Part shown: piece by piece, positions 1-64,000 of the stretch | How the letters are laid out: each line of letters opens with the position of its first letter | Numbering within the stretch: the stretch's first letter is position 1 | Source of the DNA: an uncultured delta proteobacterium | Lineage (GTDB): Bacteria > Myxococcota_A > UBA9160 > SZUA-336 | DNA: 64,000 nt | Reading direction: 5' to 3' | Assembly (NCBI GenBank): GCA_963704165.1 | Contig: CAVPHD010000007.1 | Span: 64,001 to 128,000 of the forward strand | The notes under the pieces: generated by a model | What the model saw: the letters and a program-made list of their open reading frames with translations, nothing else | What the model was told of the DNA's origin: nothing | The model's database searches: none | Position numbers and translations under genes: made by a program

Positions 1-1758
1 TCGCCGCGGGGCTGGGCGCGGTCGAGCTCGCCGTCGCGCTGCACTACGTCTTCGATACCCCGCGCGACCGGCTCATTTGGGACGTCGGTCACCAGGGCTA
101 CCCGCACAAGATGCTGACCGGACGGCGAAAGGCGTTCGGAACCATCGGCAAGAAAGACGGGATGGGGAAGTTCCTGCGCCGGCACGAATCGGAGTACGAC
201 GTCTTCGGCGCCGGTCACGCCGGCACCTCGATCTCGGCGGCGACCGGCATCGCGGAGGCGATCCGACGCCGCGGCGGACGCGAGAAGGTGATCGCGGTGA
301 TCGGCGATGGCGCGATGACCGCCGGCATGGCGTACGAGGGCCTGAACAACGCCGGTTACCTGCAGCTCTCGAACTTGATCGTGGTGCTGAACGACAACGA
401 GATGTCGATCTCGAAGAACGTCGGCGCGCTGACGAGCTTTCTCGCGCGGCGCTGGTCGGCGCCGCAGACGCGCCGTCTCAAGCACGCGATGAAGACGTTC
501 CTCGAGTCGATACCCGGGGCCGGAGACGAGCTGGTCGAGCTCGCGCGACGCGCGGAGCAGAGCTTCAAGGGCTTCATCTCGCCCGCGCAGCTCTTCGAGG
601 GGCTGGGCTTCAACTACATCGGCCCGATCGACGGTCACGATCTCGCGCAGCTCGTCGAGACGTTCCGCAACGCGCGCGACATCGAGAGCAACGAGCACCC
701 GGTCCTGATCCACTGCCGCACCGAGAAGGGCTATGGCTACGAGTTCTCGCAGGCCGATCCCGTGAAGTACCACGGCGTCGAGCAGTTCGAGGTCAGCTCG
801 GGCGCGATGAAGAAGGCGAGCGCCGGGCCCGCCGTCCTGGACCGGCGCCTTCGCCGACGCGCTGATCGAGCTCGCCAAGGACGATGCGCGGATCGTCGGC
901 ATCACCGCGGCGATGGGCGGCGGAACCGGGCTCGACAAGTTCCAGAAGAGCTTCCCCGACCGCTTCTACGACGTCGGGATCGCCGAGCAGCACGCGGTGA
1001 CGTTCGCCGCGGGGCTCGCGACCGAGGGCATGAAGCCGGTCTGCGCGATCTACTCGACGTTCCTGCAACGCGCCTACGACCAGATCGTGCACGACGTCTG
1101 CGTGCAAGGGCTCGACGTGACGTTCGTGCTCGATCGCGCGGGCCTCGTCGGCGCCGACGGCGCGACGCACCAGGGGTTCTACGACATCGCCTACCTGCGA
1201 GCGCTGCCGCACATCGTGCTGATGGCACCCAAGGACGAGAACGAGCTGCGCCAGATGCTGAAGACGGCGATCGAGTACCCGGGACCGGCCGCGCTGCGCA
1301 TTCCGCGCGGCGCGGCGCTCGGCGTGCCGCTCGACAGCGACGTGAAGAGCCTGAAGATCGGCGAGGCGGAGCTTCTTCGCGACGGCCGTGATCTCGGCAT
1401 CGTCGCGCTCGGGCACTCGGTCGCACCCGCGCTCGAGGCCGCGGAGAGGCTCGCCGAGGACGGTCTCTCGGCCGCGGTGCTGAACGCGCGCTTTGCAAAG
1501 CCGGTCGATGCAAAACGCATCGGCGATCTGGCGCGCCGCTGCGGCGCACTGGTCGTGGTCGAGGAGCACAGCGAGATCGGGGGGCTGGGCGAGGCGGTGC
1601 TCGCCGCACTCGCCGCGGCGCGCATCTCGGTACCGGTGCGCGTGCTCGGCATCCCCGACGAGGTGATCGAGCACGGCTCGCAAGCGGAGTGGCGCGAAGC
1701 GCTCGGGCTCGACGCCGCCGGAATCGCACGCGCTTCCCGCGAGCTGCTCGGGCGGTAG
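1..1758 (+). CDS. dxs: 1-deoxy-D-xylulose-5-phosphate synthase; 5' end outside the window; one frameshift near 826-840
   Basis: Motifs WDVGHQGYPHK, GHAGTSISAA, GDGAMTAGMAYEGLN, GPIDGHD (frame of ORF 111..1391), then DVGIAEQHAV, YSTFLQRAYDQ, DGATHQG (ORF 913..1758). Confidence 0.95.
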
Positions 1759-1761
1759 GTC

Positions 1762-2508
1762 ATGGCGAAGGCGCGCGTGCGCCTCGACGAGCGGCTCGTC
1801 GAGCTCGGGCTCGAGACATCGCTGCGGCGGGCGCAGGCGCGCATCCTCGCGGGCGAGGTGCGGATCGGCGATCGGGTCGTCGACAAATCCGGAACCCTCG
1901 TGCCGGCCGATGCCGAGCTCGTGCTGAAGCAGAAGCCCCGCTTCGTCTCGCGTGGAGGGGACAAGCTCGCCGGCGCGCTCGAAGCGCTCGGGCTCGACGT
2001 CGCCGGACTGCGCTGCGCCGACGTCGGCGCAGCGACGGGAGGCTTCACGGACTGCTTGCTGCAGCGCGGTGCGCTGCACGTGCTCTCGCTCGACGTCGGC
2101 TACGGGCAGCTCGCCTCCGTCCTGCGCGGTGATCCGCGCGTCGACGTGCGCGAGCGCACGAATCTGCGCTTCTTCTCGCTCGAGCCGGACGAGGACCGAT
2201 TCGACCTCGTCTGCGCCGACGTATCGTTCATCTCGCTTCGCCAGATCCTCGATCGCCTGATCGCCCTCGCGCGCCCCGGTGGCCAGCTCTTGCTGATGGT
2301 GAAGCCGCAGTTCGAGCTCGAGCGTGGGGCGGTCGGGCGGGGAGGGGTGGTCCGCGATCCGGAGCTGCGCGCGCGCGCGGTGCGCGAGGTCCGCGAGGCG
2401 GGCGAGGCGCTCGGCCTGGCGGCGATCGGCGAGGCCGAGAGCGTGCTCGCGGGACCGAAGGGAAACCGTGAGGTTTTTCTGCTGTTCCGGCGCACCGCCT
2501 GCACCTAG
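1762..2508 (+). CDS. tlyA: TlyA-family rRNA 2'-O-methyltransferase (S4 + FtsJ domains)
   Basis: RLDERLV S4 start, FVSRGGDKL, DVGAATGGFTDCLL, DVSFISL, VKPQFE, GPKGNRE; conserved dxs-tlyA synteny. Confidence 0.93.
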   Translation: MAKARVRLDERLVELGLETSLRRAQARILAGEVRIGDRVVDKSGTLVPADAELVLKQKPRFVSRGGDKLAGALEALGLDVAGLRCADVGAATGGFTDCLLQRGALHVLSLDVGYGQLASVLRGDPRVDVRERTNLRFFSLEPDEDRFDLVCADVSFISLRQILDRLIALARPGGQLLLMVKPQFELERGAVGRGGVVRDPELRARAVREVREAGEALGLAAIGEAESVLAGPKGNREVFLLFRRTACT

Positions 2509-2529
2509 ACGATGCGGGTCGCCGGCGGC

Positions 2530-2564
2530 ACCTGATTTGCGCAGGTCGTCTTGCCGATTACACT
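2530..2564 (+). promoter_or_regulatory. Putative sigma70 promoter (-35 TTGCGC 2537-2542, -10 TACACT 2559-2564) overlapped by inverted repeat ACCTG-N7-CAGGT (2530-2546)
   Basis: Read by eye; the -10 ends 6 nt before the erpA ATG and there is no SD. Confidence 0.45.
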
Positions 2565-2570
2565 ACGCAT

Positions 2571-2900
2571 ATGTCCGTCATCACTCTCACGGAATCCGCT
2601 GCAGCCAAGGTCAAGCAACTGACCGAGCGCGACGGGCGAGAAGGCTACAGCCTTCGCCTGAAGGTCGTGGGTGGGGGCTGCAGCGGTCTGCAGTACCAGC
2701 TGATGTTCGACAACAAGGTCGGCGACTGGGATCAGACGACCGAAACCCACGGTGTTTCCGTGGTCGTCGATTCGAAGAGCGCCGTCTACCTGCTCGGCAC
2801 CAAGGTCGACTACGTCGATGATCTGAACGGGGCCGGGTTCAAGATCGAGAACCCCAACGCCTCCTCGACCTGCGGCTGCGGCCAGAGCTTCGGCGCCTAG
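2571..2900 (+). CDS. erpA: A-type Fe-S carrier protein (ErpA/IscA/HesB family)
   Basis: ITLTESAA, GGGCSGLQY, NPNASSTCGCGQSF with all three conserved Cys. Confidence 0.93.
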   Translation: MSVITLTESAAAKVKQLTERDGREGYSLRLKVVGGGCSGLQYQLMFDNKVGDWDQTTETHGVSVVVDSKSAVYLLGTKVDYVDDLNGAGFKIENPNASSTCGCGQSFGA

Positions 2901-3664
2901 AAGGACGGCAGCCGTCCCCGCGCGAGCTGGGTCAGCGTAAAGGCATCGTCGGGCACGTCCATTCCGATCAGGATGTTCCGCACCTGGCGAATCGTATGGC
3001 GGCCGCTGCGCAGGTCGATCATCTCGTCCTGCATGGGCACCCACCATTCGAAGTTCCGCTCGATGTTCTCGGGTCGGGCGCGATAGCGCTTCCAGAGCCC
3101 CTGCTCGTCGAAGTAGTCGGTGCGCAGCATGACCGGCCGTTCCTGCGAGACCCACGCGAGCAGCATCGTGTACGGTCCCTCGAGCGGGCGCAGCCGCAGG
3201 ACGCGGCAGCTCTCGCCGTCGATCCGATCGAGACCGAGCACCTCGATGCGGTACTCCGCGGCCGAGTGCGCGCGAAAGTCCGCGTAGTTGAAGTCGCTGC
3301 CGAAGAGCGAACCCTTGTAGCGACCCACGCTGATCGCACGGACCTGCCCGCGGCTTCCCTCCGAGGCGAACGCCCGGTCCTGCGAGCCGGGCCGCTGAAA
3401 GAGCAGGATGCGCGCCGTGTCGCGGCTACCGTCTCCGGTGTAGACCAGTGTTCGTGTCTCGCCGCCCTTGTTCTTGCGACCGTAGGCGAACGTGACGCCC
3501 TCCGCGTCGGGCTGGCCCTCGTCGATCCGGAGCTCGACCGCGACCAGCATGTCGGGGTCGTAGAGGTTGCGGAAGACGGTGTCGAGCGCTTCGCGCGCCT
3601 CCGGGCCGTCGAAGCCGGTGAGGAACGGGAGGAGCAGGACGAGCAGGAGGGTGTTTCGACGCAT
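2897..3664 (-). CDS. Secreted LolA-like / outer-membrane lipoprotein-sorting family protein (paralog 1)
   Basis: C-terminal part of ORF 2897..4408; signal-like N-terminus MRRNTLLLVLLLPFLTG; LFGSDFNYADF, DGESCRVLRLRP, RTDYFDEQG and PDDAFTLTQL are typical of this family. Confidence 0.7.
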   Translation of the reverse strand: MRRNTLLLVLLLPFLTGFDGPEAREALDTVFRNLYDPDMLVAVELRIDEGQPDAEGVTFAYGRKNKGGETRTLVYTGDGSRDTARILLFQRPGSQDRAFASEGSRGQVRAISVGRYKGSLFGSDFNYADFRAHSAAEYRIEVLGLDRIDGESCRVLRLRPLEGPYTMLLAWVSQERPVMLRTDYFDEQGLWKRYRARPENIERNFEWWVPMQDEMIDLRSGRHTIRQVRNILIGMDVPDDAFTLTQLARGRLPSF

Positions 3665-3705
3665 GCCGCACCATGAGGCGCCCTGCGTCGATCGGCCGGA
3701 TCGGC

Positions 3706-4518
3706 CTAGTACGAGGGGAAGCGCCCCGCTTTCAGGTTCTGGGTCGTGAACAGCTGATCGGGAAAGGGTGGGTCGAGCATGAGCTGGCTCAGCGTGTAGA
3801 CCTGGGTGCCGGAACCCGGCAGCTCGACGCTGCGGCGCGTCGGCAGAAAGCGGCCGTCGTTGTCGCGGACCGCGCTCGGATCGATCGCGACACGGCGCAC
3901 GAGTCGATCGCCGAGCATCCAGACCGTTTCGAGCGCCACGCCCGTCTCCTGCGCCAGCGAGTATCGGACGCGGTCGAAGCCGAGATTCGCCGAATGCGGT
4001 CGGCCTTCGATGACCCGGCAGGCTTGCTTCGCGACACGGGCGTTCGGGAGTCGCGCGAAGGTGTACTCGGACGCGATCGGCGGCTGGAGGTCCGAGATCG
4101 TGGGCAAGCCCGAGGCGAAGGGCAGACGCTCGAGCGGCGTGGGCACGCGCGCCAGCATCACGCGGGCGGCCTTCGCGCCCGCGCGAAACATCTTGGGACT
4201 GCGGTAGTAGAGGAGCTCGAGCGCACCCTTCTCGCGGTCGCGCAACAGGAAGTTCAGCTCGTCCCACGCGCGCGGTGCGAGGACGTGAAAGAACATCTCC
4301 GGGCGTCCCCCCTGCCAGCGACGTGCGATCGCGAAGACGATCTGTCCGCCCGCCCAGTCCGTCGTCCACACCTCGATCGTGTTCGCGCCGAAGAGCTGAT
4401 CGAACCACGCCTGCGCGAGCGCCTCGGGAGCGGGCTCGGGCGCATCCTCGGCGCGAACGGGTGCCGAGAGCAGGGCGAGAATCGACGCGACGGCCAAGGC
4501 TCGGGCCGACCCGGACAT
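3706..4518 (-). CDS. Secreted LolA-like / lipoprotein-sorting family protein (paralog 2)
   Basis: Signal peptide MSGSARALAVASILALLSAPVRA; ACRVIEGRP and PDQLFTTQNL..GRFPSY parallel the neighbouring gene. Confidence 0.6.
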   Translation of the reverse strand: MSGSARALAVASILALLSAPVRAEDAPEPAPEALAQAWFDQLFGANTIEVWTTDWAGGQIVFAIARRWQGGRPEMFFHVLAPRAWDELNFLLRDREKGALELLYYRSPKMFRAGAKAARVMLARVPTPLERLPFASGLPTISDLQPPIASEYTFARLPNARVAKQACRVIEGRPHSANLGFDRVRYSLAQETGVALETVWMLGDRLVRRVAIDPSAVRDNDGRFLPTRRSVELPGSGTQVYTLSQLMLDPPFPDQLFTTQNLKAGRFPSY

Positions 4519-4569
4519 GAATTCCCCTTCTGGCGACCTCGCGCCCGACGACGCAGAATGCCGCGACGG

Positions 4570-5772
4570 ATGCGCCCGATCTACCTCGATCACAACGCCA
4601 CGACGCCGTGCGCCCCGAGCGTCGTCTCGGCGATGCTGCCCTATTTCAGCGAGGAATTCGGCAACGCCGCAAGTCGCACGCACGCGTTCGGCTTTCGAGC
4701 CGAGGCCGCCGTCGAGAGAGCGCGGACGCAGATCGCCGCGTTGGTGGGAGGCGACCCACGGGAGATCGTCTTCACGTCCGGGGCGACCGAGGCGAACAAC
4801 CTGGCGCTGATCGGTGGGGCCCGCGCGCAGCGCCGGGCGAGCGGCGGCAAGGCCGACCACGTGATCAGCTGCCGCGCCGAGCACCGCGCGGTGCTCGATC
4901 CCTGCCTCGCGCTCGAACGCGAGGGCTTCCGAGTGACACTACTCGGCGTTGGAACCGACGGTCTCGTCGATCCCGAGCATCTGCGTGCCGCGCTCGAACC
5001 GTGCACCGCGCTCGTCTCGATCATGCACGCGAACAACGAGATCGGAGTCGTCCAGCCGATCGCGGAGCTCGCGCGGCTCACCGCCGAGGCCGACGTGGCC
5101 TTCCACTGCGACGCCGCGCAATCGGCCGGCGTTCTCGACGTCGACATGGCGCGGCTCGGCGTCGACTTCCTCTCGCTCTCGGCGCACAAGCTCCATGGCC
5201 CCAAGGGAATCGGGGCGCTCGTCGTTCGCCGCCGTTCGAAGCGCGCGCGAATCGAGCCGATCCTGCACGGGGGAGGGCACGAGCGCGGCCTGCGAAGCGG
5301 AACGCTGCCGGTTCCGCTCTGCGTCGGCTTCGGCGAAGCGGCCGAGATTGTCCGATCATCCCGTGCGAGCGACGCCGCGCGACACGAGCACCTGCGCGAT
5401 CGTCTACTCGCGAAGCTCACCTCGGCGCTTCCGAACCTGGTGCTGAACGGCCACGCGAGCCGCCGCTTGCCGGGCAATCTCAACCTCTCGTTCCTCGGCG
5501 TCGAGGGCGAGGCTCTGCTCGCGGCGCTGCCGGAGCTGGCGCTCTCGGTCGGCTCGGCCTGCACGTCCGCGGTGCGCGAACCTTCCCACGTGCTGCGCGC
5601 TCTCGGTGCCGGCGAAGCGCGCGCCCTCTCGGCGCTGCGCTTCGGCATCGGGCGGGGAAACGACGAAGCGGAGATCGACACGGCCGCGGAGTTGGTGATC
5701 GCCCAGGTCCGGCGCCTGCGCGCGCTCTCGCCGACCTGGGACGATCTGCGCCGCGCCGACGCCCGCACGTGA
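4570..5772 (+). CDS. iscS: Group I cysteine desulfurase (IscS/NifS type)
   Basis: IYLDHNATTP, FTSGATEANN, NNEIG, SAHKLHGPKG (PLP Lys), RSGT, SVGSACTS (catalytic Cys). Confidence 0.93.
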   Translation: MRPIYLDHNATTPCAPSVVSAMLPYFSEEFGNAASRTHAFGFRAEAAVERARTQIAALVGGDPREIVFTSGATEANNLALIGGARAQRRASGGKADHVISCRAEHRAVLDPCLALEREGFRVTLLGVGTDGLVDPEHLRAALEPCTALVSIMHANNEIGVVQPIAELARLTAEADVAFHCDAAQSAGVLDVDMARLGVDFLSLSAHKLHGPKGIGALVVRRRSKRARIEPILHGGGHERGLRSGTLPVPLCVGFGEAAEIVRSSRASDAARHEHLRDRLLAKLTSALPNLVLNGHASRRLPGNLNLSFLGVEGEALLAALPELALSVGSACTSAVREPSHVLRALGAGEARALSALRFGIGRGNDEAEIDTAAELVIAQVRRLRALSPTWDDLRRADART

Positions 5773-6149
5773 GCGAGTACAGCGCCGAGGTGCTCGAGCA
5801 CTTCCGCAATCCGCGTGGCCCGGGCCGGCTGTCGGGGGAGGTTCGCGGCGCGATCTCGGGCGAGGCGCGCGACGTCGATGGGGGGCAGCGCGTGCGGCTC
5901 CACCTCTGCGTCGGACCCGGCGGGCAGATCGAGCGCGCGCGCTTCCAGGCCTTCGGCTGCCCGATCGCGATCGCGGCGGCGAGCGCGGCGGTGGCGCGAT
6001 TCCAGGGATCGAGCGTCGAGGCGGCGCTGCGGCTCGGAGCCGACGAGCTCGCGCGCGAGCTGGCACTCACGCCCGATCAAGCGCATCTCGCCGAGCTCCC
6101 GCTTGCGGCGCTGCGCGACGCGCTCACGTATCTTCGAGCGCCGACATGA
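5769..6149 (+). CDS. Degenerate IscU/NifU-N family protein retaining only one canonical Cys
   Basis: YSAEVLEHFRNPR and IERARFQAFGCPIAIAAAS match IscU; GTG start overlaps the iscS stop (GTGA). Confidence 0.8.
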   Translation: MSEYSAEVLEHFRNPRGPGRLSGEVRGAISGEARDVDGGQRVRLHLCVGPGGQIERARFQAFGCPIAIAAASAAVARFQGSSVEAALRLGADELARELALTPDQAHLAELPLAALRDALTYLRAPT

Positions 6150-6766
6150 GCGAACGGCGCAAGAGCGAGAACGTCACCTGGAGCGAGAGTCACGTCGCTC
6201 GCGCGGAACGCGAGGCGCTCCTCGGACACCGAGCGGTGACGCTCTGGTTCACCGGCTTGTCGGGCTCCGGGAAGTCGACGCTCGCGCGTGCGCTCGAGCA
6301 GGCGCTCGTCCGCAACGGCGTGCTCGCTTACGTGATCGATGGCGACAACGTGCGCCAGGGTCTGAACTCGAATCTCGGCTTCTCGCCCGAGGATCGCAGC
6401 GAGAACATCCGGCGGGTCGGCGAGGTCGCGAAGCTGATGAACGACGCGGGCGTGATCGTCCTGACCGCGTTCATCTCGCCGTACCGAAGGGATCGCGCGC
6501 GCGTTCGCGAGCTCTTGCCCGAAGGTCAGTTCCTCGAAGTCTTCGTCGATTGCCCGCTCGAGGTCTGCGAGCTTCGCGACGTGAAGGGGCTGTATCGGCG
6601 GGCGCGCGCGGGCGATATCGCGGAGTTCACGGGCATCTCCGCTCCGTACGAGCCGCCGCACGCGCCCGAGCTGCGACTCGCGACCTCGGAGCACTCGCTC
6701 GAGGACTGCGTCGCGCTCGTCATCGAGCGGCTCGAGTCCGGCGGTGTGATTCGCGCGCGCGACTGA
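6146..6766 (+). CDS. cysC: Adenylyl-sulfate (APS) kinase
   Basis: WFTGLSGSGKST, DGDNVRQGL, ENIRRVGEVA, RDVKGLY, FTGISAPYE. Confidence 0.95.
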   Translation: MSERRKSENVTWSESHVARAEREALLGHRAVTLWFTGLSGSGKSTLARALEQALVRNGVLAYVIDGDNVRQGLNSNLGFSPEDRSENIRRVGEVAKLMNDAGVIVLTAFISPYRRDRARVRELLPEGQFLEVFVDCPLEVCELRDVKGLYRRARAGDIAEFTGISAPYEPPHAPELRLATSEHSLEDCVALVIERLESGGVIRARD

Positions 6767-6830
6767 ATTCGGTCGAGCAAGGCCGACCCGCTCCGCGCCG
6801 ATACGGGTGTCGATGCCTGCGTCGGCTTGA

Positions 6831-6859
6831 TTGCCGGCCTGCAGGGTCGCTGCTAGTCT
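6831..6859 (+). promoter_or_regulatory. Putative sigma70 promoter TTGCCG-N17-TAGTCT
   Basis: 17-nt spacer; an in-frame TTG lies 7 nt downstream (6867) and an ATG at 6897. Confidence 0.5.
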
Positions 6860-6896
6860 GGCGAGATTGCGAGGTTTTTCGGTGACGCGAGCGATC

Positions 6897-8729
6897 ATGG
6901 CGGGAATCCTGCGCGCGACGCTCGGTGCCACCGCCCTGTTCGTCCTGATCGGCTGCGCACAGCTCGAAGGCCTGACCGACAAGCTCCGCAGCGGTTCGGA
7001 CACGGGGGCGGGCCGCTCCTACCCCGTGGTGCCGGTTTCGCCCGCGGCCGAAGCCGGTGCCGCGTTCATGCACGGTCGCGCGCTCGAGCTCGATGGCAAG
7101 CTGCTCGAGGCCGCCGAATCGTACGAGCACGCCGCGCGTCTCGACCCGAACGCGCCGGAGCTGCAGCGCGCGCTCGCGCAGGTCTGGGTGGCGGCGGGTG
7201 AGCCGGAGCGCGCACTCGGGTATGCCGAGCGCGCACTCGAGCTCGATCCGGACGACCTCGAGCTGCGTTCGGGCCTCGCGACGCTCTACGTGCGCATGCG
7301 GAAGTACGATCGCGCCGTCGAGCTACTCGAGCCGCTCTTCGACGGGGGAGAGCTCAACGAAGAGGGCTCGTTCACGCTCTTCACGCTCTACCTGAATCTC
7401 GAACGAGTCGACGGCGCGAAGCGCGTGGCGGAGCGATTGATCGCGACCTCGCCCGAGGACGTCCGCGGCTATCTCGCGCTCGGTGCGGTCCAGGAGCGCG
7501 AGGGAGAGCCCGCTCTCGCGGAGAAGACCTACCGTGCGGGACTCGCGATCGATCCGGAGCAGCCGTCGCTCTTCGAGGCGATGGCCCGACTGCGCCGTTC
7601 GCAGAAGGACGTGAAGGGCGAGCTCGCGGTGCAGAAGGAACGCCTCGCGGCCATCCCGGGAGACCCGGCCGCGCTGATGCGAATCGCGCAGATCCAAGAG
7701 GACGCAGGCGAGCGGGATGCCGCGACGCGCACGCTCGAGACGCTGGTGGCGGGCCACCCCGAGCTGGCCGGCCCGCAGTTCCGTCTCGGCCTGTTCTACT
7801 ACGAAGCCGGACGCTACGACGACGCGATCGACCGCTTCCAGGCGGTCGCGCGAAGCGGCGCCGGGGGTGGGGACGGCGATCCGGAGCGTTACGAGAACGA
7901 GGTCCGCTACTTCATCGGGCTCGTGCACGTCGAGGCGGGGCGGAGCGACGCGGCGCTCGCCGAGTTCGAACAGGTGCCGCAGAGCTCGCCGCGCTTCGTC
8001 GATGCGCGCACGGCGATGGGGCGGATCTGGGAACGGCGCAAGGACTGGCAGCGCACGACGACGGAGCTCAAGCGCGCGATCGCCGCGGCCCCCGACAATC
8101 TCTCGCTTCAGGTCTACCTCGCCGGCGTGCAGCAGCGGAGCGGCGATCTGCCGGGCGCGGTGGCGATCATGGAGACGCTGATCCGCGCGAATCCGGACAA
8201 GGCCGATCTGTACTACGACCTCGGCGTCGTCTACGGGGAGGCCGGTGAACGCGATCGCTCGCTCGAGCTGATGCACAAGGTGCTCGAGATCGAGCCCGAC
8301 AACGCCAGCGCCCTGAATTACGTCGGCTACACCTGGGCGGAACATGGTGAGCGGCTCGACGAGGCCGAACGAATGATCCGGCGCGCGATCGCGCTCAAGC
8401 CCGAGGACGGCTACATCACCGACAGTCTCGGCTGGCTGTTCTACCAGCGCGGCCTGAAGCAGGAAGCCGCCGGAGAGAGCGACGCCGCGAGGAGCTCCTT
8501 CAACGCCGCGCGCGCGCAGCTCGAGCACGCGCTGGAGCTCCTCGAAAAGGATGATCCGGTGATCACCTGGCACCTCGGCGACGCGTACCGCTCGCTCGCG
8601 CGATTCGAGGACGCGCTCGTCACCTACGAGCGTGCGCTCACGCTCGAGCCGGAAGAAGACGACGCCGCGAAGATCCAGCGCGAGATCGAGATCCTGCAGC
8701 GCAAGCTCCGCGGCGCCAAGCGGGAGTGA
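6897..8729 (+). CDS. TPR-repeat lipoprotein
   Basis: Lipobox-like LIGC; many TPR repeats; C-terminal NASALNYVGYTWAE...YITDSLGW...HLGDAY signature. Start could be the TTG at 6867. Confidence 0.85.
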   Translation: MAGILRATLGATALFVLIGCAQLEGLTDKLRSGSDTGAGRSYPVVPVSPAAEAGAAFMHGRALELDGKLLEAAESYEHAARLDPNAPELQRALAQVWVAAGEPERALGYAERALELDPDDLELRSGLATLYVRMRKYDRAVELLEPLFDGGELNEEGSFTLFTLYLNLERVDGAKRVAERLIATSPEDVRGYLALGAVQEREGEPALAEKTYRAGLAIDPEQPSLFEAMARLRRSQKDVKGELAVQKERLAAIPGDPAALMRIAQIQEDAGERDAATRTLETLVAGHPELAGPQFRLGLFYYEAGRYDDAIDRFQAVARSGAGGGDGDPERYENEVRYFIGLVHVEAGRSDAALAEFEQVPQSSPRFVDARTAMGRIWERRKDWQRTTTELKRAIAAAPDNLSLQVYLAGVQQRSGDLPGAVAIMETLIRANPDKADLYYDLGVVYGEAGERDRSLELMHKVLEIEPDNASALNYVGYTWAEHGERLDEAERMIRRAIALKPEDGYITDSLGWLFYQRGLKQEAAGESDAARSSFNAARAQLEHALELLEKDDPVITWHLGDAYRSLARFEDALVTYERALTLEPEEDDAAKIQREIEILQRKLRGAKRE

Positions 8730-9484
8730 AGGCGCGTCGGTTCACGCTTCGGGCCTCGGGCGCGCTCGCATGTCTGCTGGTCTCGGCGTGCATCTCTTCT
8801 CGGGGTGTCCCGTCCTTTCAATCGGTCGCCGGCGAGGACGAGGCGGTGCGCGGTCTCGTCGAGCGCGCGGTCCGCGATGCGGACGAGCGCCGGACGCTTC
8901 GCGCGGTGGGCAAGCTTCGCGTCACGGGTCCGCGCGGTTCGGGCAGCATCAAGCAGGTGATCCTGGTCGAGCGGCCCGCCCGACTGCGGCTCGAGAGCCT
9001 GAACGTCCTGGGCCAGGCCGCGACGGTCCTGGTGACGGACGGCGAGCGTTACGCGTTCTTCGACGGGAAGACGATCGACGACGGCGAGGTTTCGGCCGAG
9101 ATCCTGCACGATCGGCTCGGTCTCGCCTTCGCGCCCGCCGAAGCGGCCGCCGCGTTGCTCGCGAGCCCCAAGCCGGTCTCGTGGCCCGCGCGGTCGATCC
9201 GCGCGCGCGGTTCCGAGCGCGAGGTCCTGTTCGCCGACCAGAGCCTCCGATTCGGCGTCGATGGCGAGCTCTCCGAGATCGAGTCGCTCGACGCATCGGG
9301 TGCGGTCGAGTGGACCGCGCACTACGCGACGTGGCGGGAAGTGCCCGGCGGCCGCTATCCGTTCACCGTGGTGCTCTCGTTTCCGGAAACCCGACTTCGC
9401 GCCGAGCTCGAGCTCTCCGCGGTCGAGCTGAATCCACCGATCGAGGCGAGCCTGTTCCGCGTCTCGCGGGGCGCGCCTCGGTGA
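8726..9484 (+). CDS. Lipoprotein, LolB-like/DUF4292-like beta-rich protein
   Basis: Lipobox [25 protein letters not shown]; sits downstream of the TPR gene, as lolB typically does. Confidence 0.6.
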
Positions 9485-10473
9485 GCGAACCGGTGCTCGC
9501 GCTGCGTGGTCTGCGCACCAGCTTCGACACGAAGCGCGGTCGGTTTCCGGCGGTCGATCGGATCGACCTCGAGCTCTTCGCCGGCGAGACCCTCGGCGTC
9601 GTCGGGGAGTCGGGCTGCGGGAAGTCGGTGACGGCGCTCTCGATCCTGCGGCTTCTGCCCCAGCCCCCCGCGTCGATCGAGGCCGGGGAGATCCTCTTCG
9701 AGGGACGCGACCTGCTCCGGCTCTCGGACGAGGAGATGCGCCGCATCCGCGGCAACCGGATCGCGATGATCTTCCAGGAGCCGATGACCTGCCTCAACCC
9801 GGTGTTCCGGATCGGCGACCAGATCGGCGAGGCGCTCACCGTACACCGAGCGTTGTCGCGCACGGAGCGCGACGCGCGCGTGATCGAGCTGCTCGAGCTG
9901 GTCGGCATATCCGAGCCCCACAAGCGCGCGCGCGACTACCCTCATCAGCTCTCGGGCGGGATGCGCCAGCGCGTGATGATCGCGATGGCGCTCGCGAACG
10001 ATCCGGCGGTGCTGATCGCGGACGAGCCGACGACCGCGCTCGACGTGACGATCCAGGCGCAGATCCTCGATCTTCTCGAAACGCTGAAGAAGCGCTTCGC
10101 GATGGCGGTGCTCTTGATCACGCACGACCTCGGGATCGTGGCCGAGAGCGCGGAACGCCTGGCCGTGCTGTACGCGGGGCGCGTGGTCGAGACCGGAACG
10201 GTGCTCGAGATCTTCGCCGCGCCGCGGCACCCGTACACGGCTGGCCTGCTCGCTGCGCTGCCCTCGGCCCGCACGCGTCCGGGCGAGCCGCTGCACGTGA
10301 TCGCGGGCCGGGTGCCCGATCTGGTCTCGCGCCCGACCGGCTGCAGCTTCCGCGAACGCTGCTCCCGCGCGCTCGAGGTCTGCGCGGAGCGCGATCCCGT
10401 CCTCGCGCGCGTGGCCGCGGGCCATCAGGTCGCGTGTCACAATCCGGTGTCGCAGAGCGAGGCGCGTTCGTGA
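9481..10473 (+). CDS. oppD: Oligopeptide/dipeptide ABC transporter ATPase
   Basis: [40 protein letters not shown]-terminal Cys cluster. Confidence 0.92.
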
Positions 10474-11438
10474 CTGCACCGCTGCTGCAGATCCGCGCGC
10501 TGCGAAAGAGCTTCCCGGTCGGCGGGGGCGGCTTCGGGCGTCGTCCGCGTCTGGTCGCCGTGGACGACGTCGATCTCGACGTCGGCGGCGGGGAGACCGT
10601 CGGGCTCGTCGGCGAGTCGGGCTGCGGGAAGTCCACGCTCGCGCGGCTCGCGCTGCGCCTGATCGAGCCCGATTCCGGTGAGATCCGCTTCGAGGATCGA
10701 GACCTGCGCGCGCTCGGACGCCGCGACCTACGGAACATGCGCCGGCGCATGCAGATCGTCTTCCAGGATCCGTTCGCCTCGCTGAATCCGCGAATGACGG
10801 TGGCCGAGACGATCGCCGAGGGGCTGCGCGTGCACGGGCTCGCGCGGGGAGTCGACCGGGAACGACGCGTCGCGGAGCTGCTCGAGATCGTCGGGCTCGC
10901 ACCGGAGCACGCGGGCCGGTATCCGCACGAATTCAGCGGCGGACAACGGCAGCGGATCGGAATCGCCCGCGCGCTCGCGCTCGAGCCGCGCCTGATCGTC
11001 GCCGACGAGCCGGTGTCGTCGCTCGACGTCTCGATCCAGGCGCAGATCTTGAACCTCCTGCTCGACCTGCAGAAGCGTTTCGGCCTCGCGTATCTGTTCA
11101 TCTCGCACGATCTGCGCGTCGTGCGGCACCTGTCGAGGCGGGTCGCCGTCATGTACCTCGGCCGGATCGTCGAGTACGGTCCCGCCGAGGCGCTCTACGA
11201 TCGCCCGCAGCATCCCTACACCGAGGCGTTGCTCTCGGCGGTGCCGGTGCCCGATCCGACCCGCGAGCAGCGCCGCATCGTGCTCTCGGGCGATGTGCCG
11301 AGCCCGATCGCGCCTCCGCCCGGCTGTCCGTTTCACCCGCGGTGTCCAAAGGCGGTCGCGCAGTGCGCGACCGAGCGGCCCGCGTTGCGCGAGGTCGCGT
11401 CGCAGCACGTCACGGCCTGTCACCTTGCACCGTTCTGA
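10470..11438 (+). CDS. oppF: Oligopeptide/dipeptide ABC transporter ATPase
   Basis: [40 protein letters not shown]. Confidence 0.92.
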
Positions 11439-11472
11439 CCCGTAGCGAATCGAATCGGAGGAGAAAGACAAG

Positions 11473-11799
11473 ATGCGCGTCGAATACAGCTTCGACCTGA
11501 ACAAGGTCGACATCCCGTACTTCTCGGTGGAGAGCATGGAGGGCCCCGAGAAGTTGTTCCGTCTCGTGACCCTCGTGATGAACGTGCTCTTCATCCGTCC
11601 GCGCGTGGACGTGATCTTCCACAGCCCGAACAAGGACGATCTGCCCAAGAAGATCGCGGCGTTCGAGTCCATCGTGAAGAGCGCGCCGAACACGCCCGCG
11701 CTCGAGTTCCGCGAGGGCGCGAGCGGGTCACTCGCGAGCTCCTACTACCGCTGGGTTAGCATCCACGCCAAAGGTGGGAGCGGCGAAGGCTCTCGTTGA
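11473..11799 (+). CDS. Hypothetical protein (108 aa)
   Basis: Strong SD (GGAGGAG) upstream, host-like GC3-rich codon usage, natural amino-acid composition; no family recognised. Confidence 0.7.
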   Translation: MRVEYSFDLNKVDIPYFSVESMEGPEKLFRLVTLVMNVLFIRPRVDVIFHSPNKDDLPKKIAAFESIVKSAPNTPALEFREGASGSLASSYYRWVSIHAKGGSGEGSR

Positions 11800-13012
11800 T
11801 CGCGTCGCGTCGCAGTCGCTCGGGGTCGTCGGGGTACTCGCTCTCGGCGAGGTAGCGCGCGAGCGCCGCCTCTCGGAGCGCCCCCGGCACCTCGTCGGGC
11901 AGCGCGGCGTTGAGCTGCGCGAGGTTCTTCACGCGCCGGCGCCGCGAGACCCGTGCGCCGAAACGCACGCGTCCGTAATCGAGAAGGCGCGGCTCCTGCC
12001 CCGGCGACCAGACGATGTTGTTCGCCTTCAGGTCCGCGTGGTAGATCCCGCGCCGGTGAAGCCGCGCCAGGAGTGATCCGAGCCGCGCGGCGAGCTCGTC
12101 GCGTGCCGAAGCATCGGCGTTCGGCAAGTCGCTTCGCACCCAGGCGTCGAGCGCCCGGCCCGCGTCCTCCATCACGAGCCAACGCCCGACCCAGGCGAGC
12201 GCGCGTCCGGTCGCGATGCCGCGTGCCTCGAGACCGCATCCACCGAGCCAGGCCTTGCGCGCCTCGCGCGCGGTCTCGTGCTGCTTCAGGACCCAGGCGC
12301 CGCTGCGGAACAGGCGGGTCTTGGGCGTGTCCTTGAACGCGGAGTCGGGGTCGAGTTCCGAGAGCGCCTGCCGCAGTCGTCGCTCGTCGGTGTCGCGTCG
12401 GCGGAAGCCGGACTGCCCTCCGAAGTCGAACGCGGTGAAGCTTCCGCTCTCGATCACGCAGCGGCGACTTCGGCTGCGCCAGTGGGTCCGTGCACGGCGG
12501 TCGCGCCAGAAGCGGACGTGCGCGAGCTCGCGGGGCAGCGGCTCACCGAGCGAGTAGGCCAGATACCCGAGCTCGAAGCGACGCACCACGGCCGGAACCC
12601 AGGGCAGGAAGCGCGTCCGCTGCAGATCGAGAAACACGATCCGGTCCGATTCGACGAGCAGATTGCCCAGATGCAGATCGCCGTGGACCAGACCGCGCTC
12701 GTGGGCATCCGCGGTGGCCTCGAGGATCGCGCCGAGATCCGAGCGCGCGGCCGGGCGCGCATTCGCGAGGAAGCGCGTCGCGTTCCAGTCGTCCCCGGAT
12801 CCGATCAGCTCGGGAACGGGAATGTCGCGTTCGCGGGCCTTCGCGAGTGCGCGCGCCTCGCGTGCGGCGTTCTCGGGACGCTCGAGAAAGACCTTCAGCA
12901 GCGCATCCCCCGCACGCGCCACGACGCGCGCGGAGTTGCGCTTCAGCACGGTGACGCCGGTCGGTGTCGTTCCGGAACCAAGACTCGCGGCGACCTCTTC
13001 GAGCCCGCTCAT
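11756..13012 (-). CDS. Tandem two-domain lipopolysaccharide kinase (Kdo/WaaP/InaA-like)
   Basis: Two kinase catalytic motif sets: HGDLHLGNLL..FLDLQ and YHADLKANNIV..LLDYG; ATG overlaps the stop of the upstream GT4 gene. Confidence 0.75.
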   Translation of the reverse strand: MSGLEEVAASLGSGTTPTGVTVLKRNSARVVARAGDALLKVFLERPENAAREARALAKARERDIPVPELIGSGDDWNATRFLANARPAARSDLGAILEATADAHERGLVHGDLHLGNLLVESDRIVFLDLQRTRFLPWVPAVVRRFELGYLAYSLGEPLPRELAHVRFWRDRRARTHWRSRSRRCVIESGSFTAFDFGGQSGFRRRDTDERRLRQALSELDPDSAFKDTPKTRLFRSGAWVLKQHETAREARKAWLGGCGLEARGIATGRALAWVGRWLVMEDAGRALDAWVRSDLPNADASARDELAARLGSLLARLHRRGIYHADLKANNIVWSPGQEPRLLDYGRVRFGARVSRRRRVKNLAQLNAALPDEVPGALREAALARYLAESEYPDDPERLRRDAINESLRRSHLWRGC

Positions 13013-14109
13013 GTGCCCGCTTGCAGGCTCGACCAGAGCGCGAGCACCCGGTCCGCGTAGGCGCTCCACGAGTGGCGTTCGGCGGTCTCTCGTGCCGCGG
13101 CGCCGAGCTTGTGCAGGCGCTCGACGTCGGAGAGCGCAGCGAAGGCCGGCGCGAAATCCTCGTCGAGGACGAACCCGTTCTCTCCGGGAACGACGAGCTC
13201 GGCGGAGCCGGCTTGGGGAGTGGTCGCGACCCCGGTTCCGCAGGCCATCGCCTCGATCACCGCCATGCCGAACGTGTCGTAGCGGGTCGGCAGCACCAGC
13301 AGATCCGCTGCGGCGCAGAGCGCGGCGGGGTCGCTCCGCGAACCCAGAAAGCGCACGCGCTCCGCGATCCCGAGGCTCGAGGCCATGCGTCGCCAGGGTG
13401 CGGGGTCGTCGCCGCCCGCGACCAGAAGCGTCGCCGGAACTCCGGACGCGGCGAGACCGGCGAGGGCCCGATCGAGGCCCTTGCGCCGGAATCCGGCGCC
13501 GAGGAACAGCACGACCGGTCCCTCGAGCGAGAGCTCGCGGCGGACGGCCGCGCCCGAGCGTTCGCGCTCGCGCGGGTGGAAGGTCTCGAGATCGACACCG
13601 TTGTGGATCACCGTGCAGCGCGCGGGCTCGATGCCGTAGCGGCGGATGATCTCGTCGGCGACGAAGCGCGAGTTGCACAGCAAGAGCTGGCTGCGGTCCC
13701 GGAAGACCGCCTCTTCGATCGAGAGGAGCACGCGATGTCGCGGGGAGAGCCAGGCCCGCAGGCGAGGCCAGGCATAGACGCTCTCCATGTACGCCGCGTG
13801 GCTGCCGCCGCCGGTCCGGTACACATCCTGGTGACGCGTGCGTGAGAAGGCCTGCACGACGTCGAATCGGCCCGATCGGCTCGCACGCGAAGCGCGCCGC
13901 GAGAACTCGAGCACGCGCAACGGCTGCCAGAACCTCGGGCCGCCGAGTGTCTCGACGCGTACGCCCGGAAGCGTCTCTCGCGTCGCCGTGCGACAGATCA
14001 CGGTGAGGTCCACGCCACGCCGGCCGAGCTCGCGCGCGAGCTGCCACGCCACGCCCTCGACGCCGCCGGGGCCGGGTCGAAAGCTCTCGATCGTGATCGC
14101 AGCGCGCAC
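13009..14109 (-). CDS. GT4 glycosyltransferase (WaaG/RfaG-like)
   Basis: GGVEG, IHNGVD, FRRKGL, LPTRYDTFGMAVIEAMACG. Confidence 0.88.
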   Translation of the reverse strand: MRAAITIESFRPGPGGVEGVAWQLARELGRRGVDLTVICRTATRETLPGVRVETLGGPRFWQPLRVLEFSRRASRASRSGRFDVVQAFSRTRHQDVYRTGGGSHAAYMESVYAWPRLRAWLSPRHRVLLSIEEAVFRDRSQLLLCNSRFVADEIIRRYGIEPARCTVIHNGVDLETFHPRERERSGAAVRRELSLEGPVVLFLGAGFRRKGLDRALAGLAASGVPATLLVAGGDDPAPWRRMASSLGIAERVRFLGSRSDPAALCAAADLLVLPTRYDTFGMAVIEAMACGTGVATTPQAGSAELVVPGENGFVLDEDFAPAFAALSDVERLHKLGAAARETAERHSWSAYADRVLALWSSLQAGT

Positions 14110-14160
14110 CGCCGGAGGGTAGCGTGGCGGTCCCGTGCTTTCCCCGGTACCTGATCGCCC

Positions 14161-15735
14161 ATGCCGGAGGTTCGCAGCAGGGCAGGGTCGCTCGCGCTCT
14201 GCGCGCTCTTCGTGTGGACCGGGTTCGGCTGCGGGCGTGAACAGGCCGCGCCCGCGATCCGCGAACTCCGCATCAATCTCGAGACCGAACCGCCTTCGCT
14301 CGACTGGAGCCTCGCGACCGATGGTGTTTCGATCATCGCGATCCAACAGCTGATGCGCGGCCTGACGCGACTCGGCGCAGATCTCCGGCCCGAGCCCGAC
14401 CTGGCGGAGAGCTGGTCGGTCTCGGCCGATGGCCGCACCTACACCTTCGCGCTGCGCCCCGGCGTCGTCTGGAGCGACGGCGTTCCGCTTCGCGCACAGC
14501 ACTTCGTCGACGGCTGGCTGCGACTGCTCGCGCCCGCGACGGCCGCGGAGTACGCCTACTTCCTGTTTCCCGTGAAGAACGCGCGCGCCTACAACGCCGG
14601 GACGATCGACGACGCCGCAGAGGTCGGCGTGCGGGCCCGTGGCGACGCGACGCTCGAGGTCGAGCTCGAGGCGCCGATCGTCTACTTCCCGGCGCTGCTG
14701 AACTTCATGGTGACGTTCCCGCAGCGCCGGGATCTGATCGAACGCCACGGTGACCACTGGACCGAGCCACCGAATCTGGTCTCGCTCGGACCCTTCGTGC
14801 TCGAGGAGTGGCGCCACGAGTATCGCCTCGTGCTGCGCGCAAACGAGCGCTACTGGGAGGGTCGTCCCGCGCTCGACCGGATCGTCGCCTACATGGTCGA
14901 GGAGGACAGCACGGCGCTCGTGCTCTGGGAGCAGGGGCTGATCGATCTGGTCAAGCTGCCGCCGCTCGAGATCCGCCGCTACGAGAAGCGTCCGGAGTAT
15001 CTCCGCCAGCCGCTCCTGCGCGGCTACTACTACGGCTTCGACGTCCGCACGCCTCCCTTCGACGACGCTCGCGTGCGACGCGCGTTCGCGCTCGCGATCG
15101 ACCGCGCGGATTTCCCGGCGCTCCTGCGCGGGGGCGAGCAGCCCTGGCCCTCGTGGATCCCACCGGGCATGCCGCACGCGAACGCGGCGATCGGCCTGGG
15201 CTTCGATCCCGAGCGCGCCCGCGCGCTGCTGCGCGAGGCGGGCCTCGATCCGTCGACGCTCCCGCCGGTGCGGATCGTCTTCAACAGCGACCAGACGCAC
15301 AAGCTCGTCGCGGAGCGGGTGCAGGCGCTCTGGCGTGAGCACCTCGGCGTTCGCGTCGAGCTCGTGAATCGCGAGTGGAAGGTCTTCCTGAAGGAGCTCT
15401 CGTCCAACCCACCGCCGGTCTTCCGTCTGGGCTGGGGGGCGGATTTCCCCGACCCCGACAACTTCATGAATCTGTTCACGTCCTACAGCGAGAACAACCA
15501 CACCGGTTGGGCGAACCCGGTCTTCGACGAGCTCGTCGAGCGCGCTTCCCGCGAGGCCGATCCGGCGGAGCGCCGGGATCTCTACGACCGCGCGCAACGA
15601 ATCCTGTGCGAGCAGGACGTGCCGATCATTCCGCTCTTCGTGACGGCTTCGAACTACGCGGTCGCGCGGCGGGTTCGCGGCTTCGTGCCCACGGCGATGG
15701 ACCAGTATTTCTTCGACCGGGTGTCGGTCGAGTGA
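14161..15735 (+). CDS. oppA: Peptide ABC transporter substrate-binding lipoprotein
   Basis: Lipobox GFGC; EPPSLD, PDLAESWSVSADGRTYTFALR, WSDG, GWGADFPDP. Confidence 0.92.
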   Translation: MPEVRSRAGSLALCALFVWTGFGCGREQAAPAIRELRINLETEPPSLDWSLATDGVSIIAIQQLMRGLTRLGADLRPEPDLAESWSVSADGRTYTFALRPGVVWSDGVPLRAQHFVDGWLRLLAPATAAEYAYFLFPVKNARAYNAGTIDDAAEVGVRARGDATLEVELEAPIVYFPALLNFMVTFPQRRDLIERHGDHWTEPPNLVSLGPFVLEEWRHEYRLVLRANERYWEGRPALDRIVAYMVEEDSTALVLWEQGLIDLVKLPPLEIRRYEKRPEYLRQPLLRGYYYGFDVRTPPFDDARVRRAFALAIDRADFPALLRGGEQPWPSWIPPGMPHANAAIGLGFDPERARALLREAGLDPSTLPPVRIVFNSDQTHKLVAERVQALWREHLGVRVELVNREWKVFLKELSSNPPPVFRLGWGADFPDPDNFMNLFTSYSENNHTGWANPVFDELVERASREADPAERRDLYDRAQRILCEQDVPIIPLFVTASNYAVARRVRGFVPTAMDQYFFDRVSVE

Positions 15736-16661
15736 TTCGCTACGTCGCCGGCCGACTGCTCGCGGGCGTGACCGTGTTGTGGGTGGTCGCGACGCTCACG
15801 TTCGCGCTCCTGCGATTCCTGCCGGGCGGCCCCTTCGACAAGGAGAAGACCCTTCCGCCGGAGATCCTGCGCAACCTCGAACGCCGCTACGCGCTCGACG
15901 GAACGTTCGCGGAGCAGTACGTCGATTACCTCGGTCGGATCGTCCGCGGCGATCTCGGCCCGTCGTACAAGTACCTCGGTCGCGACGTGCGCGACATCCT
16001 GTCCGACGCGCTGCCGGTTTCGGTCGAGCTCGGACTGCTCGCGCTCGCGATCGCGCTCGCCGGTGGCCTCACGCTCGGACTCGCGGCCGGCGCGCGGCGG
16101 GGGACGGCGATCGATCGCTCGGTCGGCATCGCGTCACTCGTCGGTGTGTCGGCGCCGAGCTTCGTGATCGGCGCGGTTCTGATCCTCGTCGTCGGGCTCG
16201 GGCTCGACTGGCTTCCGGCCGGACTCTGGGAGGGGCCGCAGCACGCGATTCTGCCCGCGATCACGCTCGCCGCGCTGCCGCTCGCCTACATCACGCAGCT
16301 GACCCGCGCGCAGGTCGTTGCGGTGATCGACCAGGACTACGTGCGCACCGCGCGCGCGAAGGGCGTTCCGGAGGGTCGCGTGCGACGTCACCACGTCCTG
16401 CGCAACGCACTGCTCGCAGTGCTGACCTATTTCGGCCCGCTTCTCGCGATCCTGCTCACGGGCTCGTTCGTGGTCGAGAAGATCTACGCGATCCCGGGCA
16501 TGGGCCGGTTCTTCGTCACGGCGGTGACGAACCGCGACTACCCGCTCGTTCTCGGCGTGACGCTGATCTACTCGGCGCTCGTCGTGACGTCGAACCTGGT
16601 CGTGGACGTGCTCTATGCCTGGCTCGATCCGCGCATTCGCGTGAACGGGGACGAGCGGTGA
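15732..16661 (+). CDS. oppB: Peptide ABC transporter permease
   Basis: LPGGPF, GDLGPSY, DYVRTARAKG, RDYPLV, AWLDPR. Confidence 0.92.
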   Translation: MIRYVAGRLLAGVTVLWVVATLTFALLRFLPGGPFDKEKTLPPEILRNLERRYALDGTFAEQYVDYLGRIVRGDLGPSYKYLGRDVRDILSDALPVSVELGLLALAIALAGGLTLGLAAGARRGTAIDRSVGIASLVGVSAPSFVIGAVLILVVGLGLDWLPAGLWEGPQHAILPAITLAALPLAYITQLTRAQVVAVIDQDYVRTARAKGVPEGRVRRHHVLRNALLAVLTYFGPLLAILLTGSFVVEKIYAIPGMGRFFVTAVTNRDYPLVLGVTLIYSALVVTSNLVVDVLYAWLDPRIRVNGDER

Positions 16662-17500
16662 CGGGATCTGGGCTCTCGGGCGCGATCGGTGCGCTCCTGA
16701 TCGCCGGACTCGTCGGGTTGGCGCTCGCGGGCGACCGCGTTGCGGGCGCTCGCTTCGACGCGCAGGACTCGGCCCACGCACTGGAGGCGCCGACGCGGGC
16801 GCACTGGTTCGGCACCGACGCGCTCGGCCGCGATCTGCTCGCCCGCGTGACCGAGGGGGCACGCGTTTCACTGCTCGTCGCGGTCGGCGCGACGTCGCTC
16901 GCGCTCGTCATCGGCCTCGCGTACGGACTCCTCGCCGGTTGGGTCGGCGGTCGCGTCGACGGCTGGATGATGCGCGCGGTCGACATCGTCTACGCGCTGC
17001 CCGACGTGCTCGTGATCGTGCTCTTGATCGAAGTGCTTCAGGGCACCCTCGTCGGCGTTCCCGACATCGCGCGTCGGATCGCCGCGCTCGTCGTCGCGCT
17101 GGGCTTCGTGGGCTGGGTCGGGATTGCGAGGCTCGTGCGGGCGCTCGTGCTCCAGGCGCGCGAAGAGGTCTGGGTCGAAGCCGCGCGCGCGCTCGGGCTG
17201 CGCAACCGGCGCATCCTGCTCCGTCACGTGCTGCCCAACGTGGCGGGGCCGATCCTCGTCGCGGCCGCGTTCCAGATCCCGGCGGCGATCCTGGCCGAAT
17301 CGACGCTCTCCTTCATCGGACTCGGCATCCAGCCGCCCTTCTCGAGCTGGGGAACGCTCGCGAGCGATGGCTTCGAAGCCATGCGCTCGTATCCGCATCT
17401 CATCCTCTTCCCGTGTCTCGCGATCCTGCTCGCTCTCGTCGGCTTCCATCTCCTCGGAGAGATGCTTCGCGGGGCGCTGGATCCGCGAAACCGCGCGTAG
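16658..17500 (+). CDS. oppC: Peptide ABC transporter permease
   Basis: HWFGTDALGRDLL, EAARALG, HVLPN, ESTLSFIGLG. Confidence 0.92.
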   Translation: MTGSGLSGAIGALLIAGLVGLALAGDRVAGARFDAQDSAHALEAPTRAHWFGTDALGRDLLARVTEGARVSLLVAVGATSLALVIGLAYGLLAGWVGGRVDGWMMRAVDIVYALPDVLVIVLLIEVLQGTLVGVPDIARRIAALVVALGFVGWVGIARLVRALVLQAREEVWVEAARALGLRNRRILLRHVLPNVAGPILVAAAFQIPAAILAESTLSFIGLGIQPPFSSWGTLASDGFEAMRSYPHLILFPCLAILLALVGFHLLGEMLRGALDPRNRA

Positions 17501-17564
17501 CGCGCGTGCGCTACGCTTGCCCAACGAATCGCGCGAGTTAAAACTCCCGCCGCCTGCTGCAGAC

Positions 17565-18368
17565 ATGAAGGGGGTCGAGCACTTGATCAAGGCGGATGCA
17601 CTGACCAAGCGCTACGGAGGACTCACCGCGATCCGCGGTGTCTCGTTCGAGATCGCCAGGTCCGAGGTCGTCGGGTTTCTCGGTCCGAACGGGGCCGGAA
17701 AGACGACCACGATGCGAATCCTCACGGGCTACCTGCCGCCGAGCGAGGGTCGAGCGATCGTCGGTGGGTTCGATCTCGCGCGCGATCCGAACGCCGCCAA
17801 GCGCGTGACCGGCTACCTGCCCGAGTCGCCACCGCTCTATCCGGAGATGCGGGTCTGCGACTACGTGCGCTACGTCGCCACGCTTCACGACGTGCCGCGC
17901 GCGCTGCGAGCCGCCAAGGTCGAGCGCGCGATCCACTCCTGCGGTCTCGACTCGGTCGCGAGTCGGGTGATCCGGACGCTCTCGAAGGGCTACCGACAGC
18001 GGGTCGGGCTCGCACAGGCGATCGTCCACGATCCCGAAGTCCTGATTCTCGACGAGCCGACCTCGGGCCTCGACCCGATCCAGATCGCCGAGATCCGCGA
18101 CCTGATCCGGCGGCTCGCCAGCGAGGAGGGGCGCACCGTCATCCTCTCGACGCACATCCTCGCGGAGGTCGAGGCCATCTGTCAGCGCGTGCTCCTGATC
18201 GCGTACGGCCAGCTCCGCGTCGATGCGCGTCTGGACGCGTTGCGAGAGCAGGGCTCGCTCGAGCAGGTCTTCGTGCGCGAGGTCGAAGCGGCTGCGAGCC
18301 GCGACGCGAAGGCCGCGGTTTCCGCCGCCGCCGCTGCGGTCGCCGCCGTCGCGGAGGGGCAGCCGTGA
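17565..18368 (+). CDS. ABC-2 transporter ATPase (GldA-like)
   Basis: GPNGAGKTT, GYLPESPPLY, LSKGYRQRVG, LDEPTSGLDP. Confidence 0.88.
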   Translation: MKGVEHLIKADALTKRYGGLTAIRGVSFEIARSEVVGFLGPNGAGKTTTMRILTGYLPPSEGRAIVGGFDLARDPNAAKRVTGYLPESPPLYPEMRVCDYVRYVATLHDVPRALRAAKVERAIHSCGLDSVASRVIRTLSKGYRQRVGLAQAIVHDPEVLILDEPTSGLDPIQIAEIRDLIRRLASEEGRTVILSTHILAEVEAICQRVLLIAYGQLRVDARLDALREQGSLEQVFVREVEAAASRDAKAAVSAAAAAVAAVAEGQP

Positions 18369-19141
18369 GTCACGTCCTCGCCATCGCCGGCCGCGAGCTG
18401 CGCTCGATCTTCGCGACGCCCGTCGCCTACGTGCTGATCGCGGTCTACATGCTCTTTGCCGGGTTCGTCTTCTTCGCGAGCCTCGGAATGTTCCTCGTGC
18501 AGCTCGAGCAGATCCAGGCGCTCGGCATGACGCACCTTCTCGAACAGTGGAGCCTGCAGACCGTCGTCGTCTCGCAGTCCTTCTCGACCTTCGCGATCTT
18601 CCTCGCGTTCGTCGTGCCGCTGCTCGCGATGCGCGCCTTCGCCGAAGAGCGCGCCACCGGCTCGATCGAGCTGCTGCTGACCAGCCCCGTCACCAGCACG
18701 CAGATCGTGCTCGGGAAATTCCTGGCGATCGCGGCGTTGCTCGCACTGGTCACGGTGCTCACGGCGCTCTACCCGTTGCTGCTCTTCGCCTACGGCGATC
18801 CGGAACTCTGGCAGACGCTCGCCGGGCTGCAGACGCTGCTCCTGTACTCGCTGACGCTCGCGGCTCTGTGCTGCTTCATCTCGGCGCTCACGCGCAGCCA
18901 GATCGTCGCGGGCCTGGTCGGCGTCGCCGCGGCGCTGGTGCTGCTGCTGATCCCGTTCGCGGCCGAGAGCTCGCAGAGCGAGACGATGAAGGCGGTGCTG
19001 CGCTGGCTCGGCACGAGCACGCACTACGAAGCGGGGCTCGCGGGCGACGTGCGCTCCGAGGATCTCGCGTACTTCGGACTCACGATCTTCTCGTCGCTGG
19101 CGCTCGCGCGCGCCGCGGTCGACTCGTTGCGCTGGAGGTAG
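18365..19141 (+). CDS. ABC-2 transporter permease (GldF-like)
   Basis: RELRSIFATPVAY, MRAFAEERATGSIELLLTSP, LGKF; about six TM segments. Confidence 0.85.
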   Translation: MSHVLAIAGRELRSIFATPVAYVLIAVYMLFAGFVFFASLGMFLVQLEQIQALGMTHLLEQWSLQTVVVSQSFSTFAIFLAFVVPLLAMRAFAEERATGSIELLLTSPVTSTQIVLGKFLAIAALLALVTVLTALYPLLLFAYGDPELWQTLAGLQTLLLYSLTLAALCCFISALTRSQIVAGLVGVAAALVLLLIPFAAESSQSETMKAVLRWLGTSTHYEAGLAGDVRSEDLAYFGLTIFSSLALARAAVDSLRWR

Positions 19142-19148
19142 GACGGCG

Positions 19149-20684
19149 ATGGAGACGCTGCTCGCAATCCTCGGGACCATCCTCACCGGCTTCGGTCTGT
19201 TCGGGCTCTTCGCGGCGGCGTCGACGCCGATCGTCGGCTTGCACCTCGTGCTCGGCCTCGGGCTTCTCGCCTACGCGGGGTTGCGCAGCGCGGGGAGGGC
19301 CGCGGATCTCTTCGGATCTTCGACCGCGCGGGGCGGCGCGAACGTGCTCGTCCAGACGGTTCTCGTGCTCGCGATCACGGGAGCCCTCGCCTGGCTCTCG
19401 ATGCGCCATCCCGTCCACTGGGACTGGACCGAGGCGCAGGCGCATTCGCTCACGCAGGGAACGGTGGACGTTCTCGCGGCGATTCCCGAGGACGGCCTCG
19501 TCGAGGTCTACGCGTTCTACACGCGCGGAGCGGAACGCCCCGCCAAGCAGGAGCTCGACAAGTACGAGTACGTGAGTCCGCGGGTGAAGGTGAGCTACTT
19601 CGATCCGAACGAGAGACCCGATCTCGCGCACAGGTTCGAGGTCACCAATCGCGAGGGCGTGATCGTCGTCTGCGATGGTCCGTGCGAATCCGCCAAGGGA
19701 ACGGTCAAGGCCGTCGACGTCAGCGAGCAGTCGCTCACGCGCGCCATACGCCAGGCGGTGTCGACCAAGAAGAAGATCTACTTCCTGAAGGGTCACGGCG
19801 AGGCGGGGCCGAACGACGACAAGGGTCCCGGCGCGTCGTCGGTGCGCAGCGGGCTCGAGGACGAGAACGTCACCGTCGCCGAGATCCTGCTCGCGAACGA
19901 GGCCGCCGTGCCGGCAGATGCGGATGCGGTGATCGTCGCTGGCCCCGATCACGCGCTGCAGGACCGGGAGCTCGAGCTGCTCGATCAGTACCTGCAAGCC
20001 GGCGGTTCCCTGCTCGTGGCGGCCGATCCGACCCTGAACACGAACCTCGAGGGGCAGCTCGCGAAATGGGGCATCGAGCTCGGATCCGAGATCGTCGTCG
20101 AGCAGCAGCTCCAGCTCTTCGCCGGCCCCCAGCTCGGGGTGCAGCCGGTGGTGCAGACCTACGGAGCGCATCCGATCACCGACAAGCTCCAGGGCAATCC
20201 GACCCTCTTCCGGCTGGCACGGCCGGTTCGCAAGGCGGAGGGTGCGGACGTCGTGCTCACCGAGCTCGCGATCACGAGCGCGCAGAGCTGGGGCGAGAGC
20301 GATACCGCGGGTCTTCTGGCGTCCGAGCCGGTCGGGCTCGATCCGGAGAAGGACCGGGCCGGGCCGCTCGCGATTGCCGTCGCGCGCGAGTGGAGTCCGC
20401 CCGAGGGCAAGACCCGCGGCGGGCGATTGGTCGTCGTCGGAGATTCCGACTTCATGCGCAACCGCTACGTCACGCAGTTCTACAACGGCGATTTCTTCCT
20501 GAACGCCGCGAGCTGGCTCACAGGATCGGAGGAGTTCGCGACGATCGATCGCAAACGGCCGCGCGTGGCTTCGGTGAACATGACGCTGGAGCAGTTCGCC
20601 GACTTCCGTTTCCTGGCGCTCTTCGCGCTGCCCGAGGCGATTCTCCTGCTCGGCGTCGTGAGCTGGTGGCGCCGGCGGACCTGA
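19149..20684 (+). CDS. GldG-like ABC auxiliary protein (IFT52/ABC_transp_aux domain)
   Basis: WDWTEAQAHSL, IYFLKGHGE, GRLVVVGDSDF, NGDFFLNAASWL; C-terminal TM followed by WWRRR. Confidence 0.85.
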   Translation: METLLAILGTILTGFGLFGLFAAASTPIVGLHLVLGLGLLAYAGLRSAGRAADLFGSSTARGGANVLVQTVLVLAITGALAWLSMRHPVHWDWTEAQAHSLTQGTVDVLAAIPEDGLVEVYAFYTRGAERPAKQELDKYEYVSPRVKVSYFDPNERPDLAHRFEVTNREGVIVVCDGPCESAKGTVKAVDVSEQSLTRAIRQAVSTKKKIYFLKGHGEAGPNDDKGPGASSVRSGLEDENVTVAEILLANEAAVPADADAVIVAGPDHALQDRELELLDQYLQAGGSLLVAADPTLNTNLEGQLAKWGIELGSEIVVEQQLQLFAGPQLGVQPVVQTYGAHPITDKLQGNPTLFRLARPVRKAEGADVVLTELAITSAQSWGESDTAGLLASEPVGLDPEKDRAGPLAIAVAREWSPPEGKTRGGRLVVVGDSDFMRNRYVTQFYNGDFFLNAASWLTGSEEFATIDRKRPRVASVNMTLEQFADFRFLALFALPEAILLLGVVSWWRRRT

Positions 20685-20685
20685 C

Positions 20686-22065
20686 GTGAGCCTGCGCGGA
20701 ACGCTCGTTCTCCTCGTCGTCGCGCTCGCCATCGGTGGCTACCTGTGGTTCTTCGAGATCCGTGGTGCCGAGCAGAAGGCGGAGATGGAAGCGGCGGCGC
20801 GCGTCATCTTCGCGCTCGACCCTGCGAGCGCGACGGGCCTCGAGCTCGAGACCTCCGATGGCTCGACGGCGGTGTTGGAGCGCGCCGACGCAAGCGCCTC
20901 GACGCCGGGCTGGCGCCTGAAGGCGCCGGTCGACTACCCCGCCGACGTCGACGCGGTCGATCGCGCGCTGCGCGCGCTCGAGAAGCTCGCCTCGACGGCG
21001 ACGATCGAGGCGCGCCCCGACGATCTCGAGCCGTTCGGTCTCGGTGCGACCCGGAAGCACGTGACGGTGAAGTCGAGCGACGGCGAGCCGCGAACGCTCT
21101 ACCTCGGTGGAAACACTCCCGTCGCGGGAGGGCGCTACGTCGAGCTCGCGGAAGACGGGAAGCGGCTCTTCGTGGTGTCCGCAGGATCGCTCGGAGGACT
21201 CACGCCCGGGCTCGTCGAGCTTCGCGACAAGCGCCTCGTTCGTGTCCCACCGCGCGAGGTCGAAGAGCTCGCGATTCGTGCGGGAGGGGCGCTGATCGTG
21301 CGGGCGAAGAAGGTCGACGGAGAGTGGGCGTTGGTCGAGCCCGAGGCCGCACCGGCCGACGAGGAGAAGATCCGGCGCGTTCTCGACGACCTGGCTCTCG
21401 CGCGTGCGAGCGCATTCGAGGACTCGCCGGGTCCGCGCGCGAGCTACGGTCTCGAGAGCCCGTCCGTCGAGATCGAGGCGCGCGCGGGGACGGTCGAGGA
21501 GCGGCTCCTCCTTGCGGAGGTCGAATCCAAGCACTGGCTCGAGCGCGTCGGCGATCCGGTGATCCTCGCGGTGAACGAACGCGTGAGCACGAGCATCCCT
21601 CGCGAGTTCTTCGCCTACCGCGCGAAGCGCGTGCTGACGCTCGATGTCGAGCAGGTGCATTCGCTCGAGATCGGCTTTCCGCGCGAAGGCCAGACGCACC
21701 GGTTGATCCGCGAGGGCGAGGTATGGAAGGCCGAACGCGATGGCCTCGAGCTGAAGCCGCTCGAGGTCGAGGACCTGCTCTACGCGCTCGCCGATCTCGA
21801 TGCGACCGGCCTCGAGGGAACGAGTCCCGATCGGACGCAGATCGGGCTCGAGCCGGCCCTCGCGAAGATCGCCGCGTTCGACGAGAAGAACGCGCTGCTC
21901 GGAGAGATCGCATTCGGCGATCCGCATCCCGAGCGCGGACTTCCCGCGCTCTCGTCGCAGAGCCCGCTCATCTGGCGCGTCAGCAACGACATCGGACGCG
22001 ACGTTCCGCTCTCGCCCGAGGCCTTCTCGAACCTGCTCTTGAAGTCGGCGCCCGCTAGCCCCTGA
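20686..22065 (+). CDS. DUF4340-domain protein
   Basis: N-terminal TM; repeated W..P...AD and (F/Y)GL..P units, LRDKRL; usual fourth gene of GldAFG-like clusters. Confidence 0.75.
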   Translation: MSLRGTLVLLVVALAIGGYLWFFEIRGAEQKAEMEAAARVIFALDPASATGLELETSDGSTAVLERADASASTPGWRLKAPVDYPADVDAVDRALRALEKLASTATIEARPDDLEPFGLGATRKHVTVKSSDGEPRTLYLGGNTPVAGGRYVELAEDGKRLFVVSAGSLGGLTPGLVELRDKRLVRVPPREVEELAIRAGGALIVRAKKVDGEWALVEPEAAPADEEKIRRVLDDLALARASAFEDSPGPRASYGLESPSVEIEARAGTVEERLLLAEVESKHWLERVGDPVILAVNERVSTSIPREFFAYRAKRVLTLDVEQVHSLEIGFPREGQTHRLIREGEVWKAERDGLELKPLEVEDLLYALADLDATGLEGTSPDRTQIGLEPALAKIAAFDEKNALLGEIAFGDPHPERGLPALSSQSPLIWRVSNDIGRDVPLSPEAFSNLLLKSAPASP

Positions 22066-22824
22066 GCACGGCGAGCATCGCCTCGTGCACCACGCCGTTG
22101 CTCGCGACGACGCGCGCTCCCGACGAGGGCGGAGGGCCGCCGTCGAAGTCGCTCGTGCGTCCGCCCGCTTCTTCGACGAGCAGAAGTCCCGCGGCGACAT
22201 CCCAGGCTGCCAGGTGGAGCTCCCAGTAGCCTTCGAAGCGGCCGCACGCGACGTAGGCGAAGTCGAGCGCGGCCGAACCCGCACGCCGGATCGCCTGCGC
22301 AGTCGACACGAAGCGCTCGAAGTACTCGAGGTTCGGCGTTCGCCGGGTATGCACGTCGTAGGCGAAGCCGGTGGCGAGCAGCGAGCGACGCAGCTCGCCG
22401 ATCTTCGAGACTCGGATCGGTGTCCCGTTCAGGCTCGCGCCGCGGCCGCGTTCGGCGGAGAAGGTTTCGTCGCGCATCGGATCGTGCACCACGCCGACTT
22501 CGCGCTGGCCATCGACTTCGACACCGATCGAGATCGAGAAGTGCGGGAACGCGTGCGCGTAGTTCGTCGTGCCGTCGAGCGGATCGACGATCCACCGCAC
22601 GCCGCTCGATCCCTCGTGCGCGCGGTTCTCTTCGGTGACGAGGCCGTCGCGAGGCCGCGACGCGAGGATGCGCTCGCGCACGAGCGCGTCGAGGGCGTGA
22701 TCGACGTCGGTGACCAGGTCGATCTCGCTCGACTTCGTGGCGATCGTTCGCGGCTCGTGGAATCGCGCGCGCGCGATCGAGCCGGCTTCGCGTGCGATCG
22801 AGGTCGCGAGCGCGAGCAGCTCGC

Positions 22825-22828
<4 letters not shown>
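22055..22828 (-). CDS. suhB: Inositol monophosphatase family protein
   Basis: DLVTDVD, WIVDPLDGTTNYAH, RRAGSAALD, WDVAAG. Confidence 0.92.
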
Positions 22829-25170
<2,342 letters not shown>

Positions 25171-26133
25171 CTAGGCTCTCGCGCGCAGGTCGAGCAGGAG
25201 TCCCTCGACCACCAGCTGCGGGTTCAGATTCCGGCGCGCCAGCTCGCTGCGAGCCTTCGAAGCGGCTTCGAAGACGTCGAGCCAGCGCTCCAGCCCGCTG
25301 GCATCACTCGACCGAGCCGCGGCCTCTGCGTGCGTGCGCGCGAACGCCGCTTCGACCTCGAGGAAGAGCTGCGCGCGATCGCGGCCCGCTTCGCCCGGCC
25401 GCCGAAAGGATTCGGCGAAGTCGAGGATCTCGGTCGTTCCGACCCCGGCGATTCCGGACAGGAACGCGTGCATCTCGCGCGCGGCTTCGAGCGACGCATC
25501 GGCCCAGCTGCGCGCTGCCTCCGGGCTCGCGCCGCCGAGCGCGCTCGCGAGTGCGGCATCGGCTTCGGGAAGTCCGTCGGCTTCGAGCGCGGCGCGCACC
25601 TCCGGCTCGGCGAACGGCGCGAATCGCACTCGGAGTGTTCGCGAGCGAAGCGTGTGCGGCAGGGCCTGGGCGCTCGGCGTGACCAGGATCAGAACCGCGC
25701 CCGGCGGCGGCTCCTCGAGTGTCTTCAGAAGGGCGTTCGCGGACTCGGCGCGAAGCCGGTCGGCCTCGGGGATCAGGGCGACCCGGCGACCGCGTTCGTT
25801 GGACACGAGCGACAACGCCGCCCGGAGGTCGCGCACCGCCTCGATCTTGATGCGCGCACCGTCCGCGACCACCCAGTGCAGATCGGGGTGGCTCGGGCGC
25901 GCGTCGGGCGACTCGCCGTGCACTTGCAGCAGGTGGCAATCGTGACAGGCGCCACACGGATCGACCGCACCCGGGCCGACCTCTTTGCACAGGAGGAGCC
26001 GCGCGAACCAAAGGGCCGTCTCACGCTTTCCCGTGCCCGGCGGACCCTCGAAGAGGTACGCGCCGTGGACGTGGCCGCTCGCTCGCGCGCGTGCGAGCTC
26101 GGCTCGGATCCGGTTCGTGTCGGTGCCGGTCAT
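25171..26133 (-). CDS. holB: DNA polymerase III subunit delta'
   Basis: HGAYLFEGPPGTGK, C..PCGACHDC zinc module, HPDL, ANALLKTLEEPP, TLRSR. Confidence 0.88.
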   Translation of the reverse strand: MTGTDTNRIRAELARARASGHVHGAYLFEGPPGTGKRETALWFARLLLCKEVGPGAVDPCGACHDCHLLQVHGESPDARPSHPDLHWVVADGARIKIEAVRDLRAALSLVSNERGRRVALIPEADRLRAESANALLKTLEEPPPGAVLILVTPSAQALPHTLRSRTLRVRFAPFAEPEVRAALEADGLPEADAALASALGGASPEAARSWADASLEAAREMHAFLSGIAGVGTTEILDFAESFRRPGEAGRDRAQLFLEVEAAFARTHAEAAARSSDASGLERWLDVFEAASKARSELARRNLNPQLVVEGLLLDLRARA

Positions 26134-26239
26134 CAGCGAGCGGCAGGATAGCGCCGGATCCACGGGAGATCTCAAGCGAACCCGTGATCGATCCGATCTG
26201 CAAAAACGGAGCTCCGGACGGAGCAGGAGTAGGGGCGGA

Positions 26240-26680
26240 ATGGCGTTCAAGGACTTCGGCAAGGGCAAGGACGGCGGAGCGATCGCTCCCGCCAGTGGCG
26301 GTGTTGGCGCGCTCACGGCGTTCATCGATCAGGGCTCCGAGTTCTCCGGCAAGCTCAGCTTCAAGGACACGGTTCGGATCGACGGACGCTTCGAGGGCGA
26401 GATCTCGAGCGAGAACACGCTGATCGTCGGCGAGACCGGCTCGATCACCGCGACGATCCGCTCGAAGACGATCGTGATCTCGGGCGAGGTGCACGGCCAG
26501 ATCAGCGCCAGTGGCCAGGTCGTCCTGCACAAGACCGCACGCGTCGACGGAGACATAAATACCTCGAGCCTGGTCGTCGAGGACGGCGCCGTCTTCACGG
26601 GTCGGGTCGAGATGAAGGATTCGAAGGAGAAGGCCACCCGGCCGACCTCTCCGCCGGCCAAGGACGTCGCGAAGAGCTAG
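26240..26680 (+). CDS. Bactofilin (polymer-forming cytoskeletal protein)
   Basis: FIDQGSEFSGKLSF, RIDGRFEGEI, VDGDINTSSLVVEDGAVFTGRVEM beta-helix repeats. Confidence 0.9.
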   Translation: MAFKDFGKGKDGGAIAPASGGVGALTAFIDQGSEFSGKLSFKDTVRIDGRFEGEISSENTLIVGETGSITATIRSKTIVISGEVHGQISASGQVVLHKTARVDGDINTSSLVVEDGAVFTGRVEMKDSKEKATRPTSPPAKDVAKS

Positions 26681-26688
26681 CCCCGGCG

Positions 26689-26970
26689 CTAGGACACCAG
26701 CACCGAGGTCACACCGGGGACGCGCGAGCGCAGCACGGGCTCGAGCACCAGCTTGCGCGTCATCTCGCGCGCCGGACAGCGCGCGCAAGCGCCCTGAAGC
26801 TCGAGCCTCACCGTGCCGTCCTCGCTCACCGCGATCAGCTCGGCGTTGCCACCGTCGGCGACGAGCCCCGGCCGGATGATGTCGAGCGCGCGGCGAACGT
26901 GCTCGGGCTTCGCGATGCGCGAAGCCTCCGCGTTGATCTCCCCGGAGCCATCTCGTAGCCTTGCCGCCAT
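26689..26970 (-). CDS. NifU-C/Nfu-domain Fe-S carrier; start uncertain (ATG 26970 or ATC 26916)
   Basis: ALDIIRPGLVADGGNAEL..LQGACARCP (CxxC). Confidence 0.82.
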   Translation of the reverse strand: MAARLRDGSGEINAEASRIAKPEHVRRALDIIRPGLVADGGNAELIAVSEDGTVRLELQGACARCPAREMTRKLVLEPVLRSRVPGVTSVLVS

Positions 26971-27628
26971 GCGCGTCCGCGTGCTCCTGTTCGCTTCCCT
27001 GCGTGAAGCCGTCGGCCAGAAGCAACTCGACCTTGAGCTTCCCGCGGACTCGACGCTCGCCGAGCTGATCTCGAGGCTCGAGCGCGAGTATGCGGTGCTC
27101 GTGCGCTACCGCGGCCGCTTGCTCGTCAGTCTGAACGAGGAGCGCGCGCCGCTCGAGACGCAGCTCGGTGAGGGCGACGAGATCGCCCTCTTGCCGCCGG
27201 TTTCGGGTGGATCGGACCGCGCGTGGATCGATGCGCAGCCACTCTCGATGGACGCGCTGCTCGCTGAAGTGACGGGTCCGGAGATGGGCGGAGTGGTGAC
27301 GTTCACCGGCATCGTGCGCAACGAGGCGCGCGGATCGGAGATCGATCACCTCGAATACGAGGCGTACGCGCCCATGGCCGAGCGCGAGCTGCGAAAGATC
27401 CACGACGAGGTCGTTGCGCGCTGGCCGCAGGTGCGGCTCGCGTTCGCGCATCGGATCGGGCGTCTCGCGATCGGCGAGGCCGCGGTGATGATCGCGGCCG
27501 CCGCGCCGCATCGGCCCGAGGCGTTCGAGGCGTGTCGCTTCGCGATCGACACGCTCAAGCAGACGGTGCCGATCTGGAAGAAGGAATTCGCGACCAGCGG
27601 CGCCTACTGGGTCGAGGAGAACCCGTGA
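26969..27628 (+). CDS. moaD-moaE: MoaD-MoaE fusion molybdopterin synthase (MoaX-like)
   Basis: VLLFASLRE...ALLPPVSGG (MoaD) continues in frame into FTGIVRN, LEYEAY, HRIGRL, LKQTVPIWKKE (MoaE). Confidence 0.92.
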   Translation: MRVRVLLFASLREAVGQKQLDLELPADSTLAELISRLEREYAVLVRYRGRLLVSLNEERAPLETQLGEGDEIALLPPVSGGSDRAWIDAQPLSMDALLAEVTGPEMGGVVTFTGIVRNEARGSEIDHLEYEAYAPMAERELRKIHDEVVARWPQVRLAFAHRIGRLAIGEAAVMIAAAAPHRPEAFEACRFAIDTLKQTVPIWKKEFATSGAYWVEENP

Positions 27629-28165
27629 GCGGCGACGCGCCCGCGCAACACCGAGCCTACGCGCCGAAGTCGATCGGCTGCGCCGTCCTGACGGTGAGCG
27701 ACAGCCGCACCGTTGCCGACGACAAGTCCGGAAAGCTGATCGGGGACCTCCTCGAAGCCGCCGGACACCGTGTGATCGCGCACGCGATCGTGCCCGACGA
27801 TGCCGCTCAGATCCGCACGGCGGTCCTGCGGGGCCTCGCGCAGGACGAGGTCGATGCCGTGATCGCCACGGGCGGAACGGGTGTCTCGCCACGCGACGTC
27901 ACCCCCGACATCGCTCGAGCCGATTTTCGAGAAGAGCCTCTCGGGCTTCGGCGAGCTGTTCCGAATGCTCTCGTACGAGGAGATCGGCGCAGCGGCGGTG
28001 CTGTCGCGCGCGACCGCCGGCACCGTTGCGGGCAAGGTCGTCTACGTCATACCGGGTTCCTCCGCCGCGGTCCGGCTCGCCATGCAGAAGCTGATCCTGC
28101 CGGAGCTCGCACACATCGTCGGGCAGCTCCGCCGCGTGGACGCACCGCCTTCAGGGGCTCGGTAG
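27625..28165 (+). CDS. moaB: MoaB/Mog molybdopterin adenylyltransferase; frameshift near 27910
   Basis: [25 protein letters not shown], then [21 protein letters not shown] in the next frame. Confidence 0.9.
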
Positions 28166-28184
28166 CGGAGCCGAAAACCCATCG

Positions 28185-29459
28185 GTGGCTGCGTTTGCCC
28201 GCCGGCACCTGGGAATTCTCCTGCTCTTGCTCGTCGTCGCCGTGTTCCTGCCGAACGAGGTGGCGATCTGGGTCGATCGCGAGGGACAGACCTGGCTGAG
28301 CGACCGCGAAGCGCCTCCCCCGGGGGCGCAGCGCGTCTCGCCCGAGGATCTGGCGATCCACTGGAATGGCCGGCACATGGGAGAGCCGCTGCCTCGCGGC
28401 ACGCGCTCGAGCAGCGAGGACGATCGCTATCTCTCGGCGGTGCTCGCCGCCCGCTCGGACGTGGAGCGCGGTGACCTCCAGGCGGGACTGCGCGCGCTTC
28501 GGCGCCTCTTGCGCGAACAACCGACGCGGCCCGAGGCCGCACTCCTGCTCGCACAGGTGGAGCGGCACCGCGGGCGGCTCGAGCCCGCACGCGACGCGCT
28601 CGACGCCATTCTATCGACGGCCAGCCGCGTTCCGGACCGCTGGCGCGACGCGGCCACGCGCGAACGCAGCGAGATCGAGCAGGAGCTCGAGCTCGCGAAG
28701 TCGCACGAGGGGCAGGTCTGGGAGACCCGCTCGCTCGAATCGCGTCACTTCCTCGTCAGCTTCGATCACCAGTTCGCGGGCCGGGCCTATGGTGAACAGG
28801 TCGTCGAGGTGCTCGAGCAGGCGCGTTCGGCGATGCACGCCCAGATGGGCCGCGCGCTCTCTCGACCGCTCGAGGTCCGTCTCTACACGCGCGCGCACTA
28901 CCTCGAGGCCTACCGGCACCGCTTCGGCTTCGCGACCGTCGGCTTCTACGACGGTGCGATCCACGTGGTCTCGGCCAAGCGCCCGCGCAACGAGCTCTAC
29001 GCGCTGCTCGTGCACGAGTACGTGCACGCGCTCTTTCAGGAAGCGACCGGCTCACATCAGCCGTTCTTTCTCAACGAGGGAATCGCCGATCGCGCCGAAG
29101 AGGCGGCCCGCGGGCGAAGTCAGCTCTCGCGCGAGGAGTGGCGACGGCTGGTCGAGGCGCTGCGAAACGACGAATGGATCCCGCTCGGCTCGCTCGTGCA
29201 GGGGTTCTCGGGCCTGAAGGGGGCGCAAGCGCTGCTCGCCTACCTCGAATCGCGGGCGACGATCGAGCTGATCGAGACGCGGCGCCCCGAGGCCATCGCC
29301 GCCTTTCTCGATGCATGCGCGGCCGGCGAGAGCTGGCAGAACGCACTTCGCGCCGCGACGGGCTGGGACACGGCCGAGTTGGAGCGCGCGCTGCAAGAAG
29401 AGGTGCGCTCTCGCTTCGCGGACGATCCGCTCGCTTCGGTCGCCGATCCCCCCTTATGA
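28185..29459 (+). CDS. Secreted zinc peptidase (peptidase MA-like) with N-terminal DUF4124-like and TPR segments
   Basis: Signal/TM, WVDREGQTWLSD, TPR-like helices, HEYVH followed by NEG (gluzincin-type). Confidence 0.7.
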   Translation: MAAFARRHLGILLLLLVVAVFLPNEVAIWVDREGQTWLSDREAPPPGAQRVSPEDLAIHWNGRHMGEPLPRGTRSSSEDDRYLSAVLAARSDVERGDLQAGLRALRRLLREQPTRPEAALLLAQVERHRGRLEPARDALDAILSTASRVPDRWRDAATRERSEIEQELELAKSHEGQVWETRSLESRHFLVSFDHQFAGRAYGEQVVEVLEQARSAMHAQMGRALSRPLEVRLYTRAHYLEAYRHRFGFATVGFYDGAIHVVSAKRPRNELYALLVHEYVHALFQEATGSHQPFFLNEGIADRAEEAARGRSQLSREEWRRLVEALRNDEWIPLGSLVQGFSGLKGAQALLAYLESRATIELIETRRPEAIAAFLDACAAGESWQNALRAATGWDTAELERALQEEVRSRFADDPLASVADPPL

Positions 29460-29481
29460 TCGCACCCCGGAGGTGCGTTCC

Positions 29482-30153
29482 ATGGATCCAGCGCTCGGGA
29501 TCGCGTTGCTCTGGCTCGCGTTCACGGTCACTCACGTCGGCATGTCGAGCTTGCGTCTCCGCCCGCGACTCGTCCGCGTGCTCGGCGACGTGGGATTTCT
29601 CGGCCTGTACTCGGTCGTCGCACTCGCGATCTTCGTACCGCTGATTCGGCTCTACTTCACGAGCAAACACGCGGGAGCGCAGCTCTGGTACCTGCCGCGC
29701 GGACCGCTCCTGACCTGGGCCGTCTACATCGGAATGGGACTGGCCTTCGTGCTGCTCGTCTCGAGCTTCATGCGGCCGAGCCCCGGCGGTGTGGTTCCGG
29801 GCGAGACGACACCCCGTGGTGTCTATCGGATCACGCGCCATCCGATGGTGATGGCGTTCGTCGTCTTCGCGGTCTTCCACCTGCTGCCGAACGGATCGAG
29901 CGCGGATCTCGCGTTCTTCGGCGGCTTTGCGGTCTTCGCGCTGATCGGCGCCGCACATCAGGATCAGCGCAAGCTCGTCGTGGGACCGGCGGGTTACCGG
30001 GAGTTCTACGAGCGCACTCCCTTCCTGCCGTTCACCGGACGCGACACGCTCGCGGGTCTGCGCGAGCTCTCGCCGATCGCCGTCGTCGTGGGAATCCTGC
30101 TCGCCGTCGCGATCTGGTACTTCCACGCGAGCTGGTTCGGCGGAAATCCCTGA
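29482..30153 (+). CDS. NnrU-family membrane protein
   Basis: GVYRITRHPM, FHLLPNG, HQDQRK, TPFLPF; multiple TM segments. Confidence 0.82.
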   Translation: MDPALGIALLWLAFTVTHVGMSSLRLRPRLVRVLGDVGFLGLYSVVALAIFVPLIRLYFTSKHAGAQLWYLPRGPLLTWAVYIGMGLAFVLLVSSFMRPSPGGVVPGETTPRGVYRITRHPMVMAFVVFAVFHLLPNGSSADLAFFGGFAVFALIGAAHQDQRKLVVGPAGYREFYERTPFLPFTGRDTLAGLRELSPIAVVVGILLAVAIWYFHASWFGGNP

Positions 30154-30169
30154 GGTCTCGCGGAGGCTC

Positions 30170-31106
30170 TCAGCTCTCGGGCGACCAGTAGTCGAAATCG
30201 ACGAGGTTGGCCTTCATGTAGTCGCGCAGGCCGTCGACGAGCTTCTTCTCGAGCTGGCGGATGCGCTCGCGGGTCAGACCGAGCTCGTCGCCGATCTCCT
30301 GCAAGGTCTTCGGCTCCTCGGAAAGGATGCGCTCGCGAAGGATCTTCTGATCTCGGTCGTCGAGGTCCACCGCGAATCGCTCGATGTGCTCGCGGAGGGT
30401 CTGTCGCATGTCTTGCTCGGCGACGGCGTCGTCGATGCGCCCGTCGCTCGCCGCGAACGATTCACCGAAGCTCGCACCTCCGGGCTCGTCGCGGCGCACC
30501 GGCGCGTCGGTCGAGAGATCGCCGTGCGCGAGCCGGTGCTGGAGATCGACGACTTCGAGCTCACGCACGCCGAGCTTCTCGGCGAGCAGGCGCGGTTCAG
30601 GCTCGAGACCTTCGCGCTCGAGCTCGCGCTTGGCGCGCGAGAGTTGGAAGAAGAGCTTGCGCTCCGCACGGCTCGAGCCCACGCGCACCATGCGGATGTT
30701 GTCGATCAGGTACTTCAGGATGTACGCGCGGATCCAGTAGGACGGCGTAGGACGAGAGCTTCACGCCGCGATGCGGGTCGAAGCGCTTCACGCCCTGAAG
30801 CAGCCCGACGTTTCCTTCCTGGATCAGGTCGAACGGGTTGGTCCAGACCCGTCGGTATTCGAGCGCGATCTTCACGACCAGCCGCAGGTTCGAGAGCACG
30901 AGTTTCTGCGCCGCCTCCGGATCCCCGGACGCGAAGACCTTCTCGGCGAGCGCAAATTCCTCTTCGCGGCTGAGCAGCGCGTAGCGCCCGACCTCGTGGA
31001 AATACCGCGAGAGCGCGTCGCGCGGAACGCTCTCGAGCCCCGAAGCAGGCACGGGGACCGGGAGCGCGGTCTCCGTCGGACCGTCCTCGTTTGGGTCTTT
31101 GCGCAC
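30170..31106 (-). CDS. rpoH: RNA polymerase sigma-32-family factor; frameshift near 30745
   Basis: LVLSNLRLVVKIA, DLIQEGNVGL, FDPHRGVKLSSYA|WIRAYIL, RpoH-box-like RAERKLFFQL, TLQEIG..LTRERIRQLE. Confidence 0.87.
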
Positions 31107-31168
31107 GGCCACAAACGTACACCTGTCGGACCGGGCCTGTCCGTGGCGAGCCGGGGCGTGGAAGGCGA

Positions 31169-31550
31169 CTACTTCTTGAGCGAGTGAATGAACTTCACGA
31201 GCGCCCAGCGGTCCGCTTCGGGTACGACGGCGCCCCAGGGAGCCATGAGCGGTGAGCCGCCCTTCGACGCCGCACCATTGCTGATGACGTCGAAGATGTC
31301 CTTGTCGGTTCCGCCGAACTTGAAGTCGCCCTGTTGGAAATTGCGCGGGGGCGGGACGAGGGTCTTCGCCGACGGGGCCGTCGCCTGCGCCGGTCGGGCC
31401 GTGGCAGGTCTCGCAGTACATCTTGTAGACCTTGGCGCCGTTGGCGGCGTCGGCCGCAGCGACCTTCGCGGCCGCGTCGTCGGCTGCGAAACCGGCCGAG
31501 GCCGCAGTGAGGATGACGAACGAAGCGGCGAGTCCGAGAAGTACGCGCAT
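31169..31550 (-). CDS. Periplasmic monoheme cytochrome c; frameshift near 31370
   Basis: Signal peptide, CETCHG heme motif, then PPPRNF...SPLMAPW (axial Met) in the shifted frame. Confidence 0.85.
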
Positions 31551-31582
31551 GAAGCCCTCCAGGGTGGATGAAAGCGCGGGCG

Positions 31583-31611
31583 AGGTTAGAGACCGAGGCT
31601 GCGCCAGTCAA
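31583..31611 (-). promoter_or_regulatory. Putative sigma70 promoter TTGACT-N17-TAACCT for cytochrome c
   Basis: Near-consensus hexamers, 17-nt spacer, SD GGAGG before the ATG. Confidence 0.6.
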
Positions 31612-31641
31612 CGCAACGCTCTGACGCACCCGCACGCAGAG

Positions 31642-33136
31642 CTATTTCCAGTGGCGGAGCATCTCGATCAGCAGCCGAACGCCGAAACCCGTGGCCCCCT
31701 TCGCGTAGTAGGGCGTCTCCTTCGTCGTCCATGCCGTGCCCGCGATGTCGAGGTGCGCCCAGGGCGTCTCGCCGACGAAATGGGAGAGGAACGCCGCCGC
31801 GGTCGAGACCCCGCCGTTGCGACCGCCCGTGTTCACGATGTCGCCGACGGTCCCCTTGATCGCGGTCTTGTGCTCGTCCCAGAGCGGGAGCGGCCAGGCC
31901 CGCTCGTGGGTCGCGTCGGCGGCGGTCGCGAACTTTCCCGATCAGCTTCTCGTCGTTCCCGAGGACGGCGCAGGCCACATCGCCCAGCGCGACGAGGCAC
32001 GCGCCCGTCAGCGTGGCCAGGTCGATGATCGCGTCGGGTTTGTAGCTCGTGGCGTGGTGCAGAGCGTCGGAGAGCACGATGCGGCCCTCGGCGTCCGTGT
32101 TCAGAACCTCGATCGTCTTGCCCTGTGCGCTTCGGATGATGTCGCCCGGCACGTAGGCATTGCCGTCGGGCATGTTTTGCGCGGCGGCGACGATGCCGAT
32201 CACGTGGCAGGGCAGGTCGAGCAGTGCGACGGCGCGCATCGCACCGAGCACGGCCGCGCCACCGGACATGTCGTGCTTCATCTCGTCCATGCTCGCCGAT
32301 GGCTTGATCGAGATCCCGCCGGAGTCGAACGTGATGGCCTTGCCGACGAACGCGAGCCGCGGGCGCTTGCGCGCGGATTTTGCGGGCGCCCCGTGCTCGA
32401 GAACGATCAGCCGCGGCGGGTGGGCGCTTCCGCGGCCGACGGTGAGGATCCCGGCCATTTTCTCGCGCTCGAGCTCCTTCTCCGCGAAGACCGTGACCTT
32501 GAGACCATTCGCGCGTCCGAGCTTTCGCGCCTCGGATGCCAGGTGTTCCGGAGTGCAGGTCGCGCCCGGCTCGTTCGACAGATCGCGTGCGAAATTCGCC
32601 GACTCCGCGAGAACCTGTCCGAGCTTTGCGCCGCGGCGCAGAGCCGCGAGCTGGCGCGCGTCCGGTGCGAGCAGCGTGATTCCCTCGAGGGTGGGTGGAC
32701 GATCGTTCCCGCTCTTGTACTTGTCGAAGCGGTACGCGCCGAGCACGAAACCCTCGACCAGCGCCCGAGCGCCTTCCTCTGCCTTCACTCGTCGGAAGGT
32801 GGGGACGACGAGCGCGCCGCGCTTGGCCTTGGCGCGAGCGAGCGCCTTGGCGGCCCGCCCGGCCGCAGCCCGCAGAGACTCGGCCGTCAGCTCCTTCTCG
32901 TCGCCGAGTCCGACGAGTACGAGGCGCTTGGCGGCGATTCCCGACACCGGAAACGAGAGCACCTCGCTCGACTTCCCGGTGAAGTCACCCGCCGCGTAGA
33001 CGCGCGCGACCACGCCCCCGACCGAATCGTCGAGCGCACTCAGTGCGCGCGGTGGAGCATCGGATTTGGTGAGCGGGATCACGACCGCGTCTCCACTCGC
33101 GACGGTCGCATCTTTGCGTTGGATTTCGATCTGCAT
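31642..33136 (-). CDS. pepA: Leucyl aminopeptidase (M17); frameshift near 31935
   Basis: GKAITFDSGG, MKHDMSG, NTDAEGRIVL, ATLTGA, WAHLDIAGT. Confidence 0.93.
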
Positions 33137-33200
33137 GCGTCCCCCCCTCGAACGTATTTCGGCGAGAAGCTCCGAGCTTAGCGCGTATGCGTGCAATCCG

Positions 33201-33229
33201 TTGACGCGTCGATGGCTGACGAGTAGCTT
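33201..33229 (+). promoter_or_regulatory. Putative sigma70 promoter TTGACG-N17-TAGCTT for the tol-pal operon
   Basis: Near-consensus hexamers with a 17-nt spacer in the pepA/tolQ divergent gap. Confidence 0.6.
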
Positions 33230-33291
33230 CCGACGGCCCCGCCAGCTCCGTCCCAAAGCTGCGCGATTCCTCTCCCCGGGGTTCCGACTGC

Positions 33292-33954
33292 ATGCTCGAC
33301 TACATATTGGGTTCGAGTCCCGTCGTCTCCGCCGTGCTTCTGCTCCTGATCCTCGCGTCGATTTCGTCGTGGGCGATTCTGGTGATGAAGTTCCGTGAGC
33401 TTCGGGCCGCGGACCAAGACACGGAAGAGTTCATCGAGGCCTACCTCGAGAGCCCCATCGAGACCGCCTACGAAGTCGCCCGCCGTCACACCGCGAGTCC
33501 GCTCGCGTCCGTGTTCAAGTCCGGCTACACGGAGATCGCCCGGCTCGAGAAGATGCAGGGAGCGCACGGGCACGTAACGAGGGACCAGGTCGACGGCGTC
33601 GTCAGTCGCCTCGGCTGGATTCGCGGCGAGGAGATGCACCGGCTCGAGCGCGGTCTGTCGTTTCTCGCGACGGTCGCGAGCTCGGGTCCGTTCGTCGGCC
33701 TGTTCGGGACCGTGGTCGGAATCATGAACTCGTTCGAGGCGATCGGCGCGTCGGGCTCGGCGAGCCTTGCGGTCGTCGCGCCCGGAATCGCCGAGGCGCT
33801 GGTCGCAACGGCGGTTGGACTGTTCGCCGCGATCCCCGCTGCGGTCGGCTACAACTACTCGAGCGCGCGCCTGAATCGGCTCTCGGCGCGGCTCGAGACC
33901 TTCTGTCTGGAGTTCTGCGACCAGCTTCGCCGCACGTCGGTGAAGGCGGCATGA
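33292..33954 (+). CDS. tolQ: TolQ (MotA/TolQ/ExbB)
   Basis: PFVGLFGTVVGIM, VAPGIAEALVATAVGL. Confidence 0.93.
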   Translation: MLDYILGSSPVVSAVLLLLILASISSWAILVMKFRELRAADQDTEEFIEAYLESPIETAYEVARRHTASPLASVFKSGYTEIARLEKMQGAHGHVTRDQVDGVVSRLGWIRGEEMHRLERGLSFLATVASSGPFVGLFGTVVGIMNSFEAIGASGSASLAVVAPGIAEALVATAVGLFAAIPAAVGYNYSSARLNRLSARLETFCLEFCDQLRRTSVKAA

Positions 33955-34361
33955 ACGTCGCCGACGGTCGGGGTCCGAAGCGCCAGCTCTCCGAGATCAA
34001 CGTGACGCCCTTCGTCGACGTCATGTTGGTGCTCTTGATCATCTTCATGGTGACCGCGCCGCTGATGCAGCAGGGAATCGATGTCGAGCTCCCCAAGACG
34101 CAGTCGCAAGGACTGCGCTCGGACAACCAACCCCTCGTGGTCACGGTGAAGCGAGAGGGGCAGGTCTTCGTCCAAAACGCCGAGGTCCCGATCGACCAGC
34201 TCGGAGCCAAGCTCCAAGCCATCTTCGACACACGTGAGGATCGACTCGTGTATCTGCGGGCGGACTCGAAGGTCGCGTATGGAACGGTGGCGAAGGCCCT
34301 GGCCATCCTGCGCGGCGCCGGAGCCACGAGCATCGGCATGGTGACCGAGCCCGAGGCGTGA
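33951..34361 (+). CDS. tolR: TolR (ExbD/TolR)
   Basis: INVTPFVDVMLVLLIIFMVTAP. Confidence 0.93.
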   Translation: MNVADGRGPKRQLSEINVTPFVDVMLVLLIIFMVTAPLMQQGIDVELPKTQSQGLRSDNQPLVVTVKREGQVFVQNAEVPIDQLGAKLQAIFDTREDRLVYLRADSKVAYGTVAKALAILRGAGATSIGMVTEPEA

Positions 34362-35110
34362 CTTCATCCTATGCCCCAGTCGAGGGCCTGCTCGAGAGCC
34401 GAACGTTCCGACGCTTCCTCGCGTTCTCACTCGCGGGTCACGTCGTGCTGTTTCTTGCTCTGACCTTGCGTCCGCACCGGAGCGCGATGGTGATCTCGCC
34501 GTCGCCGGTCATGGTGAACATGGTCGACGTTCCGAAACCGGCGGCCGCTCCACCGGCTCGGAAGCCCGCTGCCAAGGCGCCACCGCCCAAGCCGGTCGCG
34601 AAGCCGGAGCCGCCGAAGCCCAAGCCGAAGGTGAACGAGGTCGTGATTCCGAAGGAACCCGCGCCGTTGGCGGCCAAGCCCAAGCCGGCGGCGAAGCCCG
34701 AGCCCGCGCCGAAGTCCGCGGAGGAGCTGCTCGCCGAGCTCACCAAGAAGGTCGAGGCTCGCAATCCACCGTCGGAACTCGCGGCGCCGTCCGAGCCGCC
34801 TGGCCCGGCCGCTCCGATGGTCGGCGGGCCCGGGGTCTTCGATCCCGTTCTCTCTCCCTGGGTGGCCCGAGTGCGGACGGTGGTGCACTCGAACTGGTCC
34901 GGGGCCCAGCTCTGCAAGGGCGTGCCGGTCTTCACGCTCGAGGTCGGGGAGAACGGTGCTCTCCGAGATCTCCAGCTCGCGCAGTCCTCCGGAGATCGCT
35001 ACTGCGACGAGTCGGCCGAGCGTGCGATTCGCAAATCCGATCCGCTGCCCGCCCCGCCACGCGGTGCACTCGCGCTCGAACTCGGCATGAGTCTGAAGGA
35101 CACGCTGTGA
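34358..35110 (+). CDS. tolA: TolA/TonB-type energy transducer
   Basis: TM with S..H motif (SLAGH), Pro/Lys-rich linker, C-terminal SSGD..D..A.RAI....PLPAPP domain. Confidence 0.82.
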   Translation: MTSSYAPVEGLLESRTFRRFLAFSLAGHVVLFLALTLRPHRSAMVISPSPVMVNMVDVPKPAAAPPARKPAAKAPPPKPVAKPEPPKPKPKVNEVVIPKEPAPLAAKPKPAAKPEPAPKSAEELLAELTKKVEARNPPSELAAPSEPPGPAAPMVGGPGVFDPVLSPWVARVRTVVHSNWSGAQLCKGVPVFTLEVGENGALRDLQLAQSSGDRYCDESAERAIRKSDPLPAPPRGALALELGMSLKDTL

Positions 35111-36408
35111 TACGACGCCTCCTGCTGCTCTCGTTCCTGCTCTCGCTGGCCGTTCCCGCGTCGGCCCAGCGGATCCGCGTCGATGTGACGGGTTCTCAGC
35201 GCGCGATACCGGTGGCGGTTCAGCGGTTCGCCGCGGATCCGGCGGCTGGTGCCATCCCTGAGGAGTTCTATCACGCGCTGATTGCCGGACTCGATTTCTC
35301 GAGCGTAGCCGTGCACGTGAATCCCGACGCCTTCGTCGAACCGACGGTGACGCGGGATTTCGAGTCGCCCGCCGTACCCTGCGAGAACTGGCGTGCCATC
35401 GGCGCCGAGGGTCTCGTGCAGGGCGAGCTGCGCGTGATTCAGGGGAAGGTGCAGTCGCGTTTTCGCGTCTGGGACACAGCTCGGTGTCGTCTGCTCGGCG
35501 ATGTCGCGTTTCGAGAGCGTGATCGCGCCGACCTGGGACTGCTCGCCCGCCTCGTCGCGGACGACATCGTCGAGCGATTCTCCGGCCGACGTGGCGTCTC
35601 CTCGACCGAGATCGCGTTCGTTTCCGACAACGGACGGCGCAACAAAGAGATCTGGGTGATGGCGGCCGACGGTTCGGGAAAGCGACGCGTCACGAACAAC
35701 GGCTCGATCAATCTCTTTCCCGCGTGGTCTCCCGATGGGAAGGCGCTCGTCTACACGTCTTTCAAGGCGGGTATGTCGGAGCTCTTCCTCCTCTACCGAG
35801 GGAACCGCCCGGGCGTGCGGCTGATCAACACGAAGGACGAGAAATACCGCGGAGTCTGGCAGCCGAACGGCGGTCGTATCGCGGTGGTGGTCGCTCGCAA
35901 GGGATCGGACACCGACATCTACTCGGTGGCGGGAAACGGCTCGGGTCCCGTACGCTTGACCGACTCGCGCGCGATCGAAACGTCGCCGACGTTCTCACCC
36001 GACGGACGCAGGATGGCGTTCGTCTCCGATCGCGGCGGGAATCCGCAGGTCTGGATCAAGGACCTCGATACCGGCGAAGAGCGCCGTCTCACGTTCAGTG
36101 GCGTGTACAACTCGAGTCCGGCATGGTCGCCGACCGGCGAGTGGATCGCCTACGCCGCGCAGGCCGGGAACAACTTCGACATCTACCTGATCAACCCCGA
36201 GGGCACATTCACGACGCCGCTCGTCACGCACGCCCGCAGTGACGAGGATCCGGCCTGGTCGGCCGATGGCCGCAAGCTCGGTTTCAGCTCGAACCGGCGA
36301 GGTCGGAAGGAGATCTACCGGGTCGACATCGACGGCCGGAACGTGACGCTCTTGACCGATGGCTTCGGGAACTCCACCAACCCGTCGTGGTCGAACTGGC
36401 TAGACTAG
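35107..36408 (+). CDS. tolB: TolB beta-propeller protein
   Basis: Signal peptide, TolB-N domain, repeated P.WSPDG (PD40) motifs. Confidence 0.92.
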   Translation: MIRRLLLLSFLLSLAVPASAQRIRVDVTGSQRAIPVAVQRFAADPAAGAIPEEFYHALIAGLDFSSVAVHVNPDAFVEPTVTRDFESPAVPCENWRAIGAEGLVQGELRVIQGKVQSRFRVWDTARCRLLGDVAFRERDRADLGLLARLVADDIVERFSGRRGVSSTEIAFVSDNGRRNKEIWVMAADGSGKRRVTNNGSINLFPAWSPDGKALVYTSFKAGMSELFLLYRGNRPGVRLINTKDEKYRGVWQPNGGRIAVVVARKGSDTDIYSVAGNGSGPVRLTDSRAIETSPTFSPDGRRMAFVSDRGGNPQVWIKDLDTGEERRLTFSGVYNSSPAWSPTGEWIAYAAQAGNNFDIYLINPEGTFTTPLVTHARSDEDPAWSADGRKLGFSSNRRGRKEIYRVDIDGRNVTLLTDGFGNSTNPSWSNWLD

Positions 36409-36547
36409 TTCGCGGATGGGGTTTCGTAGCCAAATCCAGAATCCGTTTGCATATGCGCGGATTACCGGGTAGAGAATGCACCGATTTTTGTGTCGTGATC
36501 CGTCACAGGATTGTGCTTTGGATCACAGAATAGGAGGGTCTAGGGTG

Positions 36548-37018
36548 GTGAAGCGAGTATTTGGGCTGGCGTTGGTGGTGGTCGCGTTCGCGGCATGCGC
36601 GAAGACGCCGCCGGCGGCACCGAGCGACAAGTCCGGCTTCGGGTCCGAGGCGCCGACGAGTCGCCCGGCATCGGGCATGGGTGACAACAGTGCGTTCCGC
36701 AGCGTCTATTTCGACTTCGATCGGTCGGATCTGACGGCTGACGCGCGCGCTGGGCTTCAGGCCAATTCCAGCTACCTGAAGGCCAACTCGGGCGTGGCGA
36801 TCACGATCGAGGGGCACTGCGACGAGCGAGGCAGCGCCGAGTACAACCTGGCTCTCGGCAAGCGCCGCGCCGACGCCGCCTACAAGTACCTCGCGGACCT
36901 CGGCATCGAGAGTTCGCGCATGACGACGGTCAGCTACGGCAAGGAGCGCCCGGCCGTCGAGGGGCACAACGAACTGGCTTGGGCGAAGAATCGCCGCGAC
37001 GACTTCAAAGTTCGCTGA
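36548..37018 (+). CDS. pal: Peptidoglycan-associated lipoprotein
   Basis: SD AGGAGG, lipobox FAAC, VYFDFD, IEGHCDERGSAEYNLALG.RRA, SYGKERP, KNRR. Confidence 0.93.
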   Translation: MKRVFGLALVVVAFAACAKTPPAAPSDKSGFGSEAPTSRPASGMGDNSAFRSVYFDFDRSDLTADARAGLQANSSYLKANSGVAITIEGHCDERGSAEYNLALGKRRADAAYKYLADLGIESSRMTTVSYGKERPAVEGHNELAWAKNRRDDFKVR

Positions 37019-37019
37019 T

Positions 37020-37814
37020 TTGGGTCGAGCCGCCCTCCGCCGCGCGCTAGCGCTCGGCGCGTCGACCTTGCTCTGCGCTTGCGTCACCGTTCCGGAGTTT
37101 CAATCGCTCCGGCGCGATGTCGATCAGTTGAAGCGGAGCAGGGCCAGCGCGCCGGCGCCGGCGGACCCTTGGACCGGCAAGCCGGCCGCCGGGGGGGATC
37201 GGTTGGCGGAGCAGGGTGCGGAGCTCGCCGCGCTTCAGGCGGAGGTTGCGAACCTTCGGGGCGAGCTCGGGGAACTGCGTCGGCAGGTCGAGCAGGGTGG
37301 AAGGTCCGCATCGCCGGTGGCGGGTACTGGACCGGAGGCGGGTAGCGCTGCTGCGGCTCCTTCGCCACCGACGGGGGGCGAGACGGCGACTCCGGACGAG
37401 AGAAGCGCGCCGCCCGAAGAGATCCGTGACTACGAAGAGGCCTTCCGGCGCTATCGAGCCGCGGACTACGCTGGAGCCATTGACCGCTTTCAGGTGTTCC
37501 TACAAACTCACCCGTCCTCCGATTACGCGGACAACGCGCTCTTCTGGATGGGCGAGTCGTACTTCAAGATGAGCGACTACGAGCAGGCGGCTGTGGCGTT
37601 CGACAAGGTCGTGAAGCGCTTCCCGAACGGAAACAAGGTGCCGGATGCGCTCTACCGACAGGGCGTCTCGCTGCTCGAAATCGGCACTCGCACCAAGCAA
37701 GAGAAGACGTACACGCCGGCCGCTTGCCAGATCTTTCGGAGGATCACAGACGAGTTCCCGAATTCGGATCGGGTTCCCGAAGCCCGCAGGCAGCTGGAGA
37801 AGTGCTCAACGTGA
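37020..37814 (+). CDS. cpoB: CpoB/YbgF TPR lipoprotein
   Basis: Coiled coil plus TPR: YADNALFWMGESY, FPNGNKVPDAL; follows pal. Confidence 0.88.
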   Translation: MGRAALRRALALGASTLLCACVTVPEFQSLRRDVDQLKRSRASAPAPADPWTGKPAAGGDRLAEQGAELAALQAEVANLRGELGELRRQVEQGGRSASPVAGTGPEAGSAAAAPSPPTGGETATPDERSAPPEEIRDYEEAFRRYRAADYAGAIDRFQVFLQTHPSSDYADNALFWMGESYFKMSDYEQAAVAFDKVVKRFPNGNKVPDALYRQGVSLLEIGTRTKQEKTYTPAACQIFRRITDEFPNSDRVPEARRQLEKCST

Positions 37815-38164
37815 AGAAGACCGACCAGAAGAAGTTCCAGAAGATGTTGATCGAGCAGCGTGATCGGCTCGTCGTCAATGCGCGACGCGCGCTGAGCGGC
37901 GACATCCATCTCGATCCCGACGACTTCTCCGACGAGATCGACTCGGCGTCGGCCGAGAGCGGTCTCGCGTTCGTCGGCCGGCTTCGCGAGCGCGAACGGG
38001 CGCTCTTGCAGAAGATCGAGGCGTCTCTCGCGAAGATCGAGGCGGGCACTTTCGGCACTTGCGTGTCGTGCGGCGAGGACATCGGATTGAAGCGCCTCGA
38101 GGCGCGCCCGGTCGCAAGCCTGTGCATCGACTGCAAGAGCCAGCAGGAGAAGCTCGAACACTGA
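37811..38164 (+). CDS. dksA: DksA/TraR C4 zinc-finger protein
   Basis: DEIDSA coiled-coil tip, FGTCVSCGEDI..RLEARP...LCIDCK. Confidence 0.9.
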   Translation: MKKTDQKKFQKMLIEQRDRLVVNARRALSGDIHLDPDDFSDEIDSASAESGLAFVGRLRERERALLQKIEASLAKIEAGTFGTCVSCGEDIGLKRLEARPVASLCIDCKSQQEKLEH

Positions 38165-38180
38165 GCTCTCGGGAGGCGCC

Positions 38181-39215
38181 ATGGCGCTGATCCTGGCGCT
38201 CGAGTCGTCGTGTGATGACCTCGCCGCCGCGGTCGTCCGCGACGGTGTCGAGGTTCTCGCCTCGGTCGTCCAGAGCCAGGACGCGGTGCATGCTCCGTAC
38301 GGCGGAGTCGTGCCCGAACTCGCGAGCCGCGATCACGTCCGGCACCTGCACGCGACGGTGAGCGAGGCGCTCGAGCGCTCGAGCGTCACGCTCGACGACA
38401 TCGATGCGATCGCGGTCACCTCCGGACCGGGTCTGATCGGATCTCTCCTCGTCGGTCTCTCGTTCGCGAAGGCGCTCGCGTACCGCACGCGCAAGCCCCT
38501 GGTGTCGGTGCACCACATCGAGGGGCACCTCGCGTCGGCGCGACTCGGCGAACGGCCGCTCGAGCTGCCGTACCTGGGCTTCGTCGTCTCCGGTGGCCAC
38601 ACCGCGCTCTACCGGGTCGATTCGCTCGCGTCCGTTCGTCTGCTCGGACAGACCCGCGACGATTCGGCAGGGGAGGCGTTCGACAAGGTCGCCAAGCGGC
38701 TCGGGCTTGGATATCCGGGTGGGCGCGAGGTGGACATCCACGCGCGGAGCGGACGGGCCGACGCGTTCGACTTCCCCCGTCCGATGCTGCGCGAGCCGAG
38801 CCTCGAGATGAGCTTCTCGGGCCTGAAGACGGCCGTGGCCCTGGAAGCCGCCCGGCTCGAGGCGCGCGCGGGCGGTGTGCTCCAAGTCGACGAGGTCTGC
38901 GACCTATGCGCTTCGTTCCAGGAGGCCGCGATCGACGTGCTGGTGGCGAAGGCGCGAAGTGCGCTCCTCCAATCCGGTCTCACACGCTTCGCTCTCGTCG
39001 GAGGGTTGGCCGCAAACTCGCGGCTGCGTGAGCGGATGAACGAGCTCGCCCTCGAAATCGGCATCGAAACCCACTTTCCGCCGCTGAAGTTGTGTACCGA
39101 CAACGCGGCGATGATCGCTGCGGTCGCGGACGGAATGCTGCGCGAGGGTCGCACGGCCGCCCTCGATCTCGAGGCGTTCTCGCGCGTACCGGTCGGTCGC
39201 ACGGACGCACCATAG
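38181..39215 (+). CDS. tsaD: tRNA N6-threonylcarbamoyltransferase
   Basis: LESSCDD, GGVVPELASRDH, HHIEGH, SGGHT, GEAFDK, SFSGLKT, CTDNAAMIA. Confidence 0.95.
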   Translation: MALILALESSCDDLAAAVVRDGVEVLASVVQSQDAVHAPYGGVVPELASRDHVRHLHATVSEALERSSVTLDDIDAIAVTSGPGLIGSLLVGLSFAKALAYRTRKPLVSVHHIEGHLASARLGERPLELPYLGFVVSGGHTALYRVDSLASVRLLGQTRDDSAGEAFDKVAKRLGLGYPGGREVDIHARSGRADAFDFPRPMLREPSLEMSFSGLKTAVALEAARLEARAGGVLQVDEVCDLCASFQEAAIDVLVAKARSALLQSGLTRFALVGGLAANSRLRERMNELALEIGIETHFPPLKLCTDNAAMIAAVADGMLREGRTAALDLEAFSRVPVGRTDAP

Positions 39216-40060
39216 CCTCCGAGCGACAGCGGCTCGCATCTCGCGGCCTCGCGCCGTCCCGTGCACGCGGCCAGAACTTCCTTCGCCGCCCCGAGCTCGC
39301 GACCCGGATCGTGTCACTCGTGGGTGTAGAGCCGGCCGACGCCGCGATCGAGATCGGTCCCGGCACCGGACAGCTGACGCGCGCGCTCGCACGCGTCGCG
39401 CGCCGAACGATCGCGCTCGAGGTCGATCGAGGACTCGTGCGCCTGCTCGCAGAAGAGACCGACCTGCCGGCGACCGTCGAGATCCGCGAGGCGGATGCAC
39501 TTCACGCCGACTTTCCCTCGCTCGTGCGCGAGCTGATCCCACCCGTCATCCTGATCGGGAATCTCCCCTACAGCGTCGCAGGCCGGTTGCTCGGAAACGT
39601 TCTCGCGCCGGACATCCCGTTCCGCCGCATGGGCTTCATGCTTCAAGCCGAAGTCGGAGACCGGCTGCTCGCCGAGCCCGCCACGCCGGCCTACGGTGTG
39701 CTCTCGGTCTACGCGCGGGTCTGGACGGTCGCTCGGCGCGTGCTCGAGCTTTCGCCGGAGGAATTCTCGCCGCGCCCGAAGGTGCGATCGAGCTTCCTGG
39801 TCTTCGAGCCGCGGGCCGACGGCCCGAGCGTCGCCGATCCTGCGCTGCTTCGGCGCGTCGTGCGCGCCGCGTTCCAGCAGCGCCGGAAGCAGCTCAAGCG
39901 TGCGTTGAAGACGGCGTTCCCGAAGGCCGAGGCGGGACTCGAAGCTGCCGGGATCGATGCGCATCGCCGAGGCGAGACGCTGGACGAGTTCGAGTTCGCG
40001 AGGTTGACCGAGGCGCTGTCGTCGGGCGCGCCGTTGACAGACCCCACATCTCGCCCGTAG
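39212..40060 (+). CDS. rsmA: 16S rRNA m6,2A dimethyltransferase; apparent ATA start
   Basis: GQNFL, EIGPGTG, GNLPYS, MLQAEV, F.PRPKVRS, AFQQRRKQL, RRGETL. Confidence 0.92.
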   Translation: MASERQRLASRGLAPSRARGQNFLRRPELATRIVSLVGVEPADAAIEIGPGTGQLTRALARVARRTIALEVDRGLVRLLAEETDLPATVEIREADALHADFPSLVRELIPPVILIGNLPYSVAGRLLGNVLAPDIPFRRMGFMLQAEVGDRLLAEPATPAYGVLSVYARVWTVARRVLELSPEEFSPRPKVRSSFLVFEPRADGPSVADPALLRRVVRAAFQQRRKQLKRALKTAFPKAEAGLEAAGIDAHRRGETLDEFEFARLTEALSSGAPLTDPTSRP

Positions 40061-40063
40061 GCT
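40034..40063 (+). promoter_or_regulatory. Putative sigma70 promoter TTGACA-N18-TAGGCT for panBCD
   Basis: Perfect -35 inside the rsmA 3' end; predicts a TSS near 40070. Confidence 0.6.
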
Positions 40064-40069
40064 CTGCGG

Positions 40070-40278
40070 CGTACGCTTCAGTCCGCATCGATAGAGCCTG
40101 GAAGCTGGGATCCCCATTCGGCGACACAAACGGGGACCGAGACCGAAGGCGCGCTGTTCGATGGGGATGGTGGTGCGACGAGCCCCGCCGTCCGCAGTCT
40201 GCACGCGAGAGCGGCTTCGATCTTCCAGCCTCGATCAGGTCGCTCGATTCGCTTGCGGGCCGCAGGAGGTGGAAGATG
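40070..40278 (+). ncRNA. Structured ~200-nt 5' leader of panBCD; candidate cis-regulatory RNA
   Basis: Stems 40081-87/40254-60 and 40110-17/40161-68; segment 40220-40232 pairs with either 40094-40104 or the SD+AUG (40266-40277). Confidence 0.55.
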
Positions 40279-41079
40279 AACGAAGCTCGGGTCACCGTTC
40301 CAGCGATCGCCCGCCGCAAGGCGCGCGGCGAGAAGATCGCGATGGTCACCGCGTACGACTTCGCGTTCGCCCGCATCTTCGATACGGCGGGCGTCGATGT
40401 GCTCCTCGTCGGCGACAGCCTCGGCAACGTCGTACAGGGGAACGAGACGACGTTGCCCGTGACGCTCGACGAGATGGTCTACCACACGCGGATGGTGAGC
40501 CGTGCGGCACGACGCGCCCTGGTCCTCGGCGACATGCCCTTCGGCAGCTACCACGCGGGCACCGAGCAGGCCGTCACGAGCGCCGTCCGACTGATGAAGG
40601 AGGGAGGCGCGCACGCGGTCAAGCTCGAAGGCGGTGAACGGGTCGCCGACCGGATCGAGGCGATCGCGCGCATGGAGATTCCGGTGATGGGACACGTCGG
40701 CCTGACACCGCAGTCGGTGCACCAGTTCGGCGGCTTCCGCGTACAGGGCCGCGGCGACGCCGGTCACGATCGCGTGCTGCGCGACGCGCGCGCCGTCGAG
40801 GCGGCCGGTGCCTTCGCGGTGGTGCTCGAGTGCGTTCCCAAGGAGCTGGCGAGCGAGATCACGCAGACCCTCTCGATTCCGACGATCGGCATCGGCGCCG
40901 GCGTCGGCTGCGACGGTCAAGTGCTCGTCATGCACGATCTGCTCGGCTTGGGGGACGCCCCGCCGCCTCGCTTCGTGCGCCAGTACGTGGCGCTCGGGGA
41001 GATCGCGCGTCGCGCGGTGGAGATGTGGTCTGACGACGTCCGCAATCAGAAGTTCCCGGGCGATGTTGAATCGTACTGA
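40276..41079 (+). CDS. panB: 3-methyl-2-oxobutanoate hydroxymethyltransferase
   Basis: TAYD, LVGDSLG, DMPFGSY, VKLEGG, GHVGLTPQ, IGIGAG..CDGQVLV. Confidence 0.96.
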   Translation: MNEARVTVPAIARRKARGEKIAMVTAYDFAFARIFDTAGVDVLLVGDSLGNVVQGNETTLPVTLDEMVYHTRMVSRAARRALVLGDMPFGSYHAGTEQAVTSAVRLMKEGGAHAVKLEGGERVADRIEAIARMEIPVMGHVGLTPQSVHQFGGFRVQGRGDAGHDRVLRDARAVEAAGAFAVVLECVPKELASEITQTLSIPTIGIGAGVGCDGQVLVMHDLLGLGDAPPPRFVRQYVALGEIARRAVEMWSDDVRNQKFPGDVESY

Positions 41080-41944
41080 GTCGAGGCTGATCCGGACCTG
41101 CGCGGAGCTCCAGCTCTGGAGCGACGAGACGCGGGCGGCCGGGCGGCGCATCGCACTGGTCCCGACGATGGGTGCGCTTCACGAAGGGCATCTCTCGCTC
41201 GTGCAGACCGCCCATCGCCTCGCGGATCGCGTGGTGGTGTCGATCTTCGTCAACCCGACCCAGTTCGGTCCCACGGAGGACTTCGCGCGCTATCCGCGCG
41301 ACCTCGAGCGCGACCTCGAGAGCCTGCGCAAGGTCGGCACGGACGTCGTGTTCACGCCGTCGGTCGAGGAGATCTACCCGAACGGTGACGCGACCTGGGT
41401 GACCGTAGAGCGGCTCACGTCGGGATTGTGCGGGAGCAGCCGGCCCGGGCACTTCCGCGGCGTGACGACGGTCGTTGCGCGATTGCTCCACGCCGCGCGT
41501 CCACACGTCGCGATCTTCGGTGAGAAGGACTACCAACAGCTCGCCGTCATCCGGAGGATGGCGCGCGATCTGTGCTTCGGCGTCGAGATCGTCGGTGGCC
41601 CGATCGTGCGCGAGCCGGACGGACTGGCAATGAGCTCGCGCAACGCGTTCCTGTCACCGCGCGCACGTCAACAGGCCACGGCCTTGAACGCCTCGCTGCA
41701 CGAGGCGCGTGCGCTCGTTCGCGCGGGCGTGCGCGATGCGGCCAGTGTCTGTGCGACGGCACGCCAGCGAATCGAAAAGGAACCCCTCGCCGAGATCGAC
41801 TACGTGCAGCTCGTCGACGCGGAAAGCCTCGAGCCGGTGCGCGAGGTGAACGGGCGGACGCTCCTCGCGCTCGCGGTCCGCTTCGAAACCACCCGCCTGA
41901 TCGACAACGCGATCCTGGAGGTCCCCGGATGCTCCTCACGCTGA
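41063..41944 (+). CDS. panC: Pantoate-beta-alanine ligase
   Basis: [49 protein letters not shown]. Confidence 0.96.
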
Positions 41945-42276
41945 TGAAGTCGAAGATCCATCGTGCGACCGTGACCGATGCGAACCTCGAGTACGAGGGA
42001 TCGATCACGATCGATGCAGAACTCGCCCGGGCCGCCGATCTCTTCCCCAACGAGCGCGTCGAGATCTACGACGTGACCAACGGCTCCCGGCTCGCGACCT
42101 ACGTGATTCACGGCGAGCCGGGCAGCGGCGTGATCGGCATCAACGGTGCGGCCGCACACCTGGTGAAGCCGGGGGATCTCGTGATCATCGCGAGCTACGC
42201 GCAGATGACGACGGACGAGGCGCGCGACCATCAGCCGCGAGTCTGCTTCGTCGACGGGCAGAACGCCCTCCGCTAG
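41929..42276 (+). CDS. panD: Aspartate 1-decarboxylase
   Basis: [18 protein letters not shown] autocleavage site, NGAAAH. Confidence 0.96.
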
Positions 42277-42287
42277 GCTGCCGGGGC

Positions 42288-42758
42288 TTGGCCGAGCCCG
42301 CCCGAAAATCGATCTGCAAGAACCGCAAAGCGCGCTTTCAGTACCAGATCGACGAGACCGTCGAAGCGGGTCTGGTGCTGACCGGTTCCGAGGTGAAGTC
42401 GCTCCGTGCGGGAGCCGCCAACCTCTCCGATGCCTACGCGCAGGTTCGAGGCAGCGAGGTGTACCTGATGAAGGCGCACATCGCGCCCTACACGAATGCG
42501 GGTCGCGAGAACCACCTGCCCGAGCGTCCGCGCAAGCTGCTCCTGCACCGGCGCGAGATCGATCGACTCGGCGGGCGCCTGCGCGAGAAGGGCCTCACGC
42601 TCGTTCCGATCGAGCTCTACTTCAAGGAGGGGCGGGCCAAGGTCGAGCTCGGGCTCGGGCGCGGAAAGAAGCTGCACGACAAGCGCGAGTCGATCGCCAC
42701 CCGCGAGTCGGAGCGGCGTGTCCGCCAGGCGGTTCGGCGCCGCGCCAAGCGAGGATGA
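42288..42758 (+). CDS. smpB: SsrA-binding protein
   Basis: NRKARFQY, EAGLVLTGSEVKSLR, RKLLLHRREI, GKKLHDKR. Confidence 0.96.
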   Translation: MAEPARKSICKNRKARFQYQIDETVEAGLVLTGSEVKSLRAGAANLSDAYAQVRGSEVYLMKAHIAPYTNAGRENHLPERPRKLLLHRREIDRLGGRLREKGLTLVPIELYFKEGRAKVELGLGRGKKLHDKRESIATRESERRVRQAVRRRAKRG

Positions 42759-44017
42759 GCCGGCTCCTGGCGGCTGCGGTCTCGGCCGGACTGCTCGTCG
42801 GGTGCGAAACCGCGGAGCCACGGTACGAGCCGAGTCGCTGGGACTACTGGAGCTTCCGCGCTCGGGTCGGGGAGCTCGCCGAGCCGAACTACCTTCCCTG
42901 GGTCATGCACCGCGAACCCCTGCCCGGCGGGGGAGTGGCGCTCGTCGCTTGCCGTTGGCCGGACGCGGCGTTCCCGCTGCGCTACTTCGTGGTTCCGCCG
43001 CGATTTCCCGAACCGAGTGAAGACGAGGATCGAAGGCGCGACCCGGCCGACTACGTGCGCGCCGTCGACGAGGCGTTCGCCTCCTGGCAGCGTGCGATCG
43101 GTCCGCCGGTGCATTTCGAGCGCGTCGATCGGCGGGAGGATGCCGCGATCGAGATCGCGCTCGAGGCTCGGGTCCAGGAGGTGGACGAGGGCGCGGTGCT
43201 CGGCGTCGTGCGTGGCGAGAGCTCGCGCTGCCACGTGGAGGCGTTGGGTCCGACACCGGATCGTGTCGAGATCCGCTTCGCCCCGAGCGAGGCGACGATC
43301 TTCATCGCCGACTCGATGGGATGGCTGACGCAGCGCCAGGTTCGCGCGGTCGCGTTGCACGAGATTGGCCACCTGCTCGGCGTCTCCGGTCAGCACAGTC
43401 CACTCGCGGGCGACGTGATGTACGCCGTCGCCGGAGATCGACGCATCGAGGCGCTCTCGGAGCACGATCGCGGCTCGCTTCGCGCTCTCTACGCGGTCCC
43501 GCCCGGCTCCGTCTTCGCGCGCGTGGGCGAGCCTCGTGAGGAGCCGCTCTCCGCGGTCAAGCGGGGACCCCCGAAGCTCGCGGGCGAAACGGTCGACGCT
43601 CGCAACGGTTTCCGAGTGCGCTTCCCGGTCGGCTGGCAGGTGATCCGCGCGCCGAACGGTTGGATCGCGGTCGATGGTGTGTCGTGGGACTACGACGCCT
43701 CGATTCAGGTCGTCGCGTCGCGCGGGACGCCGGGCGCGCACTTGTCCGTACTTGCCGGTCGTGGACTCGCGCACGGCGACGATCTGAGCTCGGAAGTCTT
43801 CGAGCTCGATGGCGAGTCGATCGCGCGGATCGTCACTCGCGGCAGCGAGCGCGCGGAGCAGACCGACGTGATCCGCTGGCGCGACGGCTGGGTCTTGATC
43901 GTGATCGCGGATTCCCGGTCGCGCGACTTCGCCCTGTATCAGCCCTGGTTCCAGCTCGTGCTGCTCTCGCTCGAGCCGCTCGACGGGACGGAGATCGGCT
44001 CAGGACGCCCGCAATAG
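42755..44017 (+). CDS. Matrixin/M10-like metzincin lipoprotein with a C-terminal PsbP-like domain
   Basis: Lipobox LVGC; HEIGHLLGVSGQHS plus Met-turn DVMY; C-terminal GFRVRFPVGW. Confidence 0.72.
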   Translation: MSRLLAAAVSAGLLVGCETAEPRYEPSRWDYWSFRARVGELAEPNYLPWVMHREPLPGGGVALVACRWPDAAFPLRYFVVPPRFPEPSEDEDRRRDPADYVRAVDEAFASWQRAIGPPVHFERVDRREDAAIEIALEARVQEVDEGAVLGVVRGESSRCHVEALGPTPDRVEIRFAPSEATIFIADSMGWLTQRQVRAVALHEIGHLLGVSGQHSPLAGDVMYAVAGDRRIEALSEHDRGSLRALYAVPPGSVFARVGEPREEPLSAVKRGPPKLAGETVDARNGFRVRFPVGWQVIRAPNGWIAVDGVSWDYDASIQVVASRGTPGAHLSVLAGRGLAHGDDLSSEVFELDGESIARIVTRGSERAEQTDVIRWRDGWVLIVIADSRSRDFALYQPWFQLVLLSLEPLDGTEIGSGRPQ

Positions 44018-44647
44018 ACCGCGGAAGCTCCAGGTGATGCCGATGGCGACCGCGACAATCGCCCCGGCGACGATCAGATTGGCGATCGATGGCTCCGCCG
44101 CGGCTCGTCCCAAGAAGGTGAAGACACCGGAGCGCGGGAGAAAGCCGACCCCGATCGCGGCGCAGAAGGGCGCGAGGCGCATGCGCGAGACGCCGGCGCT
44201 CGCGTAGATCGGCGTCAGCGGCGAGATCGGAACCGCGGTGTAGAGCGCGAGCCAGGGCATGCCGCGATTCGCGAGCAGATCGTCGAAGATCCGCAGGACG
44301 CTGCCGAGCCGCGACTGCACGGCGTCGCGGCCGAAGGCGCGTGCGATGCCGAAGATCAGGGCGCCGCCGACCAGTCCCCCGATCGCGCCGTAGATCGCGC
44401 CGAGCCAGGGTCCGAAGAGCATTCCGCACGCGAAGAGCACCAGCCACGAGGGAAGCCAGAGAAAGGGTCGGAACGCCATGATCGCGACGAAGGCGAGCGG
44501 TCCGAAGACGCCGAGCGCGGCGATGTGATCGCGAAGCGCTTCTGCCTTCCACTCGAGCCCGGAGTGGACGTGAAGCCAGTAGAAGCCGCCCGCGCCGATC
44601 GCGACGACGACGGCGGAGAGCAGTTGTTCGATTCGATGTCGCGTCAA
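44000..44647 (-). CDS. TVP38/DedA (VTT domain) membrane protein
   Basis: GMLFGPWLG, IARAFGR, hydrophobic profile. Confidence 0.82.
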   Translation of the reverse strand: MTRHRIEQLLSAVVVAIGAGGFYWLHVHSGLEWKAEALRDHIAALGVFGPLAFVAIMAFRPFLWLPSWLVLFACGMLFGPWLGAIYGAIGGLVGGALIFGIARAFGRDAVQSRLGSVLRIFDDLLANRGMPWLALYTAVPISPLTPIYASAGVSRMRLAPFCAAIGVGFLPRSGVFTFLGRAAAEPSIANLIVAGAIVAVAIGITWSFRGLLRAS

Positions 44648-45792
44648 CGAGGACTCCCCGATACTCGGAGCAGCAGACCCTTCAGGTACTCGCCCTGCGG
44701 ATGGCGCAGCGACACGGGGTGATCGGGGGGCGCGCCGAGAATCGAGAGGACCTGCACCTCGCGCCCGGCGTCGTGCGCGGCCGAGAACACGACCTTGCGG
44801 AACAACTCGGGCTCCACGTGATGCGAGCAGCTGAAGGTGAGCACGTGCGCACCGTCGGAAACGCGGCGAAGCGCGCGCAGATTCAGGTCCTTGTACGCGC
44901 GACAGGCGGCGTTGACGTCGCGCTTGCGCTTTGCGAACGGCGGTGGGTCGACCGAGACGAGATCGAACGCGCGCGTGTCCTTGCGCAGGAACTCGTTGAC
45001 GTCGCCCGAGACGATCTCGCAGCCCGGCGCGTTGCGCTCGAGCAACTTCACGGCCTGCTCCGAGGATTCCACCGCCACGACTTCAACCGCGCCCCCGGTC
45101 TGTGCCGCGCGCGCGAAGCCACCGGTGTGCGCGAAGAGATCGAGCGCGCGAGCTCCGGTGGCGAGTCGCGCGAAGAGATCACGTGCATCGCGCTGGTCGA
45201 GGTAGAAGCCGGTCTTCTGGCCGTGCCGCAGATCGACCTGATAGCGACGCCCCCGCTCCTCGATCTCCAAGGGCTCGGTCGGAACATCGCCGCAGAGCAC
45301 GGCGCCGGGAATGCCCTCTGCACGCAGCCAGGCGCCGCGCGAGCCCGTCTTCGCGGTCAGGATCTCCCCGATCTGCGCCGCGCGACGCAGCATCGCGGGC
45401 GTGCCGACGCGAACGCTGAGCCAGTCGCCGTAGCGATCGACGGTGAGCCCCGGCAGCCCGTCGGCCTCCGAGTGCATGAGCCGAAGCGCGTCGGTCCCTT
45501 GCAGCAACGGATGCGCAACTCGCCAGGCGAGCGCGTGCTCGAGCGAGTCCGCGAGCCAGGCCCGCTCGTCGATCTCGTCCTTGCCGAACGAGAGCAGTCG
45601 CACCCGGATCTGCGCATCCGGGTCCCAATCGCCGATCCCGAGCCGCGTGCCTGCCGGATCGCAGACCTGCACCAATTCACCCGGAGCGGGCTCTCCATCG
45701 ACGCGTCCGACGCTGCCCGAGAGCAGCCAGGGGTGACCGAGAGCGACGGATCGCTCGCGTCCCGGCCGCAATACGACGCTCGCGAGCTTCAC
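44644..45792 (-). CDS. rlmI: RlmI-family SAM-dependent rRNA methyltransferase
   Basis: GHPW PUA domain, SEADGLPGLTVDRY, GQKTGFYLDQR, DPPPF, FSCS, YLKG. Confidence 0.88.
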   Translation of the reverse strand: MKLASVVLRPGRERSVALGHPWLLSGSVGRVDGEPAPGELVQVCDPAGTRLGIGDWDPDAQIRVRLLSFGKDEIDERAWLADSLEHALAWRVAHPLLQGTDALRLMHSEADGLPGLTVDRYGDWLSVRVGTPAMLRRAAQIGEILTAKTGSRGAWLRAEGIPGAVLCGDVPTEPLEIEERGRRYQVDLRHGQKTGFYLDQRDARDLFARLATGARALDLFAHTGGFARAAQTGGAVEVVAVESSEQAVKLLERNAPGCEIVSGDVNEFLRKDTRAFDLVSVDPPPFAKRKRDVNAACRAYKDLNLRALRRVSDGAHVLTFSCSHHVEPELFRKVVFSAAHDAGREVQVLSILGAPPDHPVSLRHPQGEYLKGLLLRVSGSPR

Positions 45793-45816
45793 TTCGATCT
45801 CCTCGGGGACGTCGTC

Positions 45817-45844
45817 TTGACGCGCATGGGGGGCCGCTTAGTAT
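45817..45844 (+). promoter_or_regulatory. Putative ssrA promoter TTGACG-N16-TAGTAT
   Basis: The -10 hexamer ends 14 nt upstream of the mature tmRNA 5' end. Confidence 0.55.
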
Positions 45845-45858
45845 GCCAAACGTTCCTT

Positions 45859-46219
45859 GGGGGCGATCGGTTTCGACGGATGGTCGAGGTCGTCCGCTGC
45901 GTGCCGAGGTGCCGAATCCTCGAAAAACTTGCGGCAAAGCCAATCTAATTGGCGACAACACTCTCGCTCTCGCTGCCTAGCTAATACCTAGAGCAACGAG
46001 CACGCCCGCGCCCGATGTCTGCTGAGGCGCGGGGGTGTCATACCAGCAGGCTGGTCCAAGTCCTCGTCGGGGGGAGGCGGACGAGAAAACACCCGACTCG
46101 CGACCGGCTCGGCGCGTGCCGAAGCCAGGCCGGCCGCTAAAACAAACACGGCGCTACGCACGTAGACGCGGGCGGAAGACGCCATTCGGACCCGGGTTCA
46201 ATTCCCGGCGCCTCCACCA
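45859..46219 (+). ncRNA. ssrA: tmRNA (361 nt); tag reading frame 45951-45980 encodes (A)GDNTLALAA
   Basis: 5' GGGGGCG pairs with 3' CGCCTCC-ACCA including G3:U; 5' GGTTTCGAC; T-arm CCGGGTTCAATTCCCGG; LAA-ending tag; smpB nearby. Confidence 0.95.
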
Positions 46220-46334
46220 CCCGAACCACGCGATCCCGTCACCGCGAACGGACGGAGCGGTCGCGCGCGCGGGCCAATCCCAAATTCTCGCGGATGGCTT
46301 GTATCTTTCCGCTTCCACCGACGAGGAGAGTGAG

Positions 46335-47661
46335 ATGGCCGGTCTCGAGACCACCCCCGAGATGTTCGACCTGCGGATGTCCGAGCGCGCGAAGCCGCTG
46401 CTCGAGCGCGTGAAGGAATTCGTCGCGAAAGAGGTCGACCCGATCACGCACGAGTTCTACCGGCTCGGCGAGAACCGCGCGGAGCGCTGGTCGTGGGCGC
46501 CGGGGCAGCTCGAGCTGCTCGACGGCGTGAAGGCGAAGGCCAAGGCGAACGGGCTCTGGAACTTCTTCCTGCCCGACGCGGAAACGGGGCAGGGCCTCGC
46601 GAACCTCGACTACGCGTACATCGCGGCGGAGCTGGGCAAGAACCCGCTCGCGTCGGAGTGCCTGAACTGCTCCGCGCCCGACACCGGCAACATGGAGGTG
46701 CTCGAGCGCGTCGGCACGCCCGAGCAGAAGAAGCGCTGGCTCGAGCCGCTCCTGAACGGCGAGATCCGGTCCGCGTACGCGATGACCGAGCCCGACCTCG
46801 CGTCGTCGGACGCGAAGAACATCTCGTGCCGAGCCGTGCTCGACGGCGACGAGTGGGTGATCAACGGCGAGAAGTACTACATCTCGGGCGTCGGCGACCC
46901 GCGCTGCAAGATCATGATCGTGATGGTGCAGACGAATCCCGACGCGCCACCGCACCTGCGGCAGTCGCAGATCCTCGTGCCGACCGACGCGCCGCGGCTT
47001 CGAGATCCTCGGACCGATGCACGTCTTCGGGAAGGACGACGCGCCGCACGGCCACATGCACATCCGCTTCGACGACTGCCGCGTTCCGAAGGAGAACATC
47101 CTGCTCGGCGAGGGCCGCGGCTTCGAGATCTCGCAGGTGCGTCTCGGTCCAGGCCGCATCCACCACTGCATGCGCTCGATCGGCGCCGCGGAGCGCGCGA
47201 TCGAATTGATGGTCAAGCGCGGCCTGACGCGCGAGGCGTTCGGCAGGCGGCTCGCGAATCTCGGCAAGAACACGGAGCTGATCGCAAAGGCGCGGATCGA
47301 GATCGAGGCGATGCGCATGATGGTGCTCAAGGCCGCCAAGGCCATGGACGTGCTCGGGAACGCCCCGGCGCGCATCTGGGTGAGCGCGATCAAGGCGATG
47401 GTGCCCGAGCGCGTCTGCAAGATCATCGACGACGCGATCCAGATCCACGGCGCGACGGGGGTCTCGCAGTGGACGCCGCTCGCCGACATGTATGCGAGCC
47501 AGCGCACGCTTCGGCTCGCGGACGGTCCCGACGAGGTGCACTGGTACGTCGTCGGCCGTGCGGAGATCGCGCGCTGGGTCGAGGCGGGCGGGGGCCAGTA
47601 CGATCCGAAGTCGAGCTACGGCACGCGGGCCCACGAGGGCAAGGTCTTCACCGGCCCCTGA
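46335..47661 (+). CDS. Acyl-CoA dehydrogenase (ACAD10/11-like); frameshift near 46995
   Basis: GLWNFFLP, NCSAPDTGNMEVL, MTEPDLASSDA, then GRGFEISQVRLGPGRIHHCMR and LRLADGPDEVH. Confidence 0.92.
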
Positions 47662-47685
47662 GAGAACCTGGATCCGCGCTTCGAG

Positions 47686-48108
47686 CTAGGCTGCCTTTCC
47701 GGCCGCGATCTGCGCCGCCAGGGAGAGCGCGTCCGCCAGCCGGGTGCAGTTGTAGGTCGAAAGCCCGTTTGCGCTCGCGGTCTTCGACCAGCGCTTCGCG
47801 CCCATCGCCGCCACCGCACTCGTGCCGAGGATGTTGATCACCGCGCGAATCCGGTTTCGAAGTCCGATCTCGACGCAGGCCGTCTCGATCCAGTTCAGGT
47901 CGGCTTGCGAGGGGACGCCGGGGTTCTTCGTCAGATCGACGACCCAGGTCAGTGAACCCGTCCGGCCGCATTCGTCGAGGCCCCGCTCCAGCGCTTCTCG
48001 CAGATGTGGCGTCGTCATGGAGATCCACGTTGCGACGAGCGCCTTCGCGTCGGGGTGATGCACGACGTCGACGGTTCCGGCGACCGAGAAGAGCGGTTGT
48101 CCCGCCAT
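47686..48108 (-). CDS. Hypothetical protein, possibly STAS/SEC14-like alpha/beta fold
   Basis: SD GGAGG; patterns WVVDL, DLNWI and terminal LADALSL resemble SpoIIAA-like proteins (weak). Confidence 0.6.
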   Translation of the reverse strand: MAGQPLFSVAGTVDVVHHPDAKALVATWISMTTPHLREALERGLDECGRTGSLTWVVDLTKNPGVPSQADLNWIETACVEIGLRNRIRAVINILGTSAVAAMGAKRWSKTASANGLSTYNCTRLADALSLAAQIAAGKAA

Positions 48109-48251
48109 GGTCGAGGCCTCCCGATGAGATCCGTCGATGAAATCGGTCGGAGCATCGATCGCCTTGATGGCGATGTCCGGGCGCAGGTCGTTGTCGTCGC
48201 TGTCCGGTGTAGGTGCCTCCTGTCTCCGGTACGCGCTAAGCTAGCTCGTCC

Positions 48252-50654
48252 ATGCCGGTCTCTGTCGCTGACGGCCCGCACAGGCCGACGCCGCTCGCAC
48301 CGGGAGAGTTGCGCAGCATCGATGCGTGGTGGCGAGCGGCGAACTACCTGTCGGTCGGGCAGATCTATCTGCTCGACAATCCACTCCTGCGCGAGCCGCT
48401 GACTCTTTCGCACATCAAGCCGCGCCTGCTCGGGCACTGGGGGACGGCGCCGGGGCTGAATCTCGTCTACGCCCATCTGAACCGCGTCATCCGGAATCGC
48501 GATCTCGACGTCTTGTACGTGGCGGGGCCGGGGCACGGCGGTCCCGCGCTCGTGGCGAACACCTGGCTCGAAGGCAGCTACACCGACGTGTACCCGAACG
48601 TGCCGCAGGACGCGGGCGGCCTGCGCCTCTTGTTTCGGCAGTTCTCGTTTCCCGGTGGCGTGGGCAGCCACGTCACGCCCGAGACTCCCGGTTCGCTGCA
48701 CGAGGGTGGCGAGCTCGGCTACGCGCTCTCGCACGCGTACGGGGCGGCCTTCGACAACCCCGATCTGATCGTCGCGTGCGTGATCGGCGATGGCGAGGCG
48801 GAGACCGGCCCGCTGGCCGCGTCGTGGCACTCGAACAAGTTCCTGAATCCCGTCACCGACGGGGCGGTGCTGCCGATTCTGCACCTCAACGGCTATAAGA
48901 TCGCGAACCCCACCGTGCTCGCTCGCATTCCGACCGACGAGCTGCGCAGCCTGCTCGTCGGCTACGGATACGCGCCGCACTTCGTCTCCGGCGACGAGCC
49001 CGAATCGGTGCACCGGCAATTGGCCTCGACGCTCGACGCGGTGGTGGACGAGATCGCCGCGATCCAGCGAGCCGCGCGTGTCGACGGCGAGACCCGCCGG
49101 CCGGCGTGGCCGATGATCGTGCTCGAGACGCCGAAGGGATGGACCGGACCGAAGCAGGTCGACGGCAAGAAGACCGAGGGCTCGTGGCGTTCGCATCAAG
49201 TGCCGCTGGCCGACCTGGCCACGCGCCCCGATCACATCGAGCTCCTGCAGAAGTGGCTGCGCAGCTACCGGCCGGAGGAGCTCTTCGACGCCAGCGGTCG
49301 GCCCTGCGCCGAGATCCTCTCGCTGGCGCCGGCGGGCGCGCGCCGGATGGGCTCGAGCCCGCACGCCAACGGCGGCATGCTATTGCGCGATCTGCGTCTG
49401 CCCGGATTCGCGGACTACGCCGTCGAAGTCGAGCACGCGGGACAGGTCAAGGCCGAAGCGACGCGCGTGCTCGGTCACTACCTCCGCGACGTGATGCGCG
49501 CGAACGCGTCGCAGCGGAACTTCCGCGTCGTCGGCCCCGACGAGACCGCTTCCAATCGCCTGACGTCGCTTTTCGAGGCGACCTCGCGGGCCTGGAATGC
49601 GGAACGCATGCCCGACGACGAGCATCTGGCGCGCGATGGTCGCGTCCTGGAGATCCTCTCCGAGCACACCTGTCAGGGCTGGCTCGAGGGCTACCTGCTC
49701 TCGGGTCGCCACGGGTTGTTCTCCTGCTACGAGGCGTTCATCCACATCGTCGATTCGATGTTCAATCAACACGCCAAGTGGCTGAAGATGGCGGCGACGA
49801 TCCCGTGGCGGCGCCCGATCGCGTCGCTCAACATCCTGCTCACGTCACACGTCTGGCACCAGGACCACAACGGCTTCTCGCACCAGGACCCGGGCTTCAT
49901 CGATCTCGTGGTGAACAAGAAGGCCGACACGATTCGCGTCTACCTGCCGCCGGACGCCAATACGCTGCTCTGCGTGGCCGACACCTGTCTGCGATCGCGC
50001 GACCTGGTGAACGTGATCGTCGCGGGCAAGCAGCCACAGCTTCAGTGGCTCGGAATGGACGCGGCCTTGAAGCACTGCAGCGCGGGAATCGGCGTCTGGG
50101 AATGGGCGAGCAACGACCTGCGCGGCGAACCCGACGTCGTGATGGCCTGCGCCGGCGACGTGCCGACGCTGGAGACACTGGCGGCGGTGCAGATGCTGCG
50201 CGAACACGTGCCCGAGCTGCGCGTGCGCGTGATCAACGTCGTCGATCTGATGACGCTCCAACCGCGTGAAGAGCACCCGCACGGCCTGTCGAACTCCGAT
50301 TTCGACGCGCTCTTCACCCGGGACAAGCCGATCCTCTTCGCGTACCACGGCTACCCGTGGCTGATCCATCGCCTGACCTATCGGCGCACGAACCACGAGA
50401 ACCTGCACGTGCGCGGTTACAAGGAGGAAGGCACGACCACGACGCCGTTCGACATGACGGTTCTCAACGACCTCGATCGCTTTCATCTCTTCGGCGACGT
50501 CGCGGATCGCGTCTCCAAGCTGCAGTATCGCGCCGGTCACATGAAGCAATGGGTGCGCGACAAGCACATCGAGCACCGCCAGTACATCCTGGAGCACGGC
50601 GAGGACATGCCCGAAGTCCGCGACTGGACGTGGACCGGATCAGTCGGTCGCTGA
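48252..50654 (+). CDS. xfp: Xylulose-5-P/fructose-6-P phosphoketolase
   Basis: [71 protein letters not shown]. Confidence 0.96.
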
Positions 50655-53600
50655 CGAAGTCGGGGCGGACGGCGCGATCCAGAGCTCGACCTTGCGCTCG
50701 CTTCCGTCGGTCGGGAATGAGACGAGCTCGTCGTCGCAGCGAGCGCCGTCGACGCGGAGCTCTCCCGCGCGCGACGGATCCACGCGGACCACGATCGCGA
50801 GCGATCCCGGACCCCGACGGACGACGGCTTCGAAGCCATCCCATGCGCTCGGGAGCCGAGGCCGCAGAGCGAGCCGCCCGCTCTCCAGACGTAGACCGAG
50901 GATCGCCTCGACCGCGAGCCGCCACGTCCAGGAGGCCGAGCCCGTGTACCAGGTCCAGCCCCCGCGGCCGAGATGCGGCGCGACCCCGCCGACGTCGCCG
51001 GCGAGCACGTACGGCTCTACGCGATAGCGCGCGAGATCGTCGCGAGTGGTCGCGTGACGGATCGGGTTCATCCGTTCGAAGAGTCGATGGGCGGTGTCGC
51101 CGTCGCCGGTCTCGGCGAACGCCCACGCGAGCCACGCGGCGGCGTGCGTGTACTGGCCGCCGTTCTCGCGAATTCCCGGGGGATACGCCTTGATGTAGCC
51201 GGGGTCCCGCGGCGTCGTGTCGAACGGCGGCCAGAGCAGCCTCACGAGATCGGGGTCGTCGCGAACGAGCTCTCGACGCGCGGATGCGAGCGCCTGGTGG
51301 CTTCGACCGTTCGTCCGCGCTCCGGAGAGGACGGACCACGATTGCGCGATCGAGTCGATCCGGCACTCGTCGTTCGCGTTCGATCCGAGCGGTCGGCCGT
51401 CGTCGTCGAACGCGCGAATCCACCACTCCCCGTCCCAGGCGACGCGTGTGATCGCGGCCTCGAGCACGTCGGCGCGCGCGCGCCAGCGGCCGGCGAGTGC
51501 GGCTTCTCCGCGGCGCTCGCAAAGTGAAGCGAACCCGTTCAGCGTCGCGAACGCGAACCAGCCCAGCCACACGCTTTCGCCCGAGCCGCGCGCTCCGAGC
51601 CGATCGAAGCCATCGTTCCAGTCGCCGGCGCCGATCAGGGGGAGGCCGTGTCGCCCGCTCGTCACGCCGCGCTCGAGCGCGCGCTCGCAGTGCTCGAACA
51701 TCGTTCCTGCGGTCTCCGTGCTCTCGAAGCGCGCGTAGCGGTCGTGCTCTTGCGGCGACAGTTCGGGCGCGCGCAGGAACGGGACTTCCTCGTCGAGAAC
51801 CGAGTCGTCACCGGTGGCCTGCACGTAACACGTCATTGCGTAGGGAAGCCAGAGCAGGTCGTCCGAGCATCGGGTCCGGATGCCGCGATCGGTCGGTGGA
51901 TGCCACCAGTGGAGCACGTCCCCGTCCTCGAACTGATGAGCGGCGCATGCGAGCAGGTGTGCACGTGCGCGCTCGGGCTCGGCGTGGAGCAGCGCGAGGA
52001 CGTCCTGAAGCTGGTCGCGGTAGCCGAACGCTCCGCTCGCCTGGTAGAAACCCGCGCGCGCCAGGATCCGCGACGCGAGGGACTGATACAGGAGCCAGCG
52101 GTTCGCCAGAAGATCGAGGGCCGCGTCCGGTGTTCGGACCTGCACCGCGCCGAGCAGGCGATCCCAGTGACGTGCGCGCTCGTCGTCCGCACGTTCGATG
52201 CGCGCCGGGTCTCGGAACTCGCGCACGAGCTCGAGCGCGTGGGCGCGGTCGCGACCCTGACCCAGGATGAACGAGACGGTGACCTCCGACTTCGGCGCGA
52301 GGTCGAGGTGAACCTGGTAGGCCGCGCCGGGATCGGCTCCCGCTTCCGTGCGGCCACTCAGTCCCCAGCGCCGTAGCGCGGCGGGATCGGAGAGATCGCC
52401 TTCCAGCCCGAGGAACTCGCGGCGATCGGCGGTCACGCCGTGCGGATCCAGCGTCGCCGAGAGGAATGCCACGCGCGCGCCGAAGTCGCCGTTCCACGGA
52501 TTGTGGGCGAGCAGGGCCGATCCATCCGGCTCCCAGGTGCAGACGACGTGGGAGCGGGCCTGGCTCGGCAGCGCACCGAGCAGCCACTCCGCCCAGTACG
52601 TCGCGGTGATCCGACGAGAACGCGACGAGAGGTTCTCGAGCCGGAGCCGCGCGATCTTCACCGGCGCATCCGGCGGAACGAATACGCGCAGCTCCTGCTC
52701 CAGCTCGTGCGAGATCCGCCGCCAGCTCGTCGTGCCGGCGCCGTGGCGGATCTCGCAGGACGTGGAGCCGCCCGCGGGATTCGGCGTCACGCTGAACACC
52801 TCTCGCGTCTGCTCGTCCCGCAAGAGCACGGCTTCGCTGGGTGGATCCGCGACGGGATCGTTCGACCACGGCGTCAGACGGTTCTCGCCGCTGTTCTCGC
52901 TCCACGTGAAGCCGCCGCCGGACTCCGTCACGAGACACCCGAACGCATCGTTCGCGAGGACGTTCGCCCACGGTGCCGGTGTCCGGGCTCCGTCCGCGAG
53001 GTGAATCACGTACTCGCGCCCGTCCGGCGTGAAGCCACCGAGTCCGTTGTCGAAGAGGAGTCCCACGGGCCGCTCGAGCTCGCGCCGTGCCGACGGGTCG
53101 GGTGCCGGCAACGGGTGCGGCGCGACGAAGAGCGGCGGATCCGACGGCGGCACGGGCGCCCTGGAGAGCTGCTCGGCGAGCGACCCGCGTGTGTCGTCGA
53201 GCACGACCTGGGCGCAGCACTCCAGGAGCCGCAGCTCCTCCTCGCTCACTTGATCGGCGAAGACGATGTGGACGCCGCCGCGTTGACCGAGATCGCCCGC
53301 GACGCCGGCCGCGGTGAGCATCGCGAACAACTCCTCACGCAGCGTCTCGACGTACCCCGACACGCCGCGCTTCAGGACGACCAGGTCGATCGCGAGACCG
53401 CGCTTGCGCCAGTACGCGTGCGCACGAACGAGCTCTGCGAGCAGCTCCGCTCCGGCAGAGTCGCTCGTCCCCAGCAGGAGAATCGGGTGATCGCCCGAAA
53501 TCCCGAGACGCCAGAGCGACGACTGGCCCAGCTCGTTTGCGACGCGCCGGGCGGGCGAGGCACCGAGCGTCGCGGCCCGGGCGATCAGGAGCGAACCGAG

Positions 53601-56600
53601 CGCCTGAAGCCGTGACAGCTCTTCGTGGGGAAGCGCGAGCTGTTGCAGCTCGCGCGCGACATCTCCCGCAGCGTCGGCGATCGCCCACTCGAGTGCCGAG
53701 AGAGTCTCGTAGCGTCCGGCGGCCTCGAGAACGGTCTCGCGTGATCCACCCGCGAAGGTGAGAAACGCCATCTCGCAGCGTTCGTAGGGATCGAGGGAAA
53801 CGCGAAGCTGCAGCGCCACCGCGGGATCCAGCGTGAATCCCGTCGTGCCCGACAGCCCATCGGACACCCCGCGTGGGTGCTGGAGCGTTCCGCCTCGACC
53901 GAGGAACGCCTCACGGTCCGCGTCGTGCCCGGAGCACACCGAGCGCGGATCTCCGCAGATCACGCGGTGCAGCAGGCTCGGCGCCTTCTCGAGCGGGCTC
54001 CGCGCCCTGCGTGTGAGGAGGATTCCATTCAATCCGGGAATCCACTCGGCGCCGACGAAGAGCTTGCTGTAGGCGGGATGTCGTTCGTCCTCGAGCGGCG
54101 GCGCGAGCGCGATCTCTGCATAGCTCGTGACCGTGAGCTCCCGCCGCACGCCGCTCTCGTTCGTGAGCGTCAGTCGGCGGATCTCGAGATCGTCTCCGCT
54201 CACGACGGCGACGTCGAGATGGCTCGCGATTCCCGCCTCGCGTCGATGGAGCTCGGCGAGGTGCGCGTGGAAGACGACGCGCGCGTCGTCCGCACCGCGG
54301 CCGGTCGGCTGTCGGCCGGCCGACCAGATCTCGCCGCTCGCGCCGTCGCGCAGGTAGATCCAGAGCCCGCAGTCGTCGCGCGTCGAATCGGGTCGCCAGC
54401 GCGTCAGCGCGAATTCGTTCCAGCGCAGCCCGCCTGCACCCGCCGCCGAGATCCACGATGAAAGCCGGCCATTGCCGAGCGTCAGAATGCGCGGCGCACC
54501 CGAGACCCCCGCGGGTGTCCACGGGCCGGGGATGACCCATGTCGAATCGCGCACGACGGCTCCGCTCTTGCGCTCGTCGCGGACGAAGGCCGGAGGCAGC
54601 TCGCGCGGAATCCGCTCGTGCAGAAGCAGCTCGGCGGAGCGCATGCGCAGGTCGGTGTGGAAGCGGCGCACGAGCACGTCGCCGTGAAGCGCGTTGTCGA
54701 GCGCGGCGAGGATCATTCCCTGGTGGTGCGCCATGTAGGCGCGCACGGGTTCGAAGCGGCGCCCGGGCCGCATGCGTTCCGGCGTGAAGTCGGCCGCTTC
54801 GAGCAACCCGAACATCCCGGAGAGCGACATCGACTCCAGCGCCCGCAGGTTCTCGACGGCGGCGCGTTTCCGGATCGGGAGCGCGAGCGCCGACGCGTAA
54901 GGCGAGACGACCCGGTCGCGAGCGAGGCCGCGGCGCAGGCCGAGTCCGGGCACACCGAAGCTCTGGTATCGGTAGTTGCCGCCGGGATCGAACGAGCTGA
55001 AGGCGGACTCGGAGATCCCCCAGGGAATTCCGAGCTGCCGCGCCCAGTCGCGCTGGGTGTCGATCACGGCTCGCTCGCTCTGCGCGAGCAACGTTCCGGG
55101 TTGCGAGCGCAGGAAGAGCGGCGGCATCAGGTACTCGAACATCGAGCCACCCCACGAGACCAACGCGAGCCCGCCCGCGGACCGCGCGATCGGCCGACCG
55201 AGGTGGAACCAGTGCTCGATCGGGGCGTCGCCTTTCGCGATCGCAAAGAAACTCGCGAGCCGCGATTCGCTCGCGAGCAGATCGTAGTGATTCGCGTCGA
55301 ACCGGTCCGCGCTCGCGTTGTACCCGATCCGAAATCGGCGAGCTTCGTCGTCGTAGAGGAACCGGAAATCCATCTCCCAGGCGAGCTCTTCCGACCGGCG
55401 TCCGATCTCGTCGAGTGATTCCCGCAGCGCCTCTGCCTCGGCGCTGCCTCGCTCGAGCGCGCGGCGCATCCGCAGGTCCCACTCGCATCCGGCCTCGTTC
55501 AGCTCGGGTGCAGCTCCCACCGGCGGGAGCAGTTCGCGCGCGCGCGTGCACTGCACGGCGGCCCTCTGCAGGGACAGGGTCGAGGGGAGCTCGCGCAGCA
55601 GCGAGGCCGCGAGCTCCGCTCGCTCGGGGGGAGGCGCGTCGAGAAGTGGCAGCCACGGCGCGAGCTCGTCGAGATCGCGCTGCATTCCGCGCAGATGGTG
55701 ATGCGCGCGCTCCAGCCACGTGCGCAGACTTCGCACCGCATCGGCCGGGAGCGGAGCGAGATCGAGTGCCCGTGCGAACGCGCGATCGAGCTCGGCTCTC
55801 TCGCCCTGACAGAGCCGTCCGAGCACCTGCGCGTGCTGAGCCGGGTCTCGATGCGCCGTCGCTGCGAGCTCGGACATGGCGCGCACCCGAACTCGGAGCT
55901 CGCTGCTCGCCGCGTCGGACATCCCCTCGATCGCGTCGCCGAGCAGCGAGAGCACGTCGCGCAGCCCCGACCAGGCGTGCGGGCGGAGTGCCGGACCGGA
56001 CGTGAGCTCCTGCGTGCCTTCCTTCAGCGTCACCAGCGAGACGGCGAGATTTCCGCTGTCGACCGCCGACACGTAGCGTGGCTCGAGCGGCGCGAGGGAC
56101 TGCGTGTCGTACCAGTTCAGGAAGTGTCCGCGGTGGCGCTGCAGACGCGCGAGCGTGTCGAGGCTGTTGCGCAGACGCTCCGAGAGCTCGTGCAGGCCGA
56201 GATAGCCGAAGTCCGTCGCCGCGAGCGTCGAGACCAGCGCCATTCCGATGTTGGTCGGCGACGTGCGACGCGCGAGCACGCGGTGGGGATGCTCTTGCAG
56301 GTTGTCCGGAGGAAGCCAGTGGTCCTCCGGCCCGACGAACATCTCGAAGTAGAGCCAGGTCCGGCGCGCGAGGCGGCGCAGGTACTGTTCGTGATGCCGA
56401 CCGATCGCCTGCGCTCCGAATTCGCGCGGACGTCCGATCGCGAGCGCGACCTCGGGCGCGAGCAGCCAGAGCAGCAGAACGCCCGCCGCCGCGGGCAGGG
56501 CCTCGGGTCGAATCAGGGCGATCGCCGTCGCAGCCGTTATTGCCGCCGCCGGAGCCGGAGCGAGACTTCGCCAGACGGCGAGACGCGAGCTCTGCCGCTC

Positions 56601-59123
56601 GATCGATGCGTCCACCGCGGCCGCCGCGGTCCACTGCAGAAGGTGCTTGCGGCTGACGGTCAGGCGCCAGAGCGTGCGGGCGATCGCGTCGACCGCGACC
56701 CGCGCGTCGTTCACCAGGAAGGTCGTGACGAGGAACCAGTGGCCCGAGTGGTCGGCGGCAGAGTGGAACGCTCCGCGCACCGCACCGCGGCGGCGCCCTC
56801 GGGCGAGACCCGTGACGAGGTTCAGAAAGAGGTGGGCCGAGGGCGCGAGCACGCCGAGCGCCGTCCACGCCCAGGGACTTCCCGGCAGGAACAGCCAGCC
56901 CGCGACGAACAACGCGACAATTGCGGGAGGGAGCAGGCTGCGCCGGAGGTTGTCGAAGATCTTCCATCGGTCCAGGAGTGACAGCCGGTTCGCGAGTCGC
57001 GTGCCGCCCGGACCGGGTGCATGACGGCCGAGCCAGGGAAGCAGCTGCCAATCACCGCGCATCCAGCGGTGCGAGCGTCGGGCGAAGGACTCGTACCGAC
57101 TCGGGAAGCCCTCGTAGAGCACGATGTCGCTCGCGAGCGCCGGCCCGGCCGTGGATGCCCTCGAAGAGGTCGTGACTCGCGCAGCGCGTTCTCGGGCACG
57201 CGGCCGGCGAGGCTCCGTCGGAAGCTCGCGACGTCGTAGATGCCCTTGCCGACGTAGATCCCCGACCCGAAGAGATCCTGGTACACGTCGGAGACGGCGC
57301 GCGTGTAGATGTCGATGGCGGTGTCGCCCGCGATAGAGCCGGGAGAACGGAGCGATTCGCCGCGCATCGGGCGACGATCTCGACGCGCGGTTGGATCACC
57401 GTGTAGCCCGCGCGCCACGCGGCCGGTCTTCGCGTCGAAGCGCGCTCGGTTCAAGGGGTGGGCGAGGGTCCCGACGAGACGCTGCGGCGGTTCCCGGCGG
57501 AAGTCGCGTGTCGGCATCGAGGGTGATGACGAAGCGAACACCTTCCAGGCGGCTGCGGATCACCTTCGTGCACCGAGAATGCGGCGCCCGATCCTCCCGC
57601 GAGCAGATCGTTCAGCTCTTCGAGCTTTCCACGCTTGCGCTCCCAGGCCATCCAGCAGTTCTCGCGGGGATTGAACCTCCGCGGTCGGTGGAGCAGGTGA
57701 AACGGCCCGCAGCCCTTCGCGCCCGTATCGCGTGTTCAAGCTGCCGATCCCGCTTCGAAGCGCCGCCAGGATCGCCGCGTCGTTCGGCATCTGCTCCGAC
57801 GGCGCATCGACCCCGTCGGTGAGCAGCGCGAACTCGAGGGACGGATCGCTGTTGGCCAGGTAGTGCGTTTCGAGCTTCTCCAGCAGCACCGGCACGTCGC
57901 GCTCGTCCGCAACGAGCGCCGGCACCGCGACGACGCTGCGGCAGTCGTCGGCGATGCCCTTGCGGAAATCGAGCTTCGGAAGCGCGGTGGGTCCGATCCA
58001 CAGCGTGATCGCCCAGTGAACGAGCGCGAAGCTGACGACCGACGAGGGCAGGAGCGCGACGGTGATGCCACCGACCAGTGTCAGCGCGTCCGCGTCTCCG
58101 ACGGAGCAGAAGAAGCGCCGGCACGATGACCGCGATGCTCGTCGCGAGCAGAAGCGCGGTCGCGTAGAGCGCGCCGGCCCGGGCGCGAAGCATCGATTTC
58201 GCGCGCGCACTCGGACCGGGGCGACAGTCCAGCAAGCGCGCGAACTCGGGCGCACCGCTGCCGACGAGCCAATGCCCGACGTGATCGAGATCCTCGTCGC
58301 GGTCTTGCTGGCTCCGGGCGTGCTCGACGACTCGCTGCGCAACCTGCGCCTCCGGGCACCTCGCTTGCTCCGCGAGCCTCTCGACCACCCGCCGGTACCG
58401 ATCGCGCGTCTCGAAGTCCATCCGCGCGTACACGCCCGGCGGGTCGCTCGCGAGCAGCGCCTCGACGCGGCTGACGTTCTGGAAGAAGTCCTCCCAGGAG
58501 ATCGAGTCGATCACACCGAGGTTGGCGATCGCGCGCGCGACGCAGTCGGTGTCGTCGAGGCCGGCCGGGGCGAGCGGGCAGGGCGATTCGGGAACCGGCG
58601 CTTCGAGGTCGGGCGCGAGCCGCGCGAGGGCCGTCACGAGCAGCTCGAGACACGCGATTCGGAGCAGTGCGGGAAACGCCCAGAGCTCCGCGATCGTGAG
58701 TGCTTCGCCCTCGCTTTGATAGGCGTTCGCGAAGCGCTCGGCTCCCTCGAGCGAGAGCTGGAGGCGTGTCGCTTGCAGCAACCCCTGCGCGACGGAGAAG
58801 ACTCGCGGGAGCCCGGCATCGACACCGCCGACGAGGCGAGGCAAGCGCCTGTAGAAACCGTCCGGCAGGTCGCCCCTGACTTGGCGCACGGCTCGCTCGA
58901 CCAGGTAGTCGTTGTCGAGCAACCAATTGGCGGCCTTGGCGAGAGCGGGCTCGGGGTCCTGGAGATGCCGGCTCGCGCGTTCGAGCCAGAGCGGCAGCTT
59001 CCAGAGGCTCTCGCGCAGTGGGATGTCGCGCGGGCTTCGAAGTTCGATCTGATGTCGCTCCCGAAGATCGCCCGCTGCCGACTCGAGCGAAGGTGTTCGC
59101 GGCTCCCGCGCGCTGGGACTCAC
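50640..59123 (-). CDS. ndvB: Cyclic beta-1,2-glucan synthase (GT84, central glucoamylase-like cyclisation domain, GH94 phosphorylase); several frameshifts at 57.1-58.1 kb
   Basis: [123 protein letters not shown] start overlaps the USP stop. Confidence 0.9.
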
Positions 59124-60136
59124 AGTGCCGTGAGCTGGGGAAGTCGCCCGGGGGCAGGCGACGGGCGGGGCCCCTCGACCCGACGCGTCGCCTTCGCCGG
59201 CCGCGCGCGAACGATCAGGAGCGGTACCGTCGAGCGGGCGATCAGCTCGGCCGTGGCACTGCCGCACGGCGTGTCGCGTTGCGGCTGCTGCCCGTGCGCC
59301 GCCATCACGATCAGATCCACCTGCTCCACCTGCGCGAGCGACGCGAGTCGGGTGGCTACGTCGCCGCTCTGGAGCAGCAGTGCGCGCAGCCGGATCCCGT
59401 CCGCCGAGAGCCACGCTCGGAGTCGATCGAGGTAGACGCTCGCGACGCGCTCGTTGCGCCGCCGGAACCGATTCACGAGCTCGACATCCTCGGCGTCGAG
59501 CGGGCCGGTTCGAGTCAGCTCGGGGACGGGCACGACGTGGGCGAGGATCAGCTCCGCGCCGTGGGCTTCCGCGAGCTGCTCCGCGATCGGCAGCGCGGTC
59601 TCGGCCTGCGGGGAGCCGTCGAGGGGGACCAGCAGGCAGCGATACCGCACGGTCGCGGTCGCGGGCGCCGACGTCGCCGGAACGATCAAGAGCGATCCGG
59701 GTGCGCGGTCCAGCAGCTTGCGTGCGGTGCTCGCGAGCGCCCAGGGAGACGGGCCGCCTTCGCCATGCGTCGTGGCCACGGTGAGGTCGACGCCGCGATC
59801 CGCTCCCCAGCGACAGATCTCCTCTGCGGCCCTTCCTTCGATCAGCTCGGATTCGATCGCGGTCGATTCGACACTGAACTGTGTGGCCAGCTGAGTCACG
59901 TAATTCCGCGCTTCGCGGCGCGCGAATTCCCACTCGACCGCGTCCGCGGGTGCCGGGTCTCCGAACGGGCGCTCGAGTACCCGAAGCAGCGTCAGGGTCG
60001 CGCCCATGACTCGGGCAATCGCGACGGCGTGCGGGATGGCGCGCTCCCCGAGGTTCGAGCCGTCGAGGCAGGCGACGACCTGTCGCAGCGGTGCGACCTT
60101 CCTCCTGGCGCGATACTCAGGTGCGGTTTCTGTCAC
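59120..60136 (-). CDS. Tandem universal stress protein
   Basis: Two USP domains: VVACLDGS...ATTHG and LLVPLDGS...LIVMAAHG..GSATAELI. Confidence 0.88.
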   Translation of the reverse strand: MTETAPEYRARRKVAPLRQVVACLDGSNLGERAIPHAVAIARVMGATLTLLRVLERPFGDPAPADAVEWEFARREARNYVTQLATQFSVESTAIESELIEGRAAEEICRWGADRGVDLTVATTHGEGGPSPWALASTARKLLDRAPGSLLIVPATSAPATATVRYRCLLVPLDGSPQAETALPIAEQLAEAHGAELILAHVVPVPELTRTGPLDAEDVELVNRFRRRNERVASVYLDRLRAWLSADGIRLRALLLQSGDVATRLASLAQVEQVDLIVMAAHGQQPQRDTPCGSATAELIARSTVPLLIVRARPAKATRRVEGPRPSPAPGRLPQLTAL

Positions 60137-60397
60137 GAGCGGCCTCCAGAGAAGGGGAATCAGCAACCGCCGTGCCGATGCTCAGAAGCAGCCTACGAAA
60201 CTATACCACGTCGTCGCTTCAGCGGGGCTCGCTGCGAGAGAGGAATTCCGCCGCCATCCGTTCGGCGTTGGCGAGCCTCGACGCGCGGCGGGCGTCGATG
60301 AATCAGCGAAACCGAACGGGCTCTACGTCCAGTGCGACCGCAGCACGGGGAGCGCGTATCCTGTCGTCGATTCCCGAGTTCTGGCGGAGGACGTTGA

Positions 60398-61222
60398 ATG
60401 AAGCTCTGGCGTGTCGAGAGAGCGCCGGACGGCGTGGTCGTCGCGACGTACGTGAATCCGTCCATGAACTATTTCTGCGCCGAGGGAACGCAGGAGCTCG
60501 GTGCTCTCGTCCGGCTCTGGGCCGATCCCTCGGTGCGCGCGGTGGTGCTCACGGGCGGCATCGAGGGCAAGTTCATCACGCACTACAGCGTCGAAGAGCT
60601 GGCCCAGCTCGCAGCGGACCGGCCGGCGATGAAGTTGATCGGCCGGAGTCTGAACCACGGCTACCACGAGCTGTTGACGTCACTCCGAAATCTGTCCAAG
60701 CCCGTGATCGCTGCGATGAACGGCGACACGATGGGCGGCGGGTTCGAGCTCTCGCTCGCCTGCGACATCCGCATCGCCGCCGCGGGGGATCACCGCATCG
60801 GCCTGCCCGAAGTCACACTCGGCATCCTCCCGGGTGGAAGCGGAACGCAGCGGCTCTCGCGCATGCTCGGAGCGGGACGCGCGATCGACTTCATTCTGCG
60901 TGGGCGCATCTGCCGGCCCGAGGAGGCGCTCGCGTTCGGGCTCGTCCACGAAGTCACCACGGATGCTCTCGCGCGCGCGAAGGCACTCGCGTCCGATCTC
61001 GCCGAGCTCTCGCCGGTCGCGATCGCCGAGATCAAGCGCGCCGTGTACGAGGGATCGGAGCTGCACCTCGAAGCGGGGCTCGTCGTAGAGGCCGACGCGT
61101 TCATGGCGACGATGGCATCGGACGAGGGCCTCGAGGCGATGAGGGCCTACGTCGCGCTGCCGCTCGAAGAGCGCCGTGACTGGCTCGAGCGGCGCAAGGC
61201 GCTCGCTCACCCGCGGCGCTGA
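60398..61222 (+). CDS. Enoyl-CoA hydratase/isomerase (crotonase) family protein
   Basis: KPVIAAMNG..MGGGFELSLACDIR, GLPEVTLGILPGGSGTQRL. Confidence 0.9.
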   Translation: MKLWRVERAPDGVVVATYVNPSMNYFCAEGTQELGALVRLWADPSVRAVVLTGGIEGKFITHYSVEELAQLAADRPAMKLIGRSLNHGYHELLTSLRNLSKPVIAAMNGDTMGGGFELSLACDIRIAAAGDHRIGLPEVTLGILPGGSGTQRLSRMLGAGRAIDFILRGRICRPEEALAFGLVHEVTTDALARAKALASDLAELSPVAIAEIKRAVYEGSELHLEAGLVVEADAFMATMASDEGLEAMRAYVALPLEERRDWLERRKALAHPRR

Positions 61223-61235
61223 TCTCGAGCCACGC

Positions 61236-64000
61236 TCACCAGGTGTCGACGCAGGGGCGCTTCTTCCCCGTCGCGGACCGGCGGCGGCGGCGCCGAGCGC
61301 AGCGCGCGCGTGATCCAGGTTCGCGACTCCGCAGGGTCGATCACGTCGTCGATCTCGAAGTGGGACGCCGTCGTTGACGGCCTTGCCGTGCTCGTACATG
61401 CGCTCGACCATCTCGTCGTAGAGCGCCTTGCGCTCGGCCGGATCCTCGATCGCCGCGAGCTCGTTGCGGAAGCCGAGCTTCACCGCGCCCTCGAGGCCCA
61501 TGCCGCCGAACTCGCCCGTCGGCCAGGCCACGGTGAAGAGCGGCGCCTTGAAGCTGCCGCCGGCCATCGCCTGCGCGCCGAGGCCGTAGCCCTTGCGCAG
61601 CACGATCGTGAAGAACGGCACCGTCAGGCTCGCCCCGGTCACGAACATGCGCGCGGCGTGGCGCACGAGCGCGGTCTTCTCGGCCTCGGGCCCGACCATG
61701 ATGCCGGGCGTGTCGCAGAGCGAGGAGCAGCGGGAGGTCGAAGGCGTCGCAGAGCTGCATGAAGCGCGCCGCCTTGTCGGCGCCGTCGCTGTCGATCGCC
61801 CCGGCGAGGTGGACCGGGTTGTTGGCGATCACGCCGATCGGGCGGCCCTCGATGCGCGCGAGCGCGGTGACCATGCCGGCGCCGAAGTCGCGGCGGAGCT
61901 CGAGCACCGAATCCGGTGTCGGCGAGCGTCTCGATCACGCGCGCGCACGTCGTAGACCCGCAGGCGGTTCTCGGGGATCGATCGCGCGCAGCGCGCGCTG
62001 GTCGGCGCAGTCCCACGCCGCGCAGCGCGCCCTGGAAGTACGACAGGTACTTCCGCGCGACCTGCACGGCCTCGGCCTCGTCCGCGCACCGCGACGTCGA
62101 CCACGCCGTTGGGCACCTGCACGTCGAGCGGACCGACCTCTTCGGGGCGGAAGACGCCGAGGCCGCCGCCCTCGATCATCGCCGGGCCCGCCCATGCCGA
62201 TGTTCGAGCCCTGCGTCGCGATGACGACGTCGCAGCAGCCGAGCAGCGCGGCGTTGCCGGCGAAGCAGCGGCCCGAGGTGATGCCGACCAGCGGCACCAG
62301 GCCCGAGAGCCCGCCGAAGTAGTGGAACGCCATGCAGTCGAGACCCGGCGACGCCGAGGCCGTCGGTGTCGCCGGGCCGACCGCCGCCGCCTTCGGCGAA
62401 GAACACGACCGGCAGCCGCCACTGCTCGGCGAGCTCGAACATGCGGTCCTTCTTGCGGTGGTTCTGCGCGCCCTGCGTGCCGGCGAGCACCGTGTAGTCG
62501 TAGGACATCACGACGCAGCGCGCGGCGGCTTCGCCGAAGTGTTCGCCGTTCACGCGCGCCGATGCCCGCGATCATGCCGTCGGCCGGCGTGCGCTCGATC
62601 AGGTCCTCGAGCGAGCGCCGGCGGCGCTGCGCGGCGATCACGAGCGGTCCGTACTCGACGAAGGTGCCCGGGTCGCAGAGGTCCGCGACGTTCTCGCGCG
62701 CCGTGCGCTGGCCGGTCTTGCGCGCCGGCGCTCGACCGCGTCGGGCCGGGCGTCGTCGCGGCCGATCGCGTGGCGCTCGAGCACCTCGTCGAGGTCCGGC
62801 CGGATGCGGTCGAGGTCGATCGGCTCGACCGCGCTCGGTCGGCGCGTCGCGCGACCTCCGCGGCCTCGATCGACGAGCAGAGCGTGGCCCTCGAAGACCG
62901 CGTCGCCCGCGCGCGACCGCGAGCGCGTCGCACGACGCCGCTCGGTCTCGGCGACGATCACGTGCTCCATCTTCATCGCTTCCATCACGAGCAGGCGGCG
63001 TGCCCGGTCGGACCGCGTCGCCCTCGCGGACATCGACGCGAGACGATCGTGCCCTGCACCGGGCGCGACACGGCGACGAGCCCGTCGCGGCACCGCGGCG
63101 GCATCGGCTGCGGACCTGCTTCGCGTCGGCTCGCGCTCTGCCGTAGTCGAGCACGGCGAGCGGATCGCGCGCATCGACGCGCGCGCCCGCGAGCGCCGGA
63201 CGGCGAGCCGGCAGTCGGGCGACGAGTCGAAGAAGCGCCGCCGCTCCGAGCGACCCTGGCCAGCGATCAGCTCGACGACGTGCTCGTCGACGAAGCGCGT
63301 GTGGATCCGGCCCGAGGCGACCTCCGGGTGCTCGACAGCAGGCTCTGCAGGAACGGCAGGTTCGTCGCGACGCCGTCGATCCGGAACTCGCCGAGCGCGC
63401 GGTACGGCTCGCGAGACGACGTCGGCGAGATCGCGCCGAGGGCGAGTGCACGATCAGCTTGGCGAGCAGCGAGTCGAAGCGCGGGCTGGTCGTGTAGCCC
63501 GCGTAGCCGAAGGTGTCGACGCGCAGCCGCGGTCCCGACGGCGGCTCGAAGGCGGTGAGCGTGCCGCCGCGACGGCACGGCGTTCCCGTCGTCGCTCATC
63601 GTCTCCATGTTGATCCGCGCCTGGACCGCGAAACCGCGCGGCGCGGGTCGCGGACGCGCGCTCGAGCCCGAGCTCGGCGAGCGTGCGCCCCGCGGCGAGT
63701 CGCGAGCTGCGCGTGGACCAGGTCGACACCGGTGACCTCCTCGGTGACGGTGTGCTCGACCTGGAGCCGCGGGTTCGCCTCGATGAAGGCGAATCCGATT
63801 CGCCACCGTGCGGCTCCGGCGACGAGGAACTCGAACGTCCCGAGGCTGTCGAATCGCGCGGCCTTCGCCGAGTCTCGAGGCCGCGTCGAGGAGTCGCACG
63901 CGGAGCTCCTCGCCGAGGCCGGGGCCGGCGCGATCTCGACGAGCTTCTGGTGCCGACGCTGCAGGCTGCACTCGCGCTCGCAGAGGTGGACGACGGCGCC
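61236..64000 (-). CDS. Single-chain biotin-dependent acyl-CoA carboxylase (BC-BCCP-CT); 5' end outside the window; heavily frameshifted
   Basis: ERECSLQRRHQK, FIEANPRLQVEHTVTE, FDSLLAK, EAMKMEH (biotin Lys), RTARENV, YDYTVLAGTQG, EGGGGRPGDTD, LRKGYGLGAQAM, GGMGLEGAVKLG, scattered over all three frames. Confidence 0.88.

Follow-up and report, generated by a model that had tools for sequence, protein, structure and literature searches.

The window, by which the whole analysed stretch of 64,000 nucleotides is meant, carries the genes panB, panC and panD in the order ksgA, leader, panB-panC-panD-smpB, and the features considered below are collected in Table 1. The smpB gene lies directly 3′ of panD (42288–42758), and a tmRNA gene with the tag GDNTLALAA is situated 3.1 kb further (45859–46219); the tmRNA was the sole finding of the tRNA scan.

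Table 1. Positions of the features in and around the panB leader (window coordinates).
Feature	Position	Strand	Remarks
Sigma70-type promoter	40034..40063	+	-35 box TTGACA 40034-39, 18 nt, -10 box TAGGCT 40058-63
P1, 5′ strand	40081..40091	+	Pairs with 40158-40168 in OFF; probability 0.92
Basal stem, 5′ side, and GA-rich internal loop	40096..40103	+	GCC/GGC with 40148-50; replace the canonical basal pairs of hairpin 2
Pan-motif hairpin 2	40104..40143	+	G-C pair, bulged A40142, five-pair stem, bulged A40110, upper stem, variable loop
Pan hairpin tail (5′ strand of the antiterminator-type helix)	40144..40152	+	Pairs with 40211-40219 in ON
Switching strand	40158..40171	+	P1 3′ strand (40158-68, OFF) or P2 5′ strand (40163-71, ON)
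Anti-Shine-Dalgarno strand	40185..40195	+	Pairs with 40265-72 (OFF) or is the P2 3′ strand (ON)
Terminator-derived hairpin P3 and extension	40197..40260	+	P3 40209-22/40233-45; degenerate U tract 40246-55; extension 40197-208/40249-60
Segment of the preliminary description	40220..40232	+	Mostly the P3 variable loop; strong complement of the ribosome-binding site here and in 1/29 relatives
Shine-Dalgarno (SD) sequence, spacer and start codon	40265..40278	+	GGAGG 40265-69, panB ATG 40276-78; from sequence
panB, ketopantoate hydroxymethyltransferase	40276..41079	+	TIGR00222, 342.9 bits, above cut-off
panC reading frame	41027..41944	+	TIGR00018, 322.5 bits; start codon not fixed, family match from residue 20
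panD, aspartate 1-decarboxylase	41929..42276	+	TIGR00223, 159.5 bits

The promoter and the leader behind it are present in the sequence exactly as a preliminary description of this DNA had stated, and transcription is predicted to start near 40070. All 30 related leaders retain a -35 box TTGAC[A/G] and a -10 box of the form TA..NT. The panB promoter, whose -10 box matches the consensus at just three of six positions, was not listed by a consensus promoter scanner. It sits within the last codons of ksgA, and the -10 box holds the stop codon of this gene (stop at 40060). No terminator was found between dksA-tsaD-ksgA and the panB leader, so that read-through transcripts could alter the 5′ fold of the leader.

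Folding of the whole leader is mildly better than that of shuffled sequences (z -1.9; 9 of 200 shuffles were equally good). That this leader represents an independent non-coding RNA, 6S or another, or encodes a leader peptide has been largely refuted and is extremely improbable. Such an RNA would agree with the fact that a search of the genome, which is 84% complete, gave no 6S gene elsewhere (E up to 1), but there is no relevant Rfam match, the check for 6S RNA (RF00013) advised in the preliminary description gave no match in the window, and the length of the leader varies among relatives. The conserved ATG at 40161 speaks for a peptide; this candidate was rejected, as the frame starting there falls in all three frames (13, 11 and 6 of 30 leaders) and ranges in length from one codon to open.

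A single-hairpin variant of the pan motif

PanB was searched for in 61 genomes and found in 58 of them, and 57 loci were fetched. A hairpin equal to 40104–40143 precedes panB in 56 of these 57 class loci; in the sole exception, the 5′ strand of the hairpin falls on masked bases. Twelve loci with long loops, masked or mis-anchored hairpins or close genus kin were left out of the alignment, and in all 45 remaining rows the bulged adenines A40110 and A40142 are invariant. The pairs of the hairpin are formed in 92.8% of cells in these aligned copies, five pairs show two-sided change, and a G-C pair of the stem is swapped to C-G in five rows. The covariation score of 0.223, versus 0.105 after shuffling, was reached by none of 500 shuffles. 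The early view of this region as a structured cis-regulatory leader of panBCD is supported. The same description had drawn an 8-bp stem (40110–17/40161–68) within the fold that leaves the ribosome-binding site free; the complementarity exists, but it uses the 5′ strand of the class-conserved hairpin and excludes the latter.

In the window, the five-pair stem contains one G.G mismatch, and the hairpin ends 132 nt 5′ of the panB start. It was found once in this genome. Pattern matches L100, L124 and L125 in genomes of the family lie inside reading frames and were treated as chance. At one panB locus, L026 (G005), the protein aligns in two frames near residues 48–50, indicating a frameshift or an assembly error.

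According to the accessible part of its original description (Weinberg 2010, PMC2864571), the pan RNA is a stem with two bulged adenines, occurring mostly in tandem 5′ of panB, panC or panD and interpreted by its discoverers as a protein site; in the alignment of that work, the tandem label is given to 87 of 94 rows, and seven rows have hairpin 2 alone. The element studied here shares with the accessible published motif two bulged adenines located five pairs apart, the letters and structure line of hairpin 2 and a purine-rich tail, and one of the published single-hairpin rows has the same G.G-type 5′ strand as the window. In contrast to the mostly tandem published motif, the window leader lacks hairpin 1, and no second tandem pan hairpin was found in it. 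Canonical pan hairpins have three basal pairs below the 3′ bulged adenine, whereas the window has G40104-C40143 alone; the position next to this pair is unpaired in 20 of 45 rows, all of which belong to the window's family. A GA-rich loop, a 3-bp stem and P1 stand in for the missing pairs. The three GCC/GGC pairs of the basal stem are invariant in 30/30 leaders, and, by visual count, GA stands opposite GA in the loop in 20 of 22 rows of the family. A terminator-derived hairpin without a U tract and a covarying SD-sequestering helix, both present in the window, are absent from the accessible text of PMC2864571.

Since the pan core and its position are present and the tandem, basal-pair and Rfam-score features are missing, the element was classed as a variant. 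It is a single-hairpin variant of the pan motif, a known orphan class, and not a new kind of switch; the pan motif, which had been named as a lead at the outset, proved to be the right one, the core being pan hairpin 2.

At the gathering cut-off of 36.2 bits, the Rfam model RF01749 has no match in the window or in its own genome, because it models both hairpins and hairpin 1 is gone here. At a loose cut-off, this hairpin is the sole genome-wide match in two of four class relatives. The same model also misses 18 of 20 loci from other phyla that carry the exact hairpin pattern, and a model built from the class hairpins scores the Rfam-positive pan loci L141 and L191, both from other phyla, at 42 and 29.6 bits. 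Against Rfam, the leader, 18 related loci and the window as a whole gave no relevant match at gathering cut-offs and chance matches alone at E up to 10; riboswitch aptamers had no match in the window or leader. In the literature found, with most subscription papers outside the search, the pan motif appears without a mechanism or ligand, although the supplement of Weinberg 2010 may discuss terminators. Pan leaders are merely listed in the accessible parts of PMC4342826 and PMC5670726, and none of the regulatory terms looked for is present in PMC11487621.

The expression platform and its two predicted folds

Twelve genomes and 22 metagenome loci provided 34 leaders of this genus, from which three duplicates and one truncated sequence were dropped to leave 30 distinct leaders. 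Eighteen of the 30 were retrieved by a pattern covering 40135–63, so that conservation there is by construction. A mutually exclusive expression platform is predicted from these sequences. In the OFF fold, the pan hairpin, the basal stem and P1 would be closed, leaving 40185–93 free to pair with the SD sequence at the base of the long P3. In the ON fold, the hairpin tail 40144–52 would pair with 40211–19 and P2 would form, occupying the anti-SD strand and breaking P3.

The OFF structure is paired in 91.4% of cells with 33 two-sided cells, and none of 500 shuffles was as good. Its P1 helix is paired in 94% of cells, without two-sided change. The helix between 40185–93 and the SD sequence plus spacer is also 94% paired, with three pairs showing two-sided change; permutation p is below 5e-5 for all leaders, 0.00055 when permuted within clades, 0.00015 when 18 distinct combinations are counted and 0.0028 in clade B, and covariation is not significant in the window's own subclade (p 0.16 in 13 rows with little variation). 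On the panB tree, separate double changes in this helix were seen in L087, L074 and others (L077 was left out), together with several leaders that have gained a single extra pair; about 5 of the 30 leaders form a pair at just one position. P3 and its extension are 87.5% paired, with three two-sided pairs in P3 and a compensated pair in the window itself, and the extension 40197–208/40249–60 carries the anti-SD strand to the SD sequence. The ON helices are about 90% conserved, without covariation within the genus; for the antiterminator helix, 89% of cells in the 30 leaders are paired, with no two-sided change.

These data suggest that the leader probably acts on translation, as was proposed at first, via the SD helix 40185–93 and not via the base pairs named then. 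The latter belong to a model in which 40220–32 toggles as the main switch between the SD sequence (a 12-bp sequester with 40266–77) and 40094–104 (a 10-bp anti-sequester), and this model now appears highly improbable. Both complementarities are present. The sequester is matched by just 0.85% of 2000 dinucleotide shuffles, that is, it exceeds chance in the window sequence, but it is not a conserved switch: just 2 of 30 leaders have a duplex as strong as -15 kcal/mol, and 40220–32 is mostly the variable loop of the terminator-derived hairpin rather than a conserved anti-SD strand. The own-versus-swapped duplex test on this segment gave p 0.08 overall and 0.36 within clades. The anti-sequester is at chance level, 16.6% of shuffles being as good. 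When the covariation of both alternative helices was checked in the 30 leaders, as the preliminary description had advised, the sequester was paired in 48% and the ON set in 57% of cells, which corresponds to the level of shuffles; one compensated pair was seen in L004. In the full-length ensemble, all helices of this model have a probability of at most 0.001 each, and its ON fold lies 17–19 kcal/mol above the minimum. Both helices form in sub-states, the anti-sequester transiently at transcript length 40235 and the sequester once pan hairpin, P2 and antiterminator are imposed together. The 7-bp closing stem 40081–87/40254–60 of the same model is partly real, with 80% of cells paired, because its 5′ strand repeats the 40197–203 strand. 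Judging from the folding models, the sequester and anti-sequester may be a lineage-specific accessory or a local back-up for the OFF state.

As to the energetics of the preferred two-state platform, the ON fold is predicted to lie about 5 kcal/mol above the OFF fold. The SD sequence is 3% unpaired in the free fold versus 43% with P2 and the antiterminator forced, so the ON fold leaves it 57% paired. When the hairpin is blocked in the window, the unpaired fraction of the SD sequence rises from 0.03 to 0.42, at a cost of 5.2 kcal/mol. Among the full-length leaders, a gain in SD access above 0.05 follows the same blocking in just 8 of 30, with a median change of about zero and closing in none; this small effect at equilibrium implies that coupling would need kinetics. 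In equilibrium snapshots of the growing window transcript, the ON helices prevail between about 40222 and 40248. In folds of mid-length prefixes, P2 exceeds 0.5 in 27 and the antiterminator in 25 of 30 leaders, and in full-length folds, P1 of the OFF state dominates in 27 of 30 with the hairpin forced or free. The choice of fold would consequently be kinetic: ON helices would arise in nascent transcripts ending before the 3′ arm of P3, and the OFF fold would take over at full length. The path to the ON fold would be barred by a factor that clamps the hairpin together with its base, and binding under conditions of sufficiency would lead to OFF.

Ancestry, candidate signal and related regulators

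In the sister families, the leader has a different layout. The double-bulged hairpin 1 is kept there in 19 of 28 loci with 0.5 expected, versus 0 of 16 other loci of the window's own family and 1 of 12 genus loci (inside ksgA, at chance level); a Myxococcota record, L143, shows the sister-family layout as well, which makes it likely that the source of the window is a member of that broad group. U-tract terminators following the hairpin were called automatically in 19/28 loci of the sister families, 4/16 other loci of the own family and 2/12 loci of the genus, counts that are uncorrected for one false genus call (L004), a mis-anchored tail (L006) and two calls on a wrong hairpin (L031 and L037). 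The hairpin tail pairs with the 5′ arm of the terminator at -8 kcal/mol or better in 23 of 25 terminator calls and beats 95% of shuffled arms in 15 of the 25. The tail reads GAAGG against CCUUC in the window's family and GGAGG or GGGGG against CCUCC or CCCCC in others. A cross-family swap test supports an antiterminator in the sister families (own -15.0 versus swapped -11.7) and gives no support in the window's family (own -9.2 versus swapped -10.9, with two mis-anchored rows). Pairing of a hairpin tail with the 5′ arm of a terminator is the layout of an anti-antiterminator attenuator. The platform in the window may be descended from such a transcription attenuator, which would have turned translational as the U tract decayed.

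By eye, the P1 5′ strand 40081–40091 is similar to the hairpin 1 3′ arm of L030, L038 and L048–L050. This strand is possibly a relic of that arm, whose 5′ partner would have been cut off as the promoter moved in. At L012 (G020), L039 and L041 (G056 and G034), L133, L150 and L169, the hairpin directly abuts the start codon or ribosome-binding site, leaving no room for an intervening platform, and the distance from hairpin to start is down to 17 nt in one relative. These loci may represent further, separate shifts to translational output.

It is unlikely that the output in the window is still transcriptional, P3 being a weak terminator, a pause or a Rho-loading signal and the SD helix secondary. 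The conserved pairing between tail and P3 mentioned above and the full terminators of the relatives, found in 2 of 30 leaders within the genus, would fit this explanation. However, no intrinsic terminator was called in the window, where the GC hairpin is followed by only 4 U in 10 nt from the stem base; a run of at least four U after P3 was found in just 2 of 30 genus leaders; and in L079 and L087, two of the 30, the 3′ arm of P3 is deleted while the SD helix is retained and covaries. Quite unlikely, too, is a decayed attenuator whose remaining role is to hold panB translation constant and low. The loss of hairpin 1 and of the U tract would fit, as would a full-length OFF fold in 27 of 30 leaders regardless of the hairpin, but the genus has retained both bulged adenines and the complement between tail and P3, and hardly any variation is seen in the strands on which the two folds depend.

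The genes standing under the hairpin give some indication of the signal. An exact-pattern search revealed at least 120 genome loci, and the matches listed precede panB in 61 cases, panD in 7, panC in 6 and other genes in 40, with 6 sequences too short; 74 of the at least 120 listed loci thus lie before panB, panC or panD. When 35 of the 40 other-gene loci were scanned, 19 were found to encode a PF10727 Rossmann-like reductase, which we take to be PanG-type, 5 a SIS domain, 5 an ABC ATPase and 1 a binding protein, and 5 gave nothing. In two genomes (L253:549-4889 and L254:2493-6700), the hairpin heads genes for ECF ATPases, the T component, the S component (PF12822) and a second, divergent coaX, likely a pantothenate salvage operon. 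PanB, PanC and PanD were not found in 4 of 4 genomes with such hairpin loci, and among 50 genomes carrying the hairpin, 11 gave no PanB match (incomplete assemblies in both cases). The presence of the hairpin before transporter operons in genomes without PanB, PanC and PanD argues against enzyme autoregulation, and its position before synthesis and uptake genes ties it to pantothenate supply rather than to one enzyme.

Several candidates for the factor were considered. PanB, PanC or PanD as a universal factor is disfavoured, these proteins not being found in several carrier genomes. CoaX was found in 49 of the 50 genomes that carry the hairpin, in 120 of 121 genomes of the class and also in 6 controls lacking a pan match; such near-universal co-occurrence is uninformative, and CoaX was retained as a lead only. 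A HutP-family protein was not found in the five genomes searched.

Two further groups of loci deserve mention. At L142, L145, L173, L184 and L186, the hairpin stands before a SIS-domain gene resembling that of 6-phospho-3-hexuloisomerase (below the NCBIfam cut-off, partial sequence), and the three tested genomes with SIS-type hairpin loci gave no PanB match. At 40 of the at least 120 listed loci (L131, L132, L138, L148, L188, L226, L239 and others), an upstream frame reads Pro-Leu-Gly-Ser through the 5′ strand of the hairpin, mostly with a stop in or near the loop; some of the 40 are chance frames, and 7 of 7 tested frames encode deoxynucleoside kinases (PF01712). This arrangement suggests translation-coupled control, in which a terminating ribosome would melt the hairpin.

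In our opinion, the pan hairpin is likely the binding site of a factor reporting pantothenate or CoA status, probably a protein and presumably not PanB, PanC or PanD, and the two-state fold would shut down panB translation; on the folding and conservation data, this explanation may be called probable by a modest measure. A different explanation, doubtful and on the whole unlikely, is that pantothenate, CoA or a precursor is bound directly by the RNA in a pocket made of the hairpin and the GA-rich basal loop, with the same two folds. A single hairpin is sufficient across many phyla before synthesis and uptake genes alike, and no universal dedicated protein was found; moreover, the accessible part of PMC9971707 points to CoA as a gap in the range of riboswitch ligands, with no riboswitch known for it. 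These points are consistent with direct binding, but the conserved core comprises about 20 nt of a simple helix with two bulges, which its discoverers read as a protein site (accessible text of PMC2864571), and the basal GA loop is confined to the window's family. A broader proposal is that the single pan hairpin is a minimal pantothenate/CoA sensor, acting directly or via a moonlighting type III pantothenate kinase, far more widespread than Rfam indicates and having three outputs, namely termination, SD sequestration and an upstream stop codon in the loop; we consider it rather unlikely in this full form.

The value of the locus under the preferred reading of a factor-gated platform is that it offers covariation-backed OFF helices in a predicted ON/OFF platform, together with exact compensatory pairs to mutate. 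Close relatives appear to show the passage from termination to translational control, and the survey indicates that the tandem "dimer" arrangement is dispensable and that the hairpin also leads uptake and salvage operons.

Protein-gated attenuators of the PyrR and TRAP type have an anti-antiterminator design. As in the Bacillus pyr leader controlled by PyrR and in TRAP attenuators, the 3′ flank of an upstream hairpin overlaps an antiterminator that competes with a terminator or an SD-blocking hairpin, and the predicted default is ON, turning to OFF when the upstream element is held. This likeness concerns the layout, and no relation in sequence or family was seen. Translational platforms with an alternating anti-SD strand are known in the TPP, FMN and cobalamin riboswitch classes, and in the window, too, the anti-SD strand alternates between the SD sequence and an upstream partner; unlike these riboswitches, the pan leader has no match to a riboswitch aptamer of Rfam. 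Finally, mycobacterial CoaX, which has a type III pantothenate kinase fold, senses pantothenate and regulates PanB, acting on protein turnover and not on RNA according to the accessible part of PMC11626117, and CoaX is present in hairpin-bearing genomes.
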